From assembly GCF_002105155.1 (NCBI RefSeq), contig NW_019028994.1:1-64000 (forward strand): DNA of 64,000 bases. The letters are read 5' to 3'. The translations under genes and the position numbers were made by a program. Shown in pieces: positions 1 through 64,000 of this stretch (position 1 is its first letter; the number at the start of each line of letters is the position of its first letter). The DNA comes from Lobosporangium transversale (Eukaryota). The notes under the pieces are model-generated. The model was not told the origin of the DNA. It saw nothing but the letters and a program-made list of their open reading frames with translations, and made no database searches.

Positions 1-30
1 GAAAGGAGCGACAACTGATAAATTTGTTCC

Positions 31-273
31 TCATTGTGACGTGACAATCTTTAGTGCGCAGCAGAGGGTCAAGCTTGTCACTCTTTTTGGTTAGTCCTTT
101 TCAATTATAAGAATTTTGTTAAGTAAACCATTTATATTTGAAAGAGTCTAGCCAAAAAGAGCGACAAGCTTGACCCTCTGGCGCAAAGAACCCATTTCTC
201 AGTCTCGTCACCAGCCTGAGGACGAAGTTCATATGCAGTTCTTTGCGCAATAAAGATTGTCACGTCACAATGA
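31..273. repeat. Nested inverted repeats / fold-back (possible MITE-like element) upstream of the CRN gene
   Basis: 31-60 (tcattgtgacgtgacaatctttagtgcgca) is the reverse complement of 244-273 with 1 mismatch. 62-103 pairs imperfectly with 138-180, and 181-191 pairs with 238-248. Confidence 0.85.
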
Positions 274-667
274 CCCACATGGCTGATTTGAAAAAATATT
301 TTCTCACACATTAAAATAAAGGATCAAATTTATCAATTGCAATTGTCGCTCCTTCTTTCCTTTGCTTCACTTCATTTTTGCACTCTCCCTCTTCCTTTAC
401 CCTTTTTTTTTTTTTTCACTTTTTTCATATTTCACCCCTCCCATCAATTTTGCTCTTTTATTTATTCCAAGCCTTCATCTATTGCCTTTCCTTTCCTTTC
501 CTTTCCTTTCCTTTTCTTTCCTTTTTTTTTTTTGCCTTACATATTTTTCATTTTTGTTTTCATACAGCGACCACGAGTGTGAAAGAGTATAGAATATACC
601 TTTGCCTATTTAACCATCATTCTCCCTGCATTTCAACCACACTCAGTCCCACTCATCTTAATTTTCA

Positions 668-3133
668 ATGGCCACCACAAGGAGCTCAACACAAAAAAAC
701 ATGGCTGCAAATGATTCCACAGAGAGCCAAGCACAAAAAAAAATGACTGCAAATAAGCCTGAGGATGCCTCCACACTCAATAAACGAAAAAGAGTAAACC
801 AGCACCCACAACGAAAAAAGCGCGCCATCCCACTGCTACTGCTGAACTGCGTTGTCGAAGGAGAAGCAACGTCGTTCCCAGTAGAGATTTTCTGCGATAA
901 AACGGTCGGGATGCTCAAGCAAGCCATCAAGGTAGCAAAGAAGCCAGAACTTGATCATGTTGCTGCAGATAAGCTCATCCTCTACAAGGTCTCCATCCCT
1001 GACAAAGGCGAGGCCATCTTTGAGTCAGAAATCGAGTCAAAAGAGGCTCTCACAATCGCGTCAATGGAGCTTTGGGAGATATTTAATTCTGAACTTCCAA
1101 GGAAAACTATCCGTGTTTTTGTCAAGCCACCACAGCGAGGTATATCCTTGGCTCTTGATGGACTGATTGTTGATATTTTCAGCTGATGAAGCTTGGTTTG
1201 TATCTTAAACGGCCATGTGCATAATATCACCATTTGGTTTGTGTCTTGATAACTCAACGTTCTTTCTCATTATTCGCTTTTGATACTTAGCTCAGAAAAG
1301 AAAACAAGATGGAGATTCTGGTGAGTGCTTTTGGCCGAGAATCTGGTTATTGATCATTTTAGAGTGATGTGCAATAAATCAAAAATATTGACTTTGATCA
1401 CTCTATCTCCTTTATCAGAGTCACCCTCTAAAAAAGCTCGTCCAAGTATAAGTAGCAGAGGTGCTCTTAGGGATGCGATTACAGAAGCAGGGCTTGTAAC
1501 GAAAGGGATAGTGAATGGTAGGCCTGCCATCTCGCGTCTAAACTCGAAAGAGAGGGTCAAGCTGCTTTCGTACATGGGAGAGGAGTTATCAGAAGATACT
1601 ATTTACTGCAGCATTATTAGCGTGGCTTGCGAGCTCCGAAATTCTGGTGGTATCAAGGGTTCCAAAATATTGACTGCCCCTGAGGGTTGTATCTTCCCTG
1701 TTGCCGGAACAAGGCATCTTTATATCAGAGATGAATATAAAGAGCTTTATGACCATATTACATCCGAATTAAGTACCCCTCATGAAGTAACTCGTTTGAA
1801 CCGACTCTTTGTCACTGGAACGCCTGGAATTGGGAAGTCAGCCTTTTTGGTCTATTTTGCCATCCGCCTCCTTGCCGAACACGATGAGGAAAATCCACCG
1901 ATTATTATTTTCCAAGAGAAGCAGAGTACCGAATGTTATGCCTACGGAGGAACAACTTGCCAACGTTATGGGGAGAGAGTAGATTTCAAAAATTTCCTTG
2001 ACCAACGTGAAACGTGGTATTTAGTTGATAGTGGTAAAAATCCTCAACCAGGTGAAGCCAGGACGATATTTTCAGCATCGCCAAGAACTCTCTATGGGCA
2101 TTACGATGAACTCACCAAGGAAAATACACCAAATAGCTACTATCACATGTCACTCTGGAGTCTGGATGAGCTTAAGGAATGTAGAGCCAATGTAAAGTTT
2201 TTTCATGTAGTGAGTGAAGCATTTTTGGAGGAGCTTTTTTACGACTTGGGGGGCGTGCCAAGACAGGTTCTACAGTGTCCAGCCAATGTACTATCCAAAA
2301 ATCAAAAACATACTGAGCGTGCTAAAGAAGCTGCGTTTCTCCGCGTCAATGATGCCATTAGAACACTCGAGAAACCAGCAGATCTTCTAAGCCTCTTTGC
2401 ACGAGGAAAAGATGCGAGTGGATTTAGTTGTTTACTCCATAGAGTCCCCACTTCTGACCATCTCCACTTCTACCTGGTGTGGGCATCTCGTTGGGTCGAA
2501 TCACAGATTATGGACAAAATAAAGGATGACACGTGGGTCGATGTGTTGGCGAGACTTGTCATAGGCGGAGAGGATATAGATAAAGGCCCACTGTTTGAAA
2601 TCTATGCTCATCACTTATTTCGACGTGGTGATATTAGATTTCCCTTTAGGGATCTCCAGTCAGGCGAAACAGGATTTCTTGATTTTCCAGCAAATCCAGA
2701 AGAGGTGTTTATCCGGACTTCAGAGGAATTATCAAGGCTCACTCAAGCAGCTGGCAAGTTGTTTGTACCAGAACATTCTAAATTTCCGTGCATTGATTTT
2801 GCATTGGGACCCAACAAGCTATTTCAGGTCACAGTATCAGAGGAGCATGCGATCAAGCAAGCACCATTCAAGGAGATAATTGATTGTATTACTGGACCCT
2901 GCTTGAAAGGAGACCAATCAAAGTCGAAGGGAAGTGATGATACTATTTTCCTCTATTTTGTGGTGCCAGGAGACGTATATGACGATTTTCAAGTTCAGGA
3001 CTTTCTTACCACCAGAAATACGGTCGTCCAGAATCCATATAAATGCTTAAAACATGTAAGACAGCGTGTCATAAAAATCGACATCGAAGCTGCATATTCA
3101 GGAGGATCAGCCGGTACGAATCTGAAGAATTAA
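668..3133 (+). CDS. Crinkler (CRN)-like effector/toxin: N-terminal ubiquitin-like header, P-loop NTPase, C-terminal PD-(D/E)xK (REase) nuclease; exons 668-1139, 1291-1320, 1419-3133
   Basis: The header LLNCVVEGEATSFPVEI..TVGMLKQAIK..LILYKV..IRVFVKPP matches the CRN LFLAK/HVLVxxP header. Walker A is GTPGIGKS. The REase-like motif is FPCIDFALGPNKLFQVTVSEEH. GT-AG introns 1140-1290 and 1321-1418 keep the frame (both phase 1). Confidence 0.88.
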
Positions 3134-3399
3134 ATCGAATAGCAATCAAGTGGATGAAATTTTGTCTTTTTTTAAAAAAAGCATTATACCCGTTCCTTGA
3201 GAACTTTTTACAATGGTTCATTCTTTATGAATGAAGCCATCATTATTCACTTACCTTCTAGACGAATAGATAGAGCGGTTTAATCCGTCCTCCCTTCTAC
3301 TGGGGCATTTAGAACTTTATAAAGTTGTGATCATTGTGCGATCTTGTGTGCAAGAAAAGGCAGGATTTTGTGATACTATTATCAAAGAGTTTTGTAAAA

Positions 3400-5870
3400 A
3401 CGGATAGAGATGAAGAATCCTGTGGAGAACCCAGTGAGAGTCTGATGATGAGACCCAAAATCATATTATTATCACCAGGACAGCTGGTATTGGAAATTAT
3501 CCTTTCTCGTATGCTTTGTCATCTGGATGCTTGCCATTTGCGGAAGACCTATCAATTATCATCATCCAGGGCGCCAAAACGTTTACCGGGAGCTAGGATG
3601 ATAGCTCCACTCTAAAGACATAAATGTCCCATGGTGCGCGTGCACGGGATGGCAACCTGTGGCCAATGAAATCATATTAGTTGTATGTTCGGCCAATTCA
3701 GTGTCAGTATGTGAAGGCGGCGCGTCTTGAATCTCTAGGCGTCCAGGGACATGGAATAAAAAAACATCAAGAATTTGGCCAAGGCTGCCACGCGCTTGAT
3801 CGGTAAAATGTGATACAACATTGGATTGTGTCGTCAGTATATTAATAGTTCTCGGTATATTAATGCTGCATGCTGCTGCTGAGGGCATCAATCTCGCCAG
3901 AATCATCCCCTCTCACATCAATTCATGCTAGACGGATGAAAGATTAGGAGGAAAAGGTCCTTGATGTCTGGGATATCCACGCTTGTTTATAATCTCACCA
4001 AAAGTTCTGTGTCTTGCGTTCATAGGCGGTTAATCGCAGTTTGGTTTTCGTATACCCCTTGAAGAACGCAAGCAAAAATGCCTTTATGTTTTATATTTGA
4101 TACTCATCAATTTACCCTTTTTACTTGTCCGAAGGTAGAATGACGCCTAGCCAATGGATGCTATTGCAAGTGTGTCCACAGGTCCTTGGAGAAGTCCATT
4201 GAGGAAACTCGGTTCCATCCAGGACAGATTTATTCCTAGCGCTCTTCACAAAAGTAGCAGAATTACTTGGTGGAGTTGGCTTTAATTGCCTTGACAAGCT
4301 CCTGCAAGATTGGTTCGACAATCTAATCAGGGTCCTTTCGGAGCGGCATCAAAGCAACTCTATGTTTTTGGTTGTTTTGAACGAGGTGCAGGATATGGGG
4401 AGGGGAGGCTAAATACCAGTTTATTAATAACGACGACACTATGCGACCAATATTATCAGCATTCTTTCATGGATTGGAGGGCTTATCAGAGGATTTACCA
4501 CGAATTTGCATAGTTCCTTGCGGGATAGGCTTTTGTATTTATGATCCTGCTTGGGTTAAGGGAACTGGCAAAGCTTCAAGGAATATCGAGAAGTTCTCGA
4601 TGACTCGAGGTTCAAGAGTGCAGTATCGTTTCCTAGATGGGATAATCAAGCAAAAGTCCGGACATACTTCAAGACACTTGTGCGATATTTGGAGAAATAA
4701 AGTTACTCAAGCTCTGCATCAAAGCGGAGAGGCCATTTTAATGATCAAGCAATCGAGATGCTATATGCTTGGTCCTGTGGTCGTCTCCGTCCAATGATCA
4801 CTATAATAGAGAACGTCATTGGACGTGCCGATGCAGGCCTTTGGAAGCAAGAAATCAAGGGCCTGGTGTGGTCGCTCACTGATCCGGGATATAAAGAATC
4901 TGGTAACCTATGCCATGAGTAATCTAGAATTCTGAAGCGTATTAACAAAGGGGATGCAGGAATTAAAACCAGTGTCGACATCAGGGAAACCTTCGGTCGA
5001 GCCGTAAAGAATGAATAGATTACTATATAGTAAAGACTTGATATTGGAGTACAATGAGCCTGTTCCGGTCGAGGTTTCGTTTGCTCGAATTGTCGTTAAT
5101 CAAAGGAAGAAGGAGTTTACAATTATCGTTGAGCCAATATCATTTATAGCAGCAATTAACTTGTTTGAAGTGGATGACTCTTGATTGGCTAAATTGGTTA
5201 ATAGTGTGTTGCTAGACACCCCTACGTCTCGCACAAAGGGCACACACATTTTGAGTATTTCAGTCCCGCTTTGTTTAATTTCAATCTTCCAGAATTATAA
5301 CAATGAACGAATTCTTAGATACTCACTGTAACAAAGACTCCATACATGAATCCAAGTTAATCTCGCTTTTTTTTTTTTGTTTTGTTTCCAAAAGAGAACC
5401 CATCTGGACCAGATATCGTCTTTGTATTAGAATCGGAGGGTAAATATTATCCTGGTTCCGTACAGTCAAAAATCGGCGATAAGGTCAAGAATTAAGGATG
5501 CCCACAATACAACTTGCCATAATTGCATCAAAGAACACCTCTCATCACCGTCTTCTCTCGGCTTTTGCTCGAATGGCATATCCTTGTTGCTGTTGTTTAG
5601 GCCTTACTTATCATGTTGCCTTATCACGAACAGGGTGATTATTCGCTAGCTAAAGTCAAAGAAGTTCCTGCCATCAAAGACAAACGAATAGAAACGACGT
5701 ACTCAATATTAGCTTGTTGAACTTCCTTGAAAGTGCAAGGGAGTCCCTCAAGAAGTCAGAATTGACTCGAGCTGTGGAGGATGAGGGAGAAGGAAGCAAG
5801 CCCAAAGAACCACAGGCAAGGAGGACATCAAAGAGAATTGCCGATAAAGCTCAAGCTATGGAGCATCGCC
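3400..5870 (+). pseudogene. Decayed CRN-like NTPase + PD-(D/E)xK nuclease gene (frameshifts and stops), interrupted at ~3650-4240
   Basis: Fragments read across frames: a possible broken CGKT Walker A (~3538-3549), Walker B-like FLVVLNEVQD (~4365-4395), RPILSAFFHGL, CGRLRPMITIIE..GNLCHE, IVEPISFIAAINLF and nuclease-like SGPDIVFVL..GSVQSK (~5400-5470). No intact ORF. Confidence 0.6.
3650..4240 (-). pseudogene. Possible Fanzor/TnpB-like fragment containing a degenerate RuvC-I motif, inserted in the CRN-like pseudogene
   Basis: Minus-strand pieces KLRLTAYE, VDIPDIKDLF, IDVRGDDSGEIDAL (3922-3881; compare RuvC-I hhGhDPGE) and AAACSINIPRTINIL occur in the expected order, but with several frameshifts. 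Confidence 0.35.
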
Positions 5871-6240
5871 CTAGCTCATGGGATATGAGTCCAACGTTTT
5901 CAAGAAGTTTGGGGCTCCTCTTCCAGTTTATGTTTGCGTAGTCTTCATCAGTCAGGTCTTCACCGGCTGCCTTTAAAACACGCCGTGTTAAGGAACCCTT
6001 GTGAAAGTTTCAATCCCTGGCTGAGATCTTCTTCATCTACGTCAGACTGCTGCTGTCTCTTCGTCTGGATTGTGCCATAGGCAAGTGGATTCAGAACAAG
6101 GCCATTGGTAAAATCGTCCCTTTGAGTTTGAACCGAGTTATACCTTTGTCTTGTGCCTGTAGGGGTACCTTGTCTCGATAGCCATGAAACATGCGATCTC
6201 CTTCAATGTCACAAAGAGAGCCTGTATCTAGACCTCTTTT
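5870..6240 (-). pseudogene. Fragment of a second Fanzor-like gene, paralogous to the 7486-8070 segment
   Basis: The minus strand reads GYRDKVPLQAQDKGITRFKLKGTI/FTNGLVLNPLAYGTIQTKR...INWKRSPKLLENVGL. This is colinear with GYKDVGLQSDDGPRRKLRTSFFTNGLTLTLLAYDTSKQKR...INWKQRSRLLENVEV of the + strand copy. At least two frameshifts. Confidence 0.75.
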
Positions 6241-7429
6241 GTTCCCTGTACACATTCAAACACTGCAGCCTTGGGAGGATTGTCGAGAGGATGTCAGTTA
6301 GAACGTGTTCAGACAGATACACATACCGAGGGGGGACGTAAGGAAGTCTGTTTTTTTTTTTTTTTTTTTTTTTTTTTTCACTCCATTGTTCTCTGGCAAG
6401 AAAAGCTCATCGAACAATAAAAAAATAGAGAGCTTTAATAGAGAGCAATCGACTGCAGAATATGCATGAGGATACTCTACACAAAGTTATATCTTTGTGC
6501 TCCTGTGGTGAATACATGGGTAGATTTGACTCGGTCTGTAGGAACTGATTTGAAACAAGTGGCTACATCCTTGTCAAAGGTAACAACAAAAGAAAAGAAG
6601 TCTTCTTTCTTCTTTTTATCAGAGAATGGCCTCATATGATGCTCTTTGCTCCAACAGCTCCAGCACTTTTGCGTTAAAGCAGAGATATTCGTTGGCTCTC
6701 GGGTTCCGGCATCATTGGTGGAGATAGGAGTGATGTAGTTGCATGCGCTTATTGCTTGTAGTAAGAACTATCTTAGTACCCTTCCTTACTAGACGACGCC
6801 CTGTTAATGGTGATATTGTGCAGCGCCTTGTGGAAGGAGGGAGAGCAGAAGCGAGATTAATACCGATGCGTTTGATCCTCTCCTAGGAGTATTTTTGATT
6901 ATGGAGTGATCGCCAAAATAAAGTTTGTTCATTTCTTCTGCTTGTGTTTTAGCAAAATGTGTTTATGCATGTGCTACTCATGCTCTCTTGCCAAGGACTT
7001 GAACAGGCATACCAACCCCTTCTTCCTTGCTCTCATAACCGCTCACATCCTTTCGATGCATTCTTTCGCCGTTTATGTCCACTACATCTGAACCACACAC
7101 AGTTCACCACTCACTCCAACAGAGATATTTGTATCACCTTGGGTATGATATGTTGCTGTGGTTCCCTCTGGTTTCAACAGGCCCAACAAACTCTATTAGC
7201 AGTGTTTATCAACCCAAATACATCAAGGGAACGCAAGAAGACGAGTAGGCAAATGATGCGACAAATCAAGTCTCGTCGAGCTGTACAGAAAAAGATCAAG
7301 TTAGTCAGGCTGTAGAACGAATCAACTCAGATTGCCTCAATCATACGACGAATATTATCATCACTATATCACATCAATCAATCAATAAACGATACAATGA
7401 GGCCCCCCAAGCGGACAATGGAGTCATGC

Positions 7430-8849
7430 GAAAGTCTTCGTGAGTATTATGGTCTAACCCAACAGTTCGAGAGGAAATAGTCCAATTGTTGGAACTAAAC
7501 ATGAGTACCAAGGGGGCTGCAGAGGACAAGATCCTTAACCACAAGGGGATATTGTTGCAGGAGCTGTTTTCCTTGAAAGGATACAAGGACGTTGGACTGC
7601 AATCTGATGATGGCCCTAGAAGGAAACTACGGACATCGTTCTTTACAAACGGCCTTACCCTAACACTTCTTGCCTATGACACATCGAAGCAAAAAAGAGG
7701 AAGAGGTTCGCAAGCTGCCCAACCTTCGGATACTCAAAGATCTCAAGCAGTCCAGGCTTCTTCAAGTGCTCAGCAGGGATCCTCGTCTTCAGGCCATGGT
7801 GCAGGCGATGGTGGTGATGATGGAGACGACGACGGAAATGAAGATGACGATATCTTGCTGGGTATCAGCGATATTGACTTGCTGGAAGTTGATGAACCAT
7901 TCTTAGATGGCAATGAGGGAGAAGAAGCAGCTGAAGAAGGTACATCGAGCACAAATCCACTGTCCCCGGCGAGTCCCAGTCCCCGGCGTGAGATCAACTG
8001 GAAGCAGAGATCCCGTCTCCTCGAGAATGTAGAAGTTAAATATGACACCCAGGCAGCATGGGACCAGTGACGACAATAAGGAGACTATATATAGGGCGCT
8101 TGTCGATTTCTATAATGACGGGTGGTTTGTTCGGAATAGCTGGGATAATAGAAAAGCACAGAACGGATGGGTTGATTATGTGATCAAGGCAATTCTGAAG
8201 CTTGCGGGCGGAAGCAATGGAAGAAGAAGAGATGCCAATACGAATGCGATGATCTGTATTGGACTAGGATCATTCAAGACAAACCGAGGACAAGTATCGA
8301 AGCATGGGATATTGATGAAGAAGCTTGTTGAAAAGGTAAAAAAAAAATCCTTTGATCAATGACATTTAATTTTTGAGTCTTTTTTTTAACGAGTATTAAA
8401 TCTGGCTCGAACAGGCAAAATCTCTAGACTACCCCATTGCAGGTTGTCATGAATACTACACATCTGCCAAGTGTCCACGGCCTCACTGCGACAGTATATT
8501 GGAGAATGTTCCTTTTCGATCCAAGTACTGTCGAAATTGTAAAGCATACTTTGATCGAGATGCTGTTGGTGCTGAGAACATCGCAAGGGTCTGTGAGTCG
8601 CAGACAAGAGAGCAAAAACGACCTGCAAAGTATATGCCGCCGGACGGAGGAACTCAAGGCCAAGCTTCTAGCGGTAGTGGCGACGGTGGAGGTAGTGGTG
8701 GCAGTGGTGGCAGTGGTGGTGGTAGTAGCAGACCCACAAAAAGGAAATTTTCAGATGAAGGAGGAGGAGGAGTAGGGGGATCAAGACCACCGAAAGGACC
8801 TTTGCTGGGTCCAGGAGGAGGGGGAGAGACAAGCCGGCAACAACAGTAG
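7430..8849 (+). pseudogene. Fanzor (eukaryotic TnpB/Cas12-like RNA-guided RuvC nuclease) homolog with a spliceosomal intron; disrupted near 8050-8075, RuvC-I apparently lost
   Basis: Splicing intron 8336-8414 (GT..AG, phase 0) gives KKLVEK|AKSLDYPIAGCHEYYTSAKCPRPHC..YCRNCKAYFDRDAVGAENIARV. This contains RuvC-II Glu (8451-8453), a CxxxxC..CxxC zinc finger and the RuvC-III DRDxxGAxNI motif (Asp 8559-8561). Upstream are FFTNGLTLTLLAYD and ICIGLGSF..SKHG. The tail is Gly-rich with an NLS-like PTKRKF. Stop/frameshift at 8068-8070. Confidence 0.85.
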
Positions 8850-9248
8850 GACACAATCTACTACAAACATGACTAGGTCCAGAAAGGCCTTCGTCTTAAA
8901 AAAATTGTAAGTATTGGCTTGATAGTACTTTTTTTTCTTGGTTAATTTATTTATTTATTTATTTATTTCTGTCTCTTTTTGAATAATGCAAAACAGCAAA
9001 TAATAAATGCATGATACATGAAAAATGTAATTATATAGATCAAACATAAATGAATGAAAGGATGAATGTGGGACACACATCCTTGGGTGTATATCGATCT
9101 ATATCAATATTTTTTTGTCAATCAATGTCACTATGTCTATACATATCACATCACGTCAATCAAGATGTATTATTTACGTTTTAGTGTAACAATGCTTTTT
9201 TTATTATTTTTATCTCGATCCCTCCATCTCAAATGGATATAAATACTG

Positions 9249-9279
<31 letters not shown>

Positions 9280-9290
9280 ATATATATATT
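9249..9290. repeat. (TA)n microsatellite
   Basis: Run of tatatatata... with a short tg interruption. Confidence 0.9.
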
Positions 9291-9348
9291 ATATGTAAAT
9301 GTATAAATATATATTGTGTGTGGTGTGCAACCAGTCAAGGTTTGCTTT

Positions 9349-12300
9349 TTACAAAGGTGCACGAGGTCCAGTGACATGAAGATCCACTATAACAAGGAAA
9401 AAAAAAAGAAAAAAAAAAAATTAGAATTAATTATAAAGATTCAATTCCATAACGCTTGATGAAGAAAGAGAAAAAAAAAAAAAAAAAAAAAAAGGAGAGA
9501 GAGGAAGATGCAAACAGAAAAAAAGGGACAAGACAAAAAAAAAAAAGCAAAAAACTCTTGCTTGATTGGCTGGCAAGTCCATTAGCTGATGTTTGTTGTT
9601 ATTGTTGTTCAAAAACTTACTCTCAAGTCTAAACTCTTTGTTCACTCCAGGTGGAGTGATGTTCGCCGGAACGGCTACCTCTCCATCCTGTTGAACCAGT
9701 CCACACAGAAGAATCAATTGGAGCTTATGTCTTTTGGCAATATGCTTCGTCTCCGTAAACGTCGCTAGTTCAGCAGGACCCGGAAGTCGTATCGGGAACC
9801 GTTGTCTGCCATATTCCTCTCTCCAGATCTGAACAACGTTCCTGATGTCGACGCTCTCGAACATTTTCATCTTCATCTTCATCCTCATCTTCATCTTCAT
9901 CTTCATTATCTTCTTCTTCAGACAATCCCTCTGCATGCTTTCCTTTGCCTTCATCCTTTACTGTTGCTCTGTAAAGACTGCGCTGGTATTGTTTCTCTCG
10001 CTTCTGCAGGTGCATAGTCAAATAAAGTGTCACTACATCCGTCTTAAACTTTGCCTCAATGCTATTGATAATCCGAGCATTCGAATTCGAACCCGAATGA
10101 TTTTTGCTAACGTTGATACTATTGTTATTGTTTTGTCCTTCCCGAGAAGAGCGCTCATACTTTTGTTGAAGAGTAAAGTCTACGCTATGTCGCTTTGGCT
10201 TGAAAAAAAAGTTGCGTCTAGTTTCCAGAGATTCATTCTGCCGAGACTGCTGCTGCTGTTGTTGTTGTTGTTGTTCCTGTTGGTGTTGCGTCGTCAACTC
10301 CTTGCTTGAAAGATACCTGGAGTGTTGTTGATGAGGTTGACGGGCCTCATCCTGTAAGAGATCATACAGATGAGAATGGCTTCCATTATACGTCTTCTCC
10401 TGATACATCTGTGGTAGACTCGACTTCTTATTCAACCCCGCTTTCGTCCGCAATTTATTGGCCCCTCCATCCTCAGCCGTTGTCGTTGTCGTCGGTTGCT
10501 CATAAGTAACGGATTGTCCATCTTGTTGATTATGTAGCTGTCCTGGTTGCTCCTGCTGCTGCTGTTGATGTCGCTGCTTTTTCGTGCCAACGGACTCTTG
10601 ACTCATCCTAGGAGACCTTAATGAGCTCGTGGACTTTGGCGATGACAACTTCTTCAGCTTGGGTGTCGTCGGCAACACCGTGACCTCCCGAAGTAACGTG
10701 TGCTCAACCACCCTCACAATCCCCTTCTTAACCACAAACCGCGGTCCTTGGGGGAACGTCGAATCATTCGATGGTAGAGCCGAACCATTGCCACTGCTCT
10801 CCTGATCCGCTGTCGATCCAGATCCAAACTTGTTAGACTTCCCATCATGTCTCCTTCGATGATTACGCCTATTTGGCTTGAACCGGATCGTCAGAGGAAC
10901 GGTCTGTCCAAGATGCACTGTTTCTGAAGGGATCGAGCAAGAGTAAGCCATCCCAAAGGGCTCCCACACTCCTGTATAGTTGGCCGAATTCTCATCATCC
11001 GACATCGAATCCTCAGACTCGGGTTCGTCATATCGTGATGATGACGACGAAACAGATGTGCTAGGGGACAATGGTAGTACAGAGTTTTGGGGTCGTGACA
11101 CCTCTGCAGTCGGAGATGCAACCAAACTACTAGCCTTTGCATCACCATTCGAGCCTTCGGTCGAGGCCTTTTCTCTGTCCGTTTCGGGAGGAGAAGGTGG
11201 CGGGTTAGGTTTGGGCGACAATGGGGGGATCGAGAAGCTCAGCAGTTGTTTTGGACGCGAGAGATCAATAGTCGGGAGCATATTGAGGGCCGATTTGATA
11301 GCCTTCGTAGGCACGGTCAGAGAATTGAATGGGGATGTCAGGACAGATGAGGCTGGGGATGATTGTTTCGATGATTGTGTCTGGAGATCGGGTGATGGTG
11401 ATGGTTGATCAGTAGCCTTCTCAATCCCATTGTTTCTTTCCTCCTTGTTAGGATAGTGTGGCGAACGAGGTGATGCAGGGGAATGCAAGGGGGATTTTGG
11501 CGGAGATGGTGGTGAAGCAGGGGCTAAGCAGGATTGTAATACCCAAACTTCCTGCGAGGCTTCAATGTCACTGATACAGGGGAATGGTCTGTGAAGGATG
11601 GCACGGATGGTGTATTTTATCTTTGCATTAGGACTATAACTGCTGGATGGTAGCAACAGAGCTGGGGATTGAGGAACAGGTGCTATATGTGTTGCGGTAG
11701 AGCCGAATGGTGCCTTGACAGAACCAGGCAGTAATGGGGCTGATGGTCTGGTCAGGGCCAAAGGGTGGATCAGAGGGACTTCAAACTCTTTTTCATAATC
11801 ACCAGCAATTACTGTAAATCCTCCAGGCTTGGTATGCTCAAGTGGGAAATGCCAGATTTGGTGACCTAGAATCTCTTCCGTATGATGGTTAACAACTTTT
11901 TTGTTTTCTAATGCTATTAAAAGTGATGAGGGAAACAAACAAATCGGAGAAAATGCAACAAGCATGCGCGTTGCGCAGAGTGTGGATGAAAGTCAAAAAA
12001 GTAGAAATGAATATTAGTAAATAAGAGAAGAATCAAGTGATATATACGAAAGAGAGAGAAAGAGAGAGAAGAGAGAAAGAGAGAGCAGTATCATGGGGCA
12101 TCATCTAATACCCGTGGATAAAAAGCAGGCCCGATTTTTTTTTTTTTTTTGTAATTCAAAGTGCCCAACCTGTTTTTTATTTTTTTTATTTTTTTCGTCA
12201 TTTTTTTTATACTTTATTTTATTTCCTCCTTTACCTGTCCATTGGGCCTCTGCTTTTGCTTCGTACATGATGACAATATCACGACCACGACAATCATAGT

Positions 12301-12463
12301 TGGTTGCGAACTTGACTGTGCCCTTGATAACTCCAACCTTGTCTGGTGTAGAGCCATAGACAAGAGGCATGCCATGGGGGCCAACATGATCCGTGGCAAT
12401 ATGGATTGTAAGTGATTTGAATTTTGGATCGGAGGAGGAAGGAGTATTCTTATGAGCAGACAT
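9349..12463 (-). CDS. Arrestin-fold (alpha-arrestin-like) protein; exons 12463-12235, 11913-9621, 9386-9349; apparent +1 frameshift at 9794-9796
   Basis: N-terminal IKGTVKFATNYDCRGRDIVIMYEAKAEAQWT|ALENKK..AGDYEKEFEVPL..LPGS..AKIKYTIRAILHRPFP is arrestin-N-like. The C-terminal strands IRLPGPAELATFTETKHIAKRHKLQLIL..EFRLE|MDLHVTGPRAPL* are in a different frame. GT-AG junctions at 12234/11914 and 9620/9387 are frame-consistent. Confidence 0.7.
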
Positions 12464-12534
12464 TGTAAATGTGTATATGTATAGATGTATATATTATGGT
12501 TGTATGTATTTTATCGTTTTTTTGTTCATAAAGT

Positions 12535-13075
12535 GATAAATCCAGGGCGAGCATATTTCCCGAGTCTAACCAGAGTAACAATCCCCGGTACTTGTCTGCA
12601 ACTTCCTTGATGATCCCAGCCTTCCAACCGTACTCTCCACGGGCAACGTTGATGTCCCAAAAGGCTGGGTATTGATCGTAATCGAAATCCTTGTACTCAT
12701 CAATATATTGGTTGTCTTTGAGGTACTGTAGTTGAGCCAGCTGTTCGTTGGTCATCCCGCCCAAGTTATAGACGACTAGGGTTGGTCTCGTTTCAGTCCG
12801 TTCCAGTCCTTCGAATACCTCTGATAATGAATAGAGAAAACTCTCCAGGGCACAAAAATGGTTGGCGGCGGCAGTGACGATGGTAAAGTTCTTGGTTAGG
12901 TTTTCTAGAGGAGAAACGGTATGGTCGATAACATAGGGCAGATCTCTTTCCGGATCGGGCAATCCATCCATGGTACTGTCATCAATAAAATCGGGATCGA
13001 ACTCCATCTCTGGACCTGTACCATAATCGCTGTATGGGTTGTATGGAGTATTGCTGTGTAATGGTATTTTGTCCT
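12535..13075 (-). pseudogene. Internal fragment of a DUF1647-like (glycosyltransferase-like) gene, with no proper start or C-terminus
   Basis: FTIVTAAANHFCALESFL..LVVYNLG..FDYDQYPAFWDI..GEYGWKAGIIKEV..LLWLDSGN resembles the DUF1647 family. Similarity stops abruptly after NMLALD and the frame runs into AT-rich sequence. Confidence 0.65.
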
Positions 13076-14248
13076 CTATTAGATAAGTAAAGTTCAAGAA
13101 GAAAGAATGTTAGATAATGAAAACCGACGATTTCTTTTTTTTTTTTTTTTTTTTTTTTGCTGTCCTGTCCTGTCCGACATGGCAGAGAAGAAGAGAAAAG
13201 AGTCTTCTTCCAATTTGTCTTATTTAATTTGGGAAATGGGAAATGGAAAAAAAAAAAAAAGGAGGGGGGGAAAGAATAACGGAACTTTTTTTTTTTTTTT
13301 ACAAATATCGATTTTAGTATATACTATGACAAAGCAGTGACAAGCAAATCATGTCATACATACTTATTTCCAAAACATCTGGAAAAAAAGGTTGAAGACC
13401 TTACAGAACCAAGCCAAGATTAGCATACGAATTAATTTAGATGTCTCATACTCCAGAGCTCCTTGACATGCCCGATGCAAATGTTATTTAGGGACATCTG
13501 AATATGGCCGTCAATTTCAACGGCACATGTCTCATTAGCCTGCAGCTGCCTAGCACTTTTTGTTACTTGGAGGGGTGGGTCTCACGCAAGATGCAAGCAA
13601 TGTCTGTTTGGCAATGGATGTGCATGTCTCACAATCAAGGTAATTCGTTTCCTTTGGTACAAGAATAGGAAGACACATAGCACGACATAATTAAGCAAAG
13701 CAGCACCTTCGATTATTTCTGTCGATCCTCCCTTCTCTACTCCTCTCTTCTCTTTGATCAGACTTTCGGGATCCGGGTTGCTGTGGTTGTAGTAGCAATA
13801 AAGTCAAATATCCAATAACTTTAAATCTCGCTCGAACAACCGTCAAATGTCCGTGCACATGCAGATTTTAAGATTTTGATATTTCACAAGGTTGAAATTG
13901 AGGGGGAAAGAAATAGGGGTGAGTAGAAAAGTAGTTTATGACAATTGAGAAGGAAGGAAGTAGCGGCGCGTCTGTGTTTCCCCTATGATTTTTTTTTTTT
14001 TTTTTTTTTCTGATGTGAAAGAGCATGTTTCGGATGGACTTGAAGAAATAATAGCGAAAGCATCCCTTTTTATAGTCTATTACCCAAAGACAAAAGAAAA
14101 GAAAAAAGTTCAAGGAGGTGAAAGAGATGGCATAAATATTATGCAGAACATATAAATCTGCGCCCCTGCGTTTTGCTCTTTGCTATTCTGCAATCCAACC
14201 CCGGTTGGTGATCTTGCTTTCAACTTCCTCATAGCTATGGTATATAGA

Positions 14249-14293
<45 letters not shown>

Positions 14294-17200
14294 TATTTTT
14301 TTACTTCGATTATCATTAAAATAAAAGATTTGTTATACTCTTATCAACAAAACGTACATGACCCGAAGCTGTGTACTGTATCAAGTAGATATTATATGTG
14401 TCTTAGGTTGCAGGGGTGGTCGTAAAAAGAAGGTGGTACAAAAAAAAGTTAAAGTTCAACGACAACAACGCTGAACCATGTATTTCGTCATCAGGGTTTT
14501 GACCTGGACGTGTTCCAACTAAGATATTCCTTTTATTTCCTTTATAGTGGATCAGTAGTAACTTATATCATCTCCATCTACAGATCTTTATGTAAAATGA
14601 GCATTAACATGTACGAGAAAGTTGCGTAGACGGACAACGACAAGGAGACGCGGATGAGACAAACAGTCAAAGTAAGCCTTATTATCCTTTTACTTCAGTA
14701 AGAGACAAAAATTTATTCTTTTTTTGAAGTGGTTTCGCTCCACATACCGAGTTCTTATCCCCTTTGGTATTGGCCTTGCAACCGTCATTTCCTTCCTAGG
14801 AGGTGTCAGTATATTATGTCGTAGAATAGGATATCAATAGTCCCATAAAGGGTTCTAATATGTTCTTACGACAGGCAAAAATGACACTAACGTTTCACCT
14901 CGCATGGCATGATATATGTTACCTATCGAACTTGGAACCGTCAATATCGACATGCTTACATCCAACATATATATATTTACTTCAAACCATATGTAGATGT
15001 AATATACGCTGGTCATGCTATGATGACGCATAGCATAAGTATTATTAAGAAGTAACATATGCGCGTATGTGTGCTGATGTATTCTGATACAGCAAGTATT
15101 AAGAGTATGAACATTTTTTATTCATTCATAGATATATTTATTGTTCGTTTTCCTCCCTTCCCCTTTCAATTAGTCTACAGATTGAATGAGTGTATCAATT
15201 CCCTCTTTCTCTTATCCTTATTATCACTCTACCCTGAAGTACGCCTTCTAAATTACTTTAAATATCTCCTTCTTCCCGCTTTCCCCAGTGTCCACGTTCC
15301 GGATTAAAGACAATCCACCTTTCCTGTCTCTAGTTGTCGTCGGTTTCTTGAGAAGTATTCGCGTAAGCATCGGCGATTTTGAGCTCCTTTTTTTAACACC
15401 CATGAATTGGTACCCTCCTTTTTTTTTTTATTATTTTTTTTTATTGCTGCTGCCCAACCTTGCTATATTTGTGCATTTGAAACTTCTTTTTTACTAGCCC
15501 TTCTTGGATATGGAAGCGGGCTCCCTTCTACCTCCGTTTCGCTCAGATCAGCTTCCTCCTTATCATTATTCCCAATTGTTTTTTTAGAGTCTTTTTGATG
15601 ACGATCGGATATAAATTTTCAATATTCTCGAGTGTATTGGCTGCCACCAAATTTAATTCAATGGTCGTTTTTAGATTTAAAAATATATTCTATGACCAAA
15701 AAAAGAAATGGACGACATCTTCCTATGCAATGTTGCAATGCCTTGGCTAGCGTTTTTTTAAAATTCAAGTGATACATGTATAAATATTCATGCTTGCAGA
15801 AGATGGGAGCGCTGTATGATCTGGCTCCTCGTTTAATTCCCCCCTATTTACTACTACAGGACTAAAAAAAGAGGCTATTTTATTTTATTTTTATTTTTAA
15901 CATTTACACTCTGTAGACCTCTAAACCAGAGAGTTTGTAGACGTTGACTTGAATATTTTTGGATATCGTGTCCTGCTGGATCGTTTTCTGCTCACTTTCT
16001 TGCATTTCTAGTCCACTGCATGGCGAATGCAGCACACACTTTTTTTTTTTTTTTTTTTTTTTATTGTTATATATTATTATTACAAGAATGCTTTCTCTAT
16101 TTCCATCCCTTTTCATCCTCCGCCTCACTTTGCTCTGAAGCGACAATGCAACTAGCCAATTCCCGTCTGCGTGTTGGTTTTGCGACTAAAACTATGGCCA
16201 ATCTATCTCCTCTCCACAACCCACCTGTTGTCCTACTCCTTTATCCTACATAGTGCTCATAATCCCCTTCCTAAATGCTCAAATGCTTCGAAACCAGGCC
16301 TTGGAATATTCAGATTAAAAAGAATTTGAAAGCTGTGTAGTAGATAAAGGGCGGGTCCCTTCTCATTTCAAGCTCCCATTTTTTTATTAATATGCATACA
16401 TATTTTAAACTAACCTCCACTATCACCTTATCCATTATGCAAAAAAACTGGTGATGTGAGTTCCTGTCAGATCTTCACAGTTGTTGCTCATTATCATTTC
16501 CTTGTCTTCTCACCCCATATTTGTTTTTTCCCTTACTCTATTATTCTCCTACTCTCCTACTCTCCTACTTTCGTACTCTCCTTCTCTCTTTCTTCCTCTC
16601 TTCTTCTTTTCTATTCTCTTCCTCCCTTTTTTATCCCCATTTTTTTTCCTCTTTTTCATTTGTTTGTTTCCTTAGACACGTCTATATACTTATTTTAATT
16701 TTTATATCTTTCTTAATTTTTTATTTTTTATATCCACTAATAATCTTAATACATTCCCCAGGCATTTGTATAACATCATTTCTGGTAATACTTCACCCCT
16801 TCCTCCCCCTCACCTATACAATCCCAAGACCAACAACCATATAGAGCCTCATGAACCCTTCCTTGGGCATCAATCCATGATTTTCTTTCCCTATTTGATC
16901 CCATTTCAGTTTATGTCTTTAAATCTATATCATTTCAGCCCAGCTTCACGACATATACCATCTATAACTTTTTCTAGCTTTTTCTAGACTATACATGTCT
17001 TTGTTTTTCTTCTTTGTTTTCTTGCGATTCTTCAGGACGTAAGGATGGAATAATTGACGGCGTAGTTCGGGTTTACACCAATCAACATCCAACATTTTTT
17101 TTTGTTCATTACCCAACTTACTGTCTTTTACTTGGGTATGCTCAGGGAATATCATCAAACTATAATCCTTGATATACACAAACGCATCATTAGGCCCTAT

Positions 17201-17700
17201 CTACACTATTCCATCCTATTATGTTCATTTCCCATACCTTGTATTTTCTTTCTTCTCTTTCTGTGAAAAGAAAAGAATAAAAAAAAAAAAAAGCTGGCCT
17301 TTACTTTTTGGTGTAACAGGTCTTGGAGCACATGGACGCACGGACATAAACATTAAGAATTTTTACACTTTATTTATCTGTTTGTTTGTTTTGCATTGAC
17401 CATTGGAAAAGGGTTCTTCCGCTAATTCTGATATTCGCTGATCGTCCTTGTTCCATTATTTTGAATCCAACCTTCAATAAGCATTTTGGATCAGCGCATT
17501 ACTACTTCTTTTCTTGGCGACAAGCAGACTAGGGAAAGAAAAAGAAAAAAAGAAACTAATATTTTTTTTTCTTTTTTTTTTTTCTTCCAAATAGATACCA
17601 GCTGGACAACACAACCCAAAAGGATCCTCGACATTTTCTTTTAATGACCCATCACTTACCCCAGTTTTTACCTGATTAATTTTTTATCTTTAAAAGAAAT

Positions 17701-20488
17701 ATGGCCTCAAAATATCAAGAACGTTCCTTCTCATTCTCATCCTTTTCAACATCCATTTCAACTGCTGCGGGTCAGCGACTCTCCTCATCACAATCCTTCT
17801 CTACATCAACTTGTTCTTCAAATGGCCTACAACAGCAAGTATCACAAGCACCCGAACGGACAATGGGTCTCATGAGTGCAATTCTGATGGTAATGACAGG
17901 GTATGGTGACTATTTCCCTACTTCTTATTTTCCTTTTTCTTCTCCTTTCCTTTCCTTTCCTTCACCCTCTGCTTGTTTCCTGTTCAACATACAAAATGAT
18001 GGAACAATCCATAGACTAACATCACCTTGACTTTTTTTTTTTACCTTTTTCTCCCTCCCTGGCCAAACCTTCAGATCATTGGAACTCTCATCGGCACTGG
18101 TATCTTTGCATCTCCAGGGCCTTTGTTCGATTCCGTAAACTGTACCCAAACAAGCTTCATGATCTGGGCATTCGCAGGTATTATTTGCACAATCGGTGCA
18201 TTTGCCTATGCTGAGCTGGGGACCATGTTTCCAGAGTCAGGTGGGGACTATCAATACCTGGCTCGAGCCTATGGCAAAAAGATGGCATTGGTCTTCGGAT
18301 GGTCTTTTATTACCATCTTGAACCCAATTGGCACTGCAGGGATTTCTGGCGTCCTAGGACGGTACGCAGTTGATATGATTATATATTTCAAGACAGGGAC
18401 CAGTTCAGGTGCGGGTCCTGCTGTTGCAGCTGTTGGCGCTGCAATGGTGACCGGTGCAGGAAGTGTTTTGAATGGGACAAATTACGTCGCTCCACAGGTA
18501 CATTCACCCTTTGCACCAGGGACGCCTTCTTATGCATCGTTCCCTAATGACCCTTTAGCCCAGAACCAGACAGGCGCGGTCTTGCCTAGTTCAGGTCATT
18601 CGGATGATATGCCATGGGTCGTACGCTCCTTTTCGATCGGTTCCATCTTAGTGATGGGAATGATCAACATATTTTTCTTGGAGGGAGGCAAATATGCGAG
18701 CAACATCCTGGCTATGTTCAAAATCGGCGGCATGTGTATGTTAATCGTCATTGGGAGTATGCAAGCTGCGAAAAACCATGCACAAAGTGAAGCCTTTAGT
18801 ATCCCGATCGAACAATCCAGCCACAATATTTCCGATTATGTGAGCGCGTTGTGTTTCGCATTTTTCGCTGTAAGTTATGCAAAAAAAAAAAAAAAGATTT
18901 CTCCCATTACTTTCTCTTCCTCACAGCTTCTTTTTCTAATCTTTTTCCAATCTTTTTTTTTTTTTTTTTTATTCCTCTTCATTAGTATAATGGATTCAAT
19001 AACATCAATCTCGGTCTGGGAGAGCTTCGTGACCCTGAAAGGAATCTCAAGCGTGCCGTCTGGATAGCAATGCCCTTCGTCACTATCCTGTTCTTACTCG
19101 CCAATTTTGCATTCTTTTCCATCCTATCTTCTCACGACCTACGTCATGTCCATTCTTTATCTCTCCATGCGGGTCACACAGTCTTGGGTCAACCTGGAGG
19201 GTTTATGATGGCAGGCACAGTCGTCGCATCAGCTCTTGGATCTATCAACGCTAATATCTGGGCTGGATCTCGGTTGTTAGTTATTATGGCCAAAGATAAT
19301 GCCATCATCCCCTACCCCATCGGTAAAGTCTGGGCACGAACTGGCACGCAAGCCACTGCAATGGGTATCTTGGTTGTCCAAGCTTCGATCCATGCATTGA
19401 TCAGTTTAGATTTCAAGACGTTTTCTAAAATCTATTCAGCAGTCGGATGGACTTGGTATGGCCTTTCTATCCTAGGCCTCCTGTACTTGCGCAAGAAGAA
19501 GCCAACATTCCCAAGGCCTGTAAAAGTGTTTTGGCCTCTAGCGCTCGTGTTCGTGATGGTGGCATTCTTCCTGGTGTTTGGGTCCTTGACATTGGCATTT
19601 ATGAGCACTGGTATTAGCCCGGAGCTACAACAGTCGGAGGGTAGCAAGGGAGAGCCAGATGATGCCGAGTCCGGAAGATACACACCTGTGATTATGTTTG
19701 GTATGGCTATTTTGTTCATGACAGGCGTTGTTCCCGCGTTCTATCTGACAAAGTGCTTCAATCGACGACAGCAACGCAAGCGTGCAACCAAATATGGGCA
19801 ATCTGAAGAAACCCTTAACCCATACAACAATACCGATGGTCAGAGCAAAGACCCAAATGGACATGCTGGTGCTCTTGGGTGCCCTCAGCCCGACTTCGAA
19901 CGCAAAAAGCTATCGAGACGGTTTTCAAGTTCATCCTCTATCACCTTGGTCATCGAACAAAAGAAGATTAAGAAGAGGCAGTACCAACAACATCAACAAC
20001 TAGAAGGCTCTCGATGCAACAGTCCTCAACCTGCACATTTTGAAAGCGATAGTGATGATGAATATGGTGACAATGAAAAAGAGATTGCCCGCGTGCAAGA
20101 GCTTCGCTCTTCAAAACTTTCATATGACCAACGCTCTCACAATCCCCTGGATGATGTTGAGATGGGAGGTGCTCGTACAAATAATAATACCCAACATCAA
20201 AACAGCAGCAATAACAATAATGACCGGATCGATACCTACTCTCCATTTTCGGGTCCAGTAATGGCCATTACAATACCATCGCCGGAAGCTTACAGAGCCG
20301 CTGTAAACTCTCCATACAGACAGTGTCCGTCTCAGTTTTTGGACATCCATGGAAATGGTAGATCAGGTCCAAGCTGTTCCGAGATCACTTTGAGTCTCGC
20401 GGATGAGTATGTTTGCAGTACTAATGGCGAAGATGATGATGATCGCACCAAGGAAAAGGACTCCCAGAGTCAAGACAAGATGGGATGA
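17701..20488 (+). CDS. APC-superfamily amino-acid permease (LAT/MUP1-like); exons 17701-17889, 18075-18869, 18986-20488
   Basis: TM1 GLMSAILM|IIGTLIGTGIFASPG, then YAELGTMFPESGGDYQYLARAYG, FAFFA|YNGFNNIN..ELRDPERNL and GSRLL. Multiple hydrophobic helices. GT-AG introns keep the frame. Confidence 0.92.
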
Positions 20489-20842
20489 AAGATCTTCAAT
20501 TCTGTATTTATATTTCCTCTTTTTTTTTTCTTTTTTTTTCTTTATTTTTTTTCTTTCTTTTTTTTATAAAGTTGTCTTTAATTATTTCTTTTTGCATTGT
20601 AGATAGAGCATAGATAACATTCTTTATCCCGATCATTAAAAACAAAAAAGACAATAGATAAATATGGCTTGAGTATTTTTAAAAAAGTACTCCACGGGAG
20701 GAGAAGGTCTTTTTATTTATATGGTACAAGTTGATAAAAAAAAGTATAGGGTGGAAGCGCCCTACACCAATATCCAGTTTTTCGTCCTTAATTTTTTTTT
20801 TTTTTTTTTTTTTTTTTTGGAATATCCGTAGTAATCTGTCAC

Positions 20843-22660
20843 TCAGTCTTCGTCCAACTCATCAACTTCTTCTTCGTCATCATTCCTATGCCGCGAAGGA
20901 GCTTCTATATCTTCGTCTTCTTCTTCCAACTCATCCTCATCTTCTTCCTCTTGGCCGTCATGGTCATTATCATTGCCTCCTCCGTCCACATCTTCCTCTT
21001 CTTCGTCCCCGTCTCCGCCTCCATCATCATCCTCATCTTCATCTTCATCCTCATCTTCATCTGTATCTTCTCCAAGGCTTTCTTCCTCCAAATCCTCTTC
21101 ATCATCCTCTTCAACTACTTGCTGTTTCTTAGATTTTTTCTTATTTGTGGTACTAACATCTTCACCATTTTCATTATCACTGTCACTGCCCTCTGCATCC
21201 GAATCATATTCTTCCATAATTTCATCTTCGCTTTCCGGTGCAAAATCCTCATCATCTTCATCATCGTCATCGTCATCCAGAGGGTTAGCCGAGATTGTCG
21301 CTCCTGCTGCTGCCCCCGCTCCTGCCCCTGCAGCTATTCCACGTTGCTTTTTCTTCGTGTTCGCTTCACTCTGTTGTGATGATTGACTAGCGCTTTCAGA
21401 CATTAAATCATCATCATCTGCAGCTCGTTCTCTCTTCTTGGAACTTGCAGAAGAAGATGCAGTCGTGGGTCCTTTATCCTTCGCTTTTAGATCTGCACTC
21501 AAGCTTCTGTCTCGAATCCCAGCCTTCTTGATCCATTCTTCAACTTGACCGAATTCCTTAGTATCAATCATACTAAAGCCTACTACTCGACGGTTATCAC
21601 CCTTAGTCTCTTGTGGGACGCCCTCAAGATCTTCTGTTGTAGCGTTTCCGCTGGTATTGTCCATCACAATCTCCATATCAAATGTTCTTGACGTGACAGA
21701 ATGAAAACCAATTGCTTCTATCACAGCTGATCGCATGAAGAGAATAGGCTTCCGGAACGCAAACAGGATCCCTGTTGGGAGTAAATACATCGTTCCTTGA
21801 TTTGATTTTAAATGTGCAGAGAAATTGGGGTATGCTTGTGTGCGACTTGCAATGATATCGATCGCAGAAGAGTTATAGTTGGTTGGATTGGAACGATGCA
21901 GAAAATAGGAAAGAATTGAAATTATGATGGGGTCAGGTCGTTTGGAGCCTGTAATGAAAGGGATCGGCGGAGTCTGTTTCTTTTTGTTCGTAGCAACCAC
22001 AGAAGAGTCAGCTGACATTGATCGTAAATCATCCTCAAGTCCTACAAGCTGTTGATGTTGTTTATGAAACTCGAGTGTAAAATCTTTACCGTCGTCCGCC
22101 AAGGGTACGGCCCAGACGGCGTCCTTGCTGCTGCCTGTACTAATTCCAGAGTGTTTAAAAAACAAGATTAATGCTGTCTGTTTGGTGGTGCGTTCTAAAA
22201 ACGGTACTGCAATGACACGATAGAGAGATTCATAGGGTGCACTACAGATAATTTCTGTATTATTTGTGTTGTTGGCAGCGGAAATGAGAGCTAGATCTCG
22301 TTGATGGAAAGAGAGGACTAGTTTCTTGCGGATAGGATGCAAAAACGATTGAGGGGAGGTGGAGTAGATAGCAGGACCAATGTCCTCAATTGTTGTATTA
22401 AGCTTTGCTGGCGCTGTTGCAACCGCAGTGGATATGTTGGACCCCGTTGTTGTGGCTTCAGAGGGAGTCCTGTTAAAGTATTGAGCGATTCCTTGTACAG
22501 GCTTGGAGGGAGATCCTGATTGCTTGATCTGAAAGTATGTGAGCAATCTTGTCATTACTCCAGCAGTGTCTGGGTAAGTCGTGACCAGGTCCTGCACTGC
22601 CTTGGCCAAATCCTTGTCATCCTGAATCGTTGCCGTGACAAGCTGCGGCGAGAGAGTCAT
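20843..22660 (-). CDS. Rtt106-like histone chaperone (PH-like middle domain plus long acidic C-terminal tail)
   Basis: 605-aa ORF. AHLKSNQGTMYLLPTGILFAFRKPILF..SVTSRTFDM..FSMIDTKEFGQVEEWI is typical of the Rtt106/FACT-like middle domain. The tail is D/E-rich with DEDFAPESED. Confidence 0.75.
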   Translation of the reverse strand: MTLSPQLVTATIQDDKDLAKAVQDLVTTYPDTAGVMTRLLTYFQIKQSGSPSKPVQGIAQYFNRTPSEATTTGSNISTAVATAPAKLNTTIEDIGPAIYSTSPQSFLHPIRKKLVLSFHQRDLALISAANNTNNTEIICSAPYESLYRVIAVPFLERTTKQTALILFFKHSGISTGSSKDAVWAVPLADDGKDFTLEFHKQHQQLVGLEDDLRSMSADSSVVATNKKKQTPPIPFITGSKRPDPIIISILSYFLHRSNPTNYNSSAIDIIASRTQAYPNFSAHLKSNQGTMYLLPTGILFAFRKPILFMRSAVIEAIGFHSVTSRTFDMEIVMDNTSGNATTEDLEGVPQETKGDNRRVVGFSMIDTKEFGQVEEWIKKAGIRDRSLSADLKAKDKGPTTASSSASSKKRERAADDDDLMSESASQSSQQSEANTKKKQRGIAAGAGAGAAAGATISANPLDDDDDDEDDEDFAPESEDEIMEEYDSDAEGSDSDNENGEDVSTTNKKKSKKQQVVEEDDEEDLEEESLGEDTDEDEDEDEDEDDDGGGDGDEEEEDVDGGGNDNDHDGQEEEDEDELEEEDEDIEAPSRHRNDDEEEVDELDED

Positions 22661-23394
22661 GTTGAAGAGAGAGGGAGGGACAAGTAGTACACGGAAGAAA
22701 AAAAGAGCTAATTGTTGTGAAATGAATCAAAAGAAAATCTATTTGCCACCATGTAGGAGACGCTGGCTGCAACTTGTAAGGAACATCAGCAGCCTGAGTG
22801 GCTTATGCACAATGCACGACATTTTTTTAAGTTGATACACGCTCCAAGGATGACAATCAGAAGCAATTGTCCCTTATTAAGGTTATTTTGTTTTCTGAGC
22901 ATTATTCCAAACCAGACAGTTTGATGATTTGACTTCAACGCAAGCAAAGCGCAAGGGATATCTGTTTACTTATTGAGTGATGCATCTAGAGAGGAGCCGC
23001 TGCACAGCACTACTTGGTTTTTTTTATTAAGCATATGTTTGCTATTGAGCTATCTACATCTTACCTGGCTACTATCTTAAGCTATATAAGGCCAGACTCT
23101 TAGCCACCTTGGAAAGTACTTTCCTTTGTCACTATCGAAAAGTCTCTCCAAGATGTTGTCCGGAGCACACCACGTGGAGGTGGTCTGGCATCGTGCTCCG
23201 ATAGGTCAGGCCCCATGGCCTTGCAAACGCCCGCACACACACCCATTAACCCATTTACCCATTTACCCGTTTACCCATTCCCGCCCAGCCGAAGGGGCTC
23301 CACCATCGCATAGCTCATTCAAGAACCAGCGTAGGTATATGCCCATTCGGACTCTTGGATATGCATTATTGCTATATTAAAGTGTTTTGTGTTA

Positions 23395-23830
23395 GTAGGT
23401 TTTTTTTGTTTTGTTTTGTTTTGTTTTTTTTTTTTTTTTGTTCTCTTTTAGTTTTTCATCGTCTTTTGAACTTTTTTTTATAGACACATATCTTTTGTGT
23501 ATTTTTTTATTGTCTTTTTTCTTGTTTTGTTTTCTTTACTTTTGTTTTTCTGAATATTTATGTATCTTTTTTCTTTTTTTCTTTTCTTTTCTTTTTTTTT
23601 TTGTTCTTTGTTCTTTATTCTTTGTTCTTTGTTTTTTTTTTTTGATTTTTGATTTTTGAATTTTTTTTGCTTTTTTGTTTTTTGTTTCTTTTTTTGTTTC
23701 TTTTTTTGTTTCTTTGTTTTCTTTTTTTTTTTTTGTTCTTTTTTGTTCTTTTTTTGTTCTTTTTTTTTGTTTTGTTTTCTTTTTTTTTTTTTTTTTGTGT
23801 GTTTCTTTTGGTAGGTGTTTGTTTTTGTCT
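23395..23830. repeat. Low-complexity T-rich tract (mirror A-rich tract ~26394-26829)
   Basis: About 430 bp of T runs punctuated by g/c (e.g. ttttttgttc units). Confidence 0.9.
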
Positions 23831-24008
23831 TGATGGGTCTCGTTTGACTTTTCTTTAGTTTCATACTTCAGTTGGTGGCGTCAGCCTTTGGGTACCAGTG
23901 CCTCCTAGAGCACACCGTGAAGAGATGGCTCGGTCATCATGCCCTGGGGCTGCTTGAGGCTGTCAGGTTGTTCTGGGAGGGCTTTCAAGTGAAGCAGTCG
24001 GGTCGCTT

Positions 24009-24230
24009 TAGCGAGGCCGTTTGAGCGAGGCCGTTTGAGCGAGGCCGTTTGAGCGAGGCCGTTTGAGCGAGGCCGTTTGAGCGAGGCCGTTTGAGCGAGG
24101 CCGTTTGAGTGAGGCCGTTCGAGTGGAGTGCGACTATGCGAGTGCGACTGTTTGAGTACGGCTGTTTGAGCGAGGCCGTTCAAGTGCGGCTGTTTGAGTG
24201 GGGTCGTTTGAGTGGGGCTGTTCGAATGTG
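24009..24230. repeat. 14-bp minisatellite (gagcgaggccgttt)n in the left arm; mirror copy at ~25994-26215
   Basis: About 7 near-perfect copies at 24009-24106, followed by progressively degenerate copies. Confidence 0.92.
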
Positions 24231-25016
24231 GCAGCATGGCCGTGACTTAGACTCGAGCTATGAAGCTCAAGCTGGCTTAGATGGATCTGCACCGTTTAGA
24301 GTCTAATCGTGAAATGAAAAGAGAGAGAGACAGACAGAAGAACAAAAATCAGAACAAGAACAGTGCAGCATAGACTGAGGAAGCTAAGAAACTCAGTAGG
24401 GGTGTGTGTTTAGAGAGTGTTGCTTACCTTTCATCTTGGTCAGGAGGCCGATGGTCGGGGAGACCGAGGAGAAAAGAAAAAAAAAAAGAAGAGAGTCAAA
24501 ATTGGTCCTTTTATTTTCTTTTTCTTTTTTTTTAACAATAAAAAAAAAAGCTTGACATGTGCTGAGTGACTTCTGAAAGCGCAATATCAAAGTAATGGAT
24601 ATAATAAATATATACATGTAGCTTGCTTGTTGTACGCTCAAGAGTGACCAATAAGAATATAGAAATACAAAGAAAAAAAAGCGGCATTGCGGCTATCTAC
24701 GCGTTTTTTACGTCATTCATTTTATTTCACATGAAGAATGGGAAAGCTCTCACGGCTGGAGGTGGGAAAACAACTGTCTTCAAGCTCTGCAAGCTCATGC
24801 AAGCAGCATTCGAACCCCAACTGCTCTTGAACTATTTACTCCTGTTAGTAAAGCTGGTTTTCTTTATTCCCTTCGCCTATTCTTTCTCTTCACTCCTGAC
24901 AAGAGGTGGGATAGACTATTGTGGGAACTCTACCGCAGCAGGCTGCCTTTTTTCGAGAACGTGATAGAAAATAACACATGACAATCCTCAGAATACCTCT
25001 GCGCCTTTTTTTTTTT

Positions 25017-25049
<33 letters not shown>

Positions 25050-25235
25050 ATCCAATGCAATACAATGTAAAATAAATATACAATATAATTCAGGACATTA
25101 TAGTTGATCAGGGTGTGCATTTGTGATTTCTTTATTTGAAGGTGAAACCAAGTATTAACATTTGTATGTGGACCAATAAAAAGCACACAAGTGCCGGAAA
25201 TATGACATGTCTCACTTTTATCGCGTTCTGAATAG

Positions 25236-25268
<33 letters not shown>

Positions 25269-28151
25269 GAGCTGAATACAGCCTGCTGAAGCACAGTTCC
25301 CACAATAGTCTATCCCACCTCTTGTCAGGAGTGAAGAGAAAGAATAGGCGAAGGGAATAAAGAAAACCAGCTTTACTAACAGGAGTAAATAGTTCAAGAG
25401 CAGTTGGGGTTCGAATGCTGCTTGCATGAGCTTGCAGAGCTTGAAGACAGTTGTTTTCCCACCTCCAGCCGTGAGAGCTTTCCCATTCTTCATGTGAAAT
25501 AAAATGAATGACGTAAAAAACGCGTAGATAGCCGCAATGCCGCTTTTTTTTCTTTGTATTTCTATATTCTTATTGGTCACTCTTGAGCGTACAACAAGCA
25601 AGCTACATGTATATATTTATTATATCCATTACTTTGATATTGCGCTTTCAGAAGTCACTCAGCACATGTCAAGCTTTTTTTTTTATTGTTAAAAAAAAAG
25701 AAAAAGAAAATAAAAGGACCAATTTTGACTCTCTTCTTTTTTTTTTTCTTTTCTCCTCGGTCTCCCCGACCATCGGCCTCCTGACCAAGATGAAAGGTAA
25801 GCAACACTCTCTAAACACACACCCCTACTGAGTTTCTTAGCTTCCTCAGTCTATGCTGCACTGTTCTTGTTCTGATTTTTGTTCTTCTGTCTGTCTCTCT
25901 CTCTTTTCATTTCACGATTAGACTCTAAACGGTGCAGATCCATCTAAGCCAGCTTGAGCTTCATAGCTCGAGTCTAAGTCACGGCCATGCTGCCACATTC
26001 GAACAGCCCCACTCAAACGACCCCACTCAAACAGCCGCACTTGAACGGCCTCGCTCAAACAGCCGTACTCAAACAGTCGCACTCGCATAGTCGCACTCCA
26101 CTCGAACGGCCTCACTCAAACGGCCTCGCTCAAACGGCCTCGCTCAAACGGCCTCGCTCAAACGGCCTCGCTCAAACGGCCTCGCTCAAACGGCCTCGCT
26201 CAAACGGCCTCGCTAAAGCGACCCGACTGCTTCACTTGAAAGCCCTCCCAGAACAACCTGACAGCCTCAAGCAGCCCCAGGGCATGATGACCGAGCCATC
26301 TCTTCACGGTGTGCTCTAGGAGGCACTGGTACCCAAAGGCTGACGCCACCAACTGAAGTATGAAACTAAAGAAAAGTCAAACGAGACCCATCAAGACAAA
26401 AACAAACACCTACCAAAAGAAACACACAAAAAAAAAAAAAAAAAGAAAACAAAACAAAAAAAAAGAACAAAAAAAGAACAAAAAAGAACAAAAAAAAAAA
26501 AAGAAAACAAAGAAACAAAAAAAGAAACAAAAAAAGAAACAAAAAACAAAAAAGCAAAAAAAATTCAAAAATCAAAAATCAAAAAAAAAAAACAAAGAAC
26601 AAAGAATAAAGAACAAAGAACAAAAAAAAAAAGAAAAGAAAAGAAAAAAAGAAAAAAGATACATAAATATTCAGAAAAACAAAAGTAAAGAAAACAAAAC
26701 AAGAAAAAAGACAATAAAAAAATACACAAAAGATATGTGTCTATAAAAAAAAGTTCAAAAGACGATGAAAAACTAAAAGAGAACAAAAAAAAAAAAAAAA
26801 CAAAACAAAACAAAACAAAAAAAACCTACTAACACAAAACACTTTAATATAGCAATAATGCATATCCAAGAGTCCGAATGGGCATATACCTACGCTGGTT
26901 CTTGAATGAGCTATGCGATGGTGGAGCCCCTTCGGCTGGGCGGGAATGGGTAAACGGGTAAATGGGTAAATGGGTTAATGGGTGTGTGTGCGGGCGTTTG
27001 CAAGGCCATGGGGCCTGACCTATCGGAGCACGATGCCAGACCACCTCCACGTGGTGTGCTCCGGACAACATCTTGGAGAGACTTTTCGATAGTGACAAAG
27101 GAAAGTACTTTCCAAGGTGGCTAAGAGTCTGGCCTTATATAGCTTAAGATAGTAGCCAGGTAAGATGTAGATAGCTCAATAGCAAACATATGCTTAATAA
27201 AAAAAACCAAGTAGTGCTGTGCAGCGGCTCCTCTCTAGATGCATCACTCAATAAGTAAACAGATATCCCTTGCGCTTTGCTCGTGTCGATCGTGCTTAAG
27301 GGAAGATGCCATTCTTGGGAAAAAAGAGAGCTACACAGGCAAGGGTGTCGAATTATTATTCGGATCTCAGTGACCTTGAATGTCCTTGTCCTTATTCTCT
27401 CCAAGGACTGGGTTATCTTCGCCTATCTATTCTCCTCTCCAACAAAACACTTTCCAGAAAGACATTAATAGCGTATACGCCCTTTATGTTTTGATCAAGG
27501 CGCTGTCGACCTAATGTTTCCAGGAACACTCGCAATTGCTCACTGAATACACCTGAACCTTTAATTTCATTTCATTATTCCATTTTTGAAGCGATGGCTG
27601 CTACGTGTTCCACGCGTCTCACACCTTCATCTGTCATATACGCTTCGTCTATCAAGCACCCTCGCCCTGTTTATAGCTTTCTGAACCATCCGACACCATT
27701 TCTCAGTCGGGATCTACATCAGGCGTGCAACATATGGGCCATGCAACACACCATCCGAGTTATTGCATACCGAGGCTTGGGAGTGCGTCTCAAGGGCACT
27801 TCCATTTAAAAGATTAGAATATTGTGCGAAGGCTATGGTGGGGCTTTATAAACGGCTTCCGCCCGGTAACAATAGTAAAACAACTTCTTAGTCTCCTTGA
27901 CTATCAGTCACCAAACATTTCGCGAATTACAAAACCAATGAGCGGCGGAAGATATGAGGCTGTATGACAAGATTTACAGCTCACCCCTATCGATGAGTAC
28001 ACTGCACCATATAGACCCATATAGCGTATACGATGAATTAATTTACCACTCACGTGGGGCAGACGATATTGTTGGTTTTAGTTTTAGTCACGTGTAGAGG
28101 GTTCGCCACCAACTATTTAACGAGCAACAGCTCAGGAAAATCTGGCTCCTT

Positions 28152-28302
28152 GTTCCTTATTTTTACACAAGAGCCATTTGAGTACTGACTGTTCTCGTCC
28201 AGGTAAAGAGCCCTCACAACGTTCGTCGTCAGTAGCCATAGATCATTAAAGGTTCCTTATTTTTACACAAGAGCCATTTGAGTACTGACTGTTCTCGTCC
28301 AG
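28152..28302. repeat. 51-bp perfect direct repeat (28152-28202 and 28252-28302)
   Basis: gttccttatttttacacaagagccatttgagtactgactgttctcgtccag occurs twice, offset by 100 bp. Confidence 0.95.
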
Positions 28303-29431
28303 TCTTTGAGTAGTGTGTGTGTTCTTTTATTGTGTTAGAATTATTTATCTATCTGCAGCTGGAAGTGACCGGCTTCATAATCCACCAAAACGACCTAAAT
28401 CTCCTACCACATCTGCCCCTAAATTTTGCAACAATATCTTATAGTATATAAGATGTCGTCTGTCCAGAAATAAAGACCCCTCTCTTTGTCCTATTGAACT
28501 TTGGTTCCATATACATAGTAAGCTATATCAATTAGGTTAAAACATTGCATACACTTCGATTGACTTTCTTGAACAGGAGAAGAGGAGGGAAGAAGGAAAG
28601 GCAGCAAGAACTGAGATTGCTTCCAAAGTTGGCTATACCGATTGCATGAACACAGGTTGTTTTTCTTAATGCGGGTGAATTTGTCCTACTTTAGAGGGTT
28701 ACAAGCTGGAGCTGTCCCGGATACAAGAGACATTGGTCTCTCAGTTACACCAAGCTTAAATCATCAAGTTGCTGCTGAGCTCAATTTCACTACCAACCTA
28801 CATTGAATCACAATCTCCTTCATAAAAAGCATGTGTACCATGCTGAAGAAGCTTTATACTTTTGCTCTGAAACCAGTTAGAGAAAGTATAAATATTGGTA
28901 TGAATCTCGTGCACGAACAGGCCGCAAACCTGCTAGACCCTACTCCGATACATAGTCTCTATTTGACCCCCGTTTACTAAGAGACCGGTAATGATTAGTG
29001 ACATTATCCTTCCTATGCTAGCAGCTCTCTATTATGTGTAATCAATCTTTTTATTGGTACTCGAGATTTTAGAACTAGACTAAAATAAATAAATAGCATA
29101 TGATGCCGTAATCCTCATCTTTCTTTTTTGATGTGGTAGAAAAATGAATGGGTGTGGTGGGGCAAGAGAGAGTCGCTAGCTCGGATAATGGACGCAAAGA
29201 CGTCCTTTGTCGTCTTAGTATTGCATGATCATACATATAATCGACTGCAGCGAGTGGAATATAGACATCAATGGTAATAGCCCAAGAGCAAGCTGAGGCT
29301 GCCTGAGATAGTGAACCTTACCAAAGATACTGAAAGCGTGTTATTTAGCAAAAGATAGGGAGCGACTAAAATATATTTAGTAGTAAATGGGTTTAAGCAT
29401 ATATATTTATTATGAACGTTAGAGGTTTAAA

Positions 29432-32400
29432 CTAAGTCGCTACAAAGCTGAAGTATTGGCGTAAAGCATCCGCAAGGGTCTCGGGAAGACTGTTGATGTT
29501 CTGCAGGACCACGTAGTAGTCAAATGGGAAGGTTTCAAGATATGGGTTCAACGACAGCTTAGGCACACCATTAACGGTTGTGAAGCTAGCAGTTGTCATT
29601 TTCATAATCGACTCCTTCTCAGGCTTATTGTCCAGGATAATGAAGATCAGCATGATTTGGTGCTCAGCTGCCTGGCGGACTAACGCCTTAAGTGTGTCAT
29701 CATGGTTATCGCAAATTCCATCTGAAATAATAATTTGAAGTTGCCACAGCTCTTGAGATCGTGCTGCTCCAGATTGATTCATCTTGGCATGCTGTAACAG
29801 TGCAATTGAGGCTTCCATCATCTCCTTGACTTTGGTCTTGTGTTGATCAAATCCAAATCGCTGCAGAACCTTTGCTCCGGCCTCTCCTGTGAAGGGTTGG
29901 TCAAATGGATGGAGCAATTCAACCCGCTCTCCAAAACTCATAATGCCAATCTCCCCAACTTCCAGCTGTGAAAGCGCTTTAGAGATCAAGGCTAGCGACT
30001 CGTAAGCTAGTTGAACAGAGCGAGATTCGGACATGGAGGTAGAGTCATCAATGGCAATCATGACCTGATACTGCCGCTTCGAGGGTTTTGTACGGCGAAG
30101 CCAGATCTTGTCCTTCTTGAACTGCGAAGCAATGTAGGGGATGATCTTTTTCATGTTTAGGCGCTTTCCAGTCCTATAATCGCCCTTCAGTTTGGTTGCC
30201 TGTGTAGGCTCCAGGATCAATCGTAATTGCTCACAGAGACCAAGAGCAAGATCCTGAGTCAAATTGTCGTATTTTTGCCAAAGTGCTTGAGCCTCTTTGG
30301 GATCCCGTCCTCCTGATCTCCAATCGCCAAGAGAGGTTTCCAGCTGCTGACGAAGCGCCTCAATCTCCTCAGGCTTGAGTGGTTCATGGACGGCAGCAGC
30401 CTTATCGGCTTCTTCACGCTTCCTCTGCTCCTCTTCATCGTCATCATTCTCTTGATCCTTCTTGCGCTTGTCCATGCGCTGAGAGAAAAAAGCACCTGCC
30501 GCATTCTCAGGGTTGGTCTGCTCCATGACATCCTCATCCAGCTTAGGCTTCTGCTCCTCAGGGCCTTGGTCCATGTCCACATCTTCGTCTTTAGGGTCAA
30601 CATCCATATCTGCAAATTGATCCTCTTTTCCGTCGTCTTTCTTCATTTGTTCCTCATCAATGGCCCCTAAATCCTTGCGGTCTTGCATTTGCTGCTCATT
30701 TGCATTGCCCATAGTCTCCATGTCATACGCCTCATCATCATTTTGAAGGTATTCAAATGCCTGGTTTTCATCGACTTCCATCTCCTCACCTTCCTTTTCG
30801 GCATTCTCATCCTCCTTAGGCGTTTCCTCCGCTTCCCTTTCATCCTTTTCCTCCTCTTCAGGATCAGCAAGGTCTTGCAACTTTTGTTTCCAGTTTTTAA
30901 GCGCCTCAGCCAAGGATCGATGGGGATTTGTCTCCGGCTTCTTGAAGTTATCTTTTTCTTGTTCATTTGAGGGGCGATTTTTCTTTTGTGAGTTATCACC
31001 ACGGTCCCGAGGCTTATTCTGTTGATCCTGTTGATCCTCCATAGTTGGATCAGTTCTAGAAGATGATGTAGGCGCACTCTCCATCGAGCGTTGGCTGTCA
31101 GCTTCAGCCTTAGGATTCTCACTTGAGTTAGCCTTGCCCTGTTCACCCTCAACTCCAAACTCTTGTTTGGCCTCAGCATCTTGATCGGGCTGTTCTTCCT
31201 GCTCTGAAGACTTCACTTCATCGCCTTCTTCATTTTCTTCGTCTTCCTCCTGCTTCTGTTCCTCCATCTTTGAGCGAGCTTGTTCGTTAGGTCGTTGACG
31301 TGAGTCATCACGGGATGCTTCATCGTCCTCTTCTTCCTGCTCTTTCTCTTCGCCATCTTCCACCTCTTCATCGTTAACAATAGGCTCTGCCATCTCTTCG
31401 TCCTCATCGTTGTCAAGACCCTTCATCTCCTCATCTTCCATCTTCTCTCCTGAAGCAGTTTCTTCATCTTCCCTACCATCATCTTCATCCTCATCCTCAT
31501 CCCTACCTCCTTCATCTTTCTTGTTTTTAGGATCCTGTTGCTCTTCAACATCCATCTGGTCTTGAAAAGGCTCTTCATCAAGACCTTCATCATTGTCGTC
31601 TTCTTCTTTTTCATTACCATCCAAATTTAGATCATCAGGTAAATCCAATGTCTCTGCTTCTGGGATCTCAACTTGTTGTTGATCATCCGGTCGATGTTCG
31701 GCTGTCTCCTCCTCATTATGGTCTTCGAACTCTTCTTCTTCAGCTTCATCGTCTTCTTCTGCTTCTTGGTCCTTCCTTTCTTCATCACCACCTTCTTGGG
31801 TTTCAGCCTCTTGATTATCATCTTTACCTTTCTCCTTCTTTTCTTTCTTATTCTTTTTATCATTGATATCTTGCTTGCCAGAGTCCTCCTCATCCTTGGC
31901 AACCATATCAGATTCCTGCTCATTCTGTTCTGTTGATTTATCTTCATCAATCATCTTGTCGTTATCACGAGCATCCTCAGCTTCATCATCTCCCCACATC
32001 TTTTCATCAATGGCTTCTGGATTATCGTCGTCGACATCGCCAATAGCCTCGTCAGGCTCTTCTTTATCTTCATCGTCCTCGTCATCCTCGTTATCATCTT
32101 GATCTGAGGAAGGCTCAACGTCCTCCAAGTTGCCTTCAAAGTCGTTCTCCATTTCAATACCTTTGTCCTCTTCTTGAGTCTCTTTCTTATCCTGGTCCTC
32201 TTGCTTCTTCTCGTTCTGAGTACCAAGAACCTGCTCTTCATCCTCAATTTCATCACTAACATCCTTCCCACCTTCACCCTCACCAATACCCGTGCCTGCA
32301 ACACCTGTTTCCTCTTCACCTTCTTTCATCTCTTGCTCCATCTCTGGAATACAAAAGCCCTTGCTGAAAAGAATCGAGAAGGTATTGCAAAGGACATAGG

Positions 32401-35400
32401 TCAATTTGTTAATAGTCTTATGGTACTGGACAAAGTGGAACAAGTGGTGTTGAGCTAGGAAGAGATATTGTTCGATAAATGGATAGAGTTCCTGGAGACG
32501 CATTGTAATGAAAGCCTCGGCCGCTGCTGCTGCTGCTGCTGCTGCTGCACCTGGAACGCGAATGGCTTGATGAATCTTTTGGCTGATCGAGCGGGTTTTC
32601 TTGATCATTGATTCCATTTGAAGGATGCGGTGCATGGTCGTCAGCTTCTTATTCTCAGACGTGATGAACTTTTCAGGCATACCGTATTGATCCTTCTCTT
32701 CCTCGTCCTCCTTTTCGCTATTTTCACTCATACCAACTGTATTATTGGAAGAGAGAGTTCCAACAGCAGCTACAGCTTTGGTCTTTTTACTAATATCTTG
32801 GACCCGTAGAAGCACGAAGGTAATACATCCATCAATCTCGTCATTGATTTCTTGAACAAGTTTTTGCATGGACACAGTACCCTGGAATGATAGATTAGAG
32901 GGATCGATGGTGGTAGTAGAGAATGACCATTGGCGAGGAAAAGATTCGGTGATCTGACACAGCAGAGGATCTAGGACACTTTGCGCTTCTGGCATCTCTT
33001 TGAGAAGGGAGACGAGAATATGCTCGATCTCGTGAACAGCATCCAAGCTTTGCGATAAGGTCTCCAGGATCAAGCCTGACAAAATTGGAGAGACCCCTCC
33101 AGTCATAACAGGGGTTAGATACCATCGGTCAACGACCTTATCTAAAGAATGTTTGAGTGACTTTGTCTTGACCAAAGCAGCTTGAGCATTGACCAAAAAT
33201 TGGTTACGACCAGGAGTTGTGGAGTGACGAGCAGTTGCCTCAAGTACTAACATGGCGTCTACAAAAAGATCATAAAGCTTGTCGAGCGCAACCTTATGAT
33301 AGATGAGTGTATGGGGACCATGAACATCGAGCGAGACAGTCTTGCCCTTGGGGAGAGCAAAGATACCTTGGAACTGTGAGGTTACTCCACGGAGTATGTC
33401 CATAGAGGCCTTCATGGACCGCAGCTCCTGGCGCTGTTCAATTACCAAGTTGACAAGATGCTCAGTATATCCACGACTCTTCTCGGCCTCGACAATGGTG
33501 ATGTCCTTGGGGGGCTGCTGCGACAGACTACGGAGTTGCATCATGCGGCCCACAATTTTGTAAAAATAATCATCAGACCTCTTCCACAGTTGAGCCACCT
33601 GTGAACCCGCAGGGACAATTTTGTCATTTAATTTAGCTTGCGCCTCAATATCCTGGATCTCAGTGGGAGGCAAATGGAAAACATAACCCAATAGATCTTC
33701 CTCAAGACGAACCATGCGGTGACGGTTCAACCCCAAACGTTGTAGCAGTTTGAGTAGATCAACAAGTGCACGCTTGCGGATCGTCTTCATGTTTTTGAGC
33801 TGAGACTTATTCTCTTCTGTCATTTTAGATGGAGTTTCTTTTTGGAAATCTTCGATCTGTTGGATGATGTCGCCAATGAGTTCCTCTAGAGGCGCACTCT
33901 CTGAGCTTGACATTACTACATTTTTGGCCATGATTTTCTTCAAGCGATTAAAAGTAGAAGGTAAGTTGAGAAGCGCCTCACTGGGACTTAGTGTAATTGA
34001 CTGCTGAAGCAGTTGTCGAATAGGCTCTGAGATATCTGTTACCATAGTTGTTTGTGTGATCCAAACATCTATGTTTGGCTGATTGACCTCAGGAGCCTGC
34101 TTCTTGTTGGCGCGGACAACAGGTGCTTCCATCTGGTAGGCTGTGATGATATCTGTGAGGGGTTTGCGGAGAATATCTCTGTACTTTCGGAGCAGCTTGT
34201 TGAGACGACGATGGGTCTTTAGAGCACTTGCCTTGAGTGCATGAATGTTTGTGTCCTTCCAGCTGGCAATTTTGACATGTTCCTTCATCTCCTTCTCAAT
34301 GGGTTTCCTTGAGGTGGAGACATAGGTCTGAATGCTCTCAATAAACTGACTGTAATACTGATGAACATTCCAAATAGCGTCTGCAACCTTGGAAGCGACT
34401 GCGACGGCTGCTGTCGCGGTAACATTGTTGATGCTGCTCTCATCTTGGCTCTCCTTGAGACGCTTCTGACGCTCTGCAAATGTGAGTTCGCCTCGGATTT
34501 TAAGATGACGGTGGAAGGATTTGAGGAGATCCATACGAGGCAAGAAGTCCCCAACGCTGGAAGCCTGTAAGAACTGGTCCAAAACACCGAGAAGCGCTTT
34601 AACATGAGCAAGGACATCGACTTCGATCCCTTCATCCACCGCTAAATCCATATCTCTAGTAGGCTTTATAATCGATCCATAGAAATGGAACCACCATGAA
34701 AAGACGCTCTCAGCCTGGCTCTTGTCCTGGATTTCAAGCAACTTGGGCCAACAAGTCAACTCAAGCTGTCTCCACGAGATGATCAATGTCTTAAGTTCTT
34801 CTTGATTTTCAAGAATAGAGTATTCGCGACTAGCATTCATCTGCCAGTCCTCGGTTTTAAGCAAGAGAACTTCAATACCTGCAAGTATTTTGGCAACAGG
34901 GGAGTCTAGCGGGAAAGCCAGTAACTTGTCGCAGAATTCAATCAGAGATTCGAGGATCGCGTGTTCCGACCAGATAGAGTGGATGCTCTGGAGACGATAG
35001 CGGAGCTTCGTTAAAATAGGAATAATCCTGACAACTTCCGCCACACGCTGATCCTTGTAGAAATCATACGTGGGGTCTGACGACCAATAGTTGTTATCTT
35101 TTCCTGTCAACCATTCCTCCGTCAGAACACTCGAGAGCAGGTGTGCGCCTTGAGAAGCTGTATCGAGTTGGTGCCCAAATGAGCATTCGCTGACATCTGA
35201 CAGCTCGGAAGCACGATTGTACCAAGACCAAATTAGAAATTTGCGTTCCTGGATCGTCATAGTCGGAGTGTCTGAGCATTTGTCGAGTTCAGCTGCACTG
35301 AACAAGATCTTGTGAAGGTTGCCAATTGAGATTACATCGTGCTCATCAAACGTCTTTTCCTCAACAGCAGGTGCTTCTTTTTGTTGATGTTTGTTCTGAT

Positions 35401-38400
35401 CTTCATCATCTGGAATAGTCATATTCTCATCAGGAGCTTTGAAATCATCTGCAAAGTCCGGAAACATCTCCTTAAATGTAGCCTCGTCGATCGCATCATC
35501 GTCCATACCCTCATACTTATTGACTCGCTGCTTGTAGAGTGATTCTTGCTCGATCTTCATCTTGGCTGCATGCTCTTCACCTTTAGTCCAAATATCCGTT
35601 ACTTCTGTAAACAGGTCATCCAAAGTATCAATTGAAGGCTTATCAAGAATACCTGTTGCAGCAATTGCACGACGTTGACGCTGAAGTGCAGTGATCAGAT
35701 ACTTTAAGTAGAATGACCAAGGCTTCGTGACAATGCTCTTGCCAAACACAGTGCGTTTAACAACTTGAAGAGTTGCGGGCTGAGTGACCACGTGGAGCGA
35801 GTCAAACTTGTCGTTGTTGTTATGACCCAAGCTTTCCAAGCGATGGTAGTCTGGAACTCGGATAAGGCAAGTGACAATTGACTCTAGTGCCTCGCGATCT
35901 CGAATATAGCTTAACGCTGACGCTGAAGCCACCAATCGCATACCAAATTTGATTTGATAGATTGAAACAATGAGTGGCTGCAAAATATCTCTATAGGCTC
36001 TAAACTTTAGCCCATTACGGCGGATAAATTCGGAAGTCACATCTTGGAACAGCTTTTCTTGATCCAGCTGCGATCCATCTTTGTTGGCACCTTCGATTTT
36101 GTCTATAACTCCCGAGATGGTCTCCTTATTAATCGCAGCCTTTTGAATCTGCCAAATTTGCTTGAATAATTCTTCGAGCTGAGAATTTGAGGGACGCAAG
36201 GCCACATCTATCGCAAAATGTTCAATCTCGTCTTCGATTCGACGCAATTCAGCCAGTTTTTCCAAGATTATGGCGTTCTCATGAGACCCTGTGAAGGAAA
36301 TCTCTATTTCTTGACGGACCTTGATCTCTGTCTGAAGAGAGTCTTGCTTCGTTCGAAGAGCATGAAGCATCAAACGAGGTTTTGCAGTTGGGTCAAGAGA
36401 ATAATCAGGAATATATAATGCAATGAAAGCGAGACCTATGTTGACCCAGGATTTGCCGTGAAGATTCTGGAGTTGAGTATCGATGCTGTTGTTGCTGCTA
36501 TCGTTACTTACTCCAGATTGATAAAATCGAATGCATTGTATCAATTGAGAAATAGCAAGCGCAAGATGACGACCCACTGAAGACGGTTTAAGTGTGATAT
36601 CCGTAGATTTGAAGTGGGACAAGGTTGAAAGAGAAGACTCGTAGGCTTCGCTCTGATGGGCTTCACTGTCCAATGAACTGGCAATGGTATCCAACGCTAC
36701 GCGGTATTGTGTAAAATCTAACTCTGTGTGCACTTGAACTATCACATCGATAATCTATTGATATAAAAGAAAAAATGACTCTAATGTTAAAGAATTGTTA
36801 CTTGAGAAACAGAAATAGCCACAATCCCATGAAAATTAGAGTGACACGTTACCAAGTTGATAGATGAGATCAGGCTGATTAAGGAAGCAGCAACGCGGTT
36901 AATATGCTTGGAAATACGAGCCTGATGGGCCACTAAGGAACGTGTTTGCTCCAATTGAGTATCCATCGTGCTGATAGCTGCCTTCGGTAGAGTGGTTCTA
37001 AAGGAATGATGATACATTAACATAGTGAAAAAAAAAAAAAAAAAAAAAAAAGTTAATAGGCTTATCCAAGTGACTAAACATAATAGGAACCAATGAATCT
37101 ATGGACTTCTTTGATTATACTTACAGATAATTGAAGTAAGCAGCAGTGTTCACACTTTGGAATAACTTGGCGGGACCTTGAAGTGCAAATAACTCACGCA
37201 CATCCTCATTTAAAATTTTCCCGCCAAAAGAGTCAAACTTGGTATCCTTGAATGCATTATTCCAGAGACGCGCATGCCAGTTGTGAAGAACATCCTGAAT
37301 CAACCGATTAAAAAGTGCCTGAGTGTTTTCATTCAAACCTTTATAGTAGCGGCGTATAAAAACAAATTTTTTTATATTAGTAAGCCATTTAATGCTAATA
37401 CACAAAAAAAAATTTTTTTGTGTTTACCTTTAGCATCAGAGTCAAAGACCCATATCAAGCGCTTATGTGGCACAAAGTCGATTGCAGAGCGAGTTGTAGA
37501 TTTCAACGAGAACTCATACAGGGTCCTAATCTCTTCTAAGGTCTTCCTGGATAAACGATCGTTTTGTGGTAATTGTTGTTGCAGTTTTGAAAGCAAGCCC
37601 ATCTCTGCCACTGTGCTTGAAAAATCCATAATGGGGTGCATGAAATTCTCTGTATCCTGAATATTTTTAGATTTGATCTTGGGATATCCTTCAAGTTGCT
37701 TTTGAACACCTTCGATTTGCTTTTGCAAGTGCTATTTTTTTTAGGGAAAAAAGAAAAAGATAAAGAAAATTAGTCTATAGGAGGATATCCATTTCTTCTT
37801 AATCTGAAATATATCATCACTTACAGCTGGGACATGTTTGATCGTTTTAAGCAAAACTGCTCCATTCTCAGGGCTCTGGTCCACAAAGTAAAGTGTCGCA
37901 ATGGCATCGATCAATGTGTCCTTGAATTCGGGAATATTGGCAATCGCCCTAGCTTTTGCCAATACATCTTGGTCTAGGATGGCTTCATCAGACCAGACAT
38001 CGACCGTATGGGCAATCTTGAGTAATTCATGCTCTATAGCGACCAATTCTTCAGATGCCAAAACCGAGGGGTGTAAGCGTCTCCACAAATTCTTCATTAA
38101 TGTTCCTGTGGTCAATACCATGGCTTCAGTCATCACACTGAGACTATGAAATAATGGACCAAAGAATTCTGGAGACAACAATAATAAGAAATCACCGGAT
38201 TCTGACATCAATTTAACCAGAATCATAAGTTCGCCCACGTTGATAGTTGATTCCTGAACAGCATCCCAGATCATGTCACGCTTATCAAGGAACAGATGGA
38301 GTTTCGTAGCCTGGATATATATAACAACATCAACGATCACCGAACGAATGTTAGCTTAACGGTGAAATAGTCATCAATGGTTTCAAAAAAAAGGGGGGGA

Positions 38401-41400
38401 AGAGGTTTGACGCAAACTTACATTCTCATCGCTTGCTCCATTCAACGCTTCAATCCATCGCAAGATGATCATGCGAACAGCCGTGAGACAAGGGCTGATC
38501 TGTGCCACTACCTGATGCTGCAGCGGCTTGTCCCAAAGTTGTTGCTGGTACAAATATGAGATTTGCACAGTGTTTGGCTTTTTGCCCCTCGCTTGTGCAT
38601 AGACTTTAGCTTCAATGTACTCCATCTTCTTGACTCGGATAAAGAGCGCGATCAGACGAGCTACAGACTGATACTCAATCCATACATTCTTCGCTTCCGT
38701 ATTAGTCTCACAAAGTCTGTCGATCGCCCAGAACAAATTCGGGTTCCGACGCATATCAACAGGCTAGGCAAAATTTCCATAAATAAAGTCATTTTGCACA
38801 TTAGGATACTTTTGCTCATTCCACTAAAATGAAAGCTTGCCCACTTTTTTTTTGTCTCACCTGAAATTCCAAAAACTTCTTATTGAGGGCTAGTTTGGAT
38901 GCCAATGCTTCTTTCAGCTCTACAAGACGAGGCATCATAGGACTTTGTGACAATTGATCCAAGATATGATCAGCCATCAGTGCCTGTGCTCTGTTTGTCT
39001 CATTCAAATCATTATTCTTTAACAGATTTTGAAGCCAGGTCTTTCGTAAACAGGCGTCAAAGAGAGAGCTTGTCTCTAAAAAGTAATGAGCTGCAGTCCA
39101 AATCATGGTCGCTGTCGTAATTCCATTAGACTCATCATCCAAGAGTAAGAGATACATCAAGTAGGATCCATCCAATGACACAGTTGCCAATTTTGATTCC
39201 TGAGAAAACATGCGGCCTTCGAGCAAGTGAGGGCAGTTCGTAACTGACAATGTACTCCTAATGCTCATTGATTCCACATCAAATGAAGGCGACGCCTCCA
39301 GAGCATCAACTTTGGGCAGCTCGAACCAGTGATGGGATTCATCATTCTGTTGCTGCATCGCTGCCTTGGGGACACCCTCAAATGTATATACTTGCTGGAC
39401 ACCGTTTCGAAGCGCCATCTCAAGATATTCTCCACGTTGTAGTCTCTCGACCACAAAACGTGTGTAGAGTAACATATCCTTAGCATGAACTGTCTTCCAT
39501 GGCATGGTCAATTTGAAGTAGTCGTGAATGTAACGATGGATTTGGCTGATCTTAGACGGAACACCGGATCCTCGAATGCCGAGCGAGTTTGCAATCTTTA
39601 CTGAATCTTGTATACTGTTGATCCACTCTGCATCCACTAGCGTAATCTCGACTCCACGGTTTCGCATGGCTCTCGAAAGCTCGCCATACCGAGGATCAAC
39701 CGTCATAAATATCCTAAAATTGGGATGCGGACGGATAATCTTAACTTCGCCATCGATTAATCCACGCTCGTTCACCATTAAAGTGCCATTGGGCTCCATT
39801 AATGAATTGAGCCGGTCCAAGACAGAAGGGTTACTCAGGTTGGCATTGTCGATCAACAACCAATATCCATGCTCTAGCGCGTTAATCAACGATCCATCAA
39901 TCCATTCAAATCGTCCGCTAACAGAAGTCAATTCCAAGTTACGCAGAAGCTTGAACTTTTCATCTAACTCTTGAGCATCCTTTTCGAACTCACTCAGCTT
40001 GAACTCTCGGACTAGATACCACAATTGATTCAACAAGGACTCGATTGCATTGTTACGCATCACACGTTCATCTGCAACATGACGTGCCAAAGAAGTTGAG
40101 GTACGTTTTGAGAATTTATCTTGTGAATGAAGCAAGTAAAGACTCTGGCTGACCTCGCGAGCGTAAGCAAGTGTGCTATGCTGACCTGGGATTAACAGCA
40201 TCTCGCGAGAAATACGGCTTGCGAGGCGAGATAGTCCGAAGAGGATATGCTCTTGATGCCGCGCAACATCAACTTGCTCAAACCCACCTAAAAGCTCCAT
40301 AGTGTCGACTCCAGAATTCATCGAAAACTCCTCCAGCTTGTTTCCAGTTAGGTTGGCTAGGAGTCGGACAATCGAGGTTTTACCACTCGAAGCTGGGCCT
40401 GTCAAGATGGCCATCCAATTGACTTCCACACATTTCATTATACCCTCCAATGGTCCAAGGAGCGACTGAAGTAGGTGTAAATCCTTCCCAAGAACATTAC
40501 TTGTATCTCCATGTCGACGGGGAAGAAGCGAATGCCCAACTTGTAAGTGCATTTCGTCCACGTGGAAGTAAGGGGATTTAGTGCGAGTGTAAGGTTGGTC
40601 AAAGATCTTCTCAAACAATGCAACTGTTGCAGCACGATCCTCCTCAGTTCTCATACGCTGTAAGTAGATCAAGTCCAGATGTTCTGCAGGGTCATGATTG
40701 TATCCAAGACCATGGTTAGACATAGTCATCAGCTCCATCCAGCGGAAAACATCGCGCAGGTTGAACTCCCATGGACTGCCCTTACGGCCAAAACTAAGCT
40801 TGACCATCGTCTCTTCAAACATCTGGTAATTGAACTCAATCATTTTCCGCAACATCGAGTCTTCAACTTGAGGAAACAGGTGCTTACAGATAAAGAGGAT
40901 GTCGCTATCCAAGAGTTGCTCCACGAAGACCTGTGTGAAGCGGTTTACGAATGACTTGGGCAGCCCTTTACGACCGCCTCCTTGTTGCAGAGGGTTCTGC
41001 GCTGCAAAGACTCGGAAATTCATGTTACACTCGAATGTTCTGTCTAGCTCTGGGATATAAACCGACCCACGATGGTCTAGACAGGAATTCAAGCCCTCGA
41101 GCACACTCTGACTTGCCAAATTGATTTCATCGAGCAGCACCCAGTCACCACTCTTCATTGCTTGCAAGAACGGTGCGTCTCTCCAGGCAAACTCGCCACT
41201 ATTTCCACCTTCGACTGGTAGATCAGATCCAAACAAATCCATTAAATCAGTCTGCTCTGACAAGTTAATCCTAACCAAGTTGTGCGCAGAAGCTGTCGCA
41301 AGAGCAGAGATGAGTGATGTCTTCCCTACACCAGGTGAACCCTCCAAAAGGATGGGTTTCTTAAGCTGCATCGCACGAAGGACTCGCATGGCATTGTCGG

Positions 41401-44400
41401 TTGTAGTGGGTGCCAGCAGCGTAAACTTGATTTTTTGGTCTTGTAGGTTTCCCTTCTTAATGTAAAACGGGGTGATTCCAAAGAGTCCACTGTCATTCTT
41501 AACTGTGCCAAAGCCCTCTGTAAAGATTGCAGCCTCACCCTGTTGCAAGACCTGTTCATTCTTACTCAATGCCATTAAACACTTGAGACGGAACTCTCTC
41601 AAAAGAGCTCCTGTCATGGATGCACCTCCAGCAGAAGCATTCGATCCAAGGCCATCCAAGAGGACCAAGCTTCCTCCATGAACGAATGCCTCCTCAGCTG
41701 TCAATTGGCCCTTAGCCATCAATGCGTTCATAAAGCGAACCCAAGCCAGGATATCTCTCAAGCTGACCACAATATGACTCTTACCCAACTCATGTGTGAA
41801 CCAAGTAACAAAGTCAAGAATCCTTTCTGCAAAGCCCGCCATCTCAGCCTTGTATTGGATTTGCTCCTCAATGATCTTGACCAAATCTTCGCGGTCTGTA
41901 ACAGCGGGGACCCAGATCTCCGTGAAACGGTTTCGGAGGGCAGGCGACAGTTCTTTCTTACCATAGTCTCCACCAGGGTTCATGGTAGCCAGAAACTGGA
42001 AGCCAGGGACTCCATTCATGACCTCAACTGTCTTACCTCCCTTCTCTGCCAAAACCAGCAAACGTTGTGGTTCTAGAACACTGTTCAGACGCTCCAGTAC
42101 CGAATCGTCTGCCAACGAAATCTCATCCAGCAAGAACAAATGACCGTCCTTCATTGACTGAACCAAAGGACCGTCATGCCACTCAAACAGTGTAGTTGCT
42201 TGGCGGTACATGCGACGGAGCTCTGCTATGACTGCAATGACTTCAGCTCCATCTTCTGTAGTTCGACTCTCAAGTTGATTAACTTTGACAAATTTCTCAA
42301 ATGCAGTGACTACCACATCCAAGTCTGCTTCATCCAGCACAAATGTTACTTCGCCTCCCATCTTGACAATAAAGTTGACAAGCTCATTCTTAGTAGACAC
42401 AACCATACCCTGATTATTTCGAACTGGGCGTTGGCCTCCTAAAAGGTCCGCAGTTTCTGTGTTCTGATGACAGTTGACGATCACCAGTTCGCGGCCCAGA
42501 TACTCGGACAACATCTGACAAACTGTGGTCTTACCACATCCAGTCTCTCCAACAAGCAACACGGGCTCATTATTCTTGAGGCAATGGCTCACCAACGTGA
42601 AGAGACGCTTCATGGCTTTGGTCCAAACCACATTCTCGCGTCCACCATGGAATCTCTGCATATAATCCAAGACCTCGGGGCAGTTATACATGCGATCCAA
42701 ATTAATTGTGCTTCGCATCACTTCCTCCAAGACCTCCTTGACCACAGCTCGCTCTTCATCTTTACGACATCTTTCTGCCAAAATCATGTATCCATCCTGA
42801 GCTAGTTCCTCATAGCTGCCTGCACCTCGTCCTGCCCATCGGAACAAATCTCGTAGTGTGATAAATCCATGTCCCTGTTCAAACAGTCGGGTGGTCTGGC
42901 GACGAGCCATCAGTTTCTTGTAAACTTCTACGAGGCGTTTACAATATGAAGGAGCCATCGTACAACGACGAGACAGGATAGTTTCCAGCTCGGCCTCTGG
43001 GATCTCATCAAAAAATAGTTCCAGAAATCGGTTCCTAAAGGCTCTTGAGAGTTGCTTGCGTCCCCCATACAATCCCGCTGGGTTCTGAGTCGCAAACAGT
43101 ATAAAATCCTGATGAGGCTTCACAATCTCACCTGTTTCAGGGATCACTAACTCTCGATTATCATCCAACAATCGATTCAGAGCCTCAAGAACATCACTAG
43201 GAGCCAAATTGAGCTCGTCCAATACAATCCAGTATCCATTTTTAAGTGCTTCCACTAAAACACCTTCTTGAAAAACGAGCTGTCCCTCCGAATTAGAGAT
43301 ATAAGTCCCAATGTACTCTTGCAAATCCGTATGCTCATGATTGTTAATTCGAACAAACTTGTGGCCCAACCGATGTGCCAGATATTCAATCATAGAGGTC
43401 TTTCCTGCAGAAGTAGGACCTTGAATCAAGATTGGGAATCGACGTGTCATGACCACACGAGACAAATTATTGAGGTTGTGCTCCACAGATGGCGTCAAAA
43501 TATACTGCCCATCATCTCGAATCGGATGAGAGCCGCATTGGAGCCAGAAATGACCAAATTGGATCATCTCTCTTCCTTCTTGAAGAGGATAATCTGGCTT
43601 GCGTGGGATCTGAGTGATGACTTGACGTGGGTTCTTGACACCGTTCAACAAATACTTCTCGACCAATGCTCGGACAGTTCGCTCACTTTCTCTGCTCAGC
43701 TGAGTCAAAAAGGTCATACTGAAAGCTTCATACATCGATCGACGCAATCCATATGTGGCCACGATCTCACGAACAAACTGTAAGGCCCTTGTTAATGTTC
43801 TCATTGAGAAATGAGGCCGTTGATTAGCACCATCTACCAACTTGTGTGCATAACTTAAAGCCTTGACTGCCAAATAAAAATCCGCAATGTCGGGGATGGC
43901 TCTTGAATCGCTCAGTGTACAGGATTCGAGATATTTTTTGATGATTTCCAACAGATCCTCACGTCTAGCATCTGGTGGATGGACATAAAACTCTGTGAAC
44001 CGATTCCGTAAACCTGGAGGCAAATCCCGTTTGCCTACATCTGTTGCAGGATTCATACAGGCAAACACACGGAAGTTCTTGTGACGGACTACCGGTTCAG
44101 AATCTCCTCGTTCTGCCAAGAGAATGCTGCCATGTTCGTCCTGAAGCAATCCACTAAGACATTCTAGCGTTTCGGTCGTCGCCAAGTTGATCTCATCCAA
44201 CAAAATCCAGTCTCCACGACGGACTGCCTTGACAAGTGCACCCTCCAAGAATGAGAACACGAATTTTGCAGACGACACAGAATAAGTTTCTTTGAGAATC
44301 GCGAGCTGATCTGCAAATGTTTGCCATTCTCTTTGAAGTTTGGGTGAAAGCTTCTTTGATGCTGTGCTCGCTGCTGTTGTCGCTCCTACTGCTGCCGTAC

Positions 44401-47400
44401 TGTCGACATTTGTATCAACATCTCTTTGTTGTTTCCTACTCGTGTCTAGTTTACTCTCTGCCATCTGAATCGACTGTGACCAAGCCTTGATCAATGCATC
44501 CCATTTGCTGTGCATATAGAGCTTATCGACTAGGTTTATGAACTGCTGATTTTTCTTTCTTGAAAACGTTCTCGAAAAGAGATCATCAAACATGTTCTTC
44601 AATGGTACTGCAAGGACCTTCACATCCACAGGTTTAAATCCTCCCAATAGATCTGAAGAATCTGATTGTTGAGATAAATTAATGACTGTAAGGTTATGGT
44701 TCAACAAACTGGCTAGATGTTGAACTACAGTTGTTTTTCCCGTTCCAGTTTCACCAACCAATAACACTGGTTCGTTTAAATGGACCGAAACTGCAATCCG
44801 CTCCATTAGTTTTGCAGCATGTGCAGTCTTCGCGAAATCTGATTTTCTTATTCCTTTCTTGACTTTACGATGACTTCCCCCTTGATCAATACCCAAGATT
44901 GGAAGTGTCACGCGGCCGATCGTAATATTGTCTGGGTCGCGATCATTGAGTTCTGGTGTATAGCTGTTGATATAATGTCGAACCATTTGCTCTGGAATCG
45001 TCAAAGCAGCACCTAATCGGACCAAGACTCGCTCCCAAACATCATATTCTGCAATCATGGAACAGAAACAGTCCACGGCTTCTGAGAACAGATCTTGAAG
45101 AATCTTTTCATCCACTCCTCTCTTAGTACTGATCAGGTTCCCTAACGCCATGAACCCCCCTTTCGCCTTGATTAAAGTATCTATACGAGTACACCACTTC
45201 ATCAAATCACGAGGCGAAATAACGCGAGAAACCATGGATTGAGAGGATGAGAACTCTGATGATGCAAAGGTAGCGGAGATGGCTTCAAAGACATGCATGA
45301 TCAAGTTGGGCAGAATTTGATCAGGTCCTAGCTCCTGGAACCGTTCATGGATAATTTGAGATAACTCCTGATGCGAAAGCGAGTTGACCTGAACGCGTGT
45401 CCAGAGGTTGGCTCCAATACTAGCATCAGCCCCGCCGACATTACGTGCCATTAATCGCCCACCACCCGAACGAGATGGAATCATGGATTGAGTCGCGAAT
45501 AGCTGAAATCCCTCATGAGCAGGGATCTTTTCGCCACGACTAGGGATAAAAAGTGTCCTGGATTCCAGTAATGGAAGGAGAACTGATAGAACTTCCATGG
45601 GGGCTAAATCGATGTCCTCGATCAACAGCCACTTTCCTTCCCTGACAGCCGTCGTAAGCACGCCTGCTTGCCATTTAAACGATCCTGGTTTTGAAGTGGA
45701 GACATATGTACCCAATAGTACTTTTGAATCTGTTTGATCGCCCAAATGGATCTTGACAAGATCTTTGAAGAAAAAAAAAAATTAAAAAAATTAAAAATAA
45801 AAAGAAAAAGAAAATAAGTAATACTGAAATATCATTAATCCACTGCAACTTATAAAAAAGGACAGAAGTAACTTTTTATACCATCACGACCGGTCACTCT
45901 GGCAACTTCTTCTACTAGTGCAGTCTTTCCAGCACCTGTGACACCCTCTAATAAGACGGGTGCGCCAATTGAGAGCGCGAGTCCGATAGAATGTAGATTA
46001 TGTTTTGTGGTTTCTGTCAAGACTAGTTTATGGCCCGACAATAATGATTGTTGAGGATGTGGATTGTTGGATCTTGGCAGGAGTACACCACAGAGGTTGA
46101 CTGTCAATGGTGAAAGATCTTCAACCATGATACGTCGATCCGCTAATGATGCAGTGGATGATGATAATGATGTCGACGTTGGTGGATTCTTGAATAATGC
46201 AAGTTGAGCCGCTGAAATCCGATCCTGCTCCAGTAGACTGAACAATTTCAAGTCATAACGAGTAATATAAAAGTAAAAAGAACATTCAAGTTAGATACCT
46301 CTCTTCCTTCTTCCATCCCTGTGAGCAATGACAAGCAATAATAACTATACATCAATCCTCTTCCTCTCCCTCTTTAATTCAGACATAGACACTTACGACA
46401 ACAGATCCGCGCGATACTTTTGGAATCCGACGCTCCATTCAATACTGTCCTTGATATTCAAGTGGACCTTTAGGGCTTCCGATATCTGATCGTCCCGAAT
46501 ATCAAGCACAACTGCTAAACATTGGATCGCCAAATATTTTAATGGCTCATCACTGAATCCCAAACAGCTATAAACCGGTGTCCAATCCCACAACGTCGAA
46601 AATGTTGACGATGAGAATTTCAAAAGTCGATAACAAGTCATCAATGTATCGTGAGCTCTTTTTATTTCATCCTATATACAAGGAGAGGACAAGACAATGA
46701 TTATTAATAATTTGTGCGATCCATAGAGTATCCGTTTGAGAAACATGAAAACACTGGATTTTTTTTTCTTTACATAATAATAATAACTATAACAATATAC
46801 CTGTTGAGGATCCTGAATGTGTTTGTCTGTAAGTGTATTGAGCCATTCCAGTGGCGATGGATATTGTAAAAATATACGAACTGCAAAGCTATTCATTTTG
46901 GAAACAAGAGGGCAATGGAATGAAGTGGACCATGGTTTAGTAATTAAAGTTGTTTTTCACCCAAAACCCAAATCTTTCTTAGTTTCTTTTCTTTCTTTCT
47001 TTCTTTTTTTCCTTTTCTTTTTTTCCAATACCTCTTAACTTGTGGAACTATAGGAAGGATCAGCCCAAAGACCTGTGCAATCCTTTGTAGGTCCTGCTGT
47101 AATGAAAAATTTGTAGGAAATGAATCAATGTCTGTGATTGAGTCTATGTTATCAGTGTCCATATTCATCTTGGGTGATGATGCTGCTGAAACTGATGCTG
47201 AAACTGATGCTGATGCTGATACTGATGCTGATGCTGATGTTGATGTTGAAACAGAGTCTGGAATCATCCATCGAGCGACCAGATCAAGGACAATAGGTCG
47301 ATACAATTCTACGATCTTTATTGCCAAATGCTGGTTCTTAAGCAGGTTCGACAAAATGTTGAGCACTTGTGAAATCTCTGAACGTTGAAAAGGGTTTGAT

Positions 47401-47591
47401 CGATCAGCCAAAGCATGCAGTAATTGGAGTTGCGATGCAGTCATAACTTTGTTATTGTATGAGGCCATTTCTTTGCCCTTCTCCTTGAAGGTATCCAAAA
47501 ACTCAAGAAAGTTTGTGGTTGCAGCCGCGAGATCCATGCTGAGTGGATCATGGATAGTTGACACTGAGGTGAAAGGGCCAGAAGATGCCAT
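29432..47591 (-). CDS. MDN1: Midasin (Rea1), AAA+ ATPase for 60S ribosome biogenesis; multi-exon
   Basis: Six AAA modules (GVTGAGKT, GETGTGKT, GPTSAGKT, GETGCGKT, GSPGVGKT, GPASSGKT), a long linker, a D/E-rich region and a C-terminal MIDAS domain (IAIDDSTSM..IISDG). Small internal exon boundaries are not all resolved. Confidence 0.97.
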
Positions 47592-48010
47592 GATTTAATA
47601 AAGATGAAGTGAAAAGTAAAAGTTTTTTTTTATAGTGTGTGTGAAGAGATTAAAAGATGAATGCTATGAATAGTAAATGATATGCAGATGATAGTGTGAT
47701 AAAAATGAAATGAAATATGAAGGGTCTTTTTCCTGCTTATACTATTGCTCTTATTCTTCCTTTCTAGTTTTTCTAGTCTTTGTGCGCAGACGAAGAAAAA
47801 AAAAAAAAAAAAAAAATGAGAAGGAAGGAAAGAAGGAAGGAAGCATAAAAAAGCAAGGTGCAAAGTTCAAGGGAACCTTTCTAAATAATTAGACCAAGTG
47901 ATTTTTTTTTTTTTTTTTTTTATTGTGGCGCATGCTGAAATAAAAACATAAGAGTGACTGGTTTATTAAAACACATAAAAAAACTACTGAAAAAAAAAAG
48001 TAATTAGGCT

Positions 48011-49616
48011 TCACTGCGCCTTTGCCTTCGATACACCACTGGCAGTGCTACTACTTGGCCTGTACTTGGGAAGCAAATAGAACTTGTAGATGGGATACAC
48101 AGTGAGTAGTGTCAGGAACACCATCCAAAAATAAATAACCGGCTTGGGTGCAGGATCAGGAAACTCTCCTTGGCCAAACTTGAAAACGATTAACACTTCG
48201 GTTGCAATATTGGCGATCAACAACCAAGCCTGTGGCCCAATGCGCTTGCAATTGCTATTACACAAAGCGAAAGGAAATAAACCAATAGAGTATGAGTAAT
48301 GGCATATCCTAGATTAGATATGTAATCACAGATCTCAAATACAAGACGCTACTTACGCATCGTGGAAGTACTGATAAGCCTCGCGCACACCAGGGATCCC
48401 GAACATAAAGAAGGCAAAGATTCGAATCACATTGATGATATGTGCGGGAGGAATCCACAGTAACGTCTTAAGGTAGAATGCGTTCAACTCGCAAATTAAG
48501 AACTTGAGAATGAGAGTTGTAGAAAGGAAAAGAGGTCTCTGTGAGTACGATACAAGAAAAGCACAATGTACAGACTAGCAAGAGTTCCGGGTGAGGATCC
48601 TGATTGATCTCTTTACCATAGTGAGTAGAAAGATAACAGTACAATAACTCTTAAAGTTCTTGGTGGAATTCCATTCAAACTTCGTCCAGGACTTTGGTGT
48701 GAACTGCTGCATCGTGCGCTTCATCTTTCCCTTGATGGTTGGGATATCTGACCATCCTTGCCAAGAATACTGCTTCATCTCAAAGTACTCACAGGTCTTG
48801 ACACCCAAGTACATGCCCAACCAGTTGCAAAGTAAAACATCCAGAATCCACTAGCAAAAGCAAACAAACAAGGTAAAAATAGCTCTGCTTAATTAAAATG
48901 ATGGGTCAGGGACAATTAGCAAGAATGAGATCGTAGAGCAGCAACAAAAAAAAACCTACATGGTCCCACCAGCACTCGTCAAAGTTGTTGAGCTGGTGCG
49001 AGAGCGAATATTCCATGACTTCGAACATGATTGACAAAATCCAACAGAAAGTGTAGTCACGTATGATCAACGCCTTACAGAACCATCCGATAGCATGAGC
49101 AAGGACAAACTCATCAAATACTTGACCCTACATTAAGAAGTAATATAATAAAGGATCCCAGATGGCGGGAAGAGACAAGAAAAGGATATATCAAAAAGAT
49201 ACGAGATGAATGAATTCTCCTCACATAACATTCAGAATGGAAGAAATGCTCTCTGACCAACTGAAAAGGCCATAAATCAAGATGCTAAAAAAAAAAAAAA
49301 AAAAAAAAAAAACGGGGGAAGGGGAGGGCCAATGAGGGCCTTGCACCTACCACAACGTTGTCCCAAGTCAATTCACAGGCGTCGCCATATGATTTTTCGG
49401 GCAATGGAACACCAAGAGACGGATCAAGATACTTGAAGAACATTCTCGCATCATGCTTGTTCTAGTAGGTGTAACAATGTTTAAGTCTGTTTAAGTTTGT
49501 GTTCCCTCGTTTGATCATCGACAACATAAACAAATGATGCGAGAGTGAGAGTGGGAAAGTTGTAAACTACAGATGACGAAAAATATAGAATGGTCCAGCA
49601 ACTTCTTATCTTTCTA

Positions 49617-49648
<32 letters not shown>

Positions 49649-50386
49649 CCACTGTTTTACCTGGAAAAGTAGAAAGACGAGAAAGAGCTGATACACGACA
49701 CCTAAAGCCAAGACAACTCGCCAGAGAGCAGGATGGGGTCTCAGTAGTAAACTGTCTCGGAATTGAAGCATACCGAAGACGCAAAAGGATCCAATTGCTG
49801 CTGTCACACCACTAATTTGGCAAGGATGAATCGGAAAAGAAGGGGAAGACCTCTGTCATCAGTATATTAAATGTATTAAGTAAGCACTTTATGAAAGCTT
49901 TTATGAGAAAAAGGACTCGTACAGCTTCACGTTTGCACTTGTATCATCAATATCGGGAGTCATCGCCACGTAGACAAGACCGAGCAACATGGCTCCGAGG
50001 ATGGTAAGAGTTCTTGGCGTATCTATTAGTCAATAATAGCACCGTAAGGTATGTTAGATTCCCTAGTTCCTGGATCTGATATCACTGGAATTTGTTTTGC
50101 CATACTAAGTGTCCTTTTTTTTATTAGCATAATAATCATTACAGAAGAATCCTACGGCAGGGTCCTGCTCCGTATGTGTTTTTTGAAACTGAACCGAAGT
50201 GTCTTTAGTGAACCATTCAGGCTTATCGTCAAGTGAAGAGGATGCATCCGAAAGAGTAGACAATGCAGACGAACTGGATGCCTGGCGTGACTTGAGGAGA
50301 GTAGACCGAAAAGTCATCTCTGCATGAACATGGTCATGCTCTTCACTTGTGGAAGCATTCGAGAGGTGATCCTGTGAGATGGTCAT
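48011..50386 (-). CDS. Base-exchange phosphatidylserine synthase (PTDSS1/2-like, PSS family); multi-exon
   Basis: RPHPALWRVVLALGVVYQLFLVFLLFQ; DEFVLAHAIGWFCKALIIRD..SIMFEVMEYSLSHQLNNFDECWWDH|WILDVLLCNWLG; ELNAFYLKTLLWIPPAH. Likely start ATG at 50386. Confidence 0.92.
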
Positions 50387-50454
50387 TGTATAAAAACTCT
50401 CTCTCTCACACCCTTTTTTGTTGTTGTTGTTCTGCTGTTCTGCTGTTCTTCCGA

Positions 50455-50490
<36 letters not shown>

Positions 50491-50568
50491 GGAATTGTTC
50501 TTCCTGTGAATCCAACAATTAACGAATGAGAAAAGAAATAGACGAGTGAGAAGTTGATTGAATCAATA

Positions 50569-50599
<31 letters not shown>

Positions 50600-53405
50600 G
50601 CAAAAGGACGAAATATTACTGAACAAAATAAGCATTTTTTTGATCTTCCTCCCAGGTGTCCAGTCATCTGCTTCTTCCCTGTTTCTGCTTCTGCTTCTAT
50701 TTCGGCTTCTGAATCTGAATCTGAGACTGGTACCAGCAACCGTTGATTGGCGGTGATGACTCTTCTCGAACTTCCTTGGCAAGGCCACGTTGCTTGGCTT
50801 TCTTTTTTTATTATTATTATTTTCCTTTCACGGGTTGCTGTTACAAAGGATTGAACCACAGATCCGGACATTGTAAGCTTTGAATATCATGAGTCGTGCC
50901 AGTACTTCACTCGGACAATATTAATGATTTGTACAGTAATATATCTCTTACTTGGATGTATCACCAACCTGTAGTGTAATCACTACACGCCAAGATCATA
51001 TTAAAGCCCTATACGATGCAAGCTGTTTCATTTCGCCACCAGAACAATAACATACTATCACAGATGGCAAATCTGGATACAATAAATATTAAATATGGTA
51101 AGAGAGACAACAAAGATAGTCCGAAAAAAAAAAAAAAAAAAAAAAAAAGATAGAGAGCCATGCTTGGCAAGATTAAACTGATTCATCAAGACCAAACCCA
51201 GATGTCAGAGGCTACCTGCTATATCAAGACTTCTACAATAGGAAAGCTTAACTGTTCACTCATTTGATTTTGCTCAGTGTCCCTTGATCCACGTTCTTAT
51301 GAAAGGTCGGTCATTCTTAGAAAAAGTTCTGAATGTGGACAAGAGGATAATCAAAACAAATGGGTAGATTGGCAGAATAAAATTAATGCCCATCAAATTG
51401 AACGCGTTCATCCGGTCATTTCAACTCGGGTATTTTTTAGTAGTAACAAAAGCTACTTCACTTTTTGAAAGAAAATACCAGAAAATACCACAAAGAAATG
51501 AACCACTTCTTCTACCAGAAAAGTTCTTCCTCACCCTCCAGCAGTAACAGTCGGGATATTTTGGTCATACTTCATTATGTCATAGTTAGTGGATTTGACT
51601 GGTTATCTCTTAGATTTGCACTCTGTCACGCACTGTTTCTCGGCTCCCTTGTAGAAGTAACATTGGAGCGACCTGGAGGTAGGATCACTTTACTGTTGAA
51701 AACAATAAAAAAACGATATGGATAAAAGGTATGACAGCTCCTCTTCTCTGGCAAACAAGCAACATCGATTTCACTTCAGAGGAAGTAATGTTTCCAGCAC
51801 TCTAGTACGTTTGTATGGATTGATACAGAGGACACACCGTGGGCGATTCATATCATTAGTTCTGTTGAGACATTCTTGGTGAAAGCAAGTAGGATCAAGA
51901 ATTGAAGAAAGTGAAAGGATGAGTATGACTTTTGCTTCTTAAGCATGGTCTTTCCCATCCAAATCTAATATTTGCCACCAATACACATCATTTTAAATGT
52001 AAACGGGAATGTCCATGCATGCTGCTAGGAAAGGGGAAAGAAACCCAGGCCACTGTGTCTGTGCCTGCCTGAAACAGAAAAGGTGGTATACAAAAGTTTG
52101 TCGCCATTTGCCCTGGAAAGACTTCTGTTTTCTCTCAACAAAGCTCACGTGCTCTGGTGCCAAAGTGCACTGGTGCATCGGTTGCTTGGATATAACAGCA
52201 CTATTCTATGATAAGCAGATGACAGACTGCACCGGCTGTTTCATGAACTATAGACAAAAGGATATGCAAACACAGACGCAACGACAGAAATTGTGCATTA
52301 AACATGGATAGTTGTGTTGTCTGACCATCTCTTTTCAACGTCTCTCTCATTCATCCTTTTCTTTTTCGTTCGTTCACCCCCTTTTGGAGGGTTCTCTTGT
52401 TGTTGGTACCCTACACATTATCTGTCAAGCGACCCGTATACCATCACTATCGATCCCCACTTTTCGCTGCTTCAACGGCTAGAACTGCCATTACCGTTTG
52501 CTTTCTGTTGTTCAGTCAGTTTGTTTTCATTAATTGTAAGTGTTTAATCAGAATTTTTAACAATACTTGACATGCCTAACCCCTTATGAATAGTAAACAA
52601 AGGAAAACTTCCCCCTGTGTTCCCCCTGTGTCATTCACGGGACCCCCGGCGGTGAAGAATAAAAAAGAAATGTTCTACGAAAATGTTGTTGAATGTTTGA
52701 ATGTCTGCCAAATACAAAAAAGGCTGAGAAACGGATGACATCCTTATTCACCCCTTTATTCCAGCGTATGTTGTATTACATATGTCATGATGTCGCTGTT
52801 GAAGCTTGTTTGTTTGTTTATGTACACTACTCCGCTCAGGGACACAGACAGGGCACGCGCACGCGTGGGCGCATTTTTGGGAAAAGAAGAGAAAACAATG
52901 ATTATAATATAGCCATTAACATCAAGAAGCATCTCTTTTTCCTTCTTCTTCCTTTCCCTTTTCTTTTTCTTTTCTCATTCCACTCTTCGTTTCAACGCGT
53001 TCTCATCTATTTGTACATAGTCTTTATTCGATTACCCTCTAATCAACCTTTTTAGAATCCATCTTAAGAAAACGCCTTTTTTTTTTATCCGTTGATTACA
53101 CCTATTTATCAAGACAGATATACCTCTTTTATTTTTTCTTGTTGTTGTTAATCATCATCACTGACCTTTGTTTAATTCATTCTCTTCCTTATTGATGTCT
53201 TCAGCGCAGGCCAATTGAGGACAAAAACAAAAACAACAACAATAAGGAAAAAAGAAAAGCAAAGCAAAAGCACCACACTTTACAATATACCACAAAAGAG
53301 GATAGCAGGAGTCCCCGCTTTCATTTGTACAACCCACTCCCCCTTCCTTCACTCCTATTCCTTCCTCTCTCAAAAGCTGTTACAAAAGCATCAAGATATT
53401 AAACC

Positions 53406-55739
53406 ATGTTGTCCAATGCAAGACCCATGTCGGCACTGATCTCAGTCTCGTCATTAGGCGACCTGACCATGAATGGAGATACCGAAGATGTCACAGGTAA
53501 GAAAAAAAAAGTGAACAGATAACAAGATGACAATATACATGTGTCTGCATCACCATTCGTTCTGTCAGGAAAGGAAAAATAGGGAAGACCTTGACAGTAC
53601 ACAAGGAAAAGCTAGTCTAACCACCAAGGACACAGAAATGAGAGAGATGAAGTGCAGTTATTTTTTATTTTTTCATCATAACCAACGCACTATACGCACA
53701 AACCATGTCTTTGTTGTTGATGGTGCTGGACAGGTTTGGTTTAGTGCCTTTTCTGTGTATTGTGAACTTTATTGAAAATAATCATTGCAGTTGGAAATGT
53801 CCCGACCGATGATCGATGTGTGATGCCATTACACCCTTATTTTGGTAAATGATTAAACGGGCGAAAGAAGACTAGTGGTCAGGTCCATACAATTTATGAA
53901 CAGATGGCCCAAAACGACACTTTTCCTCCTGAAATTTCCCGGCATATGGCTTCAGTAACAGCGGTTGTGCCTAAGGGAATTCACCACGACAACAGAGACA
54001 ACAACAGCAAAAGATAGGAAAGTTTTTTTGCTTACAAAGGGGCTCCTCCAATGTGGGGTGTGTGAAAGTGGATGGATCGGATGAACACATGATTTTATTA
54101 CTATTCCAAACCTGTGTAGGTGATGCTTTCACAATTCAAGAAACCCAAAGTGGATTCAAAAGAAGGGATGGAAAGAGCAACTATACGATGCTGGGATACA
54201 TTGCTGAACATGGCTCATTCAGATGATGACATTACTCATTCATTCGGTATATACAATTCATTACTAACACTATCTTTGCCCTTGTAAAATACTTTTACTT
54301 AGGCATGAGAGGTCGTATTCGACTGACACGCGAAGACGGGGCAAGAGGAGGCCGCTGGATGGATCAGTCTCGCAAGCAAGTGCAAGCATACGACTACCTG
54401 TGCCATATTGGAGAAGCCAAAGAGTAAGCACATTTCATCCATTATACTTTTATATATATAACAAGAAATGCCATCTAATGGACCCTAATTATTTATCGAT
54501 ACATCCTTATTGTAAATTAAAGGTGGATTGAGGCCTGTATTAATGAAGAGATCGACCCAATTATCACATTGGAAGAGGGTCTTCGGAATGGCGTTGCATT
54601 AGCAAAGCTGGCACGGTTCTTTGATCCATCTTCAGTAAAAAAAATCTTTGAGCATCCAGTTCTTCAGTATAAGCATTCCGATAATATCAACTGTCTCTTT
54701 AAGGCTATGCGCAACATCAAACTACCAGAGGTAACCACAACAACAGCAAATTATGATTTCTGCATTTTATGACATCTGTGCTCTCAAAATTTTTCCCTCT
54801 GACATCATTTTTTTTTTTTTTTTCAGATTTTTATTTTTGAGTTGACAGATCTATACGACAAGAAAAACATCCCCAAGGTCATCTACTGCATCCATGCACT
54901 CTCACACATGCTTGCTCAAAAGGGAATGGCTCCCAACATTAAGAATCTTGTAGGAGAACTTCAATTCACAGACGCAGAAATTCATGCAACCCGTCAGGGT
55001 TTAGATGCAGCAGGCGTATCTCTTCCTAGTTTCGGTAATGTTGGATCAGCACTAGCGAGGGAATTAAAAGGACCCGAGTTTGCAATTGCAGAAGCAATCC
55101 CTGAAGAAATAGAAGAAGAAGAACCAGAACCGGAGACTTTACTATCAAATCAGGAACTACGGGATCTTTTCTGGGCCAACAATACAGATTCAATTGTAAG
55201 GTGTCAAGCCATATGGAGGGGTGCTTTAGAGAGGAAACGATTCTTGGCACGGAGAAATATGCTTATGGAGGCCGAAGAGTTCTTTATTAAGCTTCAGGCC
55301 CAGACACGTGGTTTGCTTGTGAGGCGGAAATTCCATAACCGACTACAAGAGCTACATACGTTTGAGCCGCAAGCGATAACAGTAAGTCTTGCTTCTTTTT
55401 TTCACTCCTTTTCCAGCTCTAGGCCCTTGGGCTTAAAATTGGGGATATATAAAGAGGAAATGTGATCTAACATTCCTTTATCATAACAAACTGTAGATCC
55501 AAAAACATGTTCGTGGCTATCTACAACGCAAAAAATACCAGGGCCGTCAACAACATTTTAAGAACCATGTTGACAGCGTTATTAAGATGCAAAGTCTTTT
55601 CCGTGCCAAAGCTGCCAAAGACGCCTATCGCAGTTTGAGTAGGTTTTTTTTTCTCTTTAATTGAGATTATTGAGAAGCGTTGAGGTCTCATCTGAAAGTG
55701 CTTTTCCTTTTGTAGCTACCTTACGGATGCTGATTTCAA

Positions 55740-55770
<31 letters not shown>

Positions 55771-56603
55771 GCTTCGGGCATCAACCCCCCTATCTCGACG
55801 CTCAAGTCTTTCTTGCATCTCTTGAATGACAGCGATTTTGATTTCGAAGAAGAACTAGAACTTGAAAACTTACGTCAGCTGGTGGTTCGCCGTATTCGCG
55901 AGAACACTCAGTCAGATGCTCAATTAAACGAGTTGGATATTAAGATTGCATTGCTGGTTCAGAACCACATTACACTGGATGAAGTGATCAAGACCACAAC
56001 TTCGTTGACGAAAAAGAAACAACAGCGTCGCATGTCAATGCCAGTCTCCGCTACCAGCAACCCTTATACGCTAAAGTCGTTGGACCGTGAGAGTCGTGAC
56101 CGATTAGTGTTGTATCAGCAGCTCTTCTATTTACTACAGACTCAGCCCACGTACTTTAGCAGGCTGTTCTTTATGATGTCTAAGACTGGATTGTTCACAG
56201 ACAGAATCAAGAAGCAGATTGAGAGCATTGTCCTCACGCTTTTCGGATATGCACAAAACTCACGAGAGGAGTACTTGTTGCTCAAGTTGTTCAAGGTAAA
56301 AAAAAAAAAAGCACATTACACACGCTTTGGCTTAACAATGCCAAGCACATCCGTGAAGCGAATGATGAATCCTAATTGAACTTTTTTTTTTTTTTTTTTT
56401 TTTTTGTAGCAATCTATCTTTGAGGAAGTAGGAGAAATTCTGAATGTCAATGACTTCATGCGTGGCAACTTTATGTTCGTGAAAATGGTCATGGTCTACG
56501 TCCGCGGAGCCAAAGAACGTCGTTACTTGCGTGATCTTCTTGGCCCCCTGGTTCGCCAAGTCCTTGAAGATGACTTTTTGGACCTCGAAAGTGATCCACT
56601 CAT

Positions 56604-56642
<39 letters not shown>

Positions 56643-57129
56643 ATGTGTTGATGCTCTTAACGCTTCCTTGCCCATTAATACGTCAACCTCTGCTTCCCGA
56701 ATAAAAACGTAGATCTACAAAGCCAGTATCAACAATGAAGAATTGCGCACGGGTCGACCTTCAGAGCGTCCACTCCATATTGATCACACCGAGGCATTGG
56801 CTGACCCAGAGACCCGCACAACATTCATTCATCATTTGCAAGAATTACGCCTGCGCACTGAGATGTTTTTGAATGCAATTCTGGAAAGCTTACCAAGGAT
56901 GCCTTATGGTATCCGTTACATTGCCAAGGAGGTTGGAAACGCTCTTCGCTTAAAATTCCCTGAGGAACCTGAGGAAAACATCATGAAGGCTGTCGGCAAT
57001 TTGATCTACTACCGATACCTCAACCCTGCGATTGTGTACGTTTGACTACTTTTTGAAAAAGAGGAAAAACGTATGCCATGAATGAAAAGACATTCTAAGC
57101 GTATCTCGCTTTCTTAATTTCTCATTTGC

Positions 57130-57161
<32 letters not shown>

Positions 57162-58825
57162 CTCTCTCGCCATGTTATAGTGCGCCAGAAGGTTTTGATG
57201 TCATTGAGGGAGTTGTCAATCCTATGCAACGTAAGAATTTGGCCGAAATCTCCAAGATGCTCAACCAGATTTCAGTCGGAAAGTTATTCTCGGACGACAA
57301 TGTGTACCTCAAGCCTCTAAACGAGTATGTAGGCTATGCAGGAGCACGTTTCGCCACATACTTTAAGAATGGTAAGGCTTACAAGCAGGAAAGAATCACC
57401 TAACGGAGGATTAGAAAACCCGAATGCTCCTTGCTTTCTTACTGACCCTTTCAATTATTTTATTTTGTTTTTATGCTTCTCCCAATAGTTGTGGAAGTCG
57501 AGGAGCCTGAGATGCAATTCCAGATTAACGAGTATGTTGATCAGGTGAACACAATCCGTCCCACTGTCTATATCTCGCCCTATGAAATCTTCAACATGCA
57601 TGCTATGCTTATCGATAAGATTGATTTCCTTGCACCAGAGATGGAGGACCCTCTTCGTGTCATTCTTTCAGAGCTTGGTAATCCTCCAGCTGGTTATGAG
57701 GAACATTCTCAGGGTCATGGTGAAGTCTGTTTAACGTTGCAGAATCGGTTTACAGCCAATTTGGATGACCCTGATATGGATCTGAAACATTTGTTTGTGG
57801 AGACCAAGCGTTATATCCTGGCCATCATTCGCATTCAGTCTGGTCAGAACTTGATGGAAATTTTAGAGCGTCGTGTGACAATTCATGAGGAGCAAGCTTG
57901 GGAGGAACTGAAAGCCACAGAACTGAACCGTCAACAACATCATCAACGGAGAATAGAAAACGTGTCGGAGTCTTCGTTAAATGACCATTTCCGTGCTGCA
58001 GCGAATAATATGATGGCGGACATGAATGCGATGAGATTCATTGAGTTGAAGCAGCATGCAATTGACGGTATCTTGCAGCTCGAGTCAACGGGCAAGGTGA
58101 CACGAAAGAATGGGTACCAGGATATGATCAATGCAATTGCACTTGATATCCGAACTAAGCACCGTCGTCGTCTCCAGCGTGCAGCAGAATTGAACCAGGT
58201 GAAGCAGACGTTGAGCAACTTGAATGAGAAGAGACAATACTTGGAGAGTCAGATTAAGTCGTACCATGATTATGTCGAGTCATGTATGAACAATATTACG
58301 ACCAAGAAGGGCAAGAAGCAACGCTATGTGATGCCCTTCACGAAGCAATATTTCCATATCCGCAACTTGCAGCGACATGGCAAGGTGCCTCAGTTTGGAT
58401 CGTTCAAGTACACGGCTCAAAAGTTGTTTGAGAAGGGAGTGTTAATTAAGCTTGAAGGAGTGTCTCCTAAGCAGTACTCACAGATTTCGTTGACAATTTC
58501 ATGTGACGAACCAGGATTGTTCCAGATTGAGGCCGAGACCTCGATTCTGATGATGAAGATGCCAGTGACGAGTATGGAGTTGAGGTTAGAAGATCTATTG
58601 CAATGCCAGTTCAACAACATCCAGATCATGAGTCTGTTTGATGATATGGCAAAGGTCAATGTGAATCTTTTGCTTTTCTTGGTTAACAAAAAGTAAGTTT
58701 TTGGTGCTCTTTTTCTCTTTCTCTCTGTGTGCTTGTGTGTGTATGTGGCCATCAAGCCCATCAGTTTATGCAACTTTACTAACGTATGATTGGACAATTG
58801 TTATTGTTACAGGTTCTACATCTAG
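53406..58825 (+). CDS. IQGAP (Iqg1/Rng2-like): CH domain, IQ motifs, RasGAP-related domain, RasGAP_C; multi-exon
   Basis: AYDYLCHIGEAKEWIE..LRNGVALAKLA..HSDNIN..DLYDKKNIPKVIYCIHALSH (CH); CQAIWRG, LQAQTRG, IQKHVRG and MQSLFRA (IQ); YYRYLNPAIVAPE (GRD); FKYTAQKLFEKGVL..NVNLLLFLVNKKFYI*. The first exon (53406-53496) is inferred. Confidence 0.93.
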
Positions 58826-59599
58826 ACATACACACGCGGTCCATATTCACACACAGCAGGAAGATGACAGGTGTAATAGACGTGCCGCTGCATTTCTCCC
58901 CTTTCCTCGCCTCACCCCTAATGTTAATAATCATTGTGACCAAATAAATTTTTTTTATCTATTCACCACACGCGTCCAAATCTTTGACACGTCACAGGAG
59001 ACGAATTTTTTTTTTTTTTTTTGCATCTCTTTCCTTCCCTTTTTTGTTTTCTTTTTTTTTTTTTTGCTCCCATTGCCATTTGACCTTGGCCTTCATTGGC
59101 CAAGGCACTGGTTTTTGTAATGTCGACCTTCTGATGCGTCGGGTTTATACATTTACTTTTCCAGGATAAAAAAAAAAAAAAAAAAAAAAAAGTAAGAACA
59201 TTGAATTCAATTATGAACATGTACAGAAAAAAACTTGGAATGAATGCTGACTCGACAATATCTTTGATGCAGTTAGATGCTCCGCTCGAGTTTTCTTGAG
59301 CGTTAACATGAAGTTGGTGGGAGTGTCTTCAGGGAGCACAGCTGGTATTACCACTATGTGCTCCACCTACAAAGTAAGAACAATTGATGATACTGGATGG
59401 TTCTGCCGTTTTTTTTTCCTTTTTCCTTTTTTCCTTTTATAATGATACTTACTACCCGGATGCTGTCTTTGTTTTAATAACATCAATTAGAATAAAAAAC
59501 GAGATTCAAAAGAGACACGGGTATGGATCTGTTATCCTTGATTCATCAATTTTGCATAATTGACTCGTCCTATTAACTTTTCTTTTTTCTTTTTTCTTC

Positions 59600-59800
59600 C
59601 AACAGCTACAGAAACGGTCTTTCGATCCGTTTCTTAGCCGGCGGCGGGCGGGGAGAGGGAAGTGAATCGGAGATTGTTGGATGGAAACCAATTTCATCCA
59701 AAATCCAAGAAATCAGCCAGTCCCCGCATAGGGGTTGGTTAATCGGGCGGCGCCCCCCCTCCCCCTTATTATACCCTGCTGTGTCTTGTAATCAGTTTTT
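59600..59800 (+). ncRNA. Candidate structured non-coding RNA of unknown family
   Basis: GC-rich island between convergent 3' ends, with hairpins at 59605-59638, 59677-59701 and 59712-59743. Two hairpins contain G-U pairs on the + strand. G-rich and C-rich tracts bracket the second and third hairpins, and a T run starts at 59796. Confidence 0.35.
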
Positions 59801-59904
59801 TTTTTTTTTTCTTTTATTGCGCTGGAGCGCCGGATGATGGCTTAATTTTAATCAACATACCTGCCTCATTCGGAGTGAACTCCATGTACATTAATAAAAT
59901 AGAT

Positions 59905-59942
<38 letters not shown>

Positions 59943-60795
59943 TATCGCGTATGATGTCGAGAAAGAAAAATGGAATAACTCATTCACTAATATTCAAAGG
60001 AACTGTTTAGTAAAAAACATTACAGAATACAGAGCGAGTAGTTGGATAAAAGAAAGAGGACTACAAGAGAAGAATGAATTCCCCCCTGATTCCCCCTGTC
60101 CGTTCAACAGCTCTGATTGGATGTGTGAAATAATTGCTAAGGATCTGATCTTTGTGTTCAAACTGCAGTGTTCATGCAGCTCCAACTATTGTTCCAATTG
60201 TTCTGGGACGATCTTGATTAATAACCACATGCTTTCTCCCTCTATCCCTGTACCCACCTGCTCCAATCTTTTCTAAACATCAGGAGGCGAGATATCTCTT
60301 TGGACGGAGGATATTCCATGGATTCTTTCAGTCTGAATCACAGATCCACTCATAAATCTTTGGGAGAGATGGGCTCAGAACCCGTTATTTTTGTCGGAGT
60401 ACCTAGTCTGGTCACTTCGTTCGAAATAATTTTTAAATACATCCGCGGAAACTGTTATCCATATTCTCTCCTTCAATAGAGCGCCTATCCCAAACCTGTT
60501 CTTCCTACCGCACCTGTTATGACCACACAATCGTCGTGTAGACTTGTTGATCTTTTTGAATCTCATTTCTGACGACATGCTCCCGATTGTTGGTTTGCTA
60601 CTCTTTTGTACTCCTGTTGCCATTTGAGTGTTATGTGTAGAATTTTATTACAGACATGCTTTTTTCATTCAATAGCCTGCCTGATACATCTAGGCAATCC
60701 TCCTACTACTCATCCTTTTGATAGCCATATCGTGGAAAAATTATTCATCATCATATCATTTGTATATGCATCATGCCCCATGGGGCTATTGGGGT

Positions 60796-60828
<33 letters not shown>

Positions 60829-60852
60829 GAAAAAATGCTAATAGTATTTTGT

Positions 60853-61553
60853 TTAGCCAGTACGACCACCTCGGTTACCCCACCCTTTAGGATTATCGTC
60901 TTTAAAATCGTCCCAGGCTCTAGCCTTTAACGTCTCTGCTTCTAGACCTGCTTCGTCATTATCATCAACTTCCTTCTTCGTTGGCTCTTCAGTTCCTCCA
61001 GACAAAATGTTACCACGCTCCATCTCTTGATCCAGATATTGCTCAATGGTCATAGTCGGCAAACTATGGCCTGGCCGGAAGACACCTCTCATCATTTCAG
61101 TTTTCTTGCTGGTAATCACAAATGGTCTCAAGGGTCGCCCTTGAGGGTCCATTAATGGTCCTGTAGCATTCCTAATTCGACTGTCCACTCGTGTACCATC
61201 TTCGCCCCCATTTTCATTACTACTACCCTGTGCCGCTCTATGATCATTGGATCCTTGCGCTGCTTTCCGTGCTTGCATTTCTTTAAGCATTGGTAACTCT
61301 TCTTGAATCCCTACTAATTGCTCCATACTTTGGAAGATTGAGTATTGTAAATGCAACAAAACAAAATCACGGTATTGATCTTCCAACTCTGGGCTTAATT
61401 CGCCCTCATATCCACTGCTGGTAGTCCCTAACGCCTTGTGGAATTCCTTATGATATACCAAACAATATATAAATATAATATATAAAATTGAATAAAATCA
61501 GAGTGTCAGAACTTTGTCTAGTAAGGCTGAGTTATCATTGTCTGAGATTGGTG

Positions 61554-61584
<31 letters not shown>

Positions 61585-62540
61585 TAAAAAAAAAAAAAAA
61601 AGCGTTACTTCGATCCGATTCCTCATTTCCTTTTCACGTTTGAATCGTGCAATCTTTTCGCCTCGTCGGGTAGCTGCATCCCGAGGGGTATTTGCTGTGA
61701 GTTGTTCCAGGTATTTCTTATCCTGAGCAGTCAGAATCTCGTGTGTCTCGCATTGAAGAAGAAAATGATCAAAATGGTCCTATAAAATGAAAAAGGAAGC
61801 TCAGTAAAGGAAAATCAAGGTCGTTTCCTCTCTATCAATGCTACAGCAATAAATGAGATCGCTATAGGCGCCTGTTGACGCGCTTTTTCGTGCAAAAAAA
61901 ATAAATAAATAAATGCGGAATCAATTTTTTTTTTATTCTACCTTAGAGGTGTTCAGAGCAGAAAGGCGATCCTGACTAACGCGCTTGAGAAACAATTCGC
62001 CAAGATAATATTTAGTCAAAAGGAATCTAAACCAAAGAAAAAAAGAAAAAAAAAGTCAGATCTCAAGCAAAAGGTTTTCATTCTTAACTATCCACCCCAC
62101 AACTGTGTGTTACCTAAGATCCTTAGTGCTGATATCCTCCATAAACTCGTTCTCGCTAAACAGGCTCAATTGCTGCACCATCGCCTCAGCCCTTTCGAAA
62201 CCTTTGATAGACTCATTGACTTTTGACTAATTTAGAAGAAAAAAAATACAAAAGAAAGAGTTTGTAAATGTATGTATGCATAAAGAGATAAAGTCCTTTT
62301 GTTTGTTTCAAAAGTCAACCTTGGGCTCCCAAAAGTGGAGTATCCGTGTGTTATTAATACATATACAATATATACAATTGCATTGTTTCTCCTTCTTCCA
62401 AGGTTGTCTAAAAACAAAGGTTTTAGCTGTTTTACCTGATATTCCTCCGAAGTTGAAGAGAGAGTAGTTTTCTGCAGGTCTAGATAGAGGGTCTCTGCTT
62501 TTTGGAAGACCTGGGCAAGAGATGCGTCATTTTCAGCCAT
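60853..62540 (-). CDS. TAP42: TAP42/IGBP1 (alpha4) PP2A-family phosphatase regulatory subunit; multi-exon
   Basis: LFSENEFMEDISTKDL, RRGEKIARFKREKEM, PLMDPQGRPLRPFVIT..VFRPGHSLPTMTIEQYLDQE..KARAWDDFKDDNPKGWGNR. Confidence 0.93.
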
Positions 62541-62878
62541 GGAAAGGGCAGTTGACTGAGGAAAAGCGGAAGAATTAAATGTTGAATGGTAAATAAAGAA
62601 AAGGTTTTCTACGAATGCCAATTACACATGCTCAATTGCCTCTCATTTAATGCAAGTGAGAATTGCCATTCACACTGTGGCTTACACGTGTAAATCGTGT
62701 CATACAAGGAATTATTTTTTTTTCTCGGAGAGACTTTAGGTACTCTTTAGAAAAAGCATAGTCTAGTCGAACTTTTTTTTTCTTCTTCACTCTTCAACAC
62801 GCATTCGTCTAGGCTTTCGGCTTCCGGGCAAGGACATAAATATCACACGTCCTCCCCCATTGCATAATTTACAAAGCA

Positions 62879-64000
62879 ATGGCATTTCAAGCTCATCGAG
62901 TGATCTCTGGACGTGGACTGATCAGATCCGAGTGTAGTCGAGGCAGAGTCCACACGCATTATTTCACACGAACCTATATCCATACAACTGGCAGCCGGCT
63001 GCAAAATAGGCACCCTATTGCCATTTTCCACTCTATCCCTTCAACTACTTCTAATCATCAAATATCTCTTAAGAGATCCCGCATTATCATTACTCGCACA
63101 TCATCCTCGGCACCCGTACGCTCTGCAGCTGCTCTTCCAACAGGGGCTCAAAATATTTTCACAAAACATGATCAGGACCAGGATTTTAAAGAAGGCTTCT
63201 TTACAAGCCAATCCATAGCTTCATTATCATCAATTCCATTGTCACCATCAACATCAACAGCAATAGTAGCAGCATCAATACCCTCATCTACATCTACAAG
63301 CGCTTCCACGAATCTTGCTCCCGAGGGGTTCCAAGATTATGATATTCGATGGAAGGAGATCAAAAAACCAACTTTGACAGGATTAGTTCCTATATACATG
63401 GATCTGGCCAAGGCACGTCTCGGAGCCTTGGTAACACTGACGACGATGGCAGGATATGCCATGACACCAACTGCTGCTAGCTTACCCACCCTGTTCTCCT
63501 TGACAGTCGGAACAGCACTCTGTATTACCTCCGCTAACGCCTATAATCAATTTGTGGAACCACCCTATGATGCTCAAATGTCCAGGACAAGGAACAGGAT
63601 TTTGGTCCGCAAGGCAGTCTCACCTTTACATGCATGGTCTTTTGCCACGGTTACGGGAATTGGAGGTGTCAGTCTATTGGCTACGGCTGTTAACCCATTG
63701 ACGGCTGCTTTGGGAGCTGCCAACTTATTTCTTTATGCATCTGTTTATACGCCTATGAAGCGCATGTCCATTGCTAATACGTGGGTGGGAGCCATTGTAG
63801 GGGCTATCCCTCCAATGATGGGTTGGGCTGCGTGTACGAATTCACTAGACCCAGAGGCTTGGCTTTTAGGAGGATTACTCTATGCATGGCAATTCCCACA
63901 CTTTAATTCGTTGGCCTGGAATTTGAGGGCAGATTACTCCAAGGCGGGATATCGTATGATGGCAGTGACGGATCCAAAACTGAATGCTCGTGTTAGTCTT
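62879..64000 (+). CDS. COX10: Protoheme IX farnesyltransferase, mitochondrial (partial, runs off the window end)
   Basis: Open frame from ATG 62879 with an Arg-rich presequence-like start. Motifs: LAKARLGALV, SANAYNQFVEPPYDAQMSRTRNR, YTPMKRMSIANTWVGAIVGAIPPMMGW, WQFPHFNSL..DYSKAGYRMM. Confidence 0.95.
   Translation, partial: MAFQAHRVISGRGLIRSECSRGRVHTHYFTRTYIHTTGSRLQNRHPIAIFHSIPSTTSNHQISLKRSRIIITRTSSSAPVRSAAALPTGAQNIFTKHDQDQDFKEGFFTSQSIASLSSIPLSPSTSTAIVAASIPSSTSTSASTNLAPEGFQDYDIRWKEIKKPTLTGLVPIYMDLAKARLGALVTLTTMAGYAMTPTAASLPTLFSLTVGTALCITSANAYNQFVEPPYDAQMSRTRNRILVRKAVSPLHAWSFATVTGIGGVSLLATAVNPLTAALGAANLFLYASVYTPMKRMSIANTWVGAIVGAIPPMMGWAACTNSLDPEAWLLGGLLYAWQFPHFNSLAWNLRADYSKAGYRMMAVTDPKLNARVSL

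Follow-up and report, generated by a model that had tools for sequence, protein, structure and literature searches.

A dead Fanzor1 copy from Lobosporangium transversale: relatives with a FEN1-like nuclease domain and a predicted, probably spliced omegaRNA

Fanzors are defined, in the available portions of Yoon 2023 and Jiang 2023, by a glutamate located six residues before the zinc finger, with glycine or proline at the canonical site; DPG is given as the RuvC-I motif of Fanzor1 (Yoon 2023), and introns and NLSs in Fanzors have already been reported (Jiang 2023). In the accessible text of Xu 2024, the omegaRNA of SpuFz1 and PpFz1 consists of stem-loop 1 (SL1), a linker, stem-loop 2 (SL2), and the guide, and neither a FEN1-like domain nor a spliced scaffold is described for these proteins. 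Splicing and a guide RNA come together in one transposon transcript in IStrons, which combine a group I intron with TnpB; according to the accessible part of a review (PMC13565253), self-splicing and omegaRNA formation are mutually exclusive in these elements. Fanzors of the fungus Lobosporangium transversale are on record as well. The accessible rows of Saito 2023 (PMC10432273) label XP_021884711.1 (supplementary file 3, row 1414; 834 aa) and ORZ22893.1 from this species as FZ1, and the Yoon 2023 supplement contains 96 mentions of Mortierella, with the displayed rows belonging to the table of Fanzor hits.

We analyzed 64,000 nucleotides of L. transversale DNA (contig NW_019028994.1, positions 1 to 64,000; hereafter, the window). 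The plus-strand segment 7445-8849 is almost certainly a dead member of this known multicopy Fanzor1 family (Table 1). An earlier note, made from the sequence alone, had placed an intron-containing Fanzor at 7430-8849. A family element is indeed located there, but similarity begins at 7445 and the element extends beyond 8849, to at least 8916. The novelty that the note implied did not hold because the lineage itself is already catalogued: XP_021884711.1 belongs to the same family, and its displayed part covers the window ORF sequence, although its 834-aa model begins after the FEN1-like domain described below, whereas the window copy is truncated and internally deleted.

Table 1. Features of the Fanzor loci in the window
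Feature	Coordinates	Strand	Evidence
Second Fanzor remnant, frameshifted, of another L. transversale subfamily (P0008-P0016 type)	5854..6408	-	
5'-truncated coding fragment of a Fanzor1, comprising the end of REC, the WED (TNG motif), and an acidic insertion	7445..8060	+	tblastn 97% to P0001/P0002
Internal deletion junction 8060/8061: 128 residues including RuvC-I lost; frameshift, TGA at 8068-8070	8060..8070	+	Comparison with P0001
Coding exon past the deletion: REC2 helices, ICIGLG strand, Gly at the canonical RuvC-II position	8061..8335	+	
79-nt phase-0 GT-AG intron, family-conserved position	8336..8414	+	Spliced junction in X6
Terminal coding exon, containing the relocated catalytic Glu, the C4 zinc ribbon, the RuvC-III Asp, and a Gly-rich tail (KRKF); ends at stop TAG 8847-8849	8415..8849	+	
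Predicted omegaRNA stem-loop 1	8871..8895	+	-8.6 kcal/mol, z -2.4
Conserved A-rich linker, TT at end; final exonic bases ahead of the non-coding intron	8896..8906	+	
GTAAGT donor and intron stub within the predicted omegaRNA scaffold	8907..8916	+	X6 leaves after 8906; X3/X4 DNA contigs reach 8916

With the coding intron excised, KLVEK runs in frame into AKSLDY, and the spliced frame contains the entire string listed in the earlier note, HEYYTSAKCP-x3-C...CRNC-x4-DRDAVGAENIA, followed by the Gly-rich tail and KRKF. The glutamate that had been labeled RuvC-II is the relocated Fanzor glutamate (E-YYTSAK-C, six residues ahead of the first Cys), the canonical site being occupied by Gly (ICIGLG). 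The C4 zinc ribbon is followed by the RuvC-III Asp, and the DPG motif, deleted in the window copy, is present in the paralogs P0001 and P0018, so that RuvC-I-bearing paralogs exist, as the earlier note had considered possible. The last exon matched the Pfam family PF07282 (Cas12f1-like_TNB) with an E-value of 5e-7 (30.1 bits; cut-off, 26.3) and NCBIfam TnpB models weakly. An unrelated zinc-finger family was ruled out, the match to the IBR domain having an E-value of 0.07-0.3.

When 8415-8636 was used as the query, 22 proteins were retrieved, of which 16 are named Lobosporangium transversale. The closest proteins, all from this species, were 95-97% identical, and some contained IDPG; P0001 was 93-97% identical to the window copy over three blocks. 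A 16-sequence profile compared with the PDB yielded one match at E<=1, to SpuFz1 (E 6e-4), and phmmer of P0001 against the PDB returned Gly-linker matches only. In a Foldseek search with the AlphaFold model of P0001 (mean pLDDT 74), SpuFz1 ranked first (E 3e-8), followed by PpFz1, with Fanzor2 at rank 16 and TnpB at rank 17. Thus, by profile and predicted fold, the family is nearer to Fanzor1 than to TnpB or Fanzor2, in agreement with the Fanzor identity originally proposed. SpuFz1 and PpFz1 (PDB 8GKH, 9CEU, 9CF1) share DPG, the relocated Glu, and the C4 ribbon with the family in addition to being its top fold matches, whereas sequence identity is only about 15%. The family profile matched 934 representatives at E<=0.001; no relatives were found in viral contigs (50 pattern matches checked) or prokaryote genomes (2 pattern matches checked). 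Relatives of the window family reach 1000-1500 aa compared with up to about 800 aa for Fanzor1 (Yoon 2023).

The window copy is dead, as had been suspected. Its first frame tracks P0001 to residue 186-187 (base ~8060) and returns in another frame at residue 316; P0001 residues 188-315, which contain IDPG, correspond to the missing segment, and RuvC-I-type sequence branches off at 8060 as loose contig ends in the DNA runs X3 and X4. Assembly error was ruled out as the cause of the deletion, given that P0002 carries the identical junction; the nearby residues of P0002 differ and its upstream part is intact, so the RuvC-I-deleted form exists at more than one locus. About 550-650 upstream codons, including the FEN1-like domain, are gone as well. 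DNA contigs span the junction at 7445, and the 5' truncation is therefore real; the alignment of a contig from a third run, X6, to the window copy also begins only at 7445.

Three features were absent from the earlier note: the minus-strand Fanzor remnant, the FEN1-like domain that full-length relatives carry, and the omegaRNA region together with the splice donor inside it. The first of these, the remnant, concerns a separate locus. This remnant is divergent from the 7445-8849 copy, and its similarity likewise stops within a few codons before RuvC-I. Multi-copy sequence, as judged by contig depth, variants, and loose ends, occupies 5400-5850, 6650-6856, and 6972-7345, so that repeats crowd both remnants. 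Elsewhere in the window, a plus-strand ORF of 602 aa (1325-3133) contains the P-loop GTPGIGKS and has weak Pfam matches; we take it to resemble Crinkler-type NTPase-nuclease proteins, and related fragments may be present at about 4380-5180. Furthermore, 22935-24945 and 25279-27289 form a perfect 2011-nt inverted repeat with a 333-nt spacer, each arm containing a 14-nt tandem array and T/A-rich tracts, which is either a real palindrome or an assembly fold-back.

The coding intron is conserved and spliced in the family. An X6 contig (a run assigned to RNA by guess only) reads from the coding donor straight into the next exon, and the X6 contig that holds the intron has a depth of 47 compared with 170 and 241 for its neighbors. 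Because X6 contigs carry paralog alleles and the depth at the window copy's own 5' junction is 3.6, splicing of this intron, described in the earlier note as a GT-AG intron, is demonstrated at the level of the family but not of the window copy. Of the 13 metagenome loci, 12 have an AG acceptor at the corresponding codon (in L001, the site was not located), and donors placed in 10 of them define introns of 74-121 nt.

Full-length relatives are very likely fusions of a FEN1-like nuclease with a Fanzor. All 14 relatives of at least 950 aa among the best 150 representatives matched the N-terminal FEN1/XPG-type profile, 10 of which were seeds of that profile, the other four matching at E<=3e-17. 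Five acidic columns examined (E-D/E-D-D-D) are kept in 12/14 of these proteins, and the D-E-D triad in 11/14. A 36-sequence profile matched FEN1 (E 7e-14), EXO1, XPG, and SpuFz1 (2e-9) in the PDB, and the motifs of the family line up with FDG, EAE, DMD, and SDY. Human FEN1 was the best match of the P0087 model (867 aa; E 2e-7). The Atlas clusters nearest to residues 1-275 of P0026 are XPG proteins of giant viruses (Nucleocytoviricota), and the Atlas model of P0026 aligned with giant-virus XPG clusters with a TM-score of 0.77; the Atlas feature scores for this domain, 0.76-0.80, are leads only. Pfam is nearly blind to the domain (2/20 long proteins, both below the cut-off). The domain thus resembles the FEN1, EXO1, and XPG 5' nucleases in fold and acidic active-site motifs, but differs from them in being fused to a Fanzor, in showing only 10-14% identity, and in being missing from the window copy.

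In the metagenome locus L004, the FEN1-like and Fanzor parts lie on one strand and could be linked by four in-frame GT-AG introns of 79-121 nt. The fusion likely occurs in the window copy's own subfamily as well, where the link is indirect: in P0173, the FEN1-like domain immediately precedes the sequence with which P0018 begins, and two partial models from L. transversale, P0025 and P0034, each include the FEN1-like and the Fanzor part, with G at two acidic sites in P0034. None of the retrieved proteins combines a complete FEN1 domain with a complete Fanzor in a single L. transversale protein. The window copy has lost the domain: the FEN1 profile had no match at E<=1 in the six frames of the window.

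Compared with the Fanzor1 scaffold SL1-linker-SL2-guide, SL1 and the linker are present in the window and SL2 is predicted in relatives, so that the 3' layout of the family fits that of SpuFz1 and PpFz1 as presented in the accessible text of Xu 2024. A hairpin was predicted at the SL1 position in 8/8 related loci folded; RNAalifold on the sequence alignment produced a weak consensus (-0.24 kcal/mol), and Rfam gave one weak low-complexity match, far under the gathering score. An X6 contig of depth 241 matches the window through 8906 and then continues with 34 other bases opening with ATGG; this junction was observed in one contig of one run, itself assigned to RNA by guess and containing paralog alleles. 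The 30 displayed bases past the junction fold as an 8-bp hairpin (z -3.2), and we infer that the four unseen bases past those 30 could pair with ATGG. A source other than splicing, either a genomic paralog that lacks the intron or DNA present in the run, is highly improbable for this junction. Intron-less forms do exist in relatives, as L011 shows, and the junction was seen among the loose ends listed, the data containing 117 further ones; nevertheless, the X3 and X4 DNA contigs cross the donor and reach 8916 at depths of 187 and 191, equal to that of the element body (184-199), and X6 leaves several intergenic bins uncovered and has the coding intron spliced too.

The donor is a recurrent feature of the metagenome loci. 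GTAAG(T/C) occurs 26-71 nt past the stop in 8/11 loci with a located stop (background, 0.0004 per base), a count that, for homologous loci, reflects conservation and not independent trials; L001, L002, and L013 have no such donor past the stop. The donor follows the linker directly in 6/11 loci and three bases further on in L012, and L011 contains linker-ATGG, the joined form with the first intron absent, and a donor 14 nt later. The linker-donor/ATGG motif is found once in the window and once each in 7/13 loci. We consider it quite likely that this family uses the donor at 8907 to splice out an intron. In L005, L008, and L010, a 95-106-nt intron with a branch point is followed by an ATGG micro-exon, a second intron, and a terminal piece ending in CTATA, where the similarity of L005 and L008 (90% identical) ceases. 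After in-silico splicing, the terminal piece forms a 5-7-bp stem with the stretch that runs from the final base of the linker through the micro-exon; compensatory changes on both sides of the stem set L005 apart from L010 and also from the two-intron model of L004. The 7-bp spliced models ranked first in L005 (of 15), L008 (of 8), and L010 (of 7); stems of 5 bp also turn up by chance when alternative splice models are compared, and model choice was not blinded.

An alternative interpretation is that the locus is an ordinary dead Fanzor1 with an inconsequential 3'-UTR intron and an unspliced omegaRNA in which GTAAGT lies within stem 2. Helices of 8 bp are possible at the start of the intron in both the window and L004, in L004 the unspliced 8-bp helix beats the spliced 5-bp stem, and the region past SL1 is only weakly constrained according to the available part of Xu 2024. 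This appears improbable, considering that such intron hairpins were no better than shuffles in 7/7 sequences (z -0.9 to +1.7), that L011, without the intron, contains the joined sequence, and that the spliced stems end where the L005 and L008 flanks diverge. We therefore hold that the omegaRNA scaffold of the family is probably split by spliceosomal introns, such that the guide-adjacent stem would form only once spliced; the balance tips slightly in favor of splicing being needed for a working omegaRNA. Unlike in IStrons as covered by the accessible part of PMC13565253, the window family has spliceosomal introns, the removal of which would assemble the scaffold. The downstream omegaRNA exon (SL2) was absent from the window in exact, 3-mismatch, and micro-exon searches, and the scaffold of the window copy is thus incomplete too. 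Accordingly, this copy could supply no active nuclease and no complete scaffold.

Several observations concern the intron sequences themselves. In the second non-coding intron, the final ~47 nt (L005 600-650, L008 1845-1892, L010 798-842) are 79% alike between L010 and L005/L008, possibly representing sub-terminal DNA bound by a transposase, and the first non-coding intron of these loci has no BLAST match beyond the donor. At 8902, another X6 loose end continues with a branch-point and polypyrimidine-like sequence absent from the window, perhaps the 3' end of the family intron in another copy.

Altogether, it is reasonably likely that the window contains a dead copy of a Fanzor1 family in which long members carry an N-terminal FEN1-like nuclease and the predicted omegaRNA is assembled by spliceosomal splicing. 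An intact copy would be transcribed through its 3' end, and splicing would take out one or two 3' introns, uniting both arms of a terminal stem that would end at the element boundary (CTATA in L005, L008, and L010), with the flanking sequence used as the guide. By analogy with known OMEGA systems, as reviewed in the accessible part of PMC13565253, the Fanzor would then cut the empty allele with this flank-derived guide, resection or trimming of the cut ends would fall to the FEN1/EXO1-like domain, and the break would be repaired by copying the element back (homing). Completion of the terminal stem by splicing and processing of the cut ends by the FEN1-like domain are inferred steps. The right boundary of the element is known from L005 and L008 only, and neither a left end nor a TSD, TAM, or transposase was established from the sequences compared.

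The FEN1-like domain could instead serve mobilization, through flap processing within a transposase-free copying mechanism, or be a passenger, rather than resect breaks. No transposase was noticed beside any metagenome locus (the contigs are short), P0037 retains part of the FEN1-like domain while lacking RuvC-I, and the RuvC-I deletion shared by P0002 indicates that deleted copies multiplied. Such a role seems somewhat unlikely to us, given that both active sites are retained together in most long relatives and that FEN1/EXO1 enzymes are not known to carry out strand transfer. The stronger proposal built on break resection, namely a two-nuclease RNA-guided Fanzor1 lineage combining a FEN1-like resector with a Fanzor, its omegaRNA licensed by the host spliceosome, is about evenly balanced; scaffold introns and micro-exons would drop conserved sub-terminal DNA from the RNA and put guide maturation under splicing control.

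We found no published description of either the FEN1-like fusion or the intron-split guide-RNA region of this family. Neither a FEN1-type fusion nor a spliced scaffold appears in the available main texts of Saito 2023, Jiang 2023, Yoon 2023, Bao and Jurka 2013, Xu 2024, and Matelska 2017. The searchable supplements of Saito 2023, Jiang 2023 (the tables of which are perhaps incomplete), and Yoon 2023 do not mention XPG or PIN, and those of Saito 2023 do not mention flap. A full-text literature search, the scope of which excludes subscription papers and Repbase, had no match for Fanzor with XPG, and the accessible Fanzor/TnpB literature on FEN1, PIN, flap endonucleases, and guide-RNA splicing addresses neither feature, IStrons being the nearest case.

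Considered alone, the window copy is one more pseudogene in a family already catalogued, and the features of the family carry more weight. If true, assembly of the scaffold by the spliceosome would represent a new adaptation of OMEGA systems to eukaryotes; omegaRNA predictions and heterologous tests based on genomic 3' ends would fail for such families, the guides of which would be hidden from searches that fold genomic DNA. A natural fusion of a Fanzor with a 5' flap-exonuclease would illustrate a way in which eukaryotic elements may direct repair toward homing and would constitute a natural cut-and-resect editor.
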